NCBI RefSeq assembly: GCF_964213995.1
Contig: NC_135801.1
Coordinates: 28,706,001 to 28,770,000, forward strand
DNA from: Mustelus asterias
Taxonomy: Eukaryota
Direction of reading: 5' to 3'
Length of the DNA: 64,000 nucleotides
In this document: piece after piece, positions 1-64,000 of the stretch
Layout: each line of letters opens with the position of its first letter
How positions within the stretch are numbered: position 1 is the first letter of the stretch
Notes under the pieces: model-generated
Seen by the model: only the letters and a program-made list of their open reading frames with translations
What the model was told of the DNA's origin: nothing
The model's database searches: none
Made by a program: the position numbers and the translations under genes

Positions 1-88
1 AAACTTGATGAATCAGCATAAACGAGGATTAAGATTCAGTAAATGGAAATATCAATATGCCAAAAATTGAATTAGACAGTGACAACAG

Positions 89-388
89 CGGCATGGTGGC
101 ACAGTGGTTAGCACTGCTGCCTCACAGTGCCAGGGACAAGGATTCTATTCCCGTCTTGGATCACTGTCTGTGTGGAGTTTGCACGTTCACCCCATGTCTG
201 CGTGGGTTTCCTCCGGGCGCTCCGGATTCCTCCCACAATCCGAAAGATGTGCTGGTTAGGTGCACTGGCCGTGCTAAATTCTCCCTCAGTGTACCCTAAC
301 AGGCGCCGGAGTGGGCAACGAGGGGATTTTCACAGTAACTTCATTGCAGTTTTGATGTAAGCCTATTAGTGACACTAATAAATAAACT
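89..388 (+). mobile_element. tRNA-derived V-SINE-like element, tail type B
   Basis: Head ggcatggtggcacagtggttagcactgctgcctcacag, central gtggagtttgcac..ggtttcctccggg, tail cacagtaacttcattgcag..gtgacactaataaataaac. Confidence 0.85.
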
Positions 389-1877
389 TCAAAACATTAA
401 ACTTTAACAGCTGTGCAAAAATTACTCTATTGAAAAATTACTCTCCTTTTGAAAAAAGTAAGTTTACTGGGAGCCTGTCCCTCGCATTCGTGACATTTTT
501 TTGAATATGATAAAAATGTGTCCAATTGGCTGCTCCTTTGCAACATTTCCCAGTGCTTTGATTGGCTTTCCCCCCCGCACAGCAATGACACAACCCTGTG
601 GCTCCTCACTGGGTGCTGGAAGCTTTTGAGGGAAATTGCCTTGCTTTCGCTCTTCTGAGGGAATTATGCTTATGAAGATGGAAATTGAAAAAGATGGACA
701 AGAGTTGAGCAACCAGAGCAGACAAAAGAAGATGCATGTGTGAACACGCTTCCAAAGAAGCAGCCAAGGAGGGCTCCACCTAACCTGAATCACTGGGTGT
801 CAGTCAGCACAAAGTTCGGGAAAAAATGACTCATCTATTGGCAGAATGTTTTTGGGCCAGAAGTAGATGTTCCTCAAAAGGAAATCATTGAAGTTAGTTA
901 AAAGAAACCGTGGAAGTGTGTTACACATCATTGCATAGCGGTGCAGAGAGTTTATGAGGGGCGAGGGTGCCATGAGGCAGGGTATATGTGTGAATTATCT
1001 TTGTTATTGAAGATTATAAATGTTCAATGTTCCTATTAGTCAAATATGAGTTATTATAATTTTACTCACATATGCATGAAGTATCTTTGTTCAATAACAA
1101 AGTAGAAGTTATGTTCAAAGACTCTACTGGTACGTGAATTATTCTAACTCTACAAAGTTTTTAGAATTTACCAACAGTCTGGAAAAAAATTCCATAAATT
1201 CGAGGTTACAATTTAATGGGCCAGATCTTCCAGTCAGCAGCAATCCTGTTCGAATTGCCACTGACTGCAAGCAAAGATAATTACAAATGGCAAACTTATT
1301 TGTTATTCATAACAGTAGCCATATCTTCTGGTTCTGGGTGCAGAAGGGATCCCAAGATGCCGCCCAAGGGGCTGAAGGATGTAGAATGCAGGAGAGGCAA
1401 GGACTTACCTCTTGCCCTCCCCTTTCCTGCCCAGAGCTGCCACATTCTGGTAAGTTGTAATGGTCTTACGGGCATTAATAGTGTTAGTCGGGATGGGAGC
1501 GAGTGAAGGAAATTGAGCAGGTGGGATGGTGGCAGTCTGCTCAGGGGATGGGTTTGACAGTGGGTGATGGCATATGTGTATGGCACTGGGAGTGGTGGTG
1601 TGAGCTCCTCTATTAATCACTGACCTACACCAGGATTCTTGAATGAAACTTTACACATGAAAGTATCCACGTTAGTAGCACATAACAGGTTCAAATGTCT
1701 GGTATGTTCAGCACTGGAGAAATTTTTGCAGAGGCCCAGAGTGCAGAAAAAGTGTCCATCAGAAGTTTAAACTTTCCAGGCAGTTGGCATGCATGGCGGG
1801 TCAGGACTTCCCTGGAGCTCTGATGAGGGACTGCACAGGTACACCTCAATGTACATTGTGGTTGATATTGAAAGATA

Positions 1878-4800
1878 TAAGGCCATCTGCTCCGCCATTC
1901 AATAAGATCTTGGTTGATCTTTTCGTGGACTCAGCTTCACTTGCCCGCCCGCTCACCATAACCCTTAATTCCTTTACCGTTCAAAAATGTATCTATCCTT
2001 GCCTTAAAAACATTCAATGAGGTAGTCTCAATTGCTTCACTGGGCAGGGAATTCCACAGATTCACAACCCTTTGTGTGAAGAAGTTCCTCCTCAACTCAG
2101 TCCTAAATCTGCTTTCCCTTATTTTGAGGCTATGTCCCCTAGTTCTACTTTCACCCGCCAGTGGAAACAACTTCCCTGCTTCTATCTTTTCTATTCCCTT
2201 CATAATCTTATATGTTCCTATAAGATCTCCCCTCACGGCATGGTAGCACAGTGGTTAGCACTGCTGCTTCACAGCTCCAGGGACCTGGGTTCGAATCCCG
2301 GCTCGGGTCGCTATCTGTGTGGAGTTTGCACATTCTCCCTGTGCCTGCGTGGGTTTCCTCCGGGTGCTCCAGTTTCCTCCCACAGTCCAAAGATGTGCAG
2401 GCTAGGTTGATTGGCCATTCTAAATTGCCGCTAAGTGTCCCGGGATGCATAGGTTAGAGGGGTTAGTGGGTAAATATGTAGGGATATATGGATAGGGCCT
2501 GGGTGGGATTGTGGTTGATGCAGACTCGATGGGCCGAATGGCCTCTTTCTGCACTGTAGGATTCTATGATTCTTCTGAATTCCAATGGGTATAGCCTCAG
2601 TCTCTCCTCATAAGCCAACCCTCTCAACTCCGGAATCAACCTAGTGAATCTCCTCTGTACCCCTTCCAGTGCCAGTATATCCTTTCTCAAGTAAGGAGAC
2701 CAAAACTGTACACAGTCGTCCAGGTGTGGCCTCACCAGCACCTTATACAGCTGCAACATAACCTCCTTGTTTTTAAACTCCATCCCTCTAGCAATAAAGG
2801 ACAAAATTCCATTTGCCTTCTTAATTATCTGCTGCACCTGCAAACCAACTCCTTGAGATTCCTGCACAAGGACACCCAGGTCCCTCTGCACAGCAGCATG
2901 CCGCAATTTTTTATCGTTTAAATAATAGTCCATTTTGCTGTTATTCCGACCAAAATGGATGACCTCACATTTACCAACATTGTACTCCATCTGCCAGACC
3001 CTCGCCCACTCACTTAGATTATCTATATCCCTTTGCAGACTTTCAACGTCCTCTGCACACTTTGCTCTGCCATCCATCTTAGTGTCATCTGCGAATTTTG
3101 ACACACTACACTTAGTCCCCAACTCCAAATCATCTATGTATATAGTAAACAATTGCAGTCTCAACACTGATCCCTGAGGCACACCACTAGTCACTGATCG
3201 CCAACCAGAAAAACACCCATTTACCCCATTCTTTGCTTTCTGTTAGTTAACCAATCCTCTTTCCATGCTAATACATTACCCGCAACACCGTGCGGCTTTA
3301 TCTTATGGAGCAGTCTTTGGTGCGGCACCTTGTCAAATGCTTTCTGGAAATCCAGATACACCACATCCACAGGCTCTCCATTGTCCACTGCACATGTAAT
3401 GTTCTCAAAAGATTCCAACAAAATTAGTCAAACATGACCTTTCCTTCATGAACCCATGCTGCGTCTTACCAATGGGACAATTTATATCCAGATGTCTCGC
3501 TATTTCTTCCTTGATGATAGATTCAAGCATTTTCCCTACTACAGAAGTTAAGCTAACCGGCCTATGGTTACCTGCCTTTTGTCTACCTCCTTTTTTAAAC
3601 AGTAGCGTCACATTTGCTGTTTTCCAATCTGCGGGAATCACCCCAGAGTCCAGTGAATTTTGGTAAATTACCACTAGTGCATTTGCTATTTCTCCCGCCA
3701 TCTCTTTTAGTACCCTGGGATGCATTCCATCAGGACCAGGAGACTTGTCTACCTTTAGCCCCATTAACTTGTCCAACACTACCTCTTTCGTGATAATGAT
3801 AGTTTCTAGGTTCTATCCTGCCTTCCTGTCATCAATTTTTGGCATGCTATTTGTGACTTCCACTGTGAAGACCGACACAAAATACCTGTTCAATGCCTCA
3901 GCCATTTTCTCATTTCCAGTTATTACAGTCCTCTAAAGGACCAATGTTTACTTTCGCTACTCTTTTTCATTTTATATATTTGTAGAAACTTTTGCTCTTT
4001 TTATATTCTGAGCTGGTTTACTCATAATCCATCTTACTTTTCTTTATAGCTTTTTTCGTGGCTTTCTGCTGCCCTTTAAGATTTCTCAATCCTCTAGGTT
4101 CCCACTAATCTTTGTCACTTTGTATGCATTTTCTTTCAATTTCATATCCTCCTTTATTTCCTTAGATATCCATGGCTGATTATCTCTTTTTCTCCAGCTC
4201 TTCCTTATCACTGGTATATACTTTTGCTGAGCACTGTGAAAGATTGCTTTGAAAGTCCTCCACTGTTCCTCAATTGTCCCACCAGAAAGTTTTTGCTCCT
4301 ACTCTACCTTAGCCAACTCCTCCCTCATCCCTTTGTAGTCTCCTTTGTTTAAGCACAAGACACTGGTATTGGATTTTACCTTCTCACACTCCATCTGTAT
4401 TTTAAATTCAACCATACTGTGATCGCTTCTTTCAAGAGGATCCCTAACTGCAAGATCATTAATTATTCCTGTCTCATTACACAGGACCAGATCTAGGATA
4501 GCTTGCTCCCTTATAGGTTCCATTACATACCATTCAAGGAAGCTATCAGGGATACATTCTATGAACTCCTCCTCAAGGCTGCACTGACCGACCTGGTTTG
4601 ACCAATTGATATGCAGATTAAAATCCCCCATGATAATTGCTGTACCATTTTTACATGCATCAGTTATTTCTTTGTTTATTTCTCACCCCCCCCCACCCCA
4701 TGATGTCATTATTTAGTGGCCTACAGACTACGCCTATTAGTGGCTTTTTCTCCTTACTATTTCTAATTTCCACCCAAATGGATTCAACTTTTTTCCATAG

Positions 4801-5014
4801 AACCTATATCATCTCTCAGTTCCGCCCTGATATCATCCTTAAATATCAGAGCTACACCACCTCCCTTACCTTCCTTTCTGTCCCTCCGAACAGTCTAATA
4901 ATACCCCTGGATATTTAACGCCTAGTCATGACCATCCTGCCACCTGTCTCTGTAATGGCCACCAGATCATACTCGTTCACAATGATTTGTGCTGTCAACT
5001 CATTTACCTTGTTT
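1878..5014 (-). mobile_element. Decayed CR1 LINE with nearly full ORF2 (APE endonuclease plus RT), interrupted by a SINE
   Basis: Frameshifted fragments NKVNELTAQ..DLVAITET, MGDFN, SDH, KSPGPDG, LDFQKAFDKVPH, PQGSVL, KFADD, RRNFFTQRVV. Confidence 0.93.
2236..2572 (+). mobile_element. HE1/V-SINE-like SINE with CR1-type tail (type A), nested in CR1
   Basis: tRNA-like A and B boxes; tail gatgggccgaatggcct..ctgtaggattctatgattct; interrupts contiguous CR1 sequence. Confidence 0.9.
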
Positions 5015-5089
5015 GGCTCTTCATTTTCAGCAATTCCCAGGATTTTGCAACTCTATCAGTTTTCTCCTAAAAATTAATGTATTATACTC

Positions 5090-5392
5090 TTATAAATTAA
5101 CCCCAGTATCTCACAGATTAATCAGAGCACCTCCTGTAGATGAATGTTTCCTGTAGATTAAACCTAGTACCTCCTATAAATTAACCCTACGACCTCTTAT
5201 AAAATAACCCCAGTGTTTCCTATGGATTAAAACAAACCTCCTGTAAATTAAACAAACTCCTTATAGAATAACCACTGCACCTCCTATAGATTAACCCCCC
5301 ATATAGATCAATCCTCCTATAGATTAACCCCATATATATTAACTCTCCTATAGATTAACCCCCATATAGATTAACCCCCATACAGATTACCC
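5090..5392. repeat. Degenerate short tandem repeat (core ctcctatagattaacccc)
   Basis: Roughly 10-14 imperfect copies of (c)tatagattaacc(cc). Confidence 0.75.
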
Positions 5393-5549
5393 CAGTGGCG
5401 TTTCCCGATTATTTCACACAAACAGTTCGCGATCAAAAATGCTTCAGAGCGATTTTATCCCGAACATTTTCATACAGCTCCTGGAGGTGAGTTATTTTTA
5501 CCGGGTGAATGATTCCCAACCCTCTCCATTAGGCCCCACACACACCGTC

Positions 5550-7052
5550 CTCATAGCAACCAATCACAGCCTTCTCACCGAATGGCCAATCAGGGCCGTG
5601 TAAAGTGAACCAATCAGGGAACCGTAAAACCGTCCCTTCAGCAACCGTTTCCCCCTCCCCCTCACGCGGCCCGCCCCCCGCTCACGCCCCGCTTCCCGCC
5701 CACGGCTCACGCTCCGCCCCCCCTGCGCCTTCACGCCCCGCCCCCCCTGCGCCTTCACGCCCCGCCCCCCCTGCGCCTTCACGCCCCGCCCCCCCTGCGC
5801 CTTCACACCCCGCCCCCCCTGCGCCTTCACACCCCGCCCCCCCTGCGCCTTCACACCCCGCCCCCCCCGCGCCTTCACACCCTGCCCCCCTGCGCCTTCA
5901 CACCCCGCCCCCCCTGCGCCTTCACACCCCGCCCCCCCTGCGCCTTCACACCCCGCCCCCCCTGCGCCTTCACACCCCGCCCCCCCTGCGCCTTCACACC
6001 CCGCCCCCCCTGCGCCTTCACACCCCGCCCCCCCTGCGCCTTCACACCCCGCCCCCCCTGCGCCTTCACACCCCGCCCCCCTCTCACTCCCCGCCCCCCT
6101 CTAACACCCCCGCTGACGCCCCGCCCCGCTCACACACCGCCCCCGCCCCCCCGCTCACGCCACGGCGCGTTCACACTCCGCCCCCCCCCGCTCACACCCC
6201 GCCCCCCCCCCGCTCACACCCCGCCCCCCCCCCGCTCGCACCCCGCCCCCCCCCCGCTCGCACCCCGCCCCCCCTCCGCTCGCACCCCGCCCCCCCCCGC
6301 TCGCACCCCGCCCCCCCCCGCTCGCACCCCGCCCCCCCCCCGCTCGCACCCCGCCCCCCCCCCGCTCGCACCCCGCCCCCCCCCCCGCTCGCACCCCGCC
6401 CCCCCCCCCGCTCGCACCCCGCCCCCCCCCGCTCGCACCCCGCCCCCCCCCCCCTCGCACCCCGCCCCCCCCCGCTCGCACCCCGCCCCCCCCCCCGCTC
6501 GCACCCCGCCCCCCCCCCCGCTCGCACCCCGCCCCCCCCCCCCGCTCGCACCCCGCCCCCCCCCCCGCTCGCACCCCGCCCCCCCCCCGCTCGCACCCCG
6601 CCCCCCCCCCGCTCGCACCCCGCCCCCCCCCGCTCGCACCCCGCCCCCCCCCCGCTCGCACCCCGCCCCCCCCCCGCTCGCACCCCGCCCCCCCCCCGCT
6701 CGCACCCCGCCCCCCCCCGCTCGCACCCCGCCCCCCCCGCTCGCACCCCGCCTCCCCCGCTCGCACCCCGCCCCCAGTCTCCACTCACTCGTCCTCCTCC
6801 CCCGCCCTCTTGCATCCTTCCCCCATCCTACCGTGCGCTCATATCCCGCCCCCTTTCCGCTTGCCCCACCCCCGTCAGCCTCCTGCCCCGCCTGGCGCAT
6901 CCTCCTGTTCCGCTTACCCCGGCCTTCCGAGCCTCCTGCTCCGCCCCGCCGTCCTCCAGCCCCTTCCACGCGCGGTTCGGCGGTGACGCGTTTCCGGCGG
7001 GTTGTTGGCCTGGTGACGGTGAACCACCGCGGTCGGAAGTTTGTGCGGAGCG
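5550..7052 (+). promoter_or_regulatory. CpG-rich promoter and probable non-coding exon 1 of ELMOD2
   Basis: CCAAT at 5560, 5586 and 5610; many GC boxes; ETS-like CGGAAGT at 7034-7040; TGACG half-sites near 6985 and 7014; candidate donors GCG|GTCAGT (7052/7053) and TGT|GTGAGT (7060/7061). The first coding exon has an acceptor only 3 nt before the ATG, so an upstream exon is required. Confidence 0.65.
5700..6776. repeat. C-rich GC-box minisatellite in two zones: 24-bp ccccgcccccctgcgccttcacac (about 5715-6080), then about 20-24-bp ccccgc(c)n-gctcgca (about 6150-6776)
   Basis: Directly visible periodicity; produces the spurious Pro/Gly-rich ORFs. Confidence 0.95.
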
Positions 7053-8371
7053 GTCAGTGTGTGAGTGAAGCGCTGCCTCCCCGGAGCGGTCAGTGTGTGA
7101 GTGAAGCGCTGCCTCCCGGAGCGGTCAGTGTGTGAGTGAAGCGCTGCCTCCCCGGAGCGGTCAGTGTGTGAGTGAAGCGCTGCCTCCCCGGAGGGGTCAG
7201 TGTGTGAGTGAAGCGCTGCCTCCCGGAGCGGTCAGTGTGTGAGTGAAGCGCTGCCACCCCGGAGCGGTCAGTGTGTGAGTGAAGCGCTGCCTCCCCGGAG
7301 CGGTCAGTGTGTGAGTGAAGCGCTGCCTCCCCGGAGCGGTCAGTGTGTGAGTGAAGCGCTGCCTCCCCGGAGCGGTCAGTGTGTGAGTGAAGCGCTGCCT
7401 CCCCGGAGCGGTCAGTGTGTGAGTGAAGCGCTGCCTCCCCGGAGCGGTCAGTGTGTGAGTGAAGCGCTGCCTCCCCGGAGCGGTCAGTGTGTGAGTGAAG
7501 CGCTGCCTCCCCGGAGCGGTCAGTGTGTGAGTGAAGCGCTGCCTCCCCAGAGCGGTCAGTGTGTGAGTGAAGCGCTGCCTCCCCGGAGCGGTCAGTGTGT
7601 GAGTGAAGCGCTGCCTCCCCGGAGCGGTCAGTGTGTGACTGAAGCGCTGCCTCCCCGGAGCGGTCAGTGTGTGAGTGAAGCGCTGCCTCCCCGGAGCGGT
7701 CAGTGTGTGAGTGAAGCGCTGCCTCCCGGAGCGGTCAGTGTGTGTGAGTGAAGCGCTGCCTCCCCGGAGTGGTCAGTGTGTGTGAGTGAAGCGCTGCCTC
7801 CCCGGAGCGGTCAGTGTGTGTGAGTGAAGCGCTGCCTCCCCGGAGCGGTCAGTGTGTGAGTGAAGCGCTGCCTCCCCGGAGCAGTCAGTGTGTGAGTGAA
7901 GCGCTGCCTCCCCGGAGCGGTCAGTGTGTGAGTGAAGCGCTGCCTCCCCGGAGCGGTCAGTGTGTGAGTGAAGTGCTGCCTCCCCGGAGCGGTCAGTGTG
8001 TGTGAGTGAAGCGCTGCCTCCCCGGAGCGGTCCGTGTGAGTGAAGCGCTGCCTCCCTGGAGCGGTCAGTGTGTGTGAGTGAAGCGCTGCCTCCCCGGAGC
8101 GGTCAGTGTGTGTGAGTGAAGCGCTGCCTCCCCGGAGTGGTCAGTGTGTGTGAGTGAAGCGCTGCCTCCCCGGAGCGGTCAGTGTGTGAGTGAAGCGCTG
8201 CCTCCCCGGAGCGGTCAGTGTGTGAGTGAAGCGCTGCCTCCCCGGAGCGGTCAGTGTGTGAGTGAAGCGCTGCCTCCCTGGAGCGGTCAATGTGTGAGTG
8301 AAGCGCTGCCTCCCCGGAGCGGTCAATGTGTGAGTGAAGCGCTGCCTCCCCGGAGCGGTCAGTGTGTGAGT
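7046..8371. repeat. 36-bp minisatellite, left array (about 36 units, cggagcggtcagtgtgtgagtgaagcgctgcctccc)
   Basis: Near-perfect tandem units; translates as repeated RSGQCVSEALPP. Confidence 0.97.
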
Positions 8372-9428
8372 ACCTTCCGGTTGGAGGAAGGTAACTAGTG
8401 GCGTGCCGCAGGGATCGGTACTCGGGCCGCAACTGTTTACCATTTATATAGATGATCTGGAGGAGGGGACGGAGTGTAGGGTAACGAAGTTTGCAGACGA
8501 CACAAAGATAAGTGGAAAAGTGAATCGTGTGGAGGACGGAGAAGATCTGCAGAGAGATTTGGACAGGCTGAGTGAGTGGGCGAGGATATGGCAAATGGAG
8601 TATAACGTTGAGAAATGCGAGGTTATACACTTTGGAGGAAATAATAACAAATGGGATTACTATCTCAATGGAAACAAATTAAAACATGCTACCGTGCAAA
8701 GGGACCTGGGGGTCCTTGTGCATGAGATGCAAAAGCCCAGTCTGCAGGTACAACAGGTGATCAAGAAGGCAAATGGGATGTTGGCCTATATTGCGAGGGG
8801 GATAGAATATAAAAGCAGGGATGTCTTGATGCACCTGTACAGGGCATTGGTGAGGCCGCAGCTGGAATACTGTGTGCAGTATTGGTCCCCTTATATGAGG
8901 AAGGATATATTGGCATTGGAGGGAGTGCAGAGAAGGTTCACCAGGTTGATACCGGAGATGAGGGGTTTGGATTATGAGGAGAGGCTGAGGAGATTGGGTT
9001 TGTACTCGTTGGAGTTTAGAAGGATGAGGGGGGATCTTATGGAGACTTATAAGATAATGCGGGGGCTGGATAGGGTGGAGGCGGAGAGATTCTTTCCACT
9101 TAGTAAGGAAGTTAAAACTAGAGGACACAGCCTCAAAATAAAGGGGGGTCGGTTTAAGACAGAGTTGAGGAGGAACTTCTTCTCCCAGAGGGTGGTGAAT
9201 CTCTGGAATTCTCTGCCCACTGAGGTGGTGGAGGCTACCTCGCTGAATATGTTTAAAGCGCGGATGGATGGATTCCTGATCGGTAAGGGAATTAAGGGTT
9301 ATGGGGATCAGGCGGGTAAGTGGTACTGATCCACGTCAGATCAGCCATGATCTTATTGAATGGCGGGGCAGGCTCGAGGGGCTAGATGGCCTACTCCTGC
9401 TCCTATTTCTTATGTTCTTATGTTCTTA
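8372..9428 (+). mobile_element. Young 5'-truncated CR1 LINE inserted in the minisatellite
   Basis: Uninterrupted RT C-terminal ORF (SGVPQGSVLGP, KFADDTK, ending GKWY* at 9329), CR1-type 3' UTR, (TTCTTATG)n tail; TGAGT at 8367-8371 and 9429-9433 is a possible target-site duplication. Confidence 0.95.
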
Positions 9429-10605
9429 TGAGTGAAGCGCTGCCTCCCCGGAGCGGTCAGTGTGTGTGAGTGAAGCGCTGCCTCCCTGGAGTGGTCAGTG
9501 TGTGTGAGTGATGCGCTGCCTCCCTGGAGTGGTCAGTGTGAGTGAGTAAAGCGCTGCCTCCCCGGAGCGGTCAGTGTGAGTGAAGCGCTGCCTCCCTGGA
9601 GTGGTCAGTGTGAGTGAGTAAAGCGCTGCCTCCCCGGAGCGGTCAGTGTGAGTGAAGCGCTGCCTCCCTGGAGTGGTCAGTGTGTGTGAGTGAAGCGCTG
9701 CCTCCCTGGAGTAGTCAGTGTGTGTGAGTGAAGCGCTGCCTCCCCGGAGCGGTCAGTGTGTGAGTGAAGCGCAGCCTCCCCGGAGTGGTCGGTGTGTGAA
9801 TGAAGCACTGCCTTCCTGGAGTGGTCAGTGTGTGAGTGAAGCGCTGCCTCCCTGGAGCGGTCAATGTGTGAGTGAAGCGCTGCCTCCCCGGAGCGGTCAG
9901 TGTGAGAGTGAAGCGCTGCCTCCCCGGAGTGGTCAGTGTGTGAGTGACGCGCAGCCTCCCCGGAGCGGTCAGTGTGAGAGTGAGGTGCTGCCTCCCCAGA
10001 GCGGTCAGTGTGTGAGTGAGGAGCTGCCTCCCCGGAGTGGTCAGTGTGTGAGTGAAGCGCTGCCTCCCCGGAGTGGTCAGTGTGTGAGTGACGCGCAGCC
10101 TCCCCGGAGCGGTCAGTGTGAGAGTGAGGTGCTGCCTCCCCAGAGCGGTCAGTGTGTGAGTGAGGAGCTGCCTCCCCGGAGTGGTCAGTGTGTGAGTGAA
10201 GCGCTGCCTCCCCGGAGTGGTCGGTGTGTGAGTGAAGCACTGCCTCCCCGGAACGGTCAGTGTGAGAGTGAGGAGCTGTCTCCCCGGAGCGGTCAGTGTG
10301 TGAGTGAAGCGCTGCCTCCCCAGAGTGGTCAGTGTGTGTGTGAAGCGCTGCCTCCCCGGAGCGGTCTGTGTGTGAGTGAAGCGCTGCCTCCCCGGAGCGG
10401 TCAGTGTGTGAGTGAAGCTACCTTCCCGGAGTGGTCAGTGTGTGAGTGAAACGCTGCCTCCCCAAGCGGTCAGTGTGTGAGTGAAGCTACCTTCCCGGAG
10501 TGGTCAGTGTGTGAGTGAAACGCTGCCTCCCCGAGCGGTCAGTGCGTGAGTGAAGCGCTGCCTCCCCGGAGCGGTCAGTGTGTGAGTGAGGAGCTGGCTC
10601 CCCGG
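9429..10605. repeat. 36-bp minisatellite, right array (about 32 more diverged units)
   Basis: Same unit with more variants and a 144-bp higher-order duplication. Confidence 0.96.
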
Positions 10606-10974
10606 TGTGGGAGGGTGTGGGTCTGAGAGCCGGCCTCTGGAGCGGGGCCGGACATTTGTTGCTGTTGAATCCCCGCTCACTTTGCACCTTCAGGGGGCCC
10701 TGTCCTCTGAGCTCTGTCTCCGCCTGCAGTGTTCATGCTGCAGGCTGGGGAAGTGGGACGTGTGCTGGCACTGGGTCAACTCAGACCCACTCACTCGTGG
10801 CTTTACATCAGTATGTTTTTCAAAACCCTTCCCCTCCAAAAGTTTATTTCTTTCAGTATATTTTGACCATCAGCCCATTTCTAAGTTTAATTTATTAGAT
10901 CAGGTTATTAGAAAAGTAAATCGAATTTACTTCTTACTGCAGACATGTTCTGCAAAAGAATCGACAGGCTGATT

Positions 10975-11246
10975 AATTTTATTTATTAGTATCACAAGTA
11001 AGCTTACATTAACACTGCAATGTGAAAATTCCCTAGTTGCCACACTCCCGTGCCTGTTTGGGTACACTGAGGGAGAATTTGGCATGGCCAATGCAGCAGG
11101 TATTTCAGACTGTGGGAGGAAACCGGAGGAAACCAAAGTAGAGAAGTGGAGAATGTGCAGACTCCGCACAGACAGTGACCCAAGCTGGGAATGGAACCTG
11201 TGTCCCTGGCACCGTGAGACAGCAGTGCTAACCACTGTGCCATCCC
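10975..11246 (-). mobile_element. SINE, tail type B
   Basis: Reverse-complement similarity to 89-388. Confidence 0.85.
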
Positions 11247-12602
11247 GAGAAGCTAACTTGATTCCTCAACTTTTACAACTGTGACTAGATCATTCAATAG
11301 GCAAACCACTCTTGCTATGGTTTTAGTATGATTCTGTGGAGCATATTCCAGAACTTCTGAGAGTTTCTTTTTAATCCATATAGGTTTATTTTTATTTGAA
11401 TGGTGCATGGCATATGAGGGCAAAACCTTGTCTGTTTTGCTGCAAATGCAATTGTTTATGGAGCTGACTCAGCCACAGAGGATATGCTGCTGCATCATCA
11501 CGTGGTTCTTCAATGTTTAGTTAAGACCATAAGAAATAGGAACAGAAGTGGACAGTTTGGCACCTCGAGCCTGCTCCACCATTCAATAGGATCGTGGCTG
11601 CTTCGACATTCCACTTTCCTGCCCTTTCCCTGTAACCCTTGATTCCCTTTTGCTTTGTTTCCCTCCTTACGATGATATTCATTGTAGATTCCTACTACCT
11701 AAAATTACTAAATGGTAACTCATCATTAAGCTGAGTATAGGACTGAAGGGTCAACACAGCCCCAGTTTGCTCCTCTCATCCCATGTTAATATAGGACTAC
11801 AGCTTTTATCTAAACAGCATGGACTAGTTGGTCTTACTGGCCTTTTTTAAAGTTGAAATTTCTGTATGCGTTTATGTAAAAGTCGAGGCCTCAGAGGTTT
11901 TATGCCAAAGTGGCAGATTGAAAATCACACCTTGTTACTAGATTATTACTAGTTTATCGCGCTCAAATTGGATATACTATACACAGGTTTCCAATTTGCA
12001 ATGCTTTATTTTCTCTAACATTTGTTCCCATTTTGTGGAGGTGCTAACTGAAGCCTGAAATAGTTTTTGATGAAGAAGGGCCTTGGGCAACTTGATTTCT
12101 ATCTGTAATCCTCATCCTATCCTGTTACAGCATCTAGTGTTTCTTAAATAAATTAGATCTTCTGGTTTAAATGACAGAAGCTGCTTAAGCTTTAGCAGTA
12201 CTCTATGCCCTGACATGTCCTAAATTTGCCATTCACTAGTTTAAATCCGTTCCTGTAAGCAGCTGCTCTGACATATCTGAAGGCATTGTACTCGGTTTAC
12301 TTTGCACTGAATGTCTGAGGCATCTGTTTTTGAGGTTGAAGAGCCTGTTCATCTAACTTTTCCCAATAGCTTCCTCACAGCCTTTCTTTTTTTGTTTCAG
12401 TACCATTTCCTCCACCTCAGGCAGTTAGAGCTGTGCACGATACTTCAGCTGCAGCCTGAACAGAGCATTGCACAACTTTACCTTGGACAGTTTGCAGGTA
12501 CTGGCTGCTAACTGCTATTTTACTGTGTCTTCATATGTATTCATGAACAGTATGTTTTTGCAAGCTATTTGACTGTGAAGGAAAAAATAGGGAAAACTAG
12601 TG

Positions 12603-12872
12603 GATGGCACAGTGGTTGGCCTTACTGCCTCAGCGCCAGGGACCTGGGTTCCATTCCGGCCTTGCACATTTCCCCCCACCCCCCTTCCCGTGGCTGCATG
12701 GGTTTCCTCCGGGTACTCCGGTTTCCTCCCGCAGTCCCAAGATGTGTAGGTTAGGTGGATTGGCCATGGTAAATGTGGGGGGACAGGGACTGGGCAAGAC
12801 ACTGTCAGAGAGTCAGTGCAGACTTGATGGGCTGAGTGGCCTCCTCCTGCGCTGTAGGGATTCTATGATCTA
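12603..12872 (+). mobile_element. SINE, tail type A (diverged)
   Basis: Similar to 2236-2572. Confidence 0.8.
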
Positions 12873-12889
12873 GATCCTATCCTCACCCA

Positions 12890-15340
12890 GCTTGCATTTA
12901 GACAGCACCTTTAATGTAGCAAAATGTCCCAAACTGCTGAACAAAAGCATAATAAAACAGAAGTTAGCCCAGACTTAGCAAAGTCCAAAGATGTGCGGGT
13001 TAGGTGGATTGGCCATGCTAAATTACCCCTTAGTGTCAGGGGGACTAGCTAGGGTAACAACATGGGGTTGTGGGGATAGGGCCTGGGTGGGATTGTGGTT
13101 GGTGCAGACTCTGAAAAATGGTCATGCTAGTTCAAAGGCTTTGTCAAAAGAGTTTCAAGAAGTGTTTTAAAGCAGGAGAGTCTAAGTTGTATGGAGAAGG
13201 AATTCCACACTTAGTACTGAAACAGCTGAAGTCTCCAGTGCTGGGTTGAAGGAAGTTGCTGATGCGCAAGAGGGCATATTTGAAGGAATGCAGAGTTCTC
13301 AGAAGATCGTATGTAAGGGGGAGTTTACGTAGGTAGGGGCGAGAAGCAATTTAAACACAAGGAGAATATTTTAAAGTCAAGCTGTTGGTGGAACAGCAGC
13401 CAATGTCCTGGTATTTGTGAGCATAGAGTGATGGGTGAGCAAGACTTGGTGTGATTTATGATATGGGCTGAGGTTTCGGGTGGGCTCAAGTTTATGGGGC
13501 ATGGAAGATAGGAAACTGGCATTGAGAGCATTGAAATAGTCCAGTCCAGAGTTAGCATAAATATGAAAAAAACTTATGGTAGTAGATGGGTAATGTTATC
13601 AAGATGGGGCTTGGGCATCAGGGCTAAAGGGGTCAAAGGACATGGGGTGGGAAGGCAGGATCAGGGTATTGAATTTGACGATCAAGCATGATCATAATGA
13701 ATGGTGGAGCAGACTGGAAGGGCCGAATGGCCTACTCCTATTTTCTATGTGTGCATCTATATGTAAGATGGAAGTAGGTAGTTTTAGTGCTAGAGGTAAT
13801 ATGGAGCTGGTAGTTAGGCCACGGTCATGTAGGACACTCTCATTGTAAACAGTCTTATTCAGCCCAAGACAGAAGCTAGGGAGAGGGTTGTCATCAGTAC
13901 CTAGGGAATAGAGTTTCTGGTGGGGGTCAAAAACAATGGCCCATAACTTCCTCTCTCCCCAACTTTGGATGGGGGGGGGGGTACCCTAAAGATGCGCTGC
14001 GGAATCCCCCTGGGAAGTTCCCACGCAAGGGGTACCCAGCAATTTTCGAGAAAGGCTAGCTTCCCCTTGCAGCCATCCACAAAGCGATTTAAATCACTAA
14101 CTTTGGATGGTTCTGCCAGTGTTACTCTGAAAGAGTTAAAAATAAAAGCACTTCTAACTTCAGCAATAACTATTTTAAATACTCAGCCCTGCACGGGGTC
14201 CCTCTGACCGCCCAAGGGACTCCCCCATATCCATTCCCAGCTAAGCACCCCAACCCTCCCCAAGGTAGGGGACCACCGCCCCCCTCCTCGACATAGCCAC
14301 GGCCCAACTTTGAACCCCACCCCCCAAGCATCCCACAGTCTGAACATTGCAGGAGGATCTCGGCTATAACTGGATTGGTAAGAATGAAACCAAGTGAGAG
14401 CAGTCCCATTCACCTGACCAATGGAGAAGAAACAGGGATGTGGTGTTGTCAGGTCGGTTGGCTCAGATTGATTAAGGAAGCACAGTGCACCATGATCACC
14501 AGTTGTGTAATGTCATTGGTGACTGCCAAGGGATTTTTCACTGTGAAAACTGGATTGGAGAGTTTCGAATATGAAACTGGGGGAAAGATAGATGCAGATT
14601 TAGGATGTGATAATGCATTCAAGAACCTTGGAGAGGAAAGAAGTGTTTGGAATTGGATGGTCAGCAGTTTAGTGGGGATAGGATTGAGGACAGGAGGTAG
14701 GTATGGTGGACAAGATACACAACAAATATATCTCTTTTTATATAATAGACACTAGAAAATGGTACGAGTTCTCAGGTGAAGGGAGAACCTTGCTTTGTAG
14801 GTTAGAAGGTGGGAGAGATGTGAGGGGCAGCTGAATGGATTTGTTAAATGGATGCGTGGAGTAAGTATAAAGGAGCTGTTTAAGGAGATAGTTGATGGTG
14901 GAGAAAGGTGGTTATCTTTGCGGTTTAGGATGATCCGAGAGCAGTGAGCAGTTTTGAAAGCTTAATGGTGCTCATTGGTGTTTGATTTGATCCAGCCAGA
15001 TATCGTGATGAACAGCTAAGCTAATTGTTCACTGCATGCAGTCAAAGCTCCATCTTGGAGTTGAAAGGTTGAAAATGGGAACCACAATGAGGGAAATAAC
15101 CAGGGTAAAAGAGAGGTAAAGGTGTTACTGAGGATCATTGCTTTAAATGTAGAGGTGAAGGTGTGATTGAGCAGTTCAGTAGTTGCAGAAATATATGATG
15201 GATAGAGACTGGATAATTAAGAGTTTAAAACTAGAGTTGGAGGTAACTTGGGGCGGGGGTGAATTATCGCCAAAGGTAGACACAAAATGTGGATGGGAGG
15301 GTGTTGTGAGTGATGATGAGGGACACAAAAGTGATCAGAG
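12890..15340 (-). mobile_element. Old degraded L2-like LINE with younger inserts (SINE fragment about 12983-13110, CR1 3' end about 13620-13750)
   Basis: L2-type 3' end (reverse of cttgcatttagacagcaccttta) and RT-like remnant GTALTWFHSY; heavily decayed. Confidence 0.55.
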
Positions 15341-16085
15341 ATGGCCTTCTCGGACAAAACGCATATTTTATAGCAGCAATCATAAAGAGTGATTCGGATG
15401 AGATTCTGTTCCAATTTACTTTTTCACTACCTGAGGAGCAGTGAAGCTAATTTTAGTGATTGGACAAGTCGTAACAAAGAACAGCATTACACTCTCAAAA
15501 CCATTGTGTGTGTGTGTGTCAACCAATTTTTTGTATCATCTTTCATTCTTCCTATTACCATCCAAGATTTTAATGGCTTCAGTGGCCTTGTGGATGCTTG
15601 TTTCCATTAAGCTTGGCTGCTTTAAATTCATGGGTATTATTGGAAAACGTAAGGTCGATCATGTTCAAATTAAGATATTTCTATTTAGCTGGGTGGTAAC
15701 GATTTACTGGTAACTTTAGTTTATTTATTCCTTGTTTTCATGGAAAGAAAATTTGCAGTCGTGATTATAATTCAGTCATAAAGTAAAATGAAATGGAAAT
15801 TTAAATGTGAAAAGGATTAGTAGGACATTCTTTGGCATTCTAAGCATCATATCCTTTTACACCGGGTACTCAAGTTCACATCCGTTCCCACCATCGGTGC
15901 TTGGTGTTGTAGTCTGTGAATAAGATGCTGTTACTGGGAAGCAGCTTTTTGTATTTTGCAGAACTGATTTTTAGGCAGATCTGGAAAGTTTTTACGTTGT
16001 AGGGTCCGAGGCTCAAAGCAGGTTAACCATTCTGTTGTGAATCATATTTAGTGAAATCATCTTTATTTTTTTTCCTCACCAGAAT

Positions 16086-16230
16086 ATGATAGGTTTAATT
16101 TGGCATTACCTGTACAGCTCTCTCCTGAGGTCTTGGATGAAGTGGATTTTAAGAAAGGTTACTGGAAGATGTGAACTACAACGTATTTGTACCAATACTG
16201 TTGAAGGAACAGAGCGCACTATGAAAATAG
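16086..16230 (+). CDS. ELMOD2: ELMOD2 coding exon 1 (exon begins 16083)
   Basis: ttttcctcaccag|AATATG; MIGLIWHYLYSSLLRSWMKWILRKVTGRCELQRICTNTVEGTERTMKI; donor G|gtgagt. Confidence 0.95.
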
Positions 16231-19200
16231 GTGAGTGTTGGGTCAAGCTTCTCCTTTACCTGTGAGTAGGCAAAGGCAAATATGGAATCTATATGTTCCA
16301 GGCTTACTATTTGCACCCAGAGATGTGCTAACAATTGGTACTCTTGTGATTTTTGAATGGCATTTAAAGCAGCTTTGAACCAGTGTGCATGACATCAAAG
16401 CAGATTGTTTTCTATGTTTTTCAGTCTACGGAGTGGAAGTAGAATGCATGCAGCTATATCTGTGGCAGAAAATCTGTGTTGAATCCATTTTAAGACATTT
16501 TAAATTTGATACGTGAATTTCATGAACTCAATCCCAGATGCTGCACATTTATGAAACTATATTTTTCTTGAGTTAGTGATGCGGAAGGCTACATTCTCTA
16601 ATACTGCCATTCCCACAAAGAAGCTGTATGAATGATTGTATGTCATTTGCCATCTGCTGCAGCTAGAATAACCATAAAGCCTATCAATATTTGTTTTGTG
16701 CACAACTTAACATTCTAACTTTTTTGGACGTGATATATATTTTAATTTTGAGAAAGAAATAGTAACATAGAAAAGCTGTAAGTCTATGTTGTCCTACATT
16801 TCAGTAAAATAATATATTTCTTCAAGATCATTGTTCAGTTTTACCTGCTAAACTATTCCAGGTATTGATAACCCCTTCAAAGTATTGAGTCCTGTGAGAA
16901 TCTAACTCTTAATTGATGCTCATCCCTTTTGTACTGGCACGAGACACAAAAACAAATAATCTGACTAATCCTTTACATTCCCAAACCTCATTAAAAAAAA
17001 ACTCAACTAATATTTGTCCTCCGTTTTCTCCTTTATCTGGTGCAGAATATCCCAGTTCATTCTCCAGCTGCCTTTTCATCTGAATGAACCCGTTCTGTAT
17101 CTTTTTAAACTGTGGATTCCAGAACTGCACATTATACACTAGGTTGGGTATGACTGGCATTGTAAATAGTGAAAAGATAGTTTTCACTGATTTTCGCTTT
17201 GTGCAACTGAACACCCCTTTAATTCCTTTTGGCCACAGCCACTCATTAACTTGTACCTTGCTAATTGCTTTGCAGCCTTGTTTCTGATGATTGTAAACTT
17301 TTATCTGATATTAATGTAAGACTGGACCACAGTTATCCAGAACGTAAACTCATCCCTTTCCAAATAATGCATGGGACTATATTTGTAGCTATTAATGCTG
17401 AAAGCAAGACCACAAACTTCAAATGAAAAGTATTCAGTCTTTTGAAACAGTTGGAATAATTGTCAACCTCCGTAAACATTGGTATCTGTCTTAATGTGCT
17501 TCTTTGGCATTCATAGCTTGATTTAAACATATTTCCTCAAAGTTTTTTTAAATCTACTGAATTATGTCAAAATATTTAAGCTAAATACTAAAATTAATAT
17601 TTTTTTAATAGAATATTCTTTGGAATCTTCCAAAAATGAGGTAAGTGAGATTCATTTTTTTGTGCATGTCTGTATCTGCATGTTAAACAATATTGTTCTT
17701 AGTTACTAATGTAGAATTAACATACTTCAAATAGAACTGGCCTCACTGTCAAAATCCTGGCCCTGGATCACAATTTTTCTGTGTTTCAGCTCTCTTCCTC
17801 CCTCCCCTGAGTTCCTTGGTTTTATTTTGAAAGTTGGGAGGATCCACAAGTTACTCAGCTAGAATGCAGAAGGAAGAAAGATAAAACCCAGTGACAAAAA
17901 TGAAATAAAGCTCTAAGTAATCCAGTCCACCAAAACACACTGACAGATGCTATTCTGAGCACAGAAATCCCAATCATCGCAGTACAATGTCACGGAAAGG
18001 GGGAGGGGAGAAGAGAATGGGCAGTATCTTTAATCTCCTGAGTATAATAGTAAAGTTAATGACTTTAATACATGACATTAAGGGAAACAAACTGTTTCCT
18101 CTGCAATATGTGTAATCATAATCCCTCAGTAATATTTACCTATCCAGGCACTGACCCTGGAGTAGTCCCGTCAGTAGACCAGAATGTTTAATTGAAGTTA
18201 GCTTTAAGCAGTGAATAAGATAAAATGAAACTGAGCAAAATATTTAAATTTTCCATTACAGTTTTGCACTTGTTGCCACTTCTGCCCTCCGAGGAATTTT
18301 TTTTTACTGCTGAGTTTTACCATTTTCAAATCTTGGGAGTAATAGATAATTGAATAAGAAAGCGAGTACAGTAACATGGGGGATAGCACAGTGGTTTTCA
18401 CTGCTGCTTCACAGCACCAGGGACCTGGGTTCATTCCCGCTTGTGTCACTGTGTGGAGTTTGCACATTCTCCCCATGTTTGCGTGGGTTTCCTCCGGGTG
18501 CTCCAGTTTCCTCCCACATCCTGAAAGACATACTGGTTAGGTGCATTGACCTGAACAGGTGCCGGACTCGGGGAATTTCACAGTAACGTTAATGCAGTGT
18601 TAATGTAAGCCTTACTTGTGACTAATAAATAAAAACTTTTAAAAAAACTTTAGACTTTATGTTTCAACTGCGAACATTCGCACCTTTTTATGGTTTTTAA
18701 CACCACTTCTCTTTAGACATTCACAATACTTATTATAATAACTTTGCTCTGACTAATTAGTTTTTTCATTAATTGTTTCTTGTTAGGTTTTAAAGGCAGC
18801 AGTGACTGTCAGTGAGGCAAATGTGGCAAACAGAGTTCGTGACATAATGGAGATTAAAAAGATTTCCATTCAGAAAGATCCGAAGTAAGTTGTGTTGCTG
18901 TTCTTCAGTTAGTTTGACATCTCATGCTCAAAATTCATCCACAGCCCCATTAACCTCTTCAGTGCCTCCTGTGGGTCTTTGTTTTTTGAACTTTTAATTT
19001 ACATTTTTTAAATATCTGCTAATCGTGCTTATTTGTGTATCACTTGTAAATTTCCTTCAGTGCCTGGGCCAAGTGAGCATTCTTCATACAAATACAGAGG
19101 ATGTTGGAAATCTGAAGCTTAAACAGAAAGTTCTGGAAATATGCAGCAGTTCGGGCAGCATCTGTGGAGAGAGTGTTAGTGTTGCAAGTTGGTGACCTTT

Positions 19201-22200
19201 TGAGAGAAATGTTATCTGTTTCCCTTCCCACAGTTGCTATCTGACCTGCCAACTTTTTCCAGCATTTTCTTCTTCTGATTCTATCTGCACATTTTCCAGC
19301 AGCAGCCACTGGTTGGGAATCAGAAGTGGGAATCTTCTCTGTCTTTGTTTTTCTGAATTGCTGCATTGTAAAGATTGACTAACTTGGCACAAAGCAGGGA
19401 TTGAAGCATGTGTCTCAACAGCAGAGCTAACATTGCAATAACTCCCAAAGCTTTATTTACCACCTTCCATTTTTCTCCCAGTCTTCGAATAGAATCTCTA
19501 CAGTGCAGAAGGAGGCCATTCGGTCCATCGAGCCTGTACCGACTCTCCAAAAGAGTATCTCACCCAGGCCCTATCCCCGTCGCCCCACATATTTGCCTCA
19601 CGAATCCCCCTAACCTACAATCTTGGGACACTAAGAGGCAATTGAGCATGGCTGATCAATCTATGCACATCTTTGGATTGTGGGAGGAAACTGGAGCACC
19701 CGGACATGCCAACACAAGGAGAATGTGCAAACTCCACACACACATCCAAGGCCAGAGTTGGACCTGGTCCCTGATGCTGTGAAACAGCAGTGATAATTAC
19801 TGTCCCATCGTGCCGCCCACAAGTTTCCTAAAGCCATCTCCTTTTTATAAAAGGAATGGATTCTTTGGTGATCAGCATCCATGGATGCCACTCACCCTCT
19901 GTACCTTACCCAAATGGCTGTTCATTATGTAAACCTAGATAGTGATTGCCGGGAATTTATTTGACCATGGGACCATTACAGCTTGCCTGACATCCTAACA
20001 TTACTGCACATGTCACTGAATAATAATGAGAAATGTGGCCAGTCTTCCCTCTCCAACACGGAGGCGCCAAGGCCAATTGTCGCACTTCTACCATTATCAC
20101 AGACCCAAGTACTGCTATTTCAACTTGAAACCTGAATTAGAATGAAGTAAACTTTGACACTCAAGTCCTTGATTATGAAATGCATTATTAAGTAAACCTT
20201 GTTGTAATGAACCCTGGCATTACATCAGCCAAAAATAACAATTGGCTAACACACTTAAAATATGCCTGCTTACCTGAATTTGCTTTCTGAAGAGTTTCAC
20301 CCACCATTTCAACTTCAGATGTTTTAAAGTCACAACTTAGCTAGTGTGTCTTCTTTCAACCATGAAGGAAGTTATTAGTGTGGTAACCAACTATTATTGC
20401 AATTAATGAGCTCCAGTATTTTCAACTACACTTAATTCACATCCTTAATTTTGAACAATCCAGATGAACATAATGGAAAGTGGCGGTTACTTGGCTGCCT
20501 GGTTGGTTACTTCATTGTTGGGTGAGCCCCAGCCCTTGTGGATCATCTCCATTGGTGGCATTTGATGGGGAAACAGGCGTGCAGGCAATTGGGTCTTGGA
20601 ACATTCATTACCAATGCTGAGTTGTTGACTTGACTTCAGCTTTTGCGGGAGGCTCGATAAGTTCTCCACATAGAGATACAATTAGAGGGTGAGTCACAAG
20701 GAAATTGTAGACCTATTAATTTAACATCTGTTGTGGGAAAGTTACTGGCAGCTGTAATTAGGAGGAGAGTGACCGAGTACTTGGACAAGTGTGAACAAAT
20801 CAAAGAGAGCCAACATGGATTCGTAAAGAGAAAGTCAGTTGAATTTTTTGAGAGGTAACATAGCAGAAAAGGGATTGCCCGTGGGTATCGTTTATATTGA
20901 CTTCCAGAAGCCATTTGCAAAGGTTCCACACCATTGATTGTTAACAAAATTGAACGTGCATAAAATAGAAAATATTCTATTGGCGTGAGAAGGAAATTAC
21001 TTACACAGTGGGTGACTGAGGATAAGGATAAAGGGTTTGCATTTTAATTGACAAAATGTTGCTAGTAGTGCCTCTCGGGAATATGTACTGGGGCATTGGC
21101 TTTTCACTATTGTTATGAAGCAGAGAGTTGATCTCCTTTCTGAGAACTAACACCTAACCATTCAAAGAGGAGTACCTCACATCATAATCTGTTAAAAGTG
21201 TATATGAAGTGGTACGATCTGCTCTTCAGCAACTTTTTGTGGTTATATCAAAAATAATTCCCTGACACACACTAAAAGAAAATACAAATAACACTTTATT
21301 TATCTAACTAACTGTTAACAAACAGAATGAAACACGATTCTAGTGGAATGCTGTTTAGATAAATACAATTCCCACTTATTAACAAAAAAATAATTTTTAG
21401 TCACTCTCTAAATTACAACCAGGTTTGTTGTCTTCTGGAATCTTCTGATCTTCTCTGTTGATTTCTTCTGTCTGCAACCTCTGTCTTCTTTTGGTATCTT
21501 TGCTATTCAGATGGTGCTTTCGTTTAAGACATAAATACAGCTATGAGAGCCAGCAAGTCTCTCTCTCTCGAGCTGTGAGTGGTGGCAGGTGCTTTCCCCG
21601 TTTGTCTCACTGCCACCCTGTCTCTTATACCCCTGATGACATATCAATGTAGGATTGGTTCCCGGTTGCCAAAACCATCAATTTCAAATTCAATAGGTGC
21701 TTGGATCTAAGTGCCTAATTTATAGAACATTGAACAGTACAGCACAGTACAGGCCCTTCGGCCCATGATGTTGTGCCGAACCTTTTCCGAAACCAAGATC
21801 AAGCTATCCCACTCCCTATCATTCTAGTATGCTCCATGTGCCTATCCAATAACCGCTTGAAAGTTCCTAAAGTGTCCGACTCCACTATCACAGCAGGCAG
21901 TCCATTCCACACCCCAACCACTCTGAGTAAAGAACCTACCTCGTACATTCCTCCTATATCTTCCACCACGAACCTTCTAGTTATGGCCCCTAGTAACAGC
22001 TACATCCACCCGGGGAAATAGTCTCTGTACGTCCACTCTATCTATCCCCCTCATCATCTTATAAACCTCTATTAAGTCGCCTTTCAACCTCCTCTGCTCT
22101 AAAGAGAAAAGCCCTAGCTCCCTCAAGTTTACACAGAGAAAAATAAAGATTGGTGCATACGTATAGTGTGAAGATAGATATTGAAATATGAAAATCCTTA

Positions 22201-25200
22201 CATTTTTGTAATTGTTTAAAAAGTTTTATTTTAAAAGATGTGGTGATTAATCATAATGGAAACTTTAACCAACATTCCACATATTTGTCAGGGCCAGATT
22301 GGTTGCTCAGCAGTAGTTATTACTCGCGTCCTATGGACATAACTGATAGACTGGGTCCTTGGCAGGTGGTGAGGGAGCCAACAAGAGGAAAAAGCCCTTA
22401 TCCTCTCCAATCTACCTGTTGCAGATGAATCTATTTATGACAGTATTGATATGAGTGACAACTGCACAGTCCTTGTGGAGACAAAGTCGCATCTTTACAT
22501 TGAGGACCCTCCATCATGTGTAGCACTACCAGTATGTTAAACGGACTAGATTTAAAACTGATCTAGCAACTCAAAAACTGGGTGTCCGTCAATACGTGGG
22601 GTTACAAGGAAAGGGCCTGGGTAAGATGCTCTGTCAGAGAGTCGGTTAATCTAAATCCTGAAGTGACAGTCAGGCACAGGAGGGTAATAACAGTCAACAT
22701 TGGCAAATCACCATCAAAAACCCCACAGATTGCAAGCTGCTCGAAAAAGATGTATCTGATTTTTCTTTTTTCTTTTTCAATTCCAGTTGTGAAATTACTT
22801 GGAGCACTGAGACACAAGATCTTACGTAAAATGGCATTTAAAATTCCTTTATGGATAAATTTTTTTCCTTAGGTTCAAGTTAAATTTACAGACTTGCTTG
22901 CTCCAAATCTCTGGCTTTAAAAAACTCTTTGCTGATATAGAAAACCTACGAAAGCAGCCATTCGATTCTTCGAACAAGCAGCATGAAGATATGCTAAAAA
23001 AGGTACATTAATTGTATTTGATGTCCCACTGTTTACTTGGGCAACCTTGCCTTGCGAGTCTGCAATATTGTAGGGATTTATTTTGCGAAGGTAAAGGATA
23101 AAAATCAGTTGCATTGTTCTTTTCATTATGGCCCAAAATTTGCAGGGGTTTTGATGGTGAACTCCTGGCATTTGTCATCATCATCCCTCTGAATCTGAGC
23201 TCAATTTCAGGATTTAGTGCAACTGAGCTTAATGCAGAGATTCTGAAGTTGTGGGATCTGTCATCATGGGATACCTACTTCTCTCCTGTTTTGCTGAAGT
23301 GAAATAACTTGCTGGGAAGGACATTTCATTTGGAAAGGATATATTGTGCACTGTTCCAAAAATTATTCCACTGGGTTCAAAGCAGAGGATGGAATCATTT
23401 TCCAGGGGTTTTTTTTGCTGGCAATGCACTGATATTAGGCAGCCATTTGAAACAAGTTTTAAGAGAATAATGCGTCATTTATTTTGCGAGTGTTTTTAAA
23501 GGTGAGTGCCATTTGTATTTTTATAATCGTTTTTTCTCCTTATGGGCATAAAAAATCTTGAAATTCTTCTTGGATGAAAAATGGCAACTTTATTCAAGCA
23601 AAGAATCAGTGGAGCATAGGAACAGGAGAAGGCCATTCAGTCTCTTGAGCCCACTCCGCCATTCAATAAGATCATGGCTGATCTGTGGCCTAAATCCTTG
23701 TACCTGCCCTAGGCCCATATCCTTTGGTACCCCTGCTCAGTAAAAAATTGTCTATCTCAGACCTGGTGTGATTGAGCAAATAATTGTCTCTCTGGAACTA
23801 TTCCATTGTCACCCACTTGTCATCAGCCTTGAAACAGAAGCAATTCTCTGTAACCCCTCCATGTTCCTTTAATAATTACAATTTGAGCTAAGAATCTTTT
23901 CAGTTGTAGTTTCCTTGTTCGGTGTATCGTCACATTTGTTATTTACTTCTTTCTTCTGTGACTTTTAGTTGTGGAATTTGCTGATGCCTCATGTGCACCT
24001 GGAGTCGAGAATCACCAAACAATGGGGTGACATTGGGTTTCAAGGTGATGATCCTAAAACTGACTTCAGAGGCATGGGAATGCTGGGGTTACACAATCTA
24101 GTGTAAGTTTTCGTAGAGTATACTCGTAGCCCCAAATATTTTTAACACATCGGTTAAGTAGCATACTGATCTGTAATTTATGTTCTGACATCTATTGAAA
24201 AAATTGCCCTGCTATGGAGTTCTTGCACTCCAAAACATAATTTTTTGGCCTCCGCGTGCAGCTCCATCCACGACGGGCGGCCAGGGAAAGCTGGCGAGAG
24301 GAAGACTGATACCAGTATGTCCACTTCAACAATCACCTGATCTGATTATTTTTACATCTTGGAATCCCTTCTGTTTAAAATCCTTAACTTTTCCTTTCTT
24401 AATATAGCCTCAAGGTTAAACTTCTGTGCACGACAAAACTATGAGTATGGGGGAAGTTAAAATGGGACAGAGTGCAGGGTTTCCCAATTGTGCTGTGCTG
24501 CACTTGCACAGGCCACTTTTAATCCTGGGGTTTTGGGAGGCTTGCGACCTCCACCACAAGCATTCAAGCTAGTAAAATTAGGCCATATGTGTTTCTAAAG
24601 TATCTCGCTATGTAAGGTTCGTGCAGTGAGTTGATATGTTAGAGTACCTTTATCAATCTCCTCATCAAACTTATTTAACGGCAAAAGACTTGATTGGTTG
24701 TGATTTTCTTTTTGTGTGGAGAGGTGCTCCGAGCAAAGCTGAATTGATGGAAATATGCTTTGATGGCAGGGTAGACATTTTGTTCATGAGAGGCCAAGGG
24801 TGACAATTTTTATTGTTAGAATTATTTAGCTTCCTGAATATCTACTATTATTTAAAAGTCCTGGTACGTTGATTGCCTTTGATAAACCTGGGAAAGCAAA
24901 GTTTCGCCTTATTTGTTCTGATTTAAAAAATGTGTTGCAATTGATTTTTCCTAGTGCCGATTGTTTGGAGGTACGAGGTGTTTTGCTCCATAGTGACAGG
25001 CTAAACTCAGATTTTGAATGGCATGTGCACTTTTTAATTTGTTATCGTTAAAACTTTTAGATTCTTTGGAGACCACTACACAGAAACAGCTCGCCAGACT
25101 CTTTCACATTCAACTCACCCCAAGATAGGGTAAGTGAAAGTATATTAAGTTGTTTTTACACCACCACATTCATTTTATAAAGAAAAGACTAACAAAGATA

Positions 25201-28200
25201 TATGTTAACTCTTTGGCCATGATGGCACCTCACTTTCAAAGGAGCAAGAAAGCTCCATCTAAATATCAGCTAAAATATAAAACTAGCAGCACTGATTTCT
25301 TACAAAGCTTTCAGCTGAGCTGTGAGCAAATTTTTGAACAACCTCAATTGTAAAAGCAGATATGATTTTATGAAATCCTGCTTTTCAGTTTGGTTTTAAG
25401 TGGAAGACCAGATGCTGGATGAACTACATTTTTAAAGAAGGAAAAGAATAAAATCTTGAATTACAACTGCCAGTTTAGTCATTGGATGGTCATCAAATTT
25501 GGGGTGTGGATCCTTGCTATAGATTTATCATTCAATTTGGAGGTGATCAGGTCATACTCTAGGTGTCTGGCAATGGGCATTTCCATTTATTCTGATTTAA
25601 TTGTTTTAATTCAATAGACCAAATGAACAGAATAATTCAACTGTTTTCACTAGAACTCTGGGGACAGGAGTTATTAAAGTTGAATTATTTTATCAACCAG
25701 TGTATGTAAACAGAGCCACTAAGGATTGGAGTGGAAACATGATATAAAGTCTCGAATGCATAGGAAATGTGCTAGCAAAATTACGATTAAAAATCTCGTT
25801 TATCATGTAAAATAAAACATAAAAGGTTGACAATGCTTCAGCAGTTCTGGCAATACGTATGGAGAGAGAAACAGAGTTGAGGTTTCAGGCTGTCAGCCTT
25901 TCAACGGAACATCAAAAATCTCTTAATGGTTAGATGGATGTTAGCCCTTTTCAATTTCTACTTTGTCCAGAAAGTGACTTGTGTTAAACTGCTTGTTTCA
26001 AAAATGAAAAATATTTTTCTTTTGTAAGTTTTAGAACATAGTCATGAGATTTAAATCAGTTTGACAGTTAAAGCTACGATACGTTATATTCACGATTCCA
26101 GATATTCCTATGCTATTGTCGGAATAAATCTCACTGAAATGGCTTATAGTATGATGAAGAGTGGCTTACTAAAGACTCATTTCTACAACCTGGTTCCTGG
26201 AGTTCCACAGTTGCAACATTTCCATCAGTTTTATTGTAAGTATTTTAAAATATTTCCTTTCCACAGCTAATGCTTGCTTCTCGTTAGTGCAGAATACATT
26301 CTGTTTGAGAAATTGCTATGATTATTTTCATAGTTATCAATGTCAGATCTCCAATTTCGTATGAACTGTTTGAAATTAAATTATTCCCTGTGGTCAATTT
26401 AAGTCAGCTGTATAAAAAATAATGCCTGACATGAGACTCCCGAAACAAACACTCTGCTCGGAGCTTCGGCATGGGAACCAAGCCTAAGAGGGCAGAGAAA
26501 ATGCTTCAATGCGCTCAAAGCCTCCGTGCAAAAGTGCAACATCCCCACCAACACCAAGGAATTCCTGGCCAAGACCACCCAAAGTGGGGGGGGAGAAGCA
26601 TCTGGGAAGAAGCTGAACATCTCAAGTTCCATCGCTGAGAGCAAGGTGAAACCAAGCATTGACAGTGAAAGCAGCATGTGGCTACCCAGGCCCCTGCCTG
26701 CCCACCCACCCACCCACTTCTCCAACTGCCGTCTGCCCCACCTGTGATGGAGGCTGTAGGTCAGCATTGAATCCTCAGTCACCTCCTCAGTCCTAAGCTC
26801 ATTTTTAGTGTGGAAGCAAGTCATCCTCGACTTTGCAGGACTGCCTTAGAAGATAGAAAATAGTTAATTTCTAGCAATAGTAATTATCTGACAGCTGCAG
26901 CGTATTCCTATCCCCTGTGGTAATATATCGGACTTACTTTTGCAGCGTATCTCTCTATTCCTATGATGACTGACTGCAACATTTCTCTGTCCCTAAAGTG
27001 ATGTATACGACTGAAACACATTCCTTTCATGGTTCACAATACATTTGCCAAATGATACCCCCTCTGATGCTTCAGAATCATGAATTCAAACCTCTCCAGA
27101 GCAGCTGGTGAAATCTAAATTAAATTAATGGATAAATCTGGAATACAATGCAAGTCTCATTAAGAATGGTCAAGAAATTACAAAATTGTCATTAAAATCC
27201 CATCTAGTTCATGAAAGACCTTTATAGAGGAGGAAATCTCCCATCCTTATCTAGCTTGACCTGCATGTGACTCCAGATTCACAGCTACCCTTTGAAATGG
27301 CATAAAACATCACTCAACGGCGTCAAAATGCTACAGTGAAAAGTAAAGCATTGAATACCTACACCTCATGGACTGCAGAGGTTCAAGAAGGTCATCCACC
27401 ACCATCTTCTCAGGGGCAATAAGGAATGGGCAGCAAATGCCGGCCTTGCCAGTGACACTCTTGTGCCAAGAATGAATATTTAAAAAAAGCTTTGATGAAA
27501 GTTTAAAATACATTTTATACTAAAGAACTTTGGCTTGATAGATTAATGAAATACTTCCCTTCAGTCCGCCTACCCATTCTTCAGTCTTTCCACAGCTGAA
27601 GTGAGCATCTGTTCGTCCACAAAAATACAGCAGAAGCAACCTTGCAGATTAGTCATCAACATTAGTTTGCCATAAAGTAAAATCTTTCCCATTGCTGTTT
27701 AGCTATCTATGCCGTTTGAGCTTTGCTATTAAATTAATAGATTATTTTTATTGTATATTATGCAATATGTGCAGTATTTGCATAAATATTATTTGGTGGT
27801 CATTAACCCATTATTAATGAGCATGTTTGTTTATATCTTTTAAATATAGAAAAAGCATTACTTAATGTTTAGTAATATACATTCCTATTGCTCCAACTAT
27901 TTTGGAGACCCTATTGAATCAGATATTTTACTTAAACATAGTACATATGGGCTGATTTTGTGGCATTCCAACCCTGCAGTGGTTTAAAACACCATTTGCT
28001 TATAATACTTTCCAGTATAATTCAGTAAGTAGTGCTTTCAGACAGTTTGCTATATCATAGACACTATATAAATGCAAGTTATTGTTGTAATTTGATGACT
28101 GGCTCAAAATTACATTCTTCTTTTGTTCCCAGTGATAGATCTTGGGCAAAACTTGAATTTCCTTTAAAGCTCTCTCGTATTTTCTTAAACCATTGTTTAA

Positions 28201-28558
28201 TCTGTCCTCTTGTAATTCAAATGTTGAATGCAAATAACACATCTGAACCACAGCACCAGGGAATTGTACAGATTTTTAGGCAGTTAGTTAGGCCTGCAAG
28301 TGAGAACATACAGACTTTTCTTTTGGTCATGGTAAATATACAGGATGGAAGAGAAGCATTGTGATACAGCCAGACTTCATGAATAATAGTTTCCATCTTG
28401 TTTTAGGTTACCTAATGTACGAGTTTGATCAATTCTGGTTTAAGGAGGAGCCATCGAGCATCATGGAATTCAACCTCTACAGAGAACAATTTCATGGAAG
28501 AATAAAACAACTCTTACAAGATCCCAAAACAGGGCTTAAACTGAATTTCAACAAATAG
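16086..28558 (+). CDS. ELMOD2: ELMO domain-containing protein 2 (ARF/ARL GAP), spliced CDS: join(16086..16230,17612..17640,18787..18884,22873..23002,23969..24102,25061..25129,26102..26235,28407..28558), 891 nt, 296 aa
   Basis: All introns are GT-AG and phases are consistent (145+29+98+130+134+69+134+152=891). Translation resembles vertebrate ELMOD2 throughout: WMKWILRKVTGRCELQRI, ELMO GAP motif QWGDIGFQGDDPKTDFRGMG, YSYAIVGINLTEMAY, YLMYEFDQFWFKEEP. Confidence 0.96.
17612..17640 (+). CDS. ELMOD2: ELMOD2 coding exon 2 (29 nt)
   Basis: ttttaatag| (E)YSLESSKNE |gtaagt; restores frame. Confidence 0.92.
18376..18650 (+). mobile_element. SINE, tail type B
   Basis: Similar to 89-388. Confidence 0.85.
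18787..18884 (+). CDS. ELMOD2: ELMOD2 coding exon 3
   Basis: tgttag| VLKAAVTVSEANVANRVRDIMEIKKISIQKDP |gtaagt. Confidence 0.93.
19090..19275. mobile_element. Imperfect palindromic non-autonomous element; related copies near 25810-25910, 42160-42256, 43660-43745 and 52670-52830
   Basis: ctggaaa..ggcagcatctgtggagagag arm and its reverse complement; recurs in the window. Confidence 0.6.
19488..19820 (-). mobile_element. SINE, tail type A
   Basis: Reverse-complement similarity to 2236-2572. Confidence 0.85.
20690..21110 (+). mobile_element. Old CR1 RT fragment
   Basis: Remnant NCRPINLTSVVGKLL..QHGF..DFQK. Confidence 0.7.
21723..22127 (-). mobile_element. CR1 3' fragment
   Basis: CR1-type 3' UTR and C-terminal ORF2 remnant in reverse orientation. 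Confidence 0.75.
22873..23002 (+). CDS. ELMOD2: ELMOD2 coding exon 4
   Basis: ttccttag| FKLNLQTCLLQISGFKKLFADIENLRKQPFDSSNKQHEDMLKK |gtacat. Confidence 0.93.
23969..24102 (+). CDS. ELMOD2: ELMOD2 coding exon 5 (GAP motif)
   Basis: cttttag| LWNLLMPHVHLESRITKQWGDIGFQGDDPKTDFRGMGMLGLHNL |gtaagt. Confidence 0.96.
25061..25129 (+). CDS. ELMOD2: ELMOD2 coding exon 6
   Basis: cttttag| FFGDHYTETARQTLSHSTHPKI |gtaagt. Confidence 0.93.
26102..26235 (+). CDS. ELMOD2: ELMOD2 coding exon 7
   Basis: ttccag| YSYAIVGINLTEMAYSMMKSGLLKTHFYNLVPGVPQLQHFHQFY |gtaagt. Confidence 0.95.
26395..26855 (+). mobile_element. RTE-clade LINE 3' fragment
   Basis: Remnant RGQRKCFNALKASVQKCNIPTN..KW, resembling the RTE ORF C-terminus, plus 3' UTR. 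Confidence 0.6.
27095..27482 (+). mobile_element. Third SINE/LINE-tail family (type C), diverged; related copies near 41440-42095 (-), 50665-50995 (-) and 60455-60800 (+)
   Basis: Shared cccatctggttc.ctaatgtcctttagggaaggaaatctgcc..tgtgactccaga core and gggcaataaatgctggcc tail. Confidence 0.7.
28407..28558 (+). CDS. ELMOD2: ELMOD2 last coding exon
   Basis: ttttag| YLMYEFDQFWFKEEPSSIMEFNLYREQFHGRIKQLLQDPKTGLKLNFNK*. Confidence 0.95.
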
Positions 28559-30077
28559 ACAGCAAATTGCATGAAACCTATGATGTGGCACTTGGAATTA
28601 ATAGGAAGATGTGAGTTTATGCAGTGGATCCATGATTTTCAATCGAGTTTTTACTTGTAAATAGAAGCCTATTAATAACATTATGTGACTGAAATTCAGG
28701 ATGTGTTCATTTTCAATATAAATATACCATCAAATTGTTTCAGGTTGCCTTGTGTTTGATAGCATAAATACGGATAACCTATTTATAGTGACATCCATAA
28801 AGTAGTAATTGAAATGGTGCTTCATTCTGGAAGGAACCATTTGAAATGTATATAAATTTGAGAGATCTTCAGTTTTCTCTTTGGAGTATGTAATGTAACA
28901 TAAATTTATCCCTTCAAAAACATTTTTTAGTTTGTCTTTGTTATTGCTGCTACATGCAGTTTCATGAACATTGTCGATAAAATTTTAAAGCTGAGTTTGT
29001 GTTGAATCGTCACCCAGCCCTTTTAATTTACTGCAGTTAAATAGCAAATAGGGTTACTTGGGAGTAATTACAAGACTGTAATCTCACGAGCAAAGCTTGA
29101 ATGGTTTAGCTACACCTGAATGTCATTCGAACAATGAGATTACTGTTGTGGAACCTCATTTCACAAGTCTGTTATTTGTAATGAAATACATGGGAGTTAG
29201 AGGGCACCAGGTCACACGGCAGACTTCACCGAGACATTCATTCTGTGTATTTCACATTGTTGAAAGGTTGATGTCTGTGTGTGAGATGCAGAGCTAAATT
29301 TTCCAGCAATAACCTGTTTTAATCTGACTACAGTAAATAACAAAAAGTTCTAAAGTAGCAATTGACATATTCAATTAAGAATCTGACTTGTTTTCAGAAA
29401 AAAAATCCTTGTGTATTATTCAAACATGTTCTTGATTCCTAATTAATTTTATAGTGATTACATTATGAAACAATCTTCCCACAAGAACACCATAGTCTAT
29501 GAATTACTTGTAGTTTATTAATGAGTTCAAATTGTTGACAATCTTGCTTGTACAATTAAACTGAGGTCCATTTGAGGTGCGTCCCTTTAATTTGTGTTTT
29601 GTTGTTTAAATTGAGTGTATTGTATGTTAACTGATACAGTAACAGCGCCTCACATCATTTTCCACAATGGAAAATTAATTCTACCAAAAAATATTTTTTA
29701 AATATAGAGATTATTGAGCAAATCCACAATTAGTGTTATAGTCAGCGCAGTATTTGAAGAGGCACAAGGAAAAATGAGCCTCGTCTCACTCAGGAAAGCA
29801 AAGTAGGATTTGTTTTTCCACACACTGTTCCTGCTTTTTACCGAGGATCCCTTATTGTATGATCGGCAGTGAAAAGTTTTATATTTATTGCTGGTGATTA
29901 TTCTGGATTAAACATTCATTGCTGAGTGTCAAGTTAATTGGATGGAATGGTTTTTTTCAGAAAGATATTCTACGATATTTGAAGTTTATATAGATTTCTA
30001 CTGGTTGGCTTTCCATTAAAGAATGGGGATAAGAAGGGTGGGGGGAGATGAAGCTTTATTTTATGAACGTTTGCTGA

Positions 30078-30120
30078 AATAAATAGTATAACTGCAATTT
30101 TGACTCTGTTGTGTTTTTTT
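30078..30120 (+). terminator. Probable ELMOD2 polyadenylation signal (about 1.5 kb 3' UTR)
   Basis: AATAAA at 30078-30083 followed by GT/T-rich tgactctgttgtgttttttt, at the end of an AT-rich, repeat-poor stretch after the stop. Confidence 0.6.
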
Positions 30121-30375
30121 AACTTTGTTACTCATTGTGTGTGTATTGTACACTCTTATGACCAGCCCCAGGTGAGGCCCCCCAATAGTTGTTGATCCGG
30201 GCAAGATCCCTCGGTTTCTATCACTGTCCAACCAGAATATCAAATTGTTGCAAATCTGGGTGTCAGGATGGTAACCAGTTCCATGTCTTTATTCAACCCA
30301 CCTTTTGCTGGCAGCAACAAGGTTTAATCTAACAAGGTTCCCTTTCCCTTGGAAACCATTTCCAGACCCAATAGT

Positions 30376-30912
30376 TGGCCGGGATTCTCCCTAAACTAAG
30401 TGCTCAAACAGACGGGAAAACTGGAGAATTTCCTGCCCATTTTTTGGGCGTACTTACCTGAATGAATCTCGACACTGCATCACCGAGTGCCTCAAACTGA
30501 TTCGCACTGAAAAGTGGGGGGCGCCCACTCTGATCTCACCCCCTTGGGCAGTACCAAGGTGCCCTTTGGGCAGTGCCAGGATGCCAGGCTGGCACTGCCC
30601 AAAGAGCACCCCTTTACTCCGCGACTTCCCAAGGGATCCTCAGCGGTGTCTGTCCCCACCAGCGGGGTGAGGGCGCCTTTCCCTGTTAGTGGGGAGCAAT
30701 TGTAAACCGCACTGTTGGGAACCACTTCCGGTGGCGGGGGATGCTAATCAGTTCCATGTCGATTTCCGGCGCCAAGCTGATTGCGCTAAAACAAAGTGCA
30801 ATCTCGCGACCGGCTGATGCTGGTCATGAATCTCGTGAAAGGCCCCCCCATTGTTGTCCCCCAGCTTGCTGCGCTACTCGAGCAGCGCAGTGGGTTGGGA
30901 GAACCCTGGCCA
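30376..30912. mobile_element. GC-rich MITE-like element with terminal inverted repeats
   Basis: tggccgggattctccc (30376-30391) versus gggagaaccctggcca (30897-30912), 14/16 inverted match. Confidence 0.65.
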
Positions 30913-31236
30913 TAATGTTTTAAAAAGAGCCAGGCTTTCTTGAGCGAAGATAGAGTAAATGTATTAATGACTTAAAAAGGTAAAGAGAAATAGTAAAAAC
31001 ACGTACATCCACATTCATAGAAATAAGAATTTAGTACAATGGTAAGTAAACACAAATGAAAGGTTTGATTTGCGAGGAGTACATGATGACACCTTGTGGC
31101 CATTAAGAATTGATTCCAGTATTGTTAACTTCTGCATGTGAGTAGTTGGTTCTACAATTCAGATGTTCTGCAGTTTAGTAGAGATATTTCAGTTTTCTTT
31201 CCTAGCCGCTGATGCTTTTTTGCCAGCTAGTTGACT

Positions 31237-31668
31237 TGATGTGGAGATGCCGGCATTAGACTGGGGTGGTCACAGTAAGAAGTCTCACAATACCAGGTTA
31301 AAGTCCAACAGGTTTATTTGGTAGCACGAGCTTTCTGAGTGCTGCTCCTTCATCAGGTGGGTGAAGAATTGGGTTCACAAACATGGCATATATGTAGACA
31401 CAGACTCAATTGCAAGATAATGGTTGGAAAGCGAATCTTAACAGGTAATCAAGTCTTTACAGATACAGACAATGTGAGTGGAGAGGGGGTTAAACACAAG
31501 ATTAAAGAGGTGCAAATTGTCTCAAGCCAGGACAGTTAGTAAGATTTTGCAAGCCATGGGGGTTACAGGTAGTGTGACATGAACCCAAGATCCCGGTTGA
31601 GGCTGTCCTCATGTGTGTGGAACTTGGCTATCAGTTTCTACTCGACGATTCTGCGTTGTCGTGTGTCT
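31237..31668 (-). mobile_element. Penelope-like retroelement 3' fragment with hammerhead motif
   Basis: Remnant KLIAKFHTHEDSLNRDLGFMSHY (GIY-YIG C-terminus-like); pLTR-like caaataaacctgttggactttaacctgg; CTGATGA..GAAA core. Confidence 0.75.
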
Positions 31669-31945
31669 TGTATCTCCTGCATTTGAAGGAGTTAATGCAG
31701 GCGGAGGGTGAAATCTTACCAAAAAATGCCAAGATGTTTCTGGCGAGAAAAGCAGCGTGTTTCCAGAGAAGCCAGATGGTTTTCTCTCCAGATCTTATGA
31801 CACTGCTGAAAAAATCAAGGGGGCATTTCATGCTGTCATATGGGGGTGGGGTGGGGTTTCAACACACCAGCAAAACCCAGCTGCACTGTGATCAGGGCAC
31901 AATCTTTATCAGGGATAAACCTTCCCCCTGCCCATTCCCAATCGG

Positions 31946-32678
31946 AGTCACAGAAACTAGAAGCAGGAGTAGGCCATTCAGCAACTCGAGCCTGCTCCGC
32001 CATTCATCTTGACCATGGCTGATCATCAAATTCAATATCCTGAATCCCCCTTCCTCCCATATCCCTTGGTCCATTTAGCCTCGAGAGCTATATCTAATTT
32101 CTTCTTGAAATCAAACAACTTTTTGGCCTTAACTACATTTGGTGGTAGTGAATTCACAGATTCACCACCCTCTGGGTGAAGAAATTTCTCCTCACTTCAG
32201 TTCTAAAAGGTTTACCCCTTATGCCCAAACTATGACCCCTAGTTCTGGACTCCCCCACCATTGGGAACATTTTTTCTGAATCTACCCTGTCTAGCCCTGT
32301 TAGAATTTTAGAACTTTCTATGAGATCCCCTCTCACTCTTCTAAACTCCAGTGAATATAATCCTAACCGACTTCGTCTCTCCTCATATGACAGACCTGCC
32401 ATTCCAGGAATCAGCCTGGTAAACCTTTGCTGTACTCCCTCTACAGCAAGGACATCCTTCCTCAGATAAGGACACAAACTGCACATAATACTCCAGGTGT
32501 GACCTCACCAACACCCTATACAATTGCAGCGAAACATCCCTATCCTTATACTCAAATCCTCTCGCTATGAAAGCCAACATACCATTTGCCACCTGTGCCT
32601 GCACGCTTACTTTCACGAGGACTCCAAGGTCTCGTTGAGTATCCACCTCCCTCAATTTACACCATTCGAGTAATAATT
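31946..32678 (-). mobile_element. CR1 3' fragment, inserted in a GC-rich MITE-like element spanning about 31700-33240
   Basis: QRDLGVLV..ANGMLAFIARG..RRNFFTQRVVNL and 3' UTR. Confidence 0.9.
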
Positions 32679-34333
32679 TGCTCACACTCCCCCCCCCCCC
32701 CCCCCCCACCACCTCCTGATCATCAGTCCCTTCTGCCCACTCATCGCCTCCCCCCTTCCCAGTTGGAGCAGCCACCCACCCTCAAACCCCCCAATGCCTG
32801 TCGCCAGAATCCCCTGCTCCTCCATCTGCTCCCAGCCCATAACCACATCTGAATGAATGGTAGATTCACATCTTGGTGAACCTGCTTCTCTGGACTCTAA
32901 ACATCGATACGCTACGTGGAACAAGCCCAACGTGAATGGTGTCTCCCTGCTTCCTCGTAGTCTGCACGCCGCCGCCACTGTGGAGAATAAAATGTAGGTT
33001 TTGCCAGCGCAGCATCACATACCCTCTCACTGGATATGCAGCGAGTGCGAAAGTTCCAGAGTGAGTGCTGATTAATGGCATGCTAATGTATTAAAATGAG
33101 CTCTCTGTGGTCCTGTGATGTGTTTCACCAGTCCACTGGCAAGATTGGAACTTGGAAACTCACCAAAGCAAATTGCGCTTTCCAAGCTTTGAGCATGCAC
33201 CACCATTCCCACAGTGTGTTTCGGCTTAAAATCACCCCCTTGTGTCTATTAGAGGATGGTCACTAAGCTGTTGGCCTAATGCAGACCCAGCTGACTTTTC
33301 CAGGGTAAAAGTGGCCCATATGAATTTACTTGATAGATGAGCTGCATGATGTAACTGCAATTGGTACTACCACAGGAACATGTTGTCTCATTGCTGCATC
33401 ATTCATTCTCAAGATAAATCTCAGCATCAGTATACCTCTGCTGGAATAAGGCTGAAAGGACTAGCTTTGTGTTTAAATTGCTTGATTACCAAATAATTCC
33501 ATCTATATCAAATGATTCTTAATGGGCATTCTAGTAATGTTGCATGCAAGTTTGAACTCGTTCATGTGATCCTCAGTAGATGCAGAAGTGATGAAGTGGA
33601 ACATTCGATTTTTAATGGTATAGTGTTTTCTCTCAGAATAATTTCCTGATCTTTGATATCCTTTCACTACCGTTGAGATTAACAGCTTTTCAACTCTTTA
33701 AGACAATGTGCTGAATTTCTCTGGCCTACTGGGAGGCAGGCGGGCCGGCATATTGCAGGGGAAATTGTCAGGAGGGGGGAGTGATGTCTTCCTGCAGACA
33801 TGGCATAGTGCTGGTGACAGGAACCTTAGTGGCATGGTCACACACTGGGTAGCCAATTGAACCACTTCATGCCCCAGTTAAAGGCCACTTCCAATGCAGC
33901 CCTCTGGTATTATGCCTGTATAAAGAGGGTCTATCACCTTGGAGGGGCTGTTGTGCCGATTCACTATAGTTAGGATTAAATTATGAAGACAAGTGCCACA
34001 AACTTGCACTAAATTGCATGTTTCAGCTAAATAAAGGAGTTGATACTTTCTATTCACTCTATTTCCTATGGTGGGAGTCCAGATCAAGGACCCATAACCT
34101 TTAGCACCCTTTAAGGGGGGTTGTCTATTTAAAGGGCACTTCATGGCCCACAGATACCCCCTTTGTTGATGGCTACCTGCAACCTAAAGTGCAGCTTATG
34201 TCCCACAACTGCCCTGCTCACCCCACCCCCAATCTAGTTCCTGGTAACGGCTGTTGTCCTGGCAACGGCTGTTGTAAACTAACCTGCAAGCTCTAGCGAG
34301 TATCTCAGCCTGATGATGCAGCTCAGCATTGGT

Positions 34334-34498
34334 TACCACTAGCAGTGTAAGAAGTCTCACAACACCAGGTTAAAGTCCAACAGGTTTATTTGCTACCAAA
34401 TAAACCTGTTGGACTTTAACCTGGTGTTGTGAGACTTCTTACTGTGCTTACCCCAGTCCAACGCCGGCATCTCCACATCATGACTACCACTAGCAGTG
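34334..34498. mobile_element. Penelope pLTR-derived fold-back insertion with 14-bp flanking direct repeat
   Basis: 46-bp perfect inverted arms at 34347-34392 and 34397-34442; taccactagcagtg at 34334-34347 and 34485-34498. Confidence 0.85.
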
Positions 34499-35062
34499 AC
34501 ATTGCTAAGGCTGCTGGGCTCTGGTTGGGCTGGTAGGGCCAAAGGGCAAGCTGCCGTCCTCAATTGGAGCAGGGCCCCTGGGGCTGCCTCTTAATTGGCT
34601 GCAAAATGCAGCACCCGACCACTCACCGGACCAGGTTTAAGCTTGTGCTATCACCCCCAACAGCAGGACCTGACCTCCCCCATGGTAAAATGCAGCCCAA
34701 CGAATCAGTATTATTGAATGGTTGCTAAGGAAATCAAGCTTAGTTCCAAACATTCAATGCTCGGCAAGTTCAGTGACATCATGAAAGAAAAGATCTTGTC
34801 CATCAATTTGTCTCCTCCCTACTCTCAACAATCTCATCCCCTGTTTCCCTGCACATTCCTCCAATCACTGCAGCACACTTCACTCTACCACCTTCTCCTT
34901 CATACAATGGGCAACTTTAATTCCCACGTTAACTGAGAGATGCAAAAATCTATTGTGTGTTCAAGACAGTTTTCTGGAACATGCCCTTGAACCAGCGACA
35001 TGACCTTTACAAATGCTGAGGGCATGTTGTGCTCAAAACCAACCAACATCTGTTAAATATAT

Positions 35063-35384
35063 TGGGCAGTATGTGGCACAGTGGTGAGCACTGCTGCCTC
35101 ACAGCGTCAGGGTCCCAGGTTCAATTCCTGCCTCAAGTCACTGTCTGTGTGGTGTTTGCATGTTCTCCCCATGTCCGCGTGGGTTTGGGTGCTCCGGTTT
35201 ACTCCCAGTCAAAGTTGTGCGAGTTAGGTTGATTGGCTATGCTAAATTGTCCCTTAGTGTCAGGGGGATTAACAGGGTAATTGTGTGAGGTTATGGGAAT
35301 AGGGCCTGGGTGGGACTGTGGTCAGTATAGACTCGATGGGCCAAATGGTCTCCTTCTGTACACTAGGGATTCTATAATTCTATG
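35063..35384 (+). mobile_element. SINE, tail type A
   Basis: Similar to 2236-2572. Confidence 0.85.
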
Positions 35385-36054
35385 ATATGTCAGTTGTATA
35401 GGATGCCTGATTTGTTATTGTGCTTCATCTGAACTTTATAGTCCAAACCATACATATTAAACAAATAACACTGAGTTATGGTTGAGAAAATATAGCAAAA
35501 CAGTAAGGTAGTAAGAAGCTAAAAGTATAATGCAGCAGCGGACAGAAGTAAAATAGCTTTCTCTCAAATGTACTTCTTTCACAATTTGTCACAGCAGCAT
35601 TTTTAGAAGAAACTGTTTTCATAGACTTTAATGAATCTAGCATGGTGGTTACTGCATGCCCGTGACATAATTCCTATACCAACCCACCTAACTGAACTAA
35701 AGATGTTAAGAAATGCCTCCGCCATATCCTTCAGACTAAAGGCTCCCAGGAGCCAGAGTCACCAGTCACAAAGATCAAGGACACAATAGACTGAGCAATT
35801 GGGTGTTTGTATGTCACCAAAGATAGTTAATACTTCAGACAAGTACAACTCAGTAGGCACCCCAGTCAAATCTCAAGAATTAATTGACCTGGGTATGTCT
35901 TGCAGGCAGTTGGGCTCAGCCTCCCAAGTTTAAAGTGTCGCCAGGAATAACTCACTCTATTTAACTAGATAGGCCTGTTATCCCAGTCTATAATCATATA
36001 ATAACTACAGTGAAAGGCAATGCCACCGACAGTTACTGGGGACTTGCATTATAA

Positions 36055-36164
36055 TTTATTCCATCTCACCAAATGTAACATGAAAAGCTGATATATTTAG
36101 AAAATTGTAAATTATGCTTCTATTAAAACTGATTTTGTAAAAATACTGACAAATAGTATTTATT
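36055..36164 (-). terminator. Candidate UCP1 polyadenylation signals
   Basis: AATAAA on the minus strand at 36164-36159 and 36060-36055, 0.5-0.6 kb past the stop. Confidence 0.5.
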
Positions 36165-36654
36165 GATATGTGGCTGTCAATGCAACAAATGGCGTTTAAG
36201 AGACAAGATTGAAATTTTCAAAACAAACTATTTGAACATTAGTTTTTCCTTAGGCTTACAGATGCTAAATCTTAGCAATAAAGTGCATATTACTCAGTGG
36301 TATATTTTTTTAAAATATGAATTCCGTCAGATGGCATTAAATTGTTTTACACAGCATATCCTATGAAAAATAAAGTGCTTCTTTTTGACTGCTCATATAC
36401 TGGTTAAAAACATTTGCCCTGAATATGTTTTCTAAGATGTAATGAATATCACCAGATTTTGAAATGCAATTGAATTAAATCACTGGTATGCTGGTCATGG
36501 AGTTTCATTCCACACAAAATAATCCCATAACGAAAATGATCACATTCATAATACAAGTTCTCATGTCCATAATGCAGGCCTGGCAGTGCAGAGAGGTCAT
36601 TCTATGATCCAGCTGTAATGTGTGGCCAACACCAGGGAATCATACGGCACAATC

Positions 36655-36754
36655 CTAACTTTGTCTGGTCATCATCATTGCTCTTTTCAGCTGCTCATAA
36701 GACACAAACATGATCACGTTCCAGCTCCCAAGGCGCAGATAAGAGGGAAGGAAC
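36655..36754 (-). CDS. UCP1: UCP1 coding exon 6
   Basis: tgtag| [32 protein letters not shown] (TAG at 36657-36655). Confidence 0.94.
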
Positions 36755-39700
36755 CTACAAGAGAAATGAACATTAGCAGTGAAACCAGAATATTCAGCAT
36801 GCAGTGGGACAGGAAAAGAGGATTAGTAATGAATGACTGCTATGTTGGTATTATTTTCATTAAGGGAAAACAGGATGCTTTTGGAACAATAATGTTGAAT
36901 ATCCAAAATCATATAGCTGAGAAAAATACATACGAGCTAAGTAAGAGTCCTTCTAAAATGAACGGGTAGGGCAATAAAAATAGGGAAAAGAAACAAATTA
37001 TACAAAGTTGCAGGCAAATAGAAATGAATCAATGTAGGGAGAAAAGTAGGAAATTGCTAAAAATGGTTTCAAAAGGATAGTGGGCTGAATTTGCCCACCA
37101 TGGGAATTGTAATGGGCAGGACAGGACAATGCAAAGGTCCGTTGACCTCGGGTGGGATTTTCCGGTCTTGGGATGGTGTGGCTGGAAAATCCCACCCAGT
37201 GGCTAAATAAAGAGGAACCTAGAAATGAGCTTAGTCAAAAACATTAAACTCGATGTTTCAGAAGTCTGGAAGTTTAGAATCTGGAAACCTGGAGGTTTCT
37301 CCCCAAAAAGCTGCTAAAACGAGGGCCGGGATTTTCCAGCCCCCATGTGGCAGGTTTTCCTGTGGCAGAGGCGGCTCACCATGACCTCAGGTCATTAATT
37401 TAGCTTTCCCTTTACTAGATAAGAGCCCCGGCTTGTTCAGCCTTTCTTAATAGTTCTAACCTCTCATTTCCAGGATCATCATTGTGAATCCTTTTTGCAC
37501 AGGCAGGGGCATGAAGGGTAACAGAACAATGGCAGATAGGTGGCGTCAAGTTATAGAGCAGCCATGATTTAACAGAATAGTGGAACTAGCTCAAGGAGCT
37601 GAATGGTCTACTTTCTTTCCTATGTCCCTATTGTTGTAAAGGATCAATTAAAGAAGTTACATCACAAATATGACAAAAACTAGAAGGTAGTTAATTGAAA
37701 TGCATCTTTTGTAGCATTATCCACTAAAATTATTTATTAGCAATTCTAATATGTTATCTAATTCTTGTACTTCCAGTATCCTTGAGGGTTTTCAAAGCTG
37801 ACTATGCAGAGATACTTGAAATGTTGAGGGTCTCAAGACTAGTAAATCCCCTGGGCAAGATAGAATACATTCTAGGGTCCTGATGGATACTAGGGTAAGA
37901 TATTTAGGTGGTTATTACAAGAGAATTATTGAGCATTTTACAGATTCTGTAGGACTGGAAACAGGCAAAGTTATTTTGGAAGGACAACAGAACTGCCAAG
38001 AGAGACTAGGTCCATTATTTGATGAAAGGTAGAAGAGTTGTACTGGCTGGAGAAATGCCTATATAACTAAAGCATAAGGAATAACCAGCATAGATTTAAA
38101 AGAGGACAATCTTACCAACTAAACCTCATTTACTCTCTTTAGCTTATTAGGAAATTAACTAGATGGTTTATGATATCATTCAAAAGAACAAAGAACAATA
38201 CAGCACAGGAACAGGCCCTTCGGCCCTCCAAGCCCGCGCCGCTCCCCGGTCCAGGATTGAATCCTGAATCCAGGATCCCCGCCCAATTTTCCAGCCCATC
38301 TACATCCTAATATCCTATCCACCGAGCTGTCCCTCACAGCTACGATGCTTTGTTCATCACAACCTATTAACTCACCCCCACCCCCCCATTCCAGACCATG
38401 TTAATCTCTATTTAAACTTTCAGGGAGTTGTTGACCAAGTTGTTGACCAAGTTAATGAAAGACTTCTAACTGAACTAAAATCCACGGTGACCTAAGAGAG
38501 AATATGGAATGAGATAAGAAACCTCTTAGAAAATAGAAAAGAAAGAATACTTAGACATGCAAGGTGGGGTGGGGCTAGGGGAGTCAAGGAGAGATCTCAT
38601 CCATGTAAGAGATCTGGATAGCATGTTAAAATTCTCATCTTTGGACTCAGCAAAATCATCTAGAGTTGAAATGTCTCTTGCTTTGCTTAAAACCAGGGTG
38701 GATATTTAATATGTAAATATTCCCGATTTCTCAGCTGATTAAACTGGCCTCTGGTTGAGCCAGAAAGCAGGATTTCCCTAGTTTTGATCCCCAGTCTGTG
38801 CTGAGTTTGTTGATCTCAGCCTGGCCAACAGGGATGTTAGTGCAACTGGATCCCAGTGCCTCTAGACTGGGGAAAGAAAAATTAACCAGGGGTTCCTACT
38901 CCTGAAACTGTCCCTGCTAGAACCAGGAATGGACAGGATCAAGTTCAACTGTAATACCCCCAGACTTGAATCACCTATAGATACTCAATGATTACATTCA
39001 TACAATCCTGTACAACTGGCCCCAAGGAGGAAGATAAATGGAGAAGAAAAGAACAATTACATGTAGATTTACTTCACTGTCAATGAAGTTGAATCGAATA
39101 AAGTTACCCTTTATAAAAGGCTGTTGGTCCTTCTTTAACCAGCATAGTCCAAGCACAATTCAGTGCACTTTTATAATGTCCGGGAGCAGAGTTCATGTAT
39201 CTTGTCTTTACTACATCAACAGGAGAAGCTGCTACTGTTGTGCAAAACCCTGCGCCAAAAGCCGAGAGGAAGTGGCACGGAAAGTTATCTGCAAATTGCA
39301 ACAAGTTCTTATCAATTTCAGAGTTTGTTACTGTTCAAGTGAAGGCATGACATTATTTTCAACTTGTACCCCCTCTGCCCATATCATGAGTAATATTACT
39401 GCTTCTGTGACAATTAAGAAGATGCGTCACATTTTTTTGCGACTCGTGGGTTACCAGATTTGCTTGTTTCAGATAACAGCACTATGGTTACAAGTGAGTT
39501 ATTTCAAGAATTCATACAAAAGAACGATACATGCCATGTGTGTACTGCACTGTTTCATCCAGCTTCAAACAGTCAACAGAGAGAGCTGTCCAAACTCTGA
39601 AGGAGGGAGTGGAGAGGATGTCAGGTGATACTTTGAGAAAAAAGCTCTCAAGATTTTTATTCCAGCATCGTATCACACCACAATCCGAAGCCGGGCTCTC

Positions 39701-42700
39701 TCCAGTGGAATTGTTGTCAGGTAGAAGGCCAAAGTCTCACCTGAATCTGCTTCAACCAGATTTCAGAGCAAAGTGGGCAGGAGACAACAGAAGCAGAAGG
39801 AGGGACATAACTACCATGCCAAAGAGAGGCAGTTCAACACAGACAGTCAGGTCTACCTCAGGACTTTTGATAGTAACCAGAGATGGTTGCCGAAAATCAT
39901 TTTAAACCAAAGGGGTCCAATATCTTGGGTCATGAGACTGCAACATGGAAGAGTTGTTCGCAGACACCAAGATCATATATTCATTTACGGTATGACCTCA
40001 GGTCAGAAAAGGTTTCGGAGTCAGCAGTCATTACTGCTAACATGGCAGAAGATAATGCTGCTTGTGGGCATTCACCAGAAAGTTGTTCCTGAGGTTCAAG
40101 GTTTGCCAGTTGACTCTGCTGGAGTAATGGAAGAGGAATGTTCATTTACAGATTCACAATCTACCTCTTCACGTGTGATTCCAGATCAACCGTTACAAGA
40201 ACAAGCTGCCAGAGGTAGTAGTAGGGGCAGGTACAATTTTGTCTTTTAAAAAGCGTTTAGATAGTTACATGGGTAAGATGGGTATAGAGGGATATGGGCC
40301 AAATGCGGGCAACTGGGACTAGCTTAGGGGTTTAAAAAAAAGGGCGGCATGGACAAGTTGGGCCGAAGGGCCTGTTTCCATGCTGTAAACCTCTATGACT
40401 CTAAGATTCACCAGTGGCGTTGCGTAGATCACAATGCAACCACAATGCTCCTGGCAGACTTTTTTATAGTTAAGACATCACTTTTGTTATATTTCTGTTC
40501 TAATAGATGATTGAAATTTAGGGGAGGAGGTGTTATAGACTCTCATTTTGAATACAGAGTGTTCTTACAAGCCTTCTCTCCTATGTAACTGATTTATGGC
40601 GTTTGCAGACTGTTCTGGACACGTGCGGGTTTTCGAGGGCTTTTTGGTCTGCAATAGAGTGTTCTGCGATGGGGGGGGGGGGGGGTCGCGGAGCTGGCCA
40701 GCAATCGAGAGGCCGGCAGTGCAGGCTACTGCGCATGCACACTGATCTCGGCGCTGACAGATCAGCGCATGCACAGTGGCCCACTCAGCGCTATGCTGCC
40801 GGCCTCTCTGGTGGGAATAGGCCCCGCCTATTAGGTTTTTTTTGCGTGATTCATGCTAGGACACTCTGATGCACGGAGTGTGGGAGATTCATTTTGAAAG
40901 TCCCGCTGAAAAGAACCAGCGCGATTTACTCCAGTGTTTACGCGAATTCGACACTATCCCACCACTGTGAGCCCACCTGTTAAAAGTTGCTTCCTCAGAA
41001 TGGCCTCTTTAATGAGGTCGTAGGTTACGAGCTCAGAACAGTTGACAATGGCATTTCGAGTAATGTTGGGAAAAGTTCCTGTAAGGGACGACAAACAAGA
41101 TGCGATTAACAAAGTGGAAATGTCACCAGATTCAGGATGGGATAGAGGGATCAATGTTGCACACTACCTTTCCAAAGTCCTCGAACTCCTTCTTCTTTGG
41201 CTATTAGTTTATAGGCCTGAAGAGTGCCATTGTAACGTTTCGGAGCACCACAGAGGTTCCTTTGTGCCTGGAAACGAACTTTAACCACATCAGTGGGCTG
41301 TGCCAGTATTACCGCCAGTCCTCCTGTAGTACACCCTGCCAGGAGACGGGTTGCCATACTGGCATCTAAGAGAGAGACAGAATTAAATCAGCATTTCACA
41401 TATTATGCCAAAATCATACTACATAAGAAAACTTTTTTAAAATTTGTTTATGGGATGTGGGGATCACTGGCTGGACCAGCATTTATTGCCCATCCCCAAG
41501 TGCATTTAAGAGTTAACCATATTGCTGTGGGTCTGGAGTCAATATAGGCCAGACCAGGTAAGGGTGTAGCCCTAAAGGACATCAGTGAACCAGATGGGTC
41601 TTTACTACAATCAACAATGGTTTTGTGGACATCATTAGACAATTAATTAATTGGGCAGCACGGTGGCACTGTGGTTAGCACTGCTGCCCTCACAGCACCA
41701 GGGACCCGGGTTCAATTCCCAGCTTGAGTCACTGTCTGTGTGGACTTTGCACATTCGCCCTGTGTCTGCATGGGTTTCCTCCGGGTGCTCTGGTTTCCTC
41801 CTGCAGTCCAAAGATGTGCAAGTAGGTGGATTGGCCACGCCAAATTGCCCCTGAGTGTCAGGGGGACTAGCTAGGGTAAATGCATGGGGTTATGGGGATA
41901 GGGCCTGCGTGAGATTGTGGTCGGTGCAGACTTGATGGGCTGAATAGCCTTCTTCTGCACTGTGGGATTCTATAATTCCAATTTTTTATTGAATTCAAAT
42001 TTCACTATCTGCCGTGGTGGTCCTCAAATCCAGGTCCCCAGAGCATTCTCCTGGGTATCTGTATTACTTGTCCAGTGACTATACCACTGCCTCCCCTTTC
42101 ATTCCAAACTGTTTTATGGTAAATGTTTGTGTTATTCAACAGGAGATATAATTTGGGCTTGAAACGTTAACTCGGTTTCTCTCTCTACAGATGCTGCCAG
42201 AGCTTTTCCAGCACTGTTTTTATTTCAGATTTCCAGCATCTGCAGTATTTTGCATTTATATAATTTCCAGTTGTCCGCAATCCATACAATGTAAACATCA
42301 TTAAACAGGAAGAACGGGCATTTCTTATTAAAACAAAACCGAAGACGGCAACTGCACTTCTTTAAACAACATTTGCTTTTAACTCATCAGCAGGCACTGA
42401 TTTCCAAACCGTTGTTTCACACAAGGCATTCATTGTACTAACTTTTACCCCTGAATGATTTGCACACAGTAAATACTTGTTTAAAATGATGTTACTGCCG
42501 GTCAGTTAGTACTCACGGTCACTCCCTCTGGTGTAAAATTGTTTCACAGAGTCATAGAGACCAATTCTTATTGAAGCGAAGCTCATCTGTCTCTGAAGGC
42601 CGGCCACGAGGCCGCTGTACAAACTCCTCGCTCCTTCGGTTTTGATTATTGTAGCCACTGTTCCCCAAACGCCGCGGTATCTGACACTTTTGGCAACTCC

Positions 42701-43472
42701 GGCCCTGGGAGATCCTGAAGTCTCTCCTTGAACCTAAACCACATGGCTGAGTTAAACTTGGGGCAACAAGAGAATCTTTAAAGCGAGCAGAACTGATGCA
42801 TTTTATAAACTCTTAATTTCTGTGAAATTCCTTAACTTTGGTCTCCCTTCAAAATAATTAATCAAATCCAAAGATGTGCAGGTTCGATGGATTGGCCATG
42901 CTAAATTGTCTCCTTAGTGTCCAAAAAATGTGCAGGTTAGATGAATTGGCCATGATAAATTACCCCCTTAGTGTCCAAAGATGTGCAGGTTAGGTGAATT
43001 GGCCATGTTAAGTTGCCCCTTAGCGTCCAAAGATGTGCAGGATAGGGGGATTGGCCGTGGTAAATTTACCCTTAATGTCCAAAGATGTGCAGGTTAGGTG
43101 AATTGGCTATGTTAACTAAATTGCCCCAAATGTTGAAAAATGTGCAGGTGGTAAATGTGTGGGGCTAGGTAACATACTCTGTCAGAGTCGGTGCAGATTC
43201 GATGGGCTGAATGGCCGCTTCTGCACTGTAGGGATTCTATGATTCTAAGTGCAAAGAAAATGAGTCTTTAAACCAAACACATACAATTGGTCTTAGAATA
43301 TGCTTTAGAGAGAATAGAAGTGATTATTCTGGGGTGTGTTTGTTACCTGTAATCTGACTTTGGCCGTGTCCAGGGGGAATGTAATAAGATCAGCGAAACA
43401 GGCCGCTGTACCAGCGCTCATGAACCGCACACCAGGCGTTGGGGGAACGCTTGAAGGTTTCAGTCCCACCAT
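36655..43472 (-). CDS. UCP1: Mitochondrial uncoupling protein 1 (SLC25A7), spliced CDS: complement(join(36655..36754,39108..39288,40977..41078,41168..41365,42517..42733,43347..43472)), 924 nt, 307 aa
   Basis: Three carrier signatures ([30 protein letters not shown]); nucleotide-binding Arg motifs [25 protein letters not shown]; six coding exons with GT-AG and consistent phases. UCP1 rather than UCP2/3 is inferred from the known vertebrate ELMOD2-UCP1-TBC1D9 synteny. Confidence 0.92.
37780..38560 (+). mobile_element. Very old CR1 fragment with a younger CR1-type 3' end inserted (about 38180-38400, -)
   Basis: [17 protein letters not shown] remnant; (caaagaa)n tail in reverse. Confidence 0.55.
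39108..39288 (-). CDS. UCP1: UCP1 coding exon 5
   Basis: tgcag| [59 protein letters not shown] |gtaac. Confidence 0.95.
39375..40560 (+). mobile_element. Gypsy/Ty3-like LTR retrotransposon remnant (integrase to PPT) in a UCP1 intron, with a CR1 3' end inserted at about 40219-40403
   Basis: Frameshifted integrase [45 protein letters not shown]; polypurine tract aggggaggagg followed by TG at 40531. Confidence 0.8.
40600..40953. mobile_element. GC-rich interspersed repeat; related copy in opposite orientation at about 63770-64000
   Basis: gacagatcagcgcatgcacagtggcccactcagc matches the reverse complement of 63785-63830. Confidence 0.65.
40977..41078 (-). CDS. UCP1: UCP1 coding exon 4
   Basis: cttacag| [33 protein letters not shown] |gtgggc; follows an 89-bp intron. 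Confidence 0.95.
41168..41365 (-). CDS. UCP1: UCP1 coding exon 3
   Basis: cttag| [65 protein letters not shown] |gtagtg. Confidence 0.95.
41653..41977 (+). mobile_element. SINE, tail type A, nested in a type C element
   Basis: Full head and tail; taatt on both sides. Confidence 0.88.
42517..42733 (-). CDS. UCP1: UCP1 coding exon 2
   Basis: ttag| [72 protein letters not shown] |gtgagt. Confidence 0.95.
42866..43247 (+). repeat. Headless type A SINE with an internal unit of about 53 bp amplified 5-6 times
   Basis: tccaaagatgtgcaggttaggtgaattggccatg..aaatt.cccttagtg starting near 42867, 42920, 42974, 43026, 43077 and 43132, then the normal tail. Confidence 0.85.
43347..43472 (-). CDS. UCP1: UCP1 coding exon 1 (exon begins 43496)
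   Basis: tatttccag| 24 nt UTR, AAGATGG; [42 protein letters not shown] |gtaac. Confidence 0.95.
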
Positions 43473-44370
43473 CTTGAACACAGACTTTGCAAAATGCTGG
43501 AAATAAATAATGCAATCATATTGTTGTCGGTAGCGCTCAGGTGACAATTCTCTTCATTTAGATGATCCGGGTGTTTTGTACATTATTTGCTGGTTATTTT
43601 TTTTAACATTCATGACATTTACCTTGAACCAGACTCTGTCCCATTTCACATTGTACCTTAAGGAGAAGGGTCATATGGACTCGGAACTTTAACTCTCCAC
43701 ATATGCTGCCAAGACATGCTGAGTTTACACTTCGTTTTTATTTCATATTGTACTTGCCATTTTGTTCTATTAGCGCTTATTGAATTTACCACCCTGCCCT
43801 TAAACCCGTGGAGTTCTCCGGCACCGTATTTTCTCAATTGGTAGCCTCTCTAATCCCTCTTTTCCTGAAAGCGTGTATGCTGGAGTCTAGTTCCATTGTC
43901 TCAGGCACTTCCTTCGTACAGTGACTGTAGGCAAGCTATTCAACCAAGGCTATCACTAATACAAGTCTACTTTGGCCTTTGCCAATATCCTCACGTGTAA
44001 ACTTTCTAGCTGGAGCTACTGATTGGATAGAGATCAGAAGCCAATACCCCATGTATTAGCCCCAAATGCAACACTGGCTTAGATCAGCACAGAATGGGGA
44101 TCCGGCCTGACAGGTGGCAGTCCATACCAGACATTCATTCACTTGCTCATTGAATCACCCGCAGTTTATCATTAGCTTCCGTAATCTTTTGCAACGAATT
44201 CTATGTCTACAAGGGCATTTTTGCCCACAAGCTACTTACATTGGTTAAAAAATGACTGGAATTTGGTCTACATCAAAAAGTGCAATAAATACATTGTACA
44301 ATTGTTTAAATCCCAGTGGAAGCTAAAATGAGAAATACCTGACTGTCACATTGAGATTTCTCAACATTAC

Positions 44371-44521
44371 CTTCAGTGAGCTTGTACTGCCTTGCACTGT
44401 TCAGTAACTCTCAGCTCTCCTCTGAGAAATTCTTCTCCCATGTCCTCCTACTGTTCTTGGAATGACCAGGACTTTGCCGTTGCTTAAGTTGTAACAGCTC
44501 AGAGTATTCAGTTCTTTTATA
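44371..44521 (-). promoter_or_regulatory. Candidate UCP1 TATA promoter and non-coding exon 1
   Basis: TATAAAAG at 44521-44514; strong donor GAAG|gtaatg at 44371/44370; the first coding exon has an acceptor at 43497, so an upstream exon is required. Confidence 0.55.
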
Positions 44522-45160
44522 ACCCAGTGATGCAACCAAAATGCAGCCACAGTTGGGCGTTCCCTTATGGGAGGAGTGGACAGGTTGCCTCAACCAGCGC
44601 TATTTGTCTCGGTTTAAACGTTGTGGCACCGTTCCACCAAATACACTGACTAGAAGCTTGGCTGCAAGTTATGATTCTAACCTTCACCTCGTAGAACATT
44701 GACCTCAGTACTCCAGGATATGCCTCCAAAAAAAGAACAGACCTCTAGCAAGAAATACAGCGTGTGATTATGGGGCTGCTACAGTATGACGCACAGAGAT
44801 GAAGATGTTATGATTCATTTTGTCGTTTAGATTACCAATAAACATTTACCGTGGGCACGCTGTTCCTGAGAGTGAGAACCCAAAACAATTTCAATTGCGA
44901 GAACTTGGCAAACGGTCAACATTTTGCAAAAGGTGGAGTGGGGTTTAATTTCTTCCCCCATAGACTTACACAAAGATAGCTGGTTGACTGCAGCCAGGGG
45001 GGGAAATAAACCTCAGCTCTTGCTTTCTCAACAATACCTAATCTTCACATGGCACTAAGAACATTAAGGTGTGTTATCTTAAACATATTTATGGTTTGCC
45101 TGTTTTTTTTTCCAATAGTCAATTATTGGTCTGCAATAAAACATGCCATCTACGTGGAGG

Positions 45161-45454
45161 TTTATTTATTAGTGTCATAAGTCGACCTACATTAACACTG
45201 CAATGAAGTTACTGTGAAAATCCCCTAGTGGCCACATTCCGGTGCCTGTTCAGGTACATGGAGAGAGAATTTAGCATGGCCAATGCACCTAACCAGCACA
45301 TCTTTCAGACTGTGAGAGGAAACCGGAGCACCCGGAGGAAACACGGGGAAAACGTGCAGACTCCGCACAGACAGCGACCCAAGCCTGGAATCGAACCGGG
45401 GTCCCTGGGTGCTGTGAGGCAGCAGTGCTAACGACTGTGCCACCTTGCTGCCCC
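45161..45454 (-). mobile_element. SINE, tail type B
   Basis: Reverse-complement similarity to 89-388. Confidence 0.85.
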
Positions 45455-45689
45455 AAGTTGTCAAAGTCCTCATTTTTTTCTCAAACTAGAATTGCTGCAC
45501 AATCAAGTTGCAACGAGAATAGAACCAAATTGGAAGTCATAAGGAAGAAACGGTGCAAAAGAAATGTGGAGCCCACATTTTCACCATGTGGCATGTTGTG
45601 CACCAGTTTCCTACACTGAGCACTGACTTCAGGGCGATGGGATTGACCGGGGTAACTCCCCCGGTGACTCTGCGTCTCGATCTGATTGT

Positions 45690-45955
45690 TGCCATTCGGG
45701 GGGCTCGAACCGGCAGAGCCAATAGCAATCATGTTCCGAGAGGCCGGCTACAAGATAGCCAATAAGCAAGGGACACTCCGGGAGGCCTGGCCCCAGGACA
45801 GCCAATAGACAGAGGGGACGCGTTGACGCTAACTGGCGTGGAGGTTCAAAGGGCTGGTGGAACAGCTGAGTGATCACCTTTGACATTGCAAACCCTGCTT
45901 TATAGCTACACAAGGGCTCCCCAGCGGGAGCTGAGTTTAGTCAAAGGTTAGATAC
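45690..45955. promoter_or_regulatory. CCAAT / DR1 motif cluster upstream of UCP1
   Basis: CCAAT at 45719, 45759 and 45802; TGACG at 45824; DR1-like GGTTCAAAGGGCT (45843-45855), TCACCTTTGACAT (45874-45886), TAGTCAAAGGTTA (45938-45950); locally CpG-enriched. Confidence 0.5.
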
Positions 45956-46684
45956 ATTTTCTGCGTTTGCATTATTCGATTATGCAACCAAAGCAAAGAC
46001 ACCTAACCATAACCTTGGTGCAATATTGTGTGTAGTCACGAAACGCAACATCTACACGCAAGTATAGATGAAAGTTGGCATATCTGATGTATTAAGCTGT
46101 CTCATTTTGCCGTGACAGATAGATAAAAGATTGCTGAATCGCTTGTTAATTATAATCCTCAACAGATTTACCGCCCTACTCAGTAAAATTACCCAACCAT
46201 AAGTTGAAATTAATTTATTACCGTGCATTACGGTGCCCGAGTAACAGAGAGAACAAGAATTATCTCCAGACCCAGCTCACCAATACGAGGCTTTTCCTGT
46301 GGCTACATTACAGGACAGTTGTTTTTAAAATGTACAGCTGGCGGCACTCTCAAAGGAAATAATTCCATACCCATCTGAAAGAGTATTATAAATTCTAATT
46401 AAAGATATGTGTAATTCAAAATAAAAAAAATCAAGTGCTGAAAATTCATTGACCCTTCGTCAGAACTCGTGATTAATCTCAATATCTTCATTTTAGTTTA
46501 ATTAAAGGGGAACATTCATTGTCACTTTTCCTCATTCAGGCTGGATTTAAGTTACACTTTTGGGGAATTCAAAACATTCTTAGAAAAGTCAAAGTCTTTG
46601 TGTCTATATGAGCTTACCTTTCAGATGACCAGTAAGCATTAAATGCAAAATTAGTCTCCAGCAAAGACCAATAGTCCATCAATC

Positions 46685-46936
46685 AGTGAAGTTACTGTGA
46701 AAATCCCCGAGTCACCACACTCCAGTGCCTGTGTGGGTACACCGAGGGAGACTTTAGCATGGCCAATGCACCTAACTTGCACATCTTTGGACTGTGGGAG
46801 GAAACTTGAGCACCCGGAGGAAACACACGCAGACACGGGGAGAACGTACAAACTCCACACAGACAGTGATCCGAGGCTGGAATCGAACCCAGGTCCCTGG
46901 TGCTGTGAGGCAGCAGCGCTAACCACTGTGCCACCA
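46685..46936 (-). mobile_element. SINE, tail type B
   Basis: Reverse-complement similarity to 89-388. Confidence 0.85.
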
Positions 46937-46937
46937 C

Positions 46938-47175
46938 GTGTGTGAGTGTGTGTGTTTGTGTGTCTGTGTGTGTGTGAGCATTTTAGTTTGTGTGTGTGAG
47001 TTTGTCTGTGTGAGTTTGTCTGTGTGCGTGTGTTTGTGTGTGTGAGAGTTTGTGTGTGTGAGTTTGTCTGTGTCTGTGAGAGTTGGTGTGTGTGTGAGTT
47101 TGTCTGTGTCTGTGTGCGTGTGTGAGAGTTGGTGTGTGTGTGTGAGTTTGTCTGTGTGTGTGTGTGTGTGTGTGT
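46938..47175. repeat. Compound (TG)n microsatellite
   Basis: (tg)n interspersed with agtttgtc. Confidence 0.95.
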
Positions 47176-47384
47176 CTATTTCATGACTTTCAGGTTTTGT
47201 CGGACCTTGAGCCTCCGCCGGTAATCTCACTGACGGAGTGTGTGGGCTCAAGATCCTAACCACTGGGATGTGGCTTCAGTCTTTTTAAAAATCCAATCTG
47301 TGGTTTCTAGCAAGTAAATTATTAAAATCATTTTTATAAAGCATGGCTTTGTAACACAAAGCTGAAGCATATGCAACCATCTTC

Positions 47385-48460
47385 AGCCAGAAGTGCATTG
47401 TCAATGATCTTGCCTTCCTCCTGAGGCCCCCAGCATCGTGGATGCCAGTCTTCAGCTAATTCCATCCACTCCATGTGATATCAAGAAATGGCTGAGTGTA
47501 TTGGACACAACAAAGGCTATGGCCCTATAACAACTTGGCCTGCAGTGCTAAAGACTTGTGCACCAGAACAACTATGTTGTACAGCTACAACACTGGTATT
47601 TACCCAAAGGTCTGAAGGATTGCCCAGGTATGAGCTGTCCTCAGAAAGAAGGAAACATTCAATTTAGCCAATTACTACCCCCTCAATCTACTCTCAATCA
47701 TCAGCAAAGTGATGGAAGGTGTCATTGACAATGATACCAAGCAGCACTTGCTCAGCAATAACCTGCTCACCTATGCTCAGTTCAGATTCCAACAGGTCCA
47801 CTTAGTTCCAGAGCTCATTACTGCCTTGGTTCAAACATGGACAAAAGAGCTGAATTCAGAGGTGAGATGAGAGTGACTGCCCATGCCATCAAGATGGCAT
47901 TTGAGTGAGTGTGGCATTAAGCAGCCCTAGTAAAATGAAGACAGTGGGAATCTTGGGAAAGCCCCTCCACTAACAGCAGGCGTAGCCCACCATGAAGGAA
48001 ATGTTTGTGCTTGTTGGAGGCCAATGATTTCAGCCCTAGGATATTGCTGCAGGAGGTCTTCAGAGCAGTAGCGTAGGGCCAACCATCTTCAGTTGTTTTA
48101 TCAATGGCCTTCCTTCCGTCAACTGGTCAGAAATTGGGAAGTTTGCTGATTAATTCACAGTGTTAAGTTCCATTCACAAGTCCTCAGATGCTGAAGCAGT
48201 CCATGCCCAAATGTAGCAAGACCTGGACAAAATGAGGCTTGGGCTGATTAGTGTCAAGTAATATTCCCACCACACAGGTGCCAGGCAATGGCCATCTCCA
48301 AATAAAGAATCTAACCATGTCCCCTTGACATTCAACAGCATTGCCATCATTGAATCCCCCACAATCAATATCCTGGAATTACCGTTGACCAGAAACTGAA
48401 CTGGACCAGCCATATAAATACTGTGGCTATAAAAGCAGGTCAGAGGCTGGGAATTCATTG
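47385..48460 (+). mobile_element. Decayed CR1/L2-group LINE RT fragment
   Basis: ANYYPLNLLSIISKVMEG..QFRFQQ..GPTIFSCFINGL..FAD remnants. Confidence 0.75.
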
Positions 48461-49709
48461 TCAATGCAAGAGAACTGACAACTGATTGTAGTTTTTAGCT
48501 CCTAGTGTTTTTCCAGTCAGCCACCATCAAAGAGTGGCAACCAACTATAATTGGAGTGGAAATATCCTGTAAGATCTTTTGCTGTTTTGAAAACACTTAA
48601 AAACTCTGATTCCAAAACAGATACTGCTTAACACACGCAACAATCTACCAATATCAAATTTCCAGTTCTGTATTTTTTAATCATTCAGTTCACGTAATAA
48701 AAATAAAGCTTCAAAATATTTATTTTCCATTTACCAAGAACATTTTGACACGAGAGGATGGTGTGATATTGGTTTAAGTTACTAGGTAAAATATAAGCAT
48801 GCAATTAGATTTAAATGAAATTGTATTTGACTGGTAGTTGAATAAGAGTGTGTTTTAAATAAATCCCCAATCTAAAATAAAATTAGTTGTACATAAAATC
48901 ATATGAATGAGAGATGTAAGAAGACATGGATTTTAATGTGGATAAATAAAAAGCGATGAATTTTTAAAAAAGAAGGGTTGACAACTGTTGATAGTAACAG
49001 CACAAGAACCACAGAAATGAGTATTAATTCCCATGATTTCCAGAGTCTGAGAAGTGAAAGTCCAGAGACTGTTTCCTTTGTGGTGGTGTTTAGTCCCGAT
49101 GAGTTTCTGGTTGGAGATGACAACACAGAGGTCCTTGAAACAAATGACATTGCAACATGATGGGCTTCCTGTGCTTAGACTGCTTGGCAGACATTCATCA
49201 AAGACTTTCAAAATCAAGCAGGCTTTGTGGATTTGAGAGACGGTAACCGACTATTTGCTTAGCTAGGCTGCTGGAGTCCTTTCCAGCTGCTGTTAAAACC
49301 TCAGTCTGCTTGTGAGGTCAAAGATTTAATGTTAAAAACTGTCCGTAAGGACAGAGGTTTGGGTAATGTGACATGATCCATTCAAGGTTAATTGCAGCCT
49401 AACAATCAGTTTCTGTGCTTCTGGCCAGAATTCCATTGCTCTCCCTTCGGAGAGATGAGGTGGCTATTAGCATCTCTTCCAGTATAATGAATTTCAATCT
49501 CTCTCTTGTATGATAGTTCAGGTTGGGGAGCCAGTTCATCTTGATGTCCTCTGCTTTCCTTGATTACAAGGGGTCTGGAGAATAAGATGTGAGATTCCAC
49601 GGGCTGAAAGAGGAACTAGTTTGTTTTAGTAACTTCTGTTGGTAATAAAGGGCCAATCATGTGGTCATGTGATTTGTAGCAGCCACGATCATGTTTTGGT
49701 TCAGCAGGA

Positions 49710-50196
49710 AATCTCCATAGAAAGCATTCTTTCTGGATATATCGCAGCTTGGTATGGCTCCTGCTCTGCCCAAGACTGCAAGAATCTACAAAGGGTTGTG
49801 AACGCAGCCCAGTCCATCATGCAAACCAGCCTCCCATCCATTGACTCCGTCTACGCTTCCCACTGCCTAAGGAAAGCAGCCAGCATAATCAAGGCCCCCA
49901 CACATCCCGGACATACTCTCTTCCACATTACTCTGTCAGAGACAAAGATGCGAAAGTCTGAGATGACGTACCAACTGACTCAAGAACAGCTTCTTCCATG
50001 CTATTATCAGACTTTTGAATGGTCCTATCATATATTTTTCTCTTCACCTTTTTTTTAACTGCAACACTATATGCTGCACCCTCGCCTTTCCTTCTCCCCT
50101 ATGAACAGTATATTTTGTCTGTATAGCGCACAAGGAACAATACTTCTCAGTGTATCCTGATACATGTGACAATAATAAATCAAATCAAATCAAATC
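49710..50196 (+). mobile_element. Rex1/Babar-like LINE 3' fragment
   Basis: IESILSGYIAAWYG..LQRVVNAAQSI..KAASIIKAPTHPGHTLF; tail gtgacaataataaat(caaat)n. Confidence 0.75.
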
Positions 50197-50995
50197 TTGA
50201 AAATCCATTTTTAGCAATGACAAAAATAATGTTTTTGGATTTCTTTTCATGTCATAGGATTCCAACATAAGCAATCAGTGAGATTCAGTTGGAAGTTTGA
50301 AAGGAGGAAGTATTTGTATAGGATTGTTGACTGTTCACTGAAAGTGTCCTATCAAAGTCAAGCTATCATGAACATTATCTGCTCACTAATTAATCATGTA
50401 CATGACTTCAAAGCACCTAATTTAACTACTCATACAAAACATAATTATGATGAAGTCTGGTTCCTCGCTTCAAAAAATCATAAATTTGATTGAGCAAGCT
50501 CAGACTTGGTTCACTCTAAGTTTAATTGTTATTTGGTAATGAATCAATGCAAATTAGAAAGTGCTGACCAATTTCAGTATAAACTAGTGTAAAAAATTTT
50601 TTCACATGATATGGCCATCACTGGCTGGACCAGCTTTGTTGTCCTTGCCAATTTAAAAAAAAATTCATTCGTGGGACATGAGCGGCCAACATTTATTGCC
50701 CATCCTTAGTTGTTCTTGGGGGACAGTTAAGAGTCAACCACATTGCTGTGGATCTGGAGTCACATGTAGGCCAGACTGGGTAAGGATGGCAGATTTCCTT
50801 CCCAAAAGGACATTAATGAACTAGTTCCTGACAATTGACAATGATGTCATGGTCATCAGTAGATTCTTAATTCCAGATTTTTAAAAATGGAATTCAAACT
50901 CCACCATCTGCTGTGGCAGATTCGAACCCGGGTCCCCAGAACATTAGGGTTTCTGGATTAATCGTCTAGATAATACCACTAGGCCATCACCTGCC

Positions 50996-52040
50996 CTATT
51001 GCCCTTGAGAAGGTGGTGGTGAACTGCCTTGTTCAATGCAGTCCATGAAGTGTAGGTACACCCATAGTGCTGTTAGGAAGGGAGTCCAGGAATTTTGATC
51101 TAACAACAGTGCAGGAACGGTGATATAGTTCCAAGTCAGAACAGTGTGTGACTTGGAGGGAAACTTGCAGATAGTGGCGTTCCATGCATCTGCTGCCCTT
51201 GTTCTTCTAGATTGTAGGAATTGCAGGCTGGGCAGGAGTTGTTGAAGGATCCTTGGTGAGTTGCTGCAGTGGATCTTGTAAATGGTTGACACTGTGCGTC
51301 ATTGGTGGAGGGATTGAACAGTTGTGGATGGGGTGCCAATCAAGCAGGCTGATTTTTCCTGCATTATGTTGAGCTCCTTGAGCGTTGTTGGAACTGCACT
51401 GATCCAGACATGTGGAGAGTATTTCATCACACTACTGACTTCTGCCTGGTAGATGGTGGACAGGCTTTGGGGAGTCAGGTGAGTTACTCACCACAGAACT
51501 CCCAGCCTCTAACCTGCTCTAGTATTTATATGGCTAATCCAGTTTTGTGTCTTGTCAATTGTAACCCCAAGGATGTTAATAGATGGGGATTCAGTGATGG
51601 CAATGTCATTGAATGTCAACGAAAGATTGTTAGATTCTATGTTGTTGTTGGAGATGGTAATTGCCTGGAATTTGTGTGGTGTGAATGTTACTTACCACTT
51701 ATCAGCCCAAGCCTGAATGTTTCCCAGGTCTTGCTGCACATGGGTTTATTATTTTAAGTTTATTTATTAGTCACAAGTAGGCTTACATTAACACTGCAGC
51801 TAAGTTGCTGTGAAATTCCCCTATGGGCATGGACCTATTCAATATCTGAGGAGTTGCAAATGGTGCTGAATACAGCGCAATCATCAGTTAATATCCCACT
51901 TCTGACCTTACGATGGAAGGAAGGTCGTTGATGAAACAGCTAAAGATGGTTGAGCCTGGGACATCATCTTGCGGAACTCCTGCAGTGATGTCCTGGGACT
52001 AAGAAGATTGACGTCCAACAGCTACAACCATCTTCCTTTG
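50996..52040 (-). mobile_element. Decayed LINE 3' half, same family as 47385-48460, with a type B SINE tail inserted near 51757-51822
   Basis: Reverse similarity to 48050-48460; RRTRAADAW..CKFPSKSHT remnant. Confidence 0.7.
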
Positions 52041-53269
52041 CGCTAGGTTTACTTTTAAAAGATGATATTGTAACAAAATGTGATAGTCACAGTGTGACAT
52101 GTGACAAGTTCAATTCCTGATGCTAAATAATGGTTTAGGACCACTCTCTATTCGTGTGAAACCAAGACCAGCTAAACATGATGGCCCAAATCTTCCACTC
52201 TTCAGATCTTTGGAGATGGACGTACATTGGGAGATGTGGCCCTGCGGAAGTCCTGATACTAGGCATGCGTGCAAATTGTCTGAAAAGTTTAATCTTTGAT
52301 GGGCTGGTACCCTGTTTGCCAGCACCCACCCCAAAGGTCTCCTACCCTGAGATTGAGCCAGATATGTGGGACATACATCAATATTTACCCAGGAAATGCT
52401 TGACAATTTAATACTAGGTCTAATTGCAGTATAACTCAACTGAACATCACAACCAAACTCCCCGCCATCCCAAACCTGCCTCAAATCACCTGACCCTCCT
52501 ATTGTCACCGGGCGTACCCAGGAGTGCCTGGTCTGCCCATTTCTGCTTCACCTGAGATCAGAACATTCTGGAAGCAGTGGGTTCTATCATCGGATCAACT
52601 CTGTAGGCACTAATCAACAGTCCTCCAATCATTACCGTCTGACAATGAGGAACATATTAATCATCAATAAAAGCAGAAAATACTGGGAAAAGCTTGGCAG
52701 ATTAAGCAGCATCTGTGTAGGGAGAGAAACCTTGTTAATGTTTCAGCACTGTGACCTTTCATCAGAAATTGTGAACAGTATTTTCTGTTTTGATTTTAGA
52801 TTTCCAGCATCCGCAGTATTCTGCTTTCCACTTGATATAAATCAGCAACACCACTGAAGCCTTCCTCCTCCAAAATACAGATTTTACCACGATGAGCAAA
52901 CTCCTAAAATTCCAAATCATCTTTCCACTTGCTGATTGTTTTGTAGTATTTTTAATTGATGTCAATAAACCCAGCCACTTTAGCTCTGTTGACTAACAGA
53001 TAGAGGAAGTAAAAGACATCCAAATGCTACAATTACCTTCAAGGCTTCTGCAGGAAGGTTACTTCTCACCTGTATTTTGGTCATGTTGTCTTATACAACA
53101 GAACCTGAAAAACTTGATGGCTGCCTCACCTGAAAGTGTGGTTGGTATGATGCACTTGGTGGGTGTTGGCCTCAGACTCTTTCGCCATGAAAAGACATGT
53201 TTTCTGAGGTGGTATAACAATATTTTCCCTTTTCTGTATGTAAGGGACTGAGGAAAATTTGTGGGGAAG

Positions 53270-53680
53270 ACATTTACCAGTGTTCTTTGTCCCTTGTGGG
53301 TTTCAGTGTCCTGTTTGGCGGGCGGGTGCTGTGAACAGGATGCTGTTGGTTGAGTGATGTGGGCTGGGCCAATGGGATTGCTCTGGGGGCGGGAGGAAAA
53401 AAAGGCGCCAGGAAGTGAAGGAGCTGCAGAGCTGAAGAGGGAGAGAGCTGAAGAGGGAGTGTGCAGAGAGAAAGCTTTTCCCACGCAGTGAGAATTCGGT
53501 TTGGAGTGAGAGGCAGCCAGGCATTCCCCTGCCTGTTCTTTTCATTACTGCCGAGGAGGACAGCCTTCAGCGCACTCGACCTACGTTGCTGCACGGATAG
53601 CTCACGGCACCTCTGCCTCCTGCGGCATCATCTTCCACACGTGTGTCTCTTCTGGACTGTGTGTGTGTGTCGTGAGTAAC
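53270..53680. promoter_or_regulatory. Orphan promoter-like region, possibly bidirectional
   Basis: GC boxes at 53317 and 53385, CCAAT at 53369, ETS-like CAGGAAGTG at 53409; plus-strand donor C|GTGAGT at 53671/53672 and minus-strand donor CTG|GTAAAT at 53278/53277. Confidence 0.45.
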
Positions 53681-54511
53681 TGGTGGGGACTATACAATCC
53701 AACTGGAACAGTATCTACAAATGTGTTACTGAGGATGAGTTTCCCCATGTGTGCACCAACGGATGGGCCCCAACGGTTATAGATCAGAGCTCACTGTTTT
53801 ATGTCTGTTAATTATAATTGTTATTAAATTTACTTTTGATATTCCGATTACAGTACTGACATTTATGGGTAAAGAGGGAATTAGCCAAATCAACATCAAC
53901 CGCTAGGAATTCGGGATCCTGTTGATTGAATATTTAAATAGTAGCCCCATATAGTGGTCAGCAGGGGGTTACATGTATATGCCATATTTGTCCTTTCCCA
54001 TTGGGAGACATAGGATTTGTCCACAAAAGTATACTGATTGTGTATTCATAGTATGATTAGCTTCACATGCCTCATGATCCATGTCCTTAACTAATACATA
54101 AATTCAAAAACACTCCTTTTCTTAAATATGATGGGAGAATTAAGCTACTCCTTCAGATTTTTACCCTGTACTTGTCTTACAGATTCAATCTTACACACCA
54201 GTTGCCCAGCTTGGTCCCTTTGATAAGGATTTAAACATCCTACTCATTGATGTACAGTTATGGGGTTATGATATGGGGTTATCAGTTATGATATGAGCTT
54301 GAGTGAATGTTGAACTGAACAAAGGTTGTCCTCCCCCTGGCACACATTTTTACAATTGGTCATCAGATAACTGGTTGTGTAATTTGTCATTTATTAGGTC
54401 CTCTAGTCCATGGTTTATCATATTTATGCAATGTAATAAATGTAAAGTTCACACAAAAAATAAGACACTTTGGGTTGGTTATTGATTAATTTATTAACCT
54501 TATTCTTAGGC

Positions 54512-54820
54512 ACAGAGGTCTTGTGGCGCAGTGGGTGGCATCCCTGCCTCTGAGTCAGAAGCTCTGGGTTTGGGTCTTGATGGTCAAGGAAGGTGCATTC
54601 GTAACACGGCCAAACAGGTTGAGTGTTTAAGACAGACATGTCTTAACATGCCAATGGCTGGCAATAAGAGCGGGAGAGACTCCTAGTCAGCCACGTTCGA
54701 TGTGGAATGGCGCCCCTCAAACTATAAGCCCCTGGCAATAGATTAGTGACCTGTTCCAGGAATTACTAGCTATGGAAACAAACAAAGGTTTGGCTTAGCA
54801 CACCACTAGGTGTGGGAAGC
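54512..54820 (+). mobile_element. Distinct tRNA-headed SINE-like element
   Basis: gtggcgcagtgggt..gcctctgagtcagaagctctgggtt head; body unlike types A-C. Confidence 0.45.
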
Positions 54821-55677
54821 AAATTTTAATTGGGATCCTTAGTCACAACTATCTGTTTTAGAATTTAGATTGCTTTTATTCTTTCTTTAATTAAACAATT
54901 ATTGTTTTTATTCAAGCCATATCTTTTCAAACGACCAGTTAATTTTCCTCGATCATAATATTGATCATAAACTGTTTCTATCTTCTTTTCTATGTAACCC
55001 CAGCAATAGCCCTGCCTACTTTCAATGTTGTTATGACCAGGAGAACAGGAGTGAGCTGGCTCCCCTTCTGGTCAGCCCCTTGAATGGTCACAGCAAAGAT
55101 TTTAAAATTTATTTTCCCCCATAAATACCTTTTTCAATCCAGATGTATTTATTTGTTAATGAGGAGCCAATCAAACCAGATTTTGTTGAGTCAAAAAAAG
55201 AGTCAACTTATAAGCTTATTAGTTACTAAGCCCAAGAAAAAATAATAAAGGCATGACAACACACAATGATATCAGAAGTAAGAAAGTTAGACTCAAATAA
55301 AAAGTTGAAAGAATATACAATTAAGTCCTTTGTTTTTGAGGTGCAGATTGTTCAACATTGTGGCTGTTTGAAGTTAGTTGGTTTCCTGTGGAATTCTGGA
55401 GTTGACTTGGTTCAGGTCTGCATTTTCTTGAAGGCATTCTTTTAGCTTCAGAGAGAGAGGGGAGAGAAAGCAACCTTTATTACTCTCTTCCAGCAGCGTT
55501 TTCAGATGACTCAGATATTTTTTTCTGCTTCTCCTGACTCAGCTTGCAAAGCCCAGTTTTTAAAACTCCTGTCTGCATGTTCTCAGAAAAGAATTTGATT
55601 AGCAAGTTTTGCACTCATTGTTGCAGACCAAGTAATCCCATTTTTTAACCTTTTATCTCTGAAAATTGTGAGTTTTT

Positions 55678-55955
55678 AAAGTTTACTTATTAATGTCACA
55701 AGTAGACTTACATCGACATTGCAATGAAGTTACTATGAAAGTCCCCTAGTTCGGATACACAAAGGGAGAATTTAACATGTTCAATGCATCTAACCAGCAT
55801 GTCTTTCAGACTGTGGGGGGAAACCGGAGGAAACTCTCGCAGACGTGGGGAGAACGCACAGACTCTGCACAGACAGTGACCCAAGCCGGGAATCGAACAT
55901 GGGTCCCTGGCACTGTGAGGCAGCAGTGCTAACCACCGTGCCACCATGCTGCCCA
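55678..55955 (-). mobile_element. SINE, tail type B
   Basis: Reverse-complement similarity to 89-388. Confidence 0.85.
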
Positions 55956-57295
55956 TGATATATGCCAAAATAGAAATCAACAAGAGATAGAGTTATTTCA
56001 TCCTCCACAAGGACCTTTGAATGTCTGAAGAATATCTGGCTGGTTAACAGGTCCCATTGTTTTGATAGAACTACATCTGATCAAGGTCCAGCACTGCACA
56101 TTTTAATTTCTTCCTTTCAAGACTGCCTCCATTTGAAGTAGACCTTTACACCTAGTGTGAGGTTATACACAACAGGTCTACAGTGCAATTCATATTGAAA
56201 CTTTCCAGAAAACTTGTCAACTTACTGTATGAGACATCAGGTGATTCTTGGCAGCCATTTTTTGAACAGTGTTTAGTTTTATTTTAATCAAGTCTTCTTT
56301 AAATGGTTCACTGTGTCTGTGGTTACCGGCTGAAGTTGTAGGTAGCTCTCACTCAGTCATAGCTTCCAGTCATTGTGACAATTTGTAATGGACTACCTTG
56401 ATGGGAGTTTGCTGAAACATTATTCACCCCATTTGCATCCCAGCATTTTCCAGTAATATTTTAATGAAACCAACCCCAGCCTTATTTAAGCACTACTTGA
56501 GCCCAATCTTCATAATAATTATTACACAGTCTCTGGGTAATGTTATACTTCTGAAATCAATTACAACTGAGCCAATTTCATACTGCGCATAGATGTGAGT
56601 GGCTCCAGCTATAAATCCTTTATGGGCATCCTCTGTAAAATCAGTTCCATCATGCACTGTTTCCTGGGGTCACGGGCCTTGTGTTTGTGAATCTTGTGGA
56701 ACTTGAACAGTTATTGACTTACATGCCTATCCGGGATGACCATGAGTATGCCTGCTGTGATTCCAGCACTTGTTGCTGCTACACCCTTGTATTTACCCTG
56801 GTGTCTTCTGTAAATATAATGAAAATGTAATTGCCACATTAGTTAAATGGCATGACAGTCATATATGGTATTCCTGGGGAGGGTGCCATACAGGTCATTG
56901 CATTGAGGCAGTGGCTTGCCAGGTGCATGCCATTCCTTCATCAATTGGTAATGCTCAAATGTATCTTTAGATTTACTAAACCAAACTCCTATTGTTTTTA
57001 GCCAAGCCTGAGCCTCCAGAGGTACAGGTGTTCAGACATGTTGGGGCAGCCAATCCTCTCTGCCTGTTGACCCCATGTTGGATTTTTTACCTCCTTCCAA
57101 CTGTACCATGGTTTTGTGCCCTCTGAGGAAGGAGAAGGCAGCCGGTGCTGCAACCTATGTTATTGCTGTTGCTTCAACAGGGGTACCAAGGACAACAATT
57201 TACAAGAACATAGCACCTTGAATGTAGTACAAGGACCCAAGCTGCTTTACAGGAGCGTTTAGTATTTGACCCTATGTTATTGCTGTTGCTTCAAC

Positions 57296-59085
57296 TGATG
57301 AAGGCTAAGATTCCATTAGCCTTCCAAATAGCTTGCTGCACCCGAATGTTAGCCTTCAGTGACTTGTGGACAAGGACACACAGATCCCTTTGTATATCTA
57401 CACTTTCCAATAACTTACCTTTTAGGAAATACTCTGCACATCTGTTTCTTTTCCAAAGTGAATTACTTCACATTTTCCACATTATATTCTATCTGCCATG
57501 TTCTTGTCCACTCACTAAGTTTGTCCAAATCCCCCGGTGGGCACTTGAATAAGACCATCAGATATATGAGCAGAATTAGGCCATTCGGCCCATTGAGTCT
57601 GCTCTGCCATTCAATCATGGCTGATAAGCTTCTCAACCCCATTTGCCTGCTTTTTCCCCATAAACTTTCAAGAATCTATCTATTTCTGTCCTAAATACAC
57701 TCAATGTCTTGGCCTCTACAGCCTTCTGTGGCAATTAATTCTATAGATTCATCACCCTCTGGCTGAAGGAATTCCTCTTCATCTCGGTCCTAAAGGGTTG
57801 TCCCTTTACTCTGAGGCTGTGCTCTCGGATTCTAATCTCTCCTACTAATAGAGACATCTTCTCCATGTCCACTCTATCCAGGCCTTTCAGTATTCTGTAA
57901 CTTTCAATCAGATCCCCCCCTCATCCTTCTAAACTCCATTGAGTACAAACCCAGAGTCCTCAAACGCTCCTCATATGTCAAGCTTTTCATTCCGGGGATC
58001 GTTCTCGGGAACCTTCTCTGGACCCTCTCCAGGGCCAGCACATCCTTCCTTAGATACGGGGCCCAAAATTGCTCACAATATTCCAAATTGGTCTGACTAA
58101 ATCCTTATAAAGCCTCAGCAGTACATCCCTGCTTCTGTATTCTAGTCCTCTCAAAATGAATACTAACATTACATTTTCCTTCCTAACTAACTACCAACTC
58201 AACCTCCAAGTCCTAAACTAGGATCCCAAGTCCCTTTGCACTTCTGATTTCTGAATTCTCTCCCCATTTAGAAAATAGCCTACACCTCTATTCTTCCCAC
58301 CAAAGTATATAGCCTCACACTTTCCCACATTGTATTCCAAGAACCTGTCCAAGTCCTGCTGCCTCACTGCCTCCTCAATACTACCTGTCCCTCCACCTTT
58401 CTTGTATCATCTGCAAACTTAGCCACAATGCCTTCAGTCCCTTCATCTAGATCATTGATGTATAAAGTGAAAAGTTGTGGTCCTAACACTGACCCCTGCA
58501 GAACTCCATTAGTCACCGGCTGGCATCTTGAAAGGACCCCTTTATATCCATTCTCTGCCAGTCAGTCAATCTTCTGTCCATGCTAGTACCTTGCCTCTAA
58601 CACCATGGCTCCTTACTCAGCAGCCTCCTGTGCGGTACCTTGTCAAATGCCTTCTGGAAATCCAAATAGATAACATCCACTCGCTCTCCTTTGTCTAATC
58701 TGCTCATTACCGTCTCAGAGCGTTCTAACAGTTTTACATCTTCCTCACAGCACACATTCCCACCTAACTTGGTATCATCAGTGAACTTGGAAATATTACA
58801 CCTGGTCCCCACACCCAAATCATTGATATATATTGTGAACAGCTGGTCTAAATACTGACCCTTGCAGTACCTCACTAGCCACATTTATTCCGGCTCTCTG
58901 TTTTCTGCCTGTTGGTCACCCTTAATTCATGCCAGTATAATGCTTTCTATCCCATGTGCATTTACTTTGCTAACCAGCTTCCTGTGGGGGACTTAATCAA
59001 AAGCCTTCTGAAAGTCCAGAACAATGTCCATCAACTCTCCTTTGTCAATTTTGTTCATAATATCCTCAAAAAACTCCAACAAGTT
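57296..59085 (-). mobile_element. Nested CR1 fragments (younger copy about 57550-58720 inside an older copy)
   Basis: YLDFQKAFDKVPHRRL, KFTDDTKLGG, EYCEQFWAPYLRKDVLALERVQRR. Confidence 0.85.
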
Positions 59086-59665
59086 CTGACATCATTGAGT
59101 GTGTTCGGTGGAATTTGCCTGATTCTGAAATGGCCTGCGAGACTCAACTCATGAAGTTAATTTTTAAATTGCAAAAATCTGCTACCATTCTCGTTGCCAA
59201 TTGTACCCTGACATTTCAGAAATAGGATGACAGCGGGTTTTATAATGCTTTAAAGCTAACCTCAGTTTGGGGAGTCAGAAGAGGAAGTCATCCGATAACC
59301 AGAAAAAGGCCAAGAGCAATTTGGTGGTGTCTAAAAGCTGATGATAGCTTCATTAGGCGAAGGCTAAGTGATTTCCAGAAATGGTTCATGTGGCATGGTT
59401 GGCAGGCATGGGCAGGAATTGTATATTGGGCCTGGTGCCCGGAACTAGATTACAACAGGTCACAGATTCACTCACTCCTTTTCTCTGTCAACATCTATCC
59501 CTCTCTCACTCTGTCTCTCTGTCTTCCTCTCTCCCTGGAGCTGTGACTCTGATCTGGAACTGGATATTACACGGGAGGACTGTAATTGAGACCTAACTGG
59601 GCTCCACCAGGATTCCATTCCATTTATGCTGCTTAGAAAGTTGTGGTTGGGAGGCAGAAACTGAA

Positions 59666-60007
59666 CGGCACGGTAGCACAGTGGTTAGCACTGCTGCTTC
59701 ACAGCTCCAGGGACCTGGGTTCGATTCCCGGCTTGGGTCACTGTCTAGGTGGAGTTTGCACATTCTCCTCGTGTCTGTGTGGGTTTCCTCCGGGTGCTCC
59801 GGTTTCCTCCCACAGTCCAAAGATGTGCGGGTTCGGTTGATTAGCCATGCTAAAATTGCCCTTAGTGTCCTGGGATGCGTAGGTTAGAAGGATTAGTGGG
59901 TAAATATGTAGGGATATGGGGGTAAGGCCTGGGTGGGTTTGTGGTCGGTGCAGACTTGATGGGCCGAATGGCCTCTTTCTGTGCTGTAGGGTTTCTAAGA
60001 TTCTAAG
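59666..60007 (+). mobile_element. SINE, tail type A
   Basis: Very similar to 2236-2572. Confidence 0.9.
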
Positions 60008-60227
60008 ATGAACATTGCACCCAAAACCCTGAATTAGGCTAAAGGAAACATCTAGGGAAATCCCAGGACTATTGAAGGAAGTCCACCAGTTTAGCTTCAC
60101 AGTAGACCTGAGAGCAACTCTTTCCAACAGCCAGCTAGCTTTAGGCCTTTCCAGAAGAGATCTTCCCAAAAGAGAGACTTTTCATGTACAACATTGTGTC
60201 GTATGATTGGCCAGGTGTTGACAACAT

Positions 60228-60361
60228 GGCCAGAATTCTCTGGTCTCTCACACCCCGTTACCACTGCCAGTGAGAATGGAGAATTTGGCGCTCGACTAAC
60301 TCTCCACTCACAGCAGCAGGACCGGATAATCGCAGCCGCGGGTGAGGTCGGAGAATTCTGG
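60228..60361. mobile_element. Short MITE-like element
   Basis: Inverted termini ccagaattctc / gagaattctgg. Confidence 0.55.
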
Positions 60362-60994
60362 TACATGTTTTTACAGCCACTGGCCATCTGACCCGACTGT
60401 ACAAATAACTCTGTCCCTAGAAATTGTGAAAGGGTCTTCTTACATTGCTCAACTTGGCCTCTTGGTATTATCACAATATTATTCATCCAGAAACTCAGCA
60501 AATGTTCTGGGGACCAGAATCCCGCCACTGCAGCTGGTGGAATTTGATTTCGATAAAATAATTCTGGAATTAAGAATCTACTGACGACCATGAAACCATT
60601 GTCGATTGTTGGAAAAACCCATCTGGTTCGCTAATGTCCTTTAGGGAAAGAAATCTGCCGTCCTGACCTGGTTTGGCCTATATGTGACTCAAGAGCCAGA
60701 GCCAATGTGGTTGACTCTCAACTGCCTTCTGAACAAGGGCAACTGGGGGTGGACAATAAATGCTGGCCAGCCAGCATGTCACACAAGTGAATAAAAAAAA
60801 CTTAAAACTCCATTCCTTTGCACTTTTGTCAGCGGAGCAGTTTGATCAGGATTTTGAGGTCTTTATCTTTTTCACCCCTGAGCTTTTTCCTCATCACTCT
60901 CTCTTTCGTATGCACACATTCTCCAGGGTTTTTAATAAGTGATATGAAATTCACCAATTTGAAAATCATTTACATAATGGTTTGATATTGATGT

Positions 60995-61410
60995 GAACCA
61001 TGGTTCAGTAGGTAGGAATTTTGCCTCTGAGTTTGACCATTTAGTGTTCAAATCATATTCCAGTTATCTGAATGCACAATCCAGCCTGACATTGCTGAGC
61101 AGTACTAATGGAGTGGATGATGCTGGGTGAAATGTTAAACTGAAACCCTGTCTGCTCTCTAAATGGATGTTAGAAAATCCATGTGGCACAATTTCCCCCA
61201 AAACAGCAGAGTTCTCCCCAACACCTGGACTATATTTTTCCCTCAACATTGCTAAAACATATTACCTACACATTGCTGCTTGTGGGAGCTGGCTGGGCAT
61301 GAATTGGCTGATATGTTTCCTATATGTGACGACACTTCAGAGTTGGCTGTAAAGCACTTTGGAGATCTGACAGAGTGAAAAGAGTTACATGGATACAAAT
61401 CTTGCTTTCT
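60995..61410 (+). mobile_element. Deu-domain SINE (SacSINE1/AmnSINE1-like), diverged
   Basis: cattgctgcttgtgggagctggct..aattggctg..gacacttca..ttggctgtaaagcactttgg core, recognised from recalled consensus only. Confidence 0.6.
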
Positions 61411-61613
61411 TTGCTTTTTTCCTTCTAAGCTTATTTTCTTCTTTGTTTCTTTTTGTCCTTCTTTCCCTCTTTCTTTCCTTCCCTGCCAGTGATGGTCAGA
61501 ATCTTTAAAACATGCCTGTAAATCAATGGAAATTAAAATTGGGTTGCTTCTGCAATGCACAATTGATCTTCAATGCAAAATTAATGCCAAGCCGCAAATC
61601 TACACAAATCTAC

Positions 61614-62803
61614 ACCTCCAGGGCAGGACTTACTCAGTTAATGGTAGGGCATTGGGGAGAGTTATAGAGATCTAGGGGTACAGGTTCATAGCTCCTTAAA
61701 AGTGGAGTCACAGGTAGACAGAGTGGTGAAAAAGGCATTCAGCATGCTTGGTTTCATTGGTCAGTAAGAAGTTTAACAACACCAGGTTAAAGTCCAACAG
61801 GTTTATTTGGTAGCAAAAGCCACACAAGCTTTCGGAGCTCCAAGCCCCTTCTTCAGGTGAGTGGGAATTCTGTTCACAAACAGGGCATATAAAGACAGAG
61901 ACTCAATTTACATGAATAATGGTTGGAATGCGAATACTTACAGCTAATCAAATCTTTAAGAAACAAAACAATGTGAGTGGAGAGAGCATCAAGACAGGCT
62001 AAAAAGATGTGTATTGTCTCCAGACCAGACAGCCAGTGAAACTCGGCAGGTCCAGGCAACTGTGGGGGTTACAGATAGTGTGACATGAACCCAATATCCT
62101 GGTTGAGGCCGTCCTCGTGTGCGGAACTTGGCTATCAGTTTCTGCTCAGCAACTCTGCGCCGTCGTGTGTCGTGAAGGCCGCCTTGGTCAGAACATTGAA
62201 TACAAGAGTTGGGACATCTTGTTGAAGTTGTACAAGACATTGATAAGGCTACACTTGAAATACTGTGTACAGTTCTGGTCACCCTATTATAGAAAGAATA
62301 TTATTAAACTAGAAAGAATGCAGGAAAGATTTACTAGGATGATACCAGGACTTGATGGTTTGAGTTATAAGGAGAGGCTGGATAGACTGGGACTTTTTTC
62401 CTGGAGCGTAGGAGACTTAGGGGTGATCTTATAGACGTCCATAAAATAATGAGGAACATAGATCAGTGAGATAGTCAACATCTTTTCCCAAAAGTAGGAG
62501 AGTCTAAAACTAGAGGGCATAAGTTTAAGGTGAGAGGGGTGAGATACAAAAGGGTCCAGAGGAGCAATTTTTTCAGACAGAGGGTGGTGAGTGTCTGGAA
62601 TGAGCTGCCAGAGATAATAGCAGAGGCGGGTACAATTTTTTCTTTTAAAAAGCATTTAGATAATTACATGGGTAATACGGGTATAGAGGGATATGGGCCG
62701 AACGCGGGCAATTGTGATTAGCTTAGTAGTTAAAAAAAAAGGGTGGCATGGACAAGTTGGGCCGAAGGGCCTGTTTCCATGGTCTATGACTCTATGACTA
62801 TAT
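61614..62803 (+). mobile_element. CR1 3' fragment split by a Penelope-like insertion
   Basis: IEYKSWDILLKLYKTLIRLHLKYCVQFWSPYY..NFFRQRVVSVWNELP; tail (ctatgact)n. Confidence 0.9.
61765..62183 (-). mobile_element. Penelope-like retroelement 3' fragment with hammerhead motif and 8-bp TSD
   Basis: RRRVAEQKLIAKFRT remnant; similar to 31237-31668; ttggtcag at 61757-61764 and 62184-62191. Confidence 0.82.
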
Positions 62804-63282
62804 GATGGTGAAATTCGTAACCCTTGTATATTTTAATTAAAGGACAAATGCAATGAGGTTGCACGTTACCTACTTGATGCGAGAGAATATCAGAAAATGG
62901 ATGGTGATCGCTCCACAATTTTCCATCCATTATTTTTTCAGCTGATGAAGTGAGGCTCAGCTCCTGGAGATCAAAAGCACAAAATCTGCCCCAAGTTTAA
63001 AAGCTTACTTTCAATATTAAAAGTTTCATTTCTTGAGGAAAAGCTGACAGCTAAAAAAAAAGTTGAAATTTTAATTTGAGTGGGTTTACTGTGCACCCAG
63101 CTATTCTTACTCTTTACCAAAAAAATTATATTGAATAAATTTGCACATTACCCAATCTGCTTTCAGAAATTTACAGCTTAAATTCATAAATTTAAATACA
63201 TTCTACCATGCTTAAGAGGGACGCAGAAGCCTAACGTTAAAGATGTCCTACAACAAATGTTATTATTTACTATGTGTAATCT

Positions 63283-63610
63283 AGGGCAACATGGCAACAC
63301 AGTGGTTAGCACTGCTGCCTCGCAGTGCCAAGGACCCAGGTTCAATTCCGGCCTTGGGTGGCTGTCTGTGGAGTTTGCACATTCTCCCCGTGGGTTTTCT
63401 CCGGGTGCTCCAGTTTCCTCCCACAGTCCAAAGATGTGCAGCTTAGGTGGATTAGCCATGCTAAATTGCCCCTTAGTGTCTCAAGGTATCGGTTAGGTAA
63501 ATTAGTGGGGTTATGAGGATAGGGCCTAGTTGGATGCTCTGTTGGAGAGTCGGTGCAGACTTGATGGGCCGAATGGCCTCCTTGTGCACAGTAGGATTCT
63601 GTGATTCTAT
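63283..63610 (+). mobile_element. SINE, tail type A
   Basis: Similar to 2236-2572. Confidence 0.85.
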
Positions 63611-64000
63611 CTTACATAGTTGAAGATAATGAGCCGGAAGTTCTTCGGCCTGGGAGAGCAATACATGCTGGCCAACTGAGGAGATGGGGATTTGAAACAG
63701 ATCTTTGCCTTTTTTCTTTTGAAGTTTGAAGTTTTGATGGGAGTAGGCTGTTATTTTGTGTGCCCCCAAGAGGCTGGCACATAGTGCTGAGTGGACCACT
63801 GTGCATGCGCCGATCTGTCAGTGCGGAGATCGGCATGCGCACTGACCGCCCCCCCCCCAACCCCTCTCCCCCATCACTGGCCTTCTCCACAACCCCCTGA
63901 TCGCTGGCCCCAATCTCCTCTCCCCCCCTCCTCCCCCCCCGGCCAGCCCAGATCTCCCCCCACCCCGGTCAGCCCTGCCACGCCCCTACACCCCCCCCCC

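Follow-up and report, generated by a model that had tools for sequence, protein, structure and literature searches.

The start of the ELMOD2 gene in the shark Mustelus asterias raises the question of whether an exon–intron boundary has itself been amplified in tandem and, if so, which of the many resulting donor-like sites is used in splicing. We analyzed a window of 64,000 nucleotides around this gene, in which a 36-bp minisatellite begins at the end of a non-coding first exon (Table 1).

The ELMOD2 gene and its first exon

Judged by its sequence, the gene is ELMOD2. Its product contains an ELMO_CED12 domain (Pfam PF04727), and the first coding exon is 100% identical to ELMO domain-containing protein 2 of M. 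asterias and 77–90% identical to eight other matches, seven of them named chondrichthyan ELMOD2 and one unnamed. At least four RefSeq accessions have this same protein, which indicates that UTR variants exist; several same-protein accessions are also found for Scyliorhinus, Chiloscyllium plagiosum and Hemiscyllium.

Exon 1 is single copy, with one match in the assembly. As the sequence-only reading on which this analysis follows up had described, CpG-rich unique DNA (6776–7045; GC 0.69, CpG observed/expected 0.99) abuts the first repeat unit directly. When conservation of exon 1 was sought through the N-terminal extensions of cartilaginous-fish proteins, one of 11 matched: that of P0044, which aligned to the exon 1 core with a score of 34.2, against 21.2 at the runner-up place (0/200 shuffles). 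The scores of the other 10 were reached by 54–196 of 200 shuffles. A skate profile built in two frames, with 51 compatible bases, ranked 7051 second among upstream places on the + strand, which was not significant (61/1000 shuffles). On the 3' side of the exon 1 core lies a weak donor-like site, ACG/GTGAAC at 7018/7019 (U1 pairing −5.6 kcal/mol).

Table 1. Features of the ELMOD2 locus, in positions of the window
Feature	Position	Strand	Remark
Three CCAAT boxes (5560, 5586, 5610)	5560..5614	+	Possible promoter elements, from sequence
C-rich tandem repeat, 22–24 bp, GC ~85%	5736..6775	+	Adjoins and partly overlaps transcribed exon 1 on its 5' side
ELMOD2 non-coding exon 1, minimum extent	6739..7060	+	Spliced X3 contig; no ATG
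Exon 1 core matching P0044 N-terminal extension	6979..7018	+	Chiloscyllium punctatum ELMOD2 model
Left arm, 36-bp minisatellite	7046..8371	+	Homogeneous, 0.36 substitutions per unit
GTCAGT motif of unit 1 (GCG/GTCAGT)	7053..7058	+	Retained as exon in spliced contig
5' splice site in use for intron 1, TGT/GTGAGT of unit 1	7061..7066	+	X3 spliced contig
5'-truncated young LINE fragment, ~1.06 kb	8372..9428	+ (sense)	Within unit 37
Right arm, 36-bp minisatellite	9429..10605	+	More diverged, 2.19 substitutions per unit
Second non-coding exon, unique, no ATG	12401..12497	+	Start from junction; end placed at CAG/GTACTG by inference
First ELMOD2 coding exon, with its ATG at 16086	16083..16230	+	
Seven more ELMOD2 coding exons through stop codon	17612..28558	+	tblastn of P0002 on window

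Structure and genomic specificity of the array

Tandem Repeats Finder returned a 36-bp period for both arms (left, 36.6 copies with 96% matches; right, 32.6 copies with 87% matches), and parsing of the units gave 69 anchors of ~36 bp, in line with the earlier estimate of about 69 units. The array had been taken for a 3.5-kb repeat; it is present, but true repeat sequence amounts to 2,503 bp only, and the remainder is an inserted LINE that had been overlooked. Unit 1 is composed of the final 15 nt of exon 1 followed by the initial 21 nt of intron 1. The right arm carries block duplications of 69, 72 and 144 bp. The absence of ATG claimed for the consensus is true of the most frequent unit, and ATG occurs in five variants (at 8290, 8326, 9511, 9800 and 9864).

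Between 7040 and 10610 there are 65 GTGAGT and 62 GTCAGT motifs (127 donor-like hexamers together), compared with 0.46 and 0.18 per kb, respectively, on the + strand outside the array. The earlier figure of more than 100 candidate donors is thus right as a motif count, but only one motif class has been seen used. Leaving out unit 37, which the LINE splits, GTGAGT is intact in 35/36 units of the left arm and 26/32 scored units of the right (61 intact in all). The donor hexamers, at 1.17 substitutions per position versus 1.5 at other non-CpG positions, are not clearly better kept, and CpG transitions account for 37 of the 83 substitutions, confined to 6 of the 36 unit positions.

The 36-bp unit is locus-specific within the 3.68-Gb genome by exact matches: the matches of two unit queries (22/22 and 30/30, exact matching only) all fell inside this array. 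Locally, a 30-mer of the unit gave 48 matches at ≤3 mismatches, and 0/100 shuffles matched at all. A genome-wide satellite, which would have undone the sequence-only reading, was rejected on the exact matches. Unit-to-unique depth in run X1 was 20.6 and 26.8, where the assembly predicts 21.2 and 26.2, and in run X2 it was 25.0; these two runs may be from the assembly's own sample. Run X4 gave a ratio of 15 versus 23 expected, at a shallow unique depth of only 3.5. This run has DNA-like depth and adapter letters at loose ends, presumably Tn5-type, and was kept out of the splicing analysis.

The LINE entered at the GTGAGT motif of its target unit and is flanked by a target-site duplication of 3–5 bp. 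It comprises the C-terminal part of a reverse transcriptase (RVT_1, E 3.6e-12; 307 open codons) and a short tandem 3' tail, and has putative poly(A) signals at 8678 (ATTAAA) and 9137 (AATAAA). A 33-mer from it had 18,219 exact genome matches in a pattern search, and two of four other copies checked showed 98.8% and 98.2% identity. With its RT domain, 5' truncation, tandem tail and high copy number it would fit the CR1 type. A young LINE within the array provides an internal marker for arm-specific homogenisation.

Choice of the exon 1 donor

The splicing evidence consists of assembled contigs of one run (X3; one sample, one study), a form in which rare products are lost; X3 is not recorded as RNA, and we infer its RNA nature from a GT-AG junction. 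X3 contig 15 (696 nt, depth 29.7) has 0 differences over 6760–7060, extends 21 letters further upstream, and after 7060 jumps to 12401 across a canonical GT-AG intron. The letters from 12401 onward occur once in the window and follow a pyrimidine tract with AG. Unlike X3, runs X1 and X2, which are DNA-like, continue past 7060 to 7075. Exon 1 therefore ends within unit 1 in this spliced contig of one run, which bears out the proposal that the exon 1/intron 1 junction is repeated in tandem and places ELMOD2 exon 1 here and not elsewhere. In place of the acceptor proposed earlier, 16083, the junction uses that of the 12401 non-coding exon; a main form in which exon 1 joins 16083 directly was not seen. 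A processed pseudogene was also ruled against as the origin of this junction, as neither UTR exon has a second copy (one match each), and an exonised repeat at 12401 was rejected because the sequence is single copy. Exon lengths of 322, 97, 148, 29 and 98 bases sum to 694 and, with two letters common to intron 4 and exon 5, give the 696 nt of contig 15, which is consistent with the proposed exon chain; the 12497–16083 junction would follow by this length arithmetic only.

The first donor dominates splicing: the sole junction in 3/3 X3 contigs is that of unit 1, with minor use of units 2–3 possible. Neither a later-unit donor nor read-through from unique exon 1 into the array appeared in the three contigs examined, and the ladder of 5' UTRs in 36-nt steps once envisaged for this locus found no counterpart among them. 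The X3 unit contig, which represents ~23 identical copies, had a depth of 9.5; a single copy thus receives 0.42, or ~1.4% of the depth of the exon contig. Use of ACG/GTGAAC at 7018/7019 as a donor was likewise absent from the spliced contig. U1 duplex energy failed to predict which donor is used: the used site pairs at −6.3 kcal/mol, the GTCAGT that is skipped, 8 nt further upstream, at −7.1, and the three strongest ELMOD2 donors at −10.8 to −12.5. Since the used donor is weak and the stronger GTCAGT is skipped, a strict 'most upstream site' rule cannot explain the choice within unit 1.

We consider it likely that this is a locus-specific minisatellite whose unit 1 holds the working exon 1 donor and whose other 68 units are probably unused and removed with intron 1. 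The first duplication would have taken in 36 bp over the exon 1 end, a stretch with a short imperfect direct repeat at either edge; slippage between these two is the probable mechanism. Expansion may then have proceeded by ordinary minisatellite turnover, together with the block duplications seen in the distal arm. Unit 37 later received a young LINE, and the arm next to the exon presumably stayed or became more homogeneous; the structure is as observed, the order our proposal. The most upstream competent donor, TGT/GTGAGT of unit 1, was joined to the 12401 exon in one run, possibly through a first-site preference by analogy with F7 intron 7. The array, which is confined to non-coding DNA, is most probably neutral. 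Were the unit 1 donor lost, the next unit is predicted to act as a buffer, lengthening the 5' UTR by just 36 bases without an ATG. Later donors in a 5' UTR carry no frameshift penalty, a consideration that counts against this explanation.

A different history is conceivable, if doubtful, in which an older shark donor at 7018/7019 weakened to GTGAAC in this lineage and splicing shifted 42 nt downstream to GTGAGT, so that the array would be an amplified former intron now providing the donor. The P0044 match covers 6979–7017 and then passes straight to the residue before the shared start Met, with the weak ACG/GTGAAC exactly at that boundary. P0044, however, is a single gene prediction named 'hypothetical protein', whose boundary may be misplaced or represent a minor variant, and the non-significant skate match ending at 7051, if real, would assign the start of unit 1 to an ancient exon. 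Such a shift alters the history and not present splicing, and is compatible with the preferred explanation. Present splicing itself would differ if units 2–3 were used at a low level beside a dominant unit 1, giving 5' UTRs longer by 36 and 72 nt; protein output would then change little if at all. The intact GTGAGT of nearly all left-arm units, the ATG-free commonest unit and the multiple accessions for one protein agree with this, as do the two extra pseudo-sites employed in CBS and 6-16 (PMC1557585) and the one-unit retention in ABCA7 (PMC5954066). It is nevertheless unlikely: the three X3 contigs lack any later-unit junction or exon-to-array read-through, same-protein accessions also exist in the three other genera, and the 12401 UTR exon is a simpler source of variants.

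U1 snRNP protects nascent RNA, and the array might be functional if U1 loaded across its 3.5 kb kept the transcript from being cleaved too early, for instance at the AATAAA of the LINE, or tuned output by length. The 127 donor-like hexamers near the promoter and the two poly(A) signals in the sense LINE would suit such a role, and VNTR length affects exon 19 skipping in ABCA7 (PMC5954066). The motifs show no sign of selective retention, though, the array is locus-specific with ordinary CpG decay, and a LINE insertion has been tolerated; we regard a regulatory array as highly improbable. Also highly improbable is a combined reading in which the array both supplies and backs up the first donor, the 7018/7019 donor having decayed, and in which a small 5' UTR ladder or the ELMOD2 mRNA level in some tissues depends on array length or on the LINE allele. 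Assemblies often misjudge the size of tandem arrays, but we give virtually no credence to an assembly artefact, or to a satellite unrelated to the junction, when every exact match lies in this array, the X1 and X2 depth ratios agree with the assembly and the spliced junction is located in unit 1.

Comparison with known boundary-spanning minisatellites

The locus is a further natural instance in which the first of a series of identical 5' splice sites is preferred; 61 of its units have an intact GTGAGT, and no reading frame constrains them. Nonsense-mediated decay should not mask products of later donors, since the exon is non-coding and the units are ATG-free, and the locus should therefore offer a cleaner test of scanning versus surveillance than F7, CBS or ABCA7. 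Were array length to alter ELMOD2 output, the shark locus would count among the regulatory VNTRs.

A literature search on shark ELMOD2 and shark boundary-spanning minisatellites returned nothing on this locus. The array nonetheless belongs to a kind already known, the boundary-spanning (F7-type or 'mirage') minisatellites, which have 10–160 bp units, the used boundary in a terminal unit, repeated donors and a single locus. The first donor likewise prevails in human F7 intron 7, ABCA7 and CBS and in the amphioxus repeats. A close likeness is that to human F7 intron 7, a 37-bp VNTR in which only the first of 5–9 identical donors is used (Borensztajn et al., 2006; PMC1557585): in both, unit 1 lies over the exon–intron boundary, identical donors follow one another, splicing takes the first alone and the units are of similar size. 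In F7, 5–9 units with four exonic bases each follow a coding exon, whereas in shark ELMOD2 69 units with 15 exonic bases each follow a non-coding first exon and enclose a LINE. Polymorphism and pseudo-site competence have been demonstrated for F7.

Boundary-spanning units with 10–25 repeated donors are also described for the human CBS intron 13 31-bp VNTR, whose repeat unit is c.1444_1467+7 (PMC2630376), interferon-inducible 6-16, LAMIN B2 and PDGF (PMC1557585). The two nearest pseudo-sites are used as well in CBS and 6-16 (PMC1557585), unlike in ELMOD2, where no pseudo-site use was seen in one sample. The amphioxus 'mirage' minisatellites of Adh3, BflGb6 and BflGb9 leave splicing undisturbed (PMC3087553) and share with ELMOD2 a tandemly duplicated boundary, splice signals kept in many units, regular splicing and within-cluster homogenisation; ELMOD2 differs in being a vertebrate case, in a 5' UTR exon, with more copies than the globin cases (3–6). 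Human ABCA7 intron 18, the type of the splicing-regulatory tandem repeat or spl-TR (PMC10078293), holds a 25-bp VNTR of 12 to ~427 copies, one unit of which is retained in a minor isoform (De Roeck et al., 2018; PMC5954066). Its array, like that of ELMOD2, starts at the donor and combines high copy number with a donor-like GT per unit. The ABCA7 units, however, begin at GT and have no exon part, whereas those of ELMOD2 include 15 exonic bases, and in ABCA7 both the one-unit retention and an effect of length on downstream exon skipping have been measured (PMC5954066).

Splicing at the exon 1 boundary

Mustelus asterias ELMO domain-containing protein 2 maps to eight coding exons, the last ending at 28558, and the mapped protein contains the ELMO_CED12 domain; at least four RefSeq accessions have this one protein in common, and several other sharks likewise have more than one accession per ELMOD2 protein. 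Four sequencing runs contain 6776-7260, none on record as RNA, and their contigs were compared with 6760-7125. In one run, X3, contig 15 (696 nt, depth 29.7) follows 6760-7060 with 0 differences and then continues into letters found once in the window, at 12401, directly after a pyrimidine tract and AG. The skipped sequence begins GTGAGT at 7061, and from this canonical intron we infer that X3 is RNA. Contigs of the DNA-like runs X1 and X2 are unspliced and continuous through 7075. Exon 1 thus ends within unit 1 of the 36-bp array (15 nt exon, 21 nt intron), bearing out the core idea of the sequence-only reading, that the exon 1/intron 1 boundary lies inside the repeat unit. Of the two donor-like sites noted there, GTGAGT at 7061 is used, but GCG/GTCAGT 8 nt upstream is read through, and the acceptor proposed at 16083 gives way to one at a further non-coding exon. 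This exon, absent from the earlier account, is unique in the genome, and no second copy of either UTR exon was found in the assembly. Exon lengths of 322+97+148+29+98, together with 2 letters common to intron 4 and exon 5, add up to the length of contig 15, fitting the chain 6739-7060, 12401-12497, 16083-16230, 17612-17640 and 18787-18884, in which the first junction alone was directly observed.

At its 5' end the spliced contig reaches about 36 bases into the upstream C-rich repeat, which may belong to the 5' UTR, in which case arrays would flank exon 1 on both sides. In skate-type ELMOD2 transcripts (P0006, P0029-P0037), reading the 5' UTR in frame gives a short Arg-Pro/Asp-Pro-Thr-type repeat whose copy number varies, pointing to an unrelated microsatellite directly before the start codon.

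The ladder of 5' UTR lengths in 36-nt steps once proposed does not appear in the X3 contigs on 6760-7125, all three of which were covered (one spliced, two array-only): none has a later-unit junction, and none runs from unique exon 1 into the intronic bases of unit 1, as any form of ladder needs. The X3 unit contig has depth 9.5 over about 23 identical copies, per copy 1.4% of exon contig depth, a level expected from unspliced RNA or a DNA background. Depth of contigs is an unreliable measure, rare forms are lost from contigs, and the evidence is from one sample, so low-level use of donors in units 2-3 is possible.

Features of the ELMOD2 locus (window positions)
Feature	Position	Strand	Remarks
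AT-rich tandem repeats, 16/23/31/47 bp	5149-5393		just upstream of CCAAT boxes
Three CCAAT boxes	5560-5614	+	upstream of C-rich repeat
C-rich tandem repeat, 22-24 bp	5736-6775	+	GC about 85%; fills CpG island upstream of exon 1
Minisatellite left arm	7046-8371	+	36.6 copies, 96% matches
LINE fragment, 5'-truncated	8372-9428	sense	307 open codons, RVT_1 match
Minisatellite right arm	9429-10605	+	32.6 copies, 87% matches
ELMOD2 non-coding exon 2	12401-12497	+	joined to exon 1 in X3; 3' end inferred
ELMOD2 coding exon	16083-16230	+	48 encoded residues identical to Mustelus asterias ELMO domain-containing protein 2

Structure and history of the array

The array lies where the sequence-only reading had placed it and has 69 units, but in two arms, separated by 1,057 bp of non-repeat DNA, the LINE fragment. 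The array region contains 65 GTGAGT and 62 GTCAGT sites, whereas their densities on the + strand outside it are 0.46 and 0.18 per kb; ATG is absent from the commonest unit and present in five variant units. Exact searches of the 3.68-Gb assembly placed all matches to a unit 34-mer (22/22) and a 20-mer (30/30) inside the array, confirming a unit specific to the ELMOD2 locus. Unit-to-unique depth (X1, 20.6 and 26.8; X2, 25.0) agrees with assembly k-mer multiplicity (21.2, 26.2), a check on the assembly and not on polymorphism, because both runs come from a single sample, which may be that of the assembly itself. At 10606-10635, two contigs from X1 and X2 exit the array 3' end with flank letters whose mutual agreement is only 0.85, and which differ from the assembly in a few places, possibly reflecting a second allele.

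The LINE fragment entered unit 37 precisely at its donor-like GTGAGT, and TGAGT flanks both sides. Its 3'-end 33-mer has 18,219 exact matches genome-wide, and two of the four other copies checked show 98.8% and 98.2% identity over 1,054 bp, making this a young insertion. The fragment brings ATTAAA (8678) and AATAAA (9137) into intron 1; older relatives lie at 1887-3210, 31952-32590, 57549-58182 and 62195-62454 (68-76% identity).

Counting departures from the commonest unit, with the LINE-split unit left out, gave 13 substitutions for the 36 units of the left arm and 70 for the 32 of the right. CpG transitions, found at 6 of the 36 unit positions, account for 37 of the 83. The average is 1.17 substitutions per position in the two donor hexamers and 1.5 at the remaining non-CpG positions, giving no clear sign of selection. 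Within the right arm, blocks recur exactly at lags of 69, 72 and 144. The array start, CGGAGCGG, and the sequence directly after the array, CGGTGTGG, together form an imperfect direct repeat, a possible seed for the first duplication.

The N-terminal extension of P0044, a Chiloscyllium punctatum ELMOD2 gene model (hypothetical protein), matches 6979-7017 with a score of 34.2, against 21.2 for the next best in 16 kb on both strands (0/200 shuffles), independent evidence that this is conserved exon 1 sequence. None of the 10 other N-terminal extensions matched, and a skate two-frame profile against the locus was not significant. The P0044 model boundary falls at 7018/7019, where Mustelus asterias has a weak ACG/GTGAAC, not seen used. 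Both orders, an amplified unit that already was the donor or one that became it later, are compatible with present data.

Relation to known boundary repeats

The ELMOD2 array is a real, locus-specific, boundary-spanning minisatellite with its first donor in use; putative regulatory readings of it are unlikely. Literature searches turned up nothing on this shark locus, and the kind is already known. Human F7 intron 7 is described as having a 37-bp boundary-spanning unit with 5-9 identical donors, the first alone being used, as also reported for LAMIN B2 and PDGF, and two extra sites are given as used in 6-16 and CBS (PMC1557585). In ABCA7, where a 25-bp unit begins at the donor, retention of one unit and an effect of length on exon 19 are reported (PMC5954066), and amphioxus boundary repeats, termed 'mirages', are described as leaving splicing intact (PMC3087553). 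Compared with these, the large copy number, non-coding first exon and internal LINE of the ELMOD2 array are differences of degree.

Follow-up and report, generated by a model that had tools for sequence, protein, structure and literature searches.

A stop codon shared by sharks and rays ahead of an older end of UCP1 in Mustelus asterias

The UCP1 gene and its two in-frame stop codons

We analyzed a 64,000-nucleotide stretch of the Mustelus asterias genome (contig NC_135801.1, positions 28,706,001 to 28,770,000), hereafter the window, which carries a UCP1 gene on the minus strand. Six GT-AG exons give 939 nt of coding frame. Exon 1 (43347..43472) starts with the ATG at 43472 and is followed by exons 2 (42517..42733), 3 (41168..41365), and 4 (40977..41078), all three with AG/GT borders. 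Exon 5 (39108..39288) matches the loose end, at 36755, of the spliced contigs X3, X12, and X17, and the last coding exon (36658..36754) runs to Ser307 and holds helix 6 and the YEQLK motif of the cytoplasmic network (residues 294-298). The frame contains two stops. A TAG with G as the next base, which is the stop in use, forms codon 308 (36655..36657), and an older stop, TGA, forms codon 313 (36640..36642). The minus-strand reading from 36666 to 36640, AGA CAA AGT TAG GAT TGT GCC GTA TGA, is exactly the one quoted in the original prediction. The four codons between the stops (36643..36654), D-C-A-V, or D-C-A-I in the organisms coded C-G below, would be the former last codons of UCP1 and are now likely untranslated. 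The proximal 3' UTR follows at 36055..36639, with AATAAA at 36164 and 36060, and contig X3 extends about 340 bases past 36480 into it.

The gene was identified as UCP1, as predicted, from its phylogenetic position and its neighbor. In a UCP tree of 47 rows, from which the near-duplicates P0225 and P0235 were left out, the Mustelus protein falls in a chondrichthyan UCP1 clade (99/99) inside UCP1 (99/96) and apart from UCP2/3. About 10 kb downstream, on the opposite strand, ELMO_CED12 matches were found at 23969-24127 and 25995-26255 (plus strand). These ELMO-domain exons likely belong to ELMOD2, lying tail to tail with UCP1; UCP1 is described as adjoining ELMOD2 (and TBC1D9) in an excerpt of PMC3428666. 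Elsewhere in the window, long simple tandem arrays lie at about 5560-10450. Pieces at 2463-3812, 4299-4682, 8370-9329, and 32154-32781 resemble reverse-transcriptase LINE elements.

Residues 1-307 encoded by the window exons are identical to P0121, the NCBI UCP1 of Mustelus asterias (XP_078066747.1), whose annotation therefore already has the TAG as its stop. This 307-aa protein is most likely the normal product. Stops in last exons are not expected to trigger nonsense-mediated decay, and since the TAG lies within the last exon, decay is not expected here. Judged from its sequence, it is predicted to function as a carrier, with all three PX[DE]XX[KR] motifs intact at P33, P138, and P237 and the last (FY)(DE)XX(RK) motif intact at Y294-K298 (YEQLK), at least ten residues ahead of the cut (motif definitions from part of PMC6071544). 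A pseudogene was considered and rejected on the open frame, the intact motifs, and the spliced contigs. In an AlphaFold model of the long white-shark form (mean pLDDT 70), helix 6 spans residues 276-311, with confidence of 80 at residues 291-300, 67 at 301-310, and 54 at 311-312. The helix is thus predicted to reach residue 311, and the tail is not clearly disordered. Reading from the exon 5 donor (39108-39104, minus strand) into intron 5 gives a TAA directly after ...AFYKG. UCP1 isoforms lacking the last exon are present at NCBI for Stegostoma (275 aa), Mobula, Heterodontus, Narcine, and Chiloscyllium, and the human short form of UCP3 is comparable to them.

Stop and sense at the same codon in UCP1 and UCP2

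We checked the TAG in 8 of 21 listed public runs, all of them contigs, in which rare variants are dropped, from close relatives representing seven coded organisms (A-G). Both TAG and TGA were unchanged in all 8 contig sets covering the site, three of which (X3, X12, and X17) contained spliced UCP1 contigs. Set X2 is possibly the source of the assembly itself and thus not independent; the TAG was found in seven further sets, six of them from other organisms. The agreement of the 8 sets rules out a private allele as well as the base-call error that the original prediction had offered as one explanation, and it argues against the polymorphism offered as another. The prediction had also proposed a recent nonsense change, for example from TGG. 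UCP1 of Scyliorhinus, of Heterodontus, and of all seven rays likewise terminates at this codon, and Trp occurs in none of the ten sense states of the chondrichthyan UCP1 alignment, which are Gln, Tyr, Leu, and Val. With the seven further contig sets and with 11 of 21 chondrichthyan UCP1 proteins ending at codon 308, we consider an assembly error, a private allele, or a recent TGG-to-TAG change extremely improbable.

That alignment comprises 21 rows; beyond the close relatives, the position of the stop is read from where the protein sequence ends. The eleven rows ending at codon 308 are Mustelus, one further shark, Scyliorhinus, Heterodontus, and the seven rays. The other ten extend exactly five residues beyond residue 307, to the position of the Mustelus TGA, in keeping with the predicted clipping of five residues. 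They carry Gln-DCAI (Carcharodon, Cetorhinus, and Pristiophorus), Tyr-DRAA or Tyr-DRVA (five carpet sharks), Leu-DCAM (Heptranchias), or Val-DCTT (Callorhinchus); the Gln, Tyr, and Leu codons are each one base away from TAG. Codon 308 is thus a sense codon in 9 of 20 elasmobranch rows, and no row has a stop at another tail codon (0/21). Lamniforms include regionally warm-bodied sharks. A link between the long form and endothermy was rejected: the long form is also found in carpet sharks, the sawshark, and the sevengill shark and therefore does not track warm-bodied lineages. A protein query with the antisense in-register frame returned one weak, unrelated match and no candidate from rays, Heterodontus, or catsharks. 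Among the 80 loci of a metagenome scan (best identity 72%), none was close enough for shark UCP1.

The four codons behind the TAG were recognized as the old UCP1 tail, as had been predicted. The resemblance to the human tail is no coincidence: white-shark UCP1 aligns without gaps to human UCP1 constructs through ...RQ-TMDCA, in an alignment that does not display the final human residue, and sharks with a sense codon end in QDCAI, LDCAM, or YDRAA. The claim that such a tail is ancient held as well: D/E-C-A-like ends occur in Callorhinchus (VDCTT), Heptranchias (LDCAM), Latimeria (LECAA), sturgeon (LECTA), platypus (IDCAA), and human (MDCA).

We surveyed the C-termini of 257 of 276 UCP1-3 proteins, namely those with the last-helix anchor. 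A full tail was present in 214 proteins, and 27 were exactly five residues short while none was four short, which marks the codon after residue 307 as a place where truncation has been tolerated repeatedly. Among cartilaginous fishes, 11 species entries for UCP2 (304 aa), including that of Callorhinchus, stop at this aligned codon, and seven skate and stingray species carry Arg-ESSL in UCP2. The UCP2 stop likely derived from a Trp or Arg codon. The last exon of Mustelus UCP2 (L002, G000:C10) reads VARL-stop-EPSP-stop, one codon shorter than the VARLS-stop of other sharks. Serving as a control from the same genome, it has four further codons between its first stop and another one, and EPSP differs from the translated ray tail ESSL at 2 of 4 residues. 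This drifted tail with its second stop kept shows that such leftovers last. Two further UCP genes lie side by side on contig C10. In the neighboring UCP gene L001, the aligned codon still encodes Trp, and the protein ends in WESS. UCP2 of the frog Pyxicephalus and the bonefish Albula (P0073, P0110, and P0116) is exactly five residues short. Another rearranged tail was seen in the UCP2 protein P0267, which ends in VARLQSSL, two residues under the ray form. P0184, a fish-like UCP1 filed under Vibrio harveyi at NCBI, is likely a contamination.

Conservation of the tail and origin of the stop

The four codons after the TAG were no more conserved than the neighboring 3' UTR. Across organisms A-G, one of 18 nucleotides from TAG to TGA was variable, compared with 12 of 130 in the adjoining UTR (Fisher p = 1.0); these organisms differ too little for such a comparison of sites to separate tail from UTR. 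The sole change between the stops, at 36645 in organisms C-G, is non-synonymous (Val to Ile) and gives them the tail DCAI, the very sequence that lamniforms and the sawshark translate. In the proximal 3' UTR (36480-36639 of the window), organism A differs from B-G at 3-6 listed places per 130 nt, and organisms C-G share a loss of three bases (36633 and 36635-36636) just past the second stop. When steps were counted per codon over the 21 rows, with the further shark row given the tail of organisms C-G, codon 308 required 6 and its neighbors 304, 306, and 312 required 8, 5, and 5, respectively, a comparable turnover. Asp309 did not vary among the 12 rows that have data, and an acidic residue occupies this position in 174 of 214 full-tail UCPs, which indicates that the tail is not free to vary where it is translated. 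The C-terminal Cys of UCP1, which we take to be linked to fatty-acid sensitivity, is replaced in orectolobiforms (Arg), in frogs and lungfish (mostly Tyr), and in teleosts. A literature search on Cys304 and fatty acids retrieved no work. C304 comes up in an excerpt of PMC5395090 solely in the context of cross-linking, and excerpts of PMC10413660, PMC13173328, and PMC5278576 hold nothing on the UCP1 tail under the terms looked up.

By codon parsimony, a stop in the elasmobranch ancestor required 6 steps, a sense codon 7, and a history with no reversal 8, under each of three galeomorph topologies. The margin in favor of an ancestral stop is small (1-2 steps). A neutral codon model with equal weights gave a probability of 0.95-1.0 for a stop at the shark-ray ancestor; this fell to 0.30-0.68 when gains were weighted 3x and reversals 0.2x. 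The species tree and all but two node ages in these codon models are our own assumptions. The two exceptions, 259 and 103 My, are given in part of PMC12361510. At a rate of about 1e-3 per site per My (the best fit at codon 308 with the assumed node ages), the probability of no amino-acid change over 259 My is about 0.05. This value, the DCAI of organisms C-G, and the invariant Asp309 speak against plain neutrality of the tail. The best-fit likelihood of a tail that was neutral while closed was -55.5 and that of an always-coding tail -54.9, a gap of less than one unit that favors neither. Across the assumed rates, the likelihood ratio for an always-coding tail ranged from <0.01 to 7.9 and did not reach 1 in six of the nine parameter sets.

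We favor, with a probability of about 0.55, a single origin of the TAG in the shark-ray ancestor, followed by four re-openings, with the tail as a leftover. In the lineage leading to both sharks and rays, a nonsense change of one base would have created the TAG and removed five residues at the far end of helix 6, and the four former codons with the TGA behind them would persist as a slowly decaying leftover. Such an ancestral stop would likely date to about 259 Mya. Because the second in-frame stop lies five codons on, a change of TAG to CAG, TAY, or TTG would be nearly harmless and restore the long protein. This near-harmless loss of the first stop makes four re-openings possible, which would have occurred in lamniforms (Gln), the sawshark (Gln), carpet sharks (Tyr), and the sevengill shark (Leu).

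The stop could instead have arisen separately, by C-to-T nonsense changes from an ancestral Gln codon (CAG) to TAG two or three times, in rays, Heterodontus, and carcharhiniforms; the short form was perhaps favored, and the tail would be a younger leftover, though in carcharhiniforms no younger than about 103 My. We regard this as a possible but clearly less probable history. It is only 1-2 steps longer, C-to-T changes are transitions, a younger stop would explain the intact DCAI, and the same aligned codon has been clipped independently in UCP2 of cartilaginous fishes, Pyxicephalus, and Albula. A sense codon at all inner nodes has a probability of 0.26-0.63 when gains are favored and reversals penalized, but at most 0.014 under equal weights. 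The Tyr of all five carpet sharks also argues against separate gains, being two steps from CAG and one from TAG.

Translation past the TAG would preserve the tail in another way. In functional readthrough, UAG would be decoded by a near-cognate tRNA on a fraction of ribosomes to yield a 312-aa form with the Cys, selection would keep the tail and its stop, the TGA, and four lineages would have fixed the long form. The tail and TGA intact in all seven coded organisms, the match of DCAI to translated tails, the three-base loss in organisms C-G lying after and not before the second stop, and a likelihood ratio reaching 7.9 when the highest rate was combined with the weakest constraint are consistent with this. 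Like the TGA, which is also the shared end point of the ten long proteins, the TAG is present in all seven close organisms, yet it gives way to sense codons in the nine elasmobranch rows noted above, whereas readthrough stops are described as typically perfectly conserved in an excerpt of PMC5100048. The context is UAG-GAU, not the leaky UGA-C or UGA_CUAG given in part of PMC5868278; that it is no classic leaky context had been noted in the original prediction. Five of five folds downstream of or across the stop, computed with a model that does not cover pseudoknots, were no more stable than shuffled sequences (z +0.34 to +1.14). Together with the lack of excess conservation over the UTR and the likelihood ratios mostly below 1, this leaves readthrough unsupported, and we consider it rather unlikely; the earlier preference for nonsense over readthrough stands on the context, the unconserved first stop, and the lack of structure. 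A bolder version, which we judge unlikely, would have a leaky UAG about 260 My old producing short and long Cys isoforms, with the long form fixed by one-base changes in four shark lineages including lamniforms, and with a corresponding switch in UCP2 at that codon. A-to-I editing, which would turn UAG into UIG, decoded as Trp, and yield the long form from edited mRNA, is very unlikely. Trp is the commonest residue at the aligned position in full-tail UCPs (81 of 214, mostly UCP2/3-type), but no sense codon in the 21 chondrichthyan UCP1 rows encodes it, no stable duplex spans the stop, and no other letter appeared at 36656 in the three spliced contig sets, from which rare variants would have been dropped.

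Significance and comparison with known systems

The stop/sense pattern of shark UCP1 has apparently not been reported previously, while the 307-aa protein itself is already annotated. In the titles and abstract openings searched, a coverage that leaves out most subscription papers, nothing on shark UCP1 ends or UCP readthrough was found. Related sharks provide natural UCP1 pairs that differ in whether the final five residues and the C-terminal Cys are present, which makes the role of the tail directly testable. The locus is also a clear vertebrate case of a single codon that has alternated between stop and sense across long evolutionary times while the former tail can still be read. It cautions, too, against taking conservation behind a stop as sufficient evidence of readthrough in shark DNA, which changes slowly. 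Its interest would be modest unless readthrough or a functional difference were demonstrated.

Compared with human UCP1 (SLC25A7; Pfam PF00153; PDB 8G8W/8HBV), to which orthology was assigned by the tree and the ELMO-domain neighbor in the window, Mustelus UCP1 is like other vertebrate UCP1 in its six coding exons and in a tail aligning to MDCA, but the protein is five residues shorter and lacks the C-terminal Cys. It shares a short second ORF with a conserved second stop with the readthrough genes AQP4, OPRL1, OPRK1, MAPK10, and VDR (in the part of PMC5868278 consulted) and with insect sets (likewise PMC5100048). It differs from these in having UAG-G rather than UGA_CUAG, a first stop that is not conserved, no downstream structure, and no visible bias toward synonymous changes. 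In cartilaginous fishes, UCP2 is cut at this aligned codon as well but is a separate gene with a separate event or events. The general process known as stop-codon shift, or C-terminal turnover by nonsense gain and stop loss, is a further parallel, with a one-base stop gain near the end, an old stop retained a few codons later, and a recognizable tail, as in Mustelus UCP1. Unlike in the general process, codon 308 of UCP1 apparently underwent five or more switches between a stop and a sense codon in elasmobranchs, and the paralogue UCP2 shares the boundary.

Follow-up and report, generated by a model that had tools for sequence, protein, structure and literature searches.

The window analysed here spans 64,000 nucleotides of the genome of the shark Mustelus asterias (contig NC_135801.1, positions 28,706,001 to 28,770,000 of the forward strand), and positions given below refer to it unless another sequence is named. 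Its UCP gene (Table 1) has coding exons of 126, 217, 198, 102, 181 and 100 nt with carrier domain PF00153, and its product is identical to record P0121, named UCP1. In a midpoint-rooted tree of 38 UCP rows, built without mammalian or teleost UCP1, 11 rows form a UCP1 clade with shark, chimaera, coelacanth and lungfish UCP1 records at a support of 100/99. ELMOD2-like exons at 23969-28558 on the plus strand (ELMO_CED12 exons at 23969-24127 and 25995-26255) stand tail to tail with UCP1, and two GRAM-domain exons lie on the minus strand about 135 kb past the window, upstream of UCP1; from these two matches we infer that the latter gene is TBC1D9. This is the ELMOD2-UCP1-TBC1D9 order given in PMC3428666 (papers cited by PMC number are represented here by the parts of their text that were available). 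By tree and synteny the gene is thus identified as UCP1, as the original prediction had it. Two bullhead shark records named UCP2-like are UCP1-like in sequence, P0126 falling inside the UCP1 clade and P0016 in its cluster, and both are likely misnamed. Under the label Vibrio harveyi, record P0184 gives a UCP1 sequence of fish type, probably through host contamination. Elsewhere the window holds long G+C-rich tandem arrays (5557-10450) with a LINE-like reverse-transcriptase fragment between them (8370-9329). The intron after exon 2 contains a short tandem array of ~40-nt units beside a SINE-like piece (43110-42870, read by eye).

Table 1. Features of the shark UCP1 locus and of the predicted leader of a paralogue (window positions unless prefixed).
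Feature	Position	Strand	Remarks
TATA box TATAAAAG	44521-44514	-	sole TATAWAWR between 46100 and 43400 on this strand
Non-coding leader exon 1, ~120 nt	44371..44490	-	3' end as in spliced contigs; 5' end predicted
Presumed HNF4-like motif CAAAGTCC	44476-44469	-	rejected as a conserved element
Putative uORF, 22 codons, 69-nt ORF	44373..44441	-	TGA at 44375-44373; from sequence
5'-UTR intron, 874 nt, GT..AG	43497..44370	-	skipped in contigs of X1, X3 and X4
Exon 2	43347..43496	-	last 24 leader nt, then 126 nt of coding sequence
UCP1 coding region, six exons, intact, 307 aa	36655..43472	-	
UCP1 coding exons	43472-43347, 42733-42517, 41365-41168, 41078-40977, 39288-39108, 36754-36655	-	
Predicted UCP3-like leader	G000:C10:104982790-104985285	+	TATA 104982790, donor 104982931, acceptor 104985230

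Upstream of the coding region the original prediction had placed a TATA box, a leader exon with an upstream open reading frame (uORF), a splice donor, an acceptor and the main ATG, and all of these were found in their predicted positions when re-read from the sequence. The donor GT at 44370 lies two bases past the uORF TGA, and the acceptor CAG precedes 43496. The upstream AUG (uAUG) at 44441 has the strong context GACATGG (G-3, G+4), and the main ATG at 43472 has A-3 and G+4. The 5' end of the exon was set by TATA spacing at a CA 31 nt past the TATA box. In the resulting spliced leader of about 144-145 nt the uAUG is the only AUG, 95 nt upstream of the main ATG; the uORF is read in a different frame from UCP1, and computation returned the 26 nt that had been claimed between its stop and the main ATG. 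The segment 44340-44720 has a single match genome-wide. Rfam gave 0 matches across 43300-46200.

Use of the leader exon was assessed in transcript-like contigs from four runs, none recorded as RNA, compared over 43300-45200: X1 (organism A, study P1) and X3 and X4 (both organism B, study P2), all three from relatives, and X7, which has the organism label of the runs that contain the region in full. For the window's own organism no RNA run was listed. Contigs that skip exactly the predicted intron occur in three of the four runs, covering two organisms and two studies, with junction depths of 665 (X1), 76 (X3) and 40 (X4) and with 116-152 letters on the shorter side of the junction. The junction is absent from X7, whose patchy cover includes neither splice site. 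Since the loose ends of the X1 and X3 contigs run on into exon 3, matching at 29 of 30 letters as judged by eye, these contigs represent spliced transcripts. The predicted splice from 44371 to 43496, for which the original prediction had called for a transcript check, is therefore present in relatives, which establishes both exon and junction as real.

We infer from the TATA spacing that transcription starts near 44490. Contigs cannot show start sites; their 5' ends lie at 44486 in X4, at 44509 in X3, and beyond 45200 in X1, which is colinear from the donor outward, so that a second leader exon is not seen in it. Because the contigs of X1, X3 and X4 all include the uAUG together with sequence upstream of 44441, some transcripts at least carry the uAUG. 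X1 is the only spliced contig that covers the TATA box, and no difference is listed there. Beyond the TATA box it continues for 680 nt or more and takes in 12 further ATGs of the window's sequence. Farther upstream, a G+C-rich block at 45960-45640 on the minus strand has raised CpG, ATTGG (reverse CCAAT) at 45806, 45763 and 45723 and TATAAA at 45904, and might serve UCP1 as an upstream promoter or an enhancer. It also contains what we take to be DR1-like motifs.

The 8-mer CAAAGTCC within the leader exon, presumably an HNF4-like motif, had also been put forward. The sequence stands where it was placed, but its frequency is at chance level (five exact copies on both strands of the window), and X1, X3 and X4 all differ at 44473, so that the site reads CAATGTCC in both relatives; this change rules it out as a conserved element. 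The same substitution creates a second uAUG in the relatives only, opening an 8-codon uORF (44474-44448, minus strand) that ends 6 nt before the 22-codon uORF. Since the relatives have this additional uAUG, the AUG content of the leader is labile.

The occurrence of an uAUG was compared with chance expectation in two ways. When the 145-nt leader was shuffled 20,000 times with its dinucleotides preserved, 78% of the shuffles contained an ATG and 14% an ATG in strong context; the corresponding values for 2,202 stretches of the same length from the window are 89% and 29%. The shark uAUG thus exceeds chance only weakly. In X1, X3 and X4 no change is listed in the uAUG and the exon is free of indels, but at 5-9% divergence chance alone would leave a triplet intact with a probability of 0.76-0.85. 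Conservation in codons 1-21 of the uORF is somewhat higher than in the preceding part of the leader: organism B has 0/63 differences against 6/68 (p 0.028) and organism A 1/63 against 7/69 (p 0.064), two contrasts that are not independent because the organisms share most differences. The one change listed within the uORF of organism A, at 44419, is non-synonymous. X3 and X4 carry two mismatches apiece beyond those listed (8 versus 6, and 5 versus 3), and the simplest place for them would be the last six bases of the exon, where the uORF stop sits. When these two are added, the comparison becomes 2/69 against 6/68 (p 0.17) and the conservation signal is gone. Only 37 of 135 double changes in those six bases retain a stop; without it the frame is computed to run for 35 codons and to overlap the main AUG.

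For a more distant comparison we read the sea bass UCP loci by eye from supplement 1 of PMC3428666, with exon ends predicted from sequence. The ATG of sea bass UCP1 (minus strand) is at 8679, with an acceptor 11 nt (or 5 nt) upstream of it; together with a strong donor at 8897 and a TATA box at 9035 this defines a predicted exon of ~108 nt with a single uAUG at 8982. The uORF opened there is 22 codons long, in frame with the main ATG and separated from it by 27 nt (or 21 nt). The layouts are therefore close, 22 codons and 27 nt in sea bass versus 22 codons and 26 nt in the shark, with the uAUG 96 versus 95 nt upstream. A match to within 1 codon and 3 nt arises in 0.6% of random 119-nt leaders, and one to within 3 codons and 10 nt in 4%, tolerances that were picked after the match had been seen; 19% have a uORF of at least 15 codons that ends within 50 nt. 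The context of the sea bass uAUG is weak at -3. Conservation of the peptide itself is not indicated: compared by eye, the shark and the predicted sea bass peptides have 3 of 22 residues in common, the listed change in organism A alters a residue, and the shark peptide has no Pfam match.

The other two shark paralogues lie on G000:C10. One groups with shark UCP2, and the second, which the tree leaves unresolved, is called UCP3-like by position; UCP2 (minus strand, ATG 104924179) and the UCP3-like gene (plus strand, ATG 104985285) stand head to head 61 kb apart within G000:C10:104912551-105011712, unlike sea bass UCP2 and UCP3, which are in tandem (PMC3428666). All three shark genes have an acceptor shortly before the ATG, at 24 nt in UCP1, 104 nt in UCP2 and 55 nt in the UCP3-like gene. 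The predicted UCP3-like leader (Table 1) has one weak-context uAUG, which opens a frame of 30 codons with its stop 14 nt before the ATG and in the same frame. No likeness was found between the UCP1 and predicted UCP3-like leaders or peptides, for which 678 and 429 of 1000 shuffles reach the observed scores, and the UCP1 leader, acceptor flank and CCAAT block have no non-coding match in 120 kb around UCP2 and the UCP3-like gene. Leader exons of shark UCP2 were not found, also in a relaxed scan. A 152-nt candidate with a 36-codon uORF (G000:C10:104959269-104959118) was discarded as a repeat with 97% copies elsewhere on C10 and at window 38410-38208. None of the eight candidate rows of the relaxed scan was accepted: five are mostly repeats, one is half masked, and the remaining two represent one exon with weak acceptors. 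In trout, zebrafish, mouse and human, UCP2 has two non-coding exons, the second of 145-162 nt in trout, zebrafish and mammals (PMC1559616); in sea bass UCP2 we read by eye a 154-nt exon with a 35-codon uORF whose stop lies ~115 nt before the ATG. Marsupial UCP1 has its TATA box 260-280 nt from the ATG (PMC5611445), in line with the contrast to mammalian UCP1 drawn in the original prediction, and a non-coding first exon appears to be missing from mammalian UCP1. A leader intron is thus common to all three paralogues; given this and the position of the marsupial TATA box, the ancestor of UCP1/2/3 probably had such an intron, which mammalian UCP1 would have lost.

Gene models of other species bear on the same region: those with N-terminal extensions break off at an acceptor shortly before the UCP1 ATG. 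The catshark models P0012 and P0123 diverge at the point matching 43496, and one catshark model uses the end of the homologous leader exon in the main frame, with 4 of 7 codons identical. The chimaera models P0128 and P0130 diverge 36 nt before the ATG. The N-terminus of P0012 matches, at 11 of 18 residues, the translation of window 44699-44645 (minus strand), a non-coding stretch that lies some 150 nt beyond the TATA box and is conserved in the catshark. An extended protein was rejected as its explanation in favor of a predictor's join of this promoter sequence to the end of the leader exon. N-terminal extensions occur in 20 of 261 UCP records; in UCP1 records the first Met is scattered from 17 to 69 codons upstream, and the frog record P0161, with its first Met 31 codons (93 nt) upstream, gives a weak hint only.

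We propose, at somewhat better than even confidence, that the strong-context 22-codon uORF in the non-coding first exon of shark UCP1 is a translational brake that lowers UCP1 output. With transcription starting near 44490, scanning ribosomes would reach the uAUG ~49 nt from the cap. Many would initiate there and terminate 26 nt before the main AUG, a gap too short for efficient re-initiation, and most UCP1 would consequently come from leaky scanning. The effect would depend on the position of the uORF and not on its peptide, and termination upstream of all six junctions could in addition feed nonsense-mediated decay. In vertebrates a better context and a shorter distance to the coding sequence go with stronger repression by uORFs, which are depleted within ~100 nt of the coding sequence and repress by ~30% on average (PMC4890304). 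A broader form of the proposal would make the fish UCP1 uORF an ancient brake conserved in position, of ~22 codons and reaching from ~95 to ~26 nt before the start, that was kept from sharks to teleosts and lost in mammals together with the leader intron, which would have opened the way to the very high UCP1 content of brown fat; this we consider unlikely.

A rather unlikely but weightier alternative is that the leader exon is real and the uAUG incidental, a tolerated and weakly selected feature of little regulatory meaning. The high base rate of ATGs in such leaders, in strong context as well as in any, is what this reading would predict, and the second uAUG of the relatives, which this genome lacks, the stop that may be lost in them and the peptide without a family match fit it too. 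It sits less well with the likeness of the sea bass uORF in length and gap, and with the selection that acts in vertebrate leaders against strong uAUG contexts and against positions within 100 nt of the coding sequence (PMC4890304). Choice of start site could also decide the matter if some transcripts begin upstream of the uAUG, possibly at 45960-45640, or downstream of it, in which case the 22-codon uORF would not be controlling. The reach of the X1 contig from the junction beyond 45200, the X3 end upstream of the predicted start and the promoter-like motifs and raised CpG of the upstream block point that way; we hold it very improbable, as X4 ends 4 nt from the TATA-predicted start and deep runs lengthen contigs through rare upstream reads, X1 itself containing intron sequence at a depth of 11 versus 665.

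It is also conceivable, though we think it quite improbable, that the UCP1 uORF is homologous to that of mammalian UCP2, both deriving from one UCP1/2/3 element responsive to stress or glutamine. The acceptors of all three shark paralogues, the uORF of the predicted UCP3-like leader and the sea bass UCP2 exon, which has the size of UCP2 exon 2, speak for such an element. Against it stand the different layout of UCP2, with two leader exons, 35-36 codons and in sea bass a gap of ~115 nt, and the alignment of UCP1 and UCP3-like leaders and peptides no better than shuffles. Furthermore, cutting the UCP2 uORF from 36 to 18 codons abolishes its eIF4G2 dependence.

A literature search that was thin on subscription journals yielded no paper describing either a leader exon or a uORF for UCP1 outside mammals. 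Neither is mentioned for non-mammalian UCP1 in the available parts of PMC2584656, PMC3064598, PMC12272785 and PMC10690280, and the text searched of zebrafish leader datasets has no ucp1 entry. Work on the origin of UCP1 thermogenesis in mammals has dealt with the enhancer and the coding sequence (PMC5611445). If non-mammalian UCP1 does have a conserved uORF, this would add a translational layer to the evolution of UCP1, and mRNA levels would overstate UCP1 protein in fish, as is the case for UCP2. The leader exon may well be present already in public gene models; should the uAUG be incidental, it is an ordinary 5'-UTR exon that those models probably include.

Leaders of the ATF4 type have two uORFs. 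The relatives resemble them in that an 8-codon uORF comes first; with its stop lost, the longer frame behind it would extend to 35 codons and into the main ORF. They differ in having only 6 nt between the two frames, and the first uORF is absent from this genome. With vertebrate uORFs in general, that of shark UCP1 shares a short ATG-to-stop frame in the leader and a peptide without family match, whereas most of those uORFs have poor contexts (~17% beat the median context of coding sequences) and avoid the last 100 nt (PMC4890304), and the shark uORF is strong and close. Like mammalian UCP1, the shark gene has the ELMOD2-UCP1-TBC1D9 order, six coding exons and a promoter with a TATA box (PMC5611445); mammalian UCP1 has its ATG in exon 1, while the shark gene has the leader intron. 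The closest parallel is mammalian UCP2, a member of the same gene family with a 36-codon uORF (Hurtaud 2006, as cited in PMC6071544, PMC4383229 and PMC8789081; also PMC11660649) that is relieved by glutamine and confers resistance to eIF2-alpha phosphorylation (PMC6071544, PMC11660649, PMC4383229). Common to both are a uORF in a non-coding leader exon, a strong uAUG context and a main ORF probably reached by leaky scanning. The shark uORF differs in having 22 codons in a sole leader exon instead of ~36 in the second of two, and a gap of 26 nt to the main AUG instead of the ~115 nt read by eye in sea bass UCP2. Without implying descent from the UCP2 uORF, the shark UCP1 uORF would, on sequence grounds, work as that of UCP2 does.
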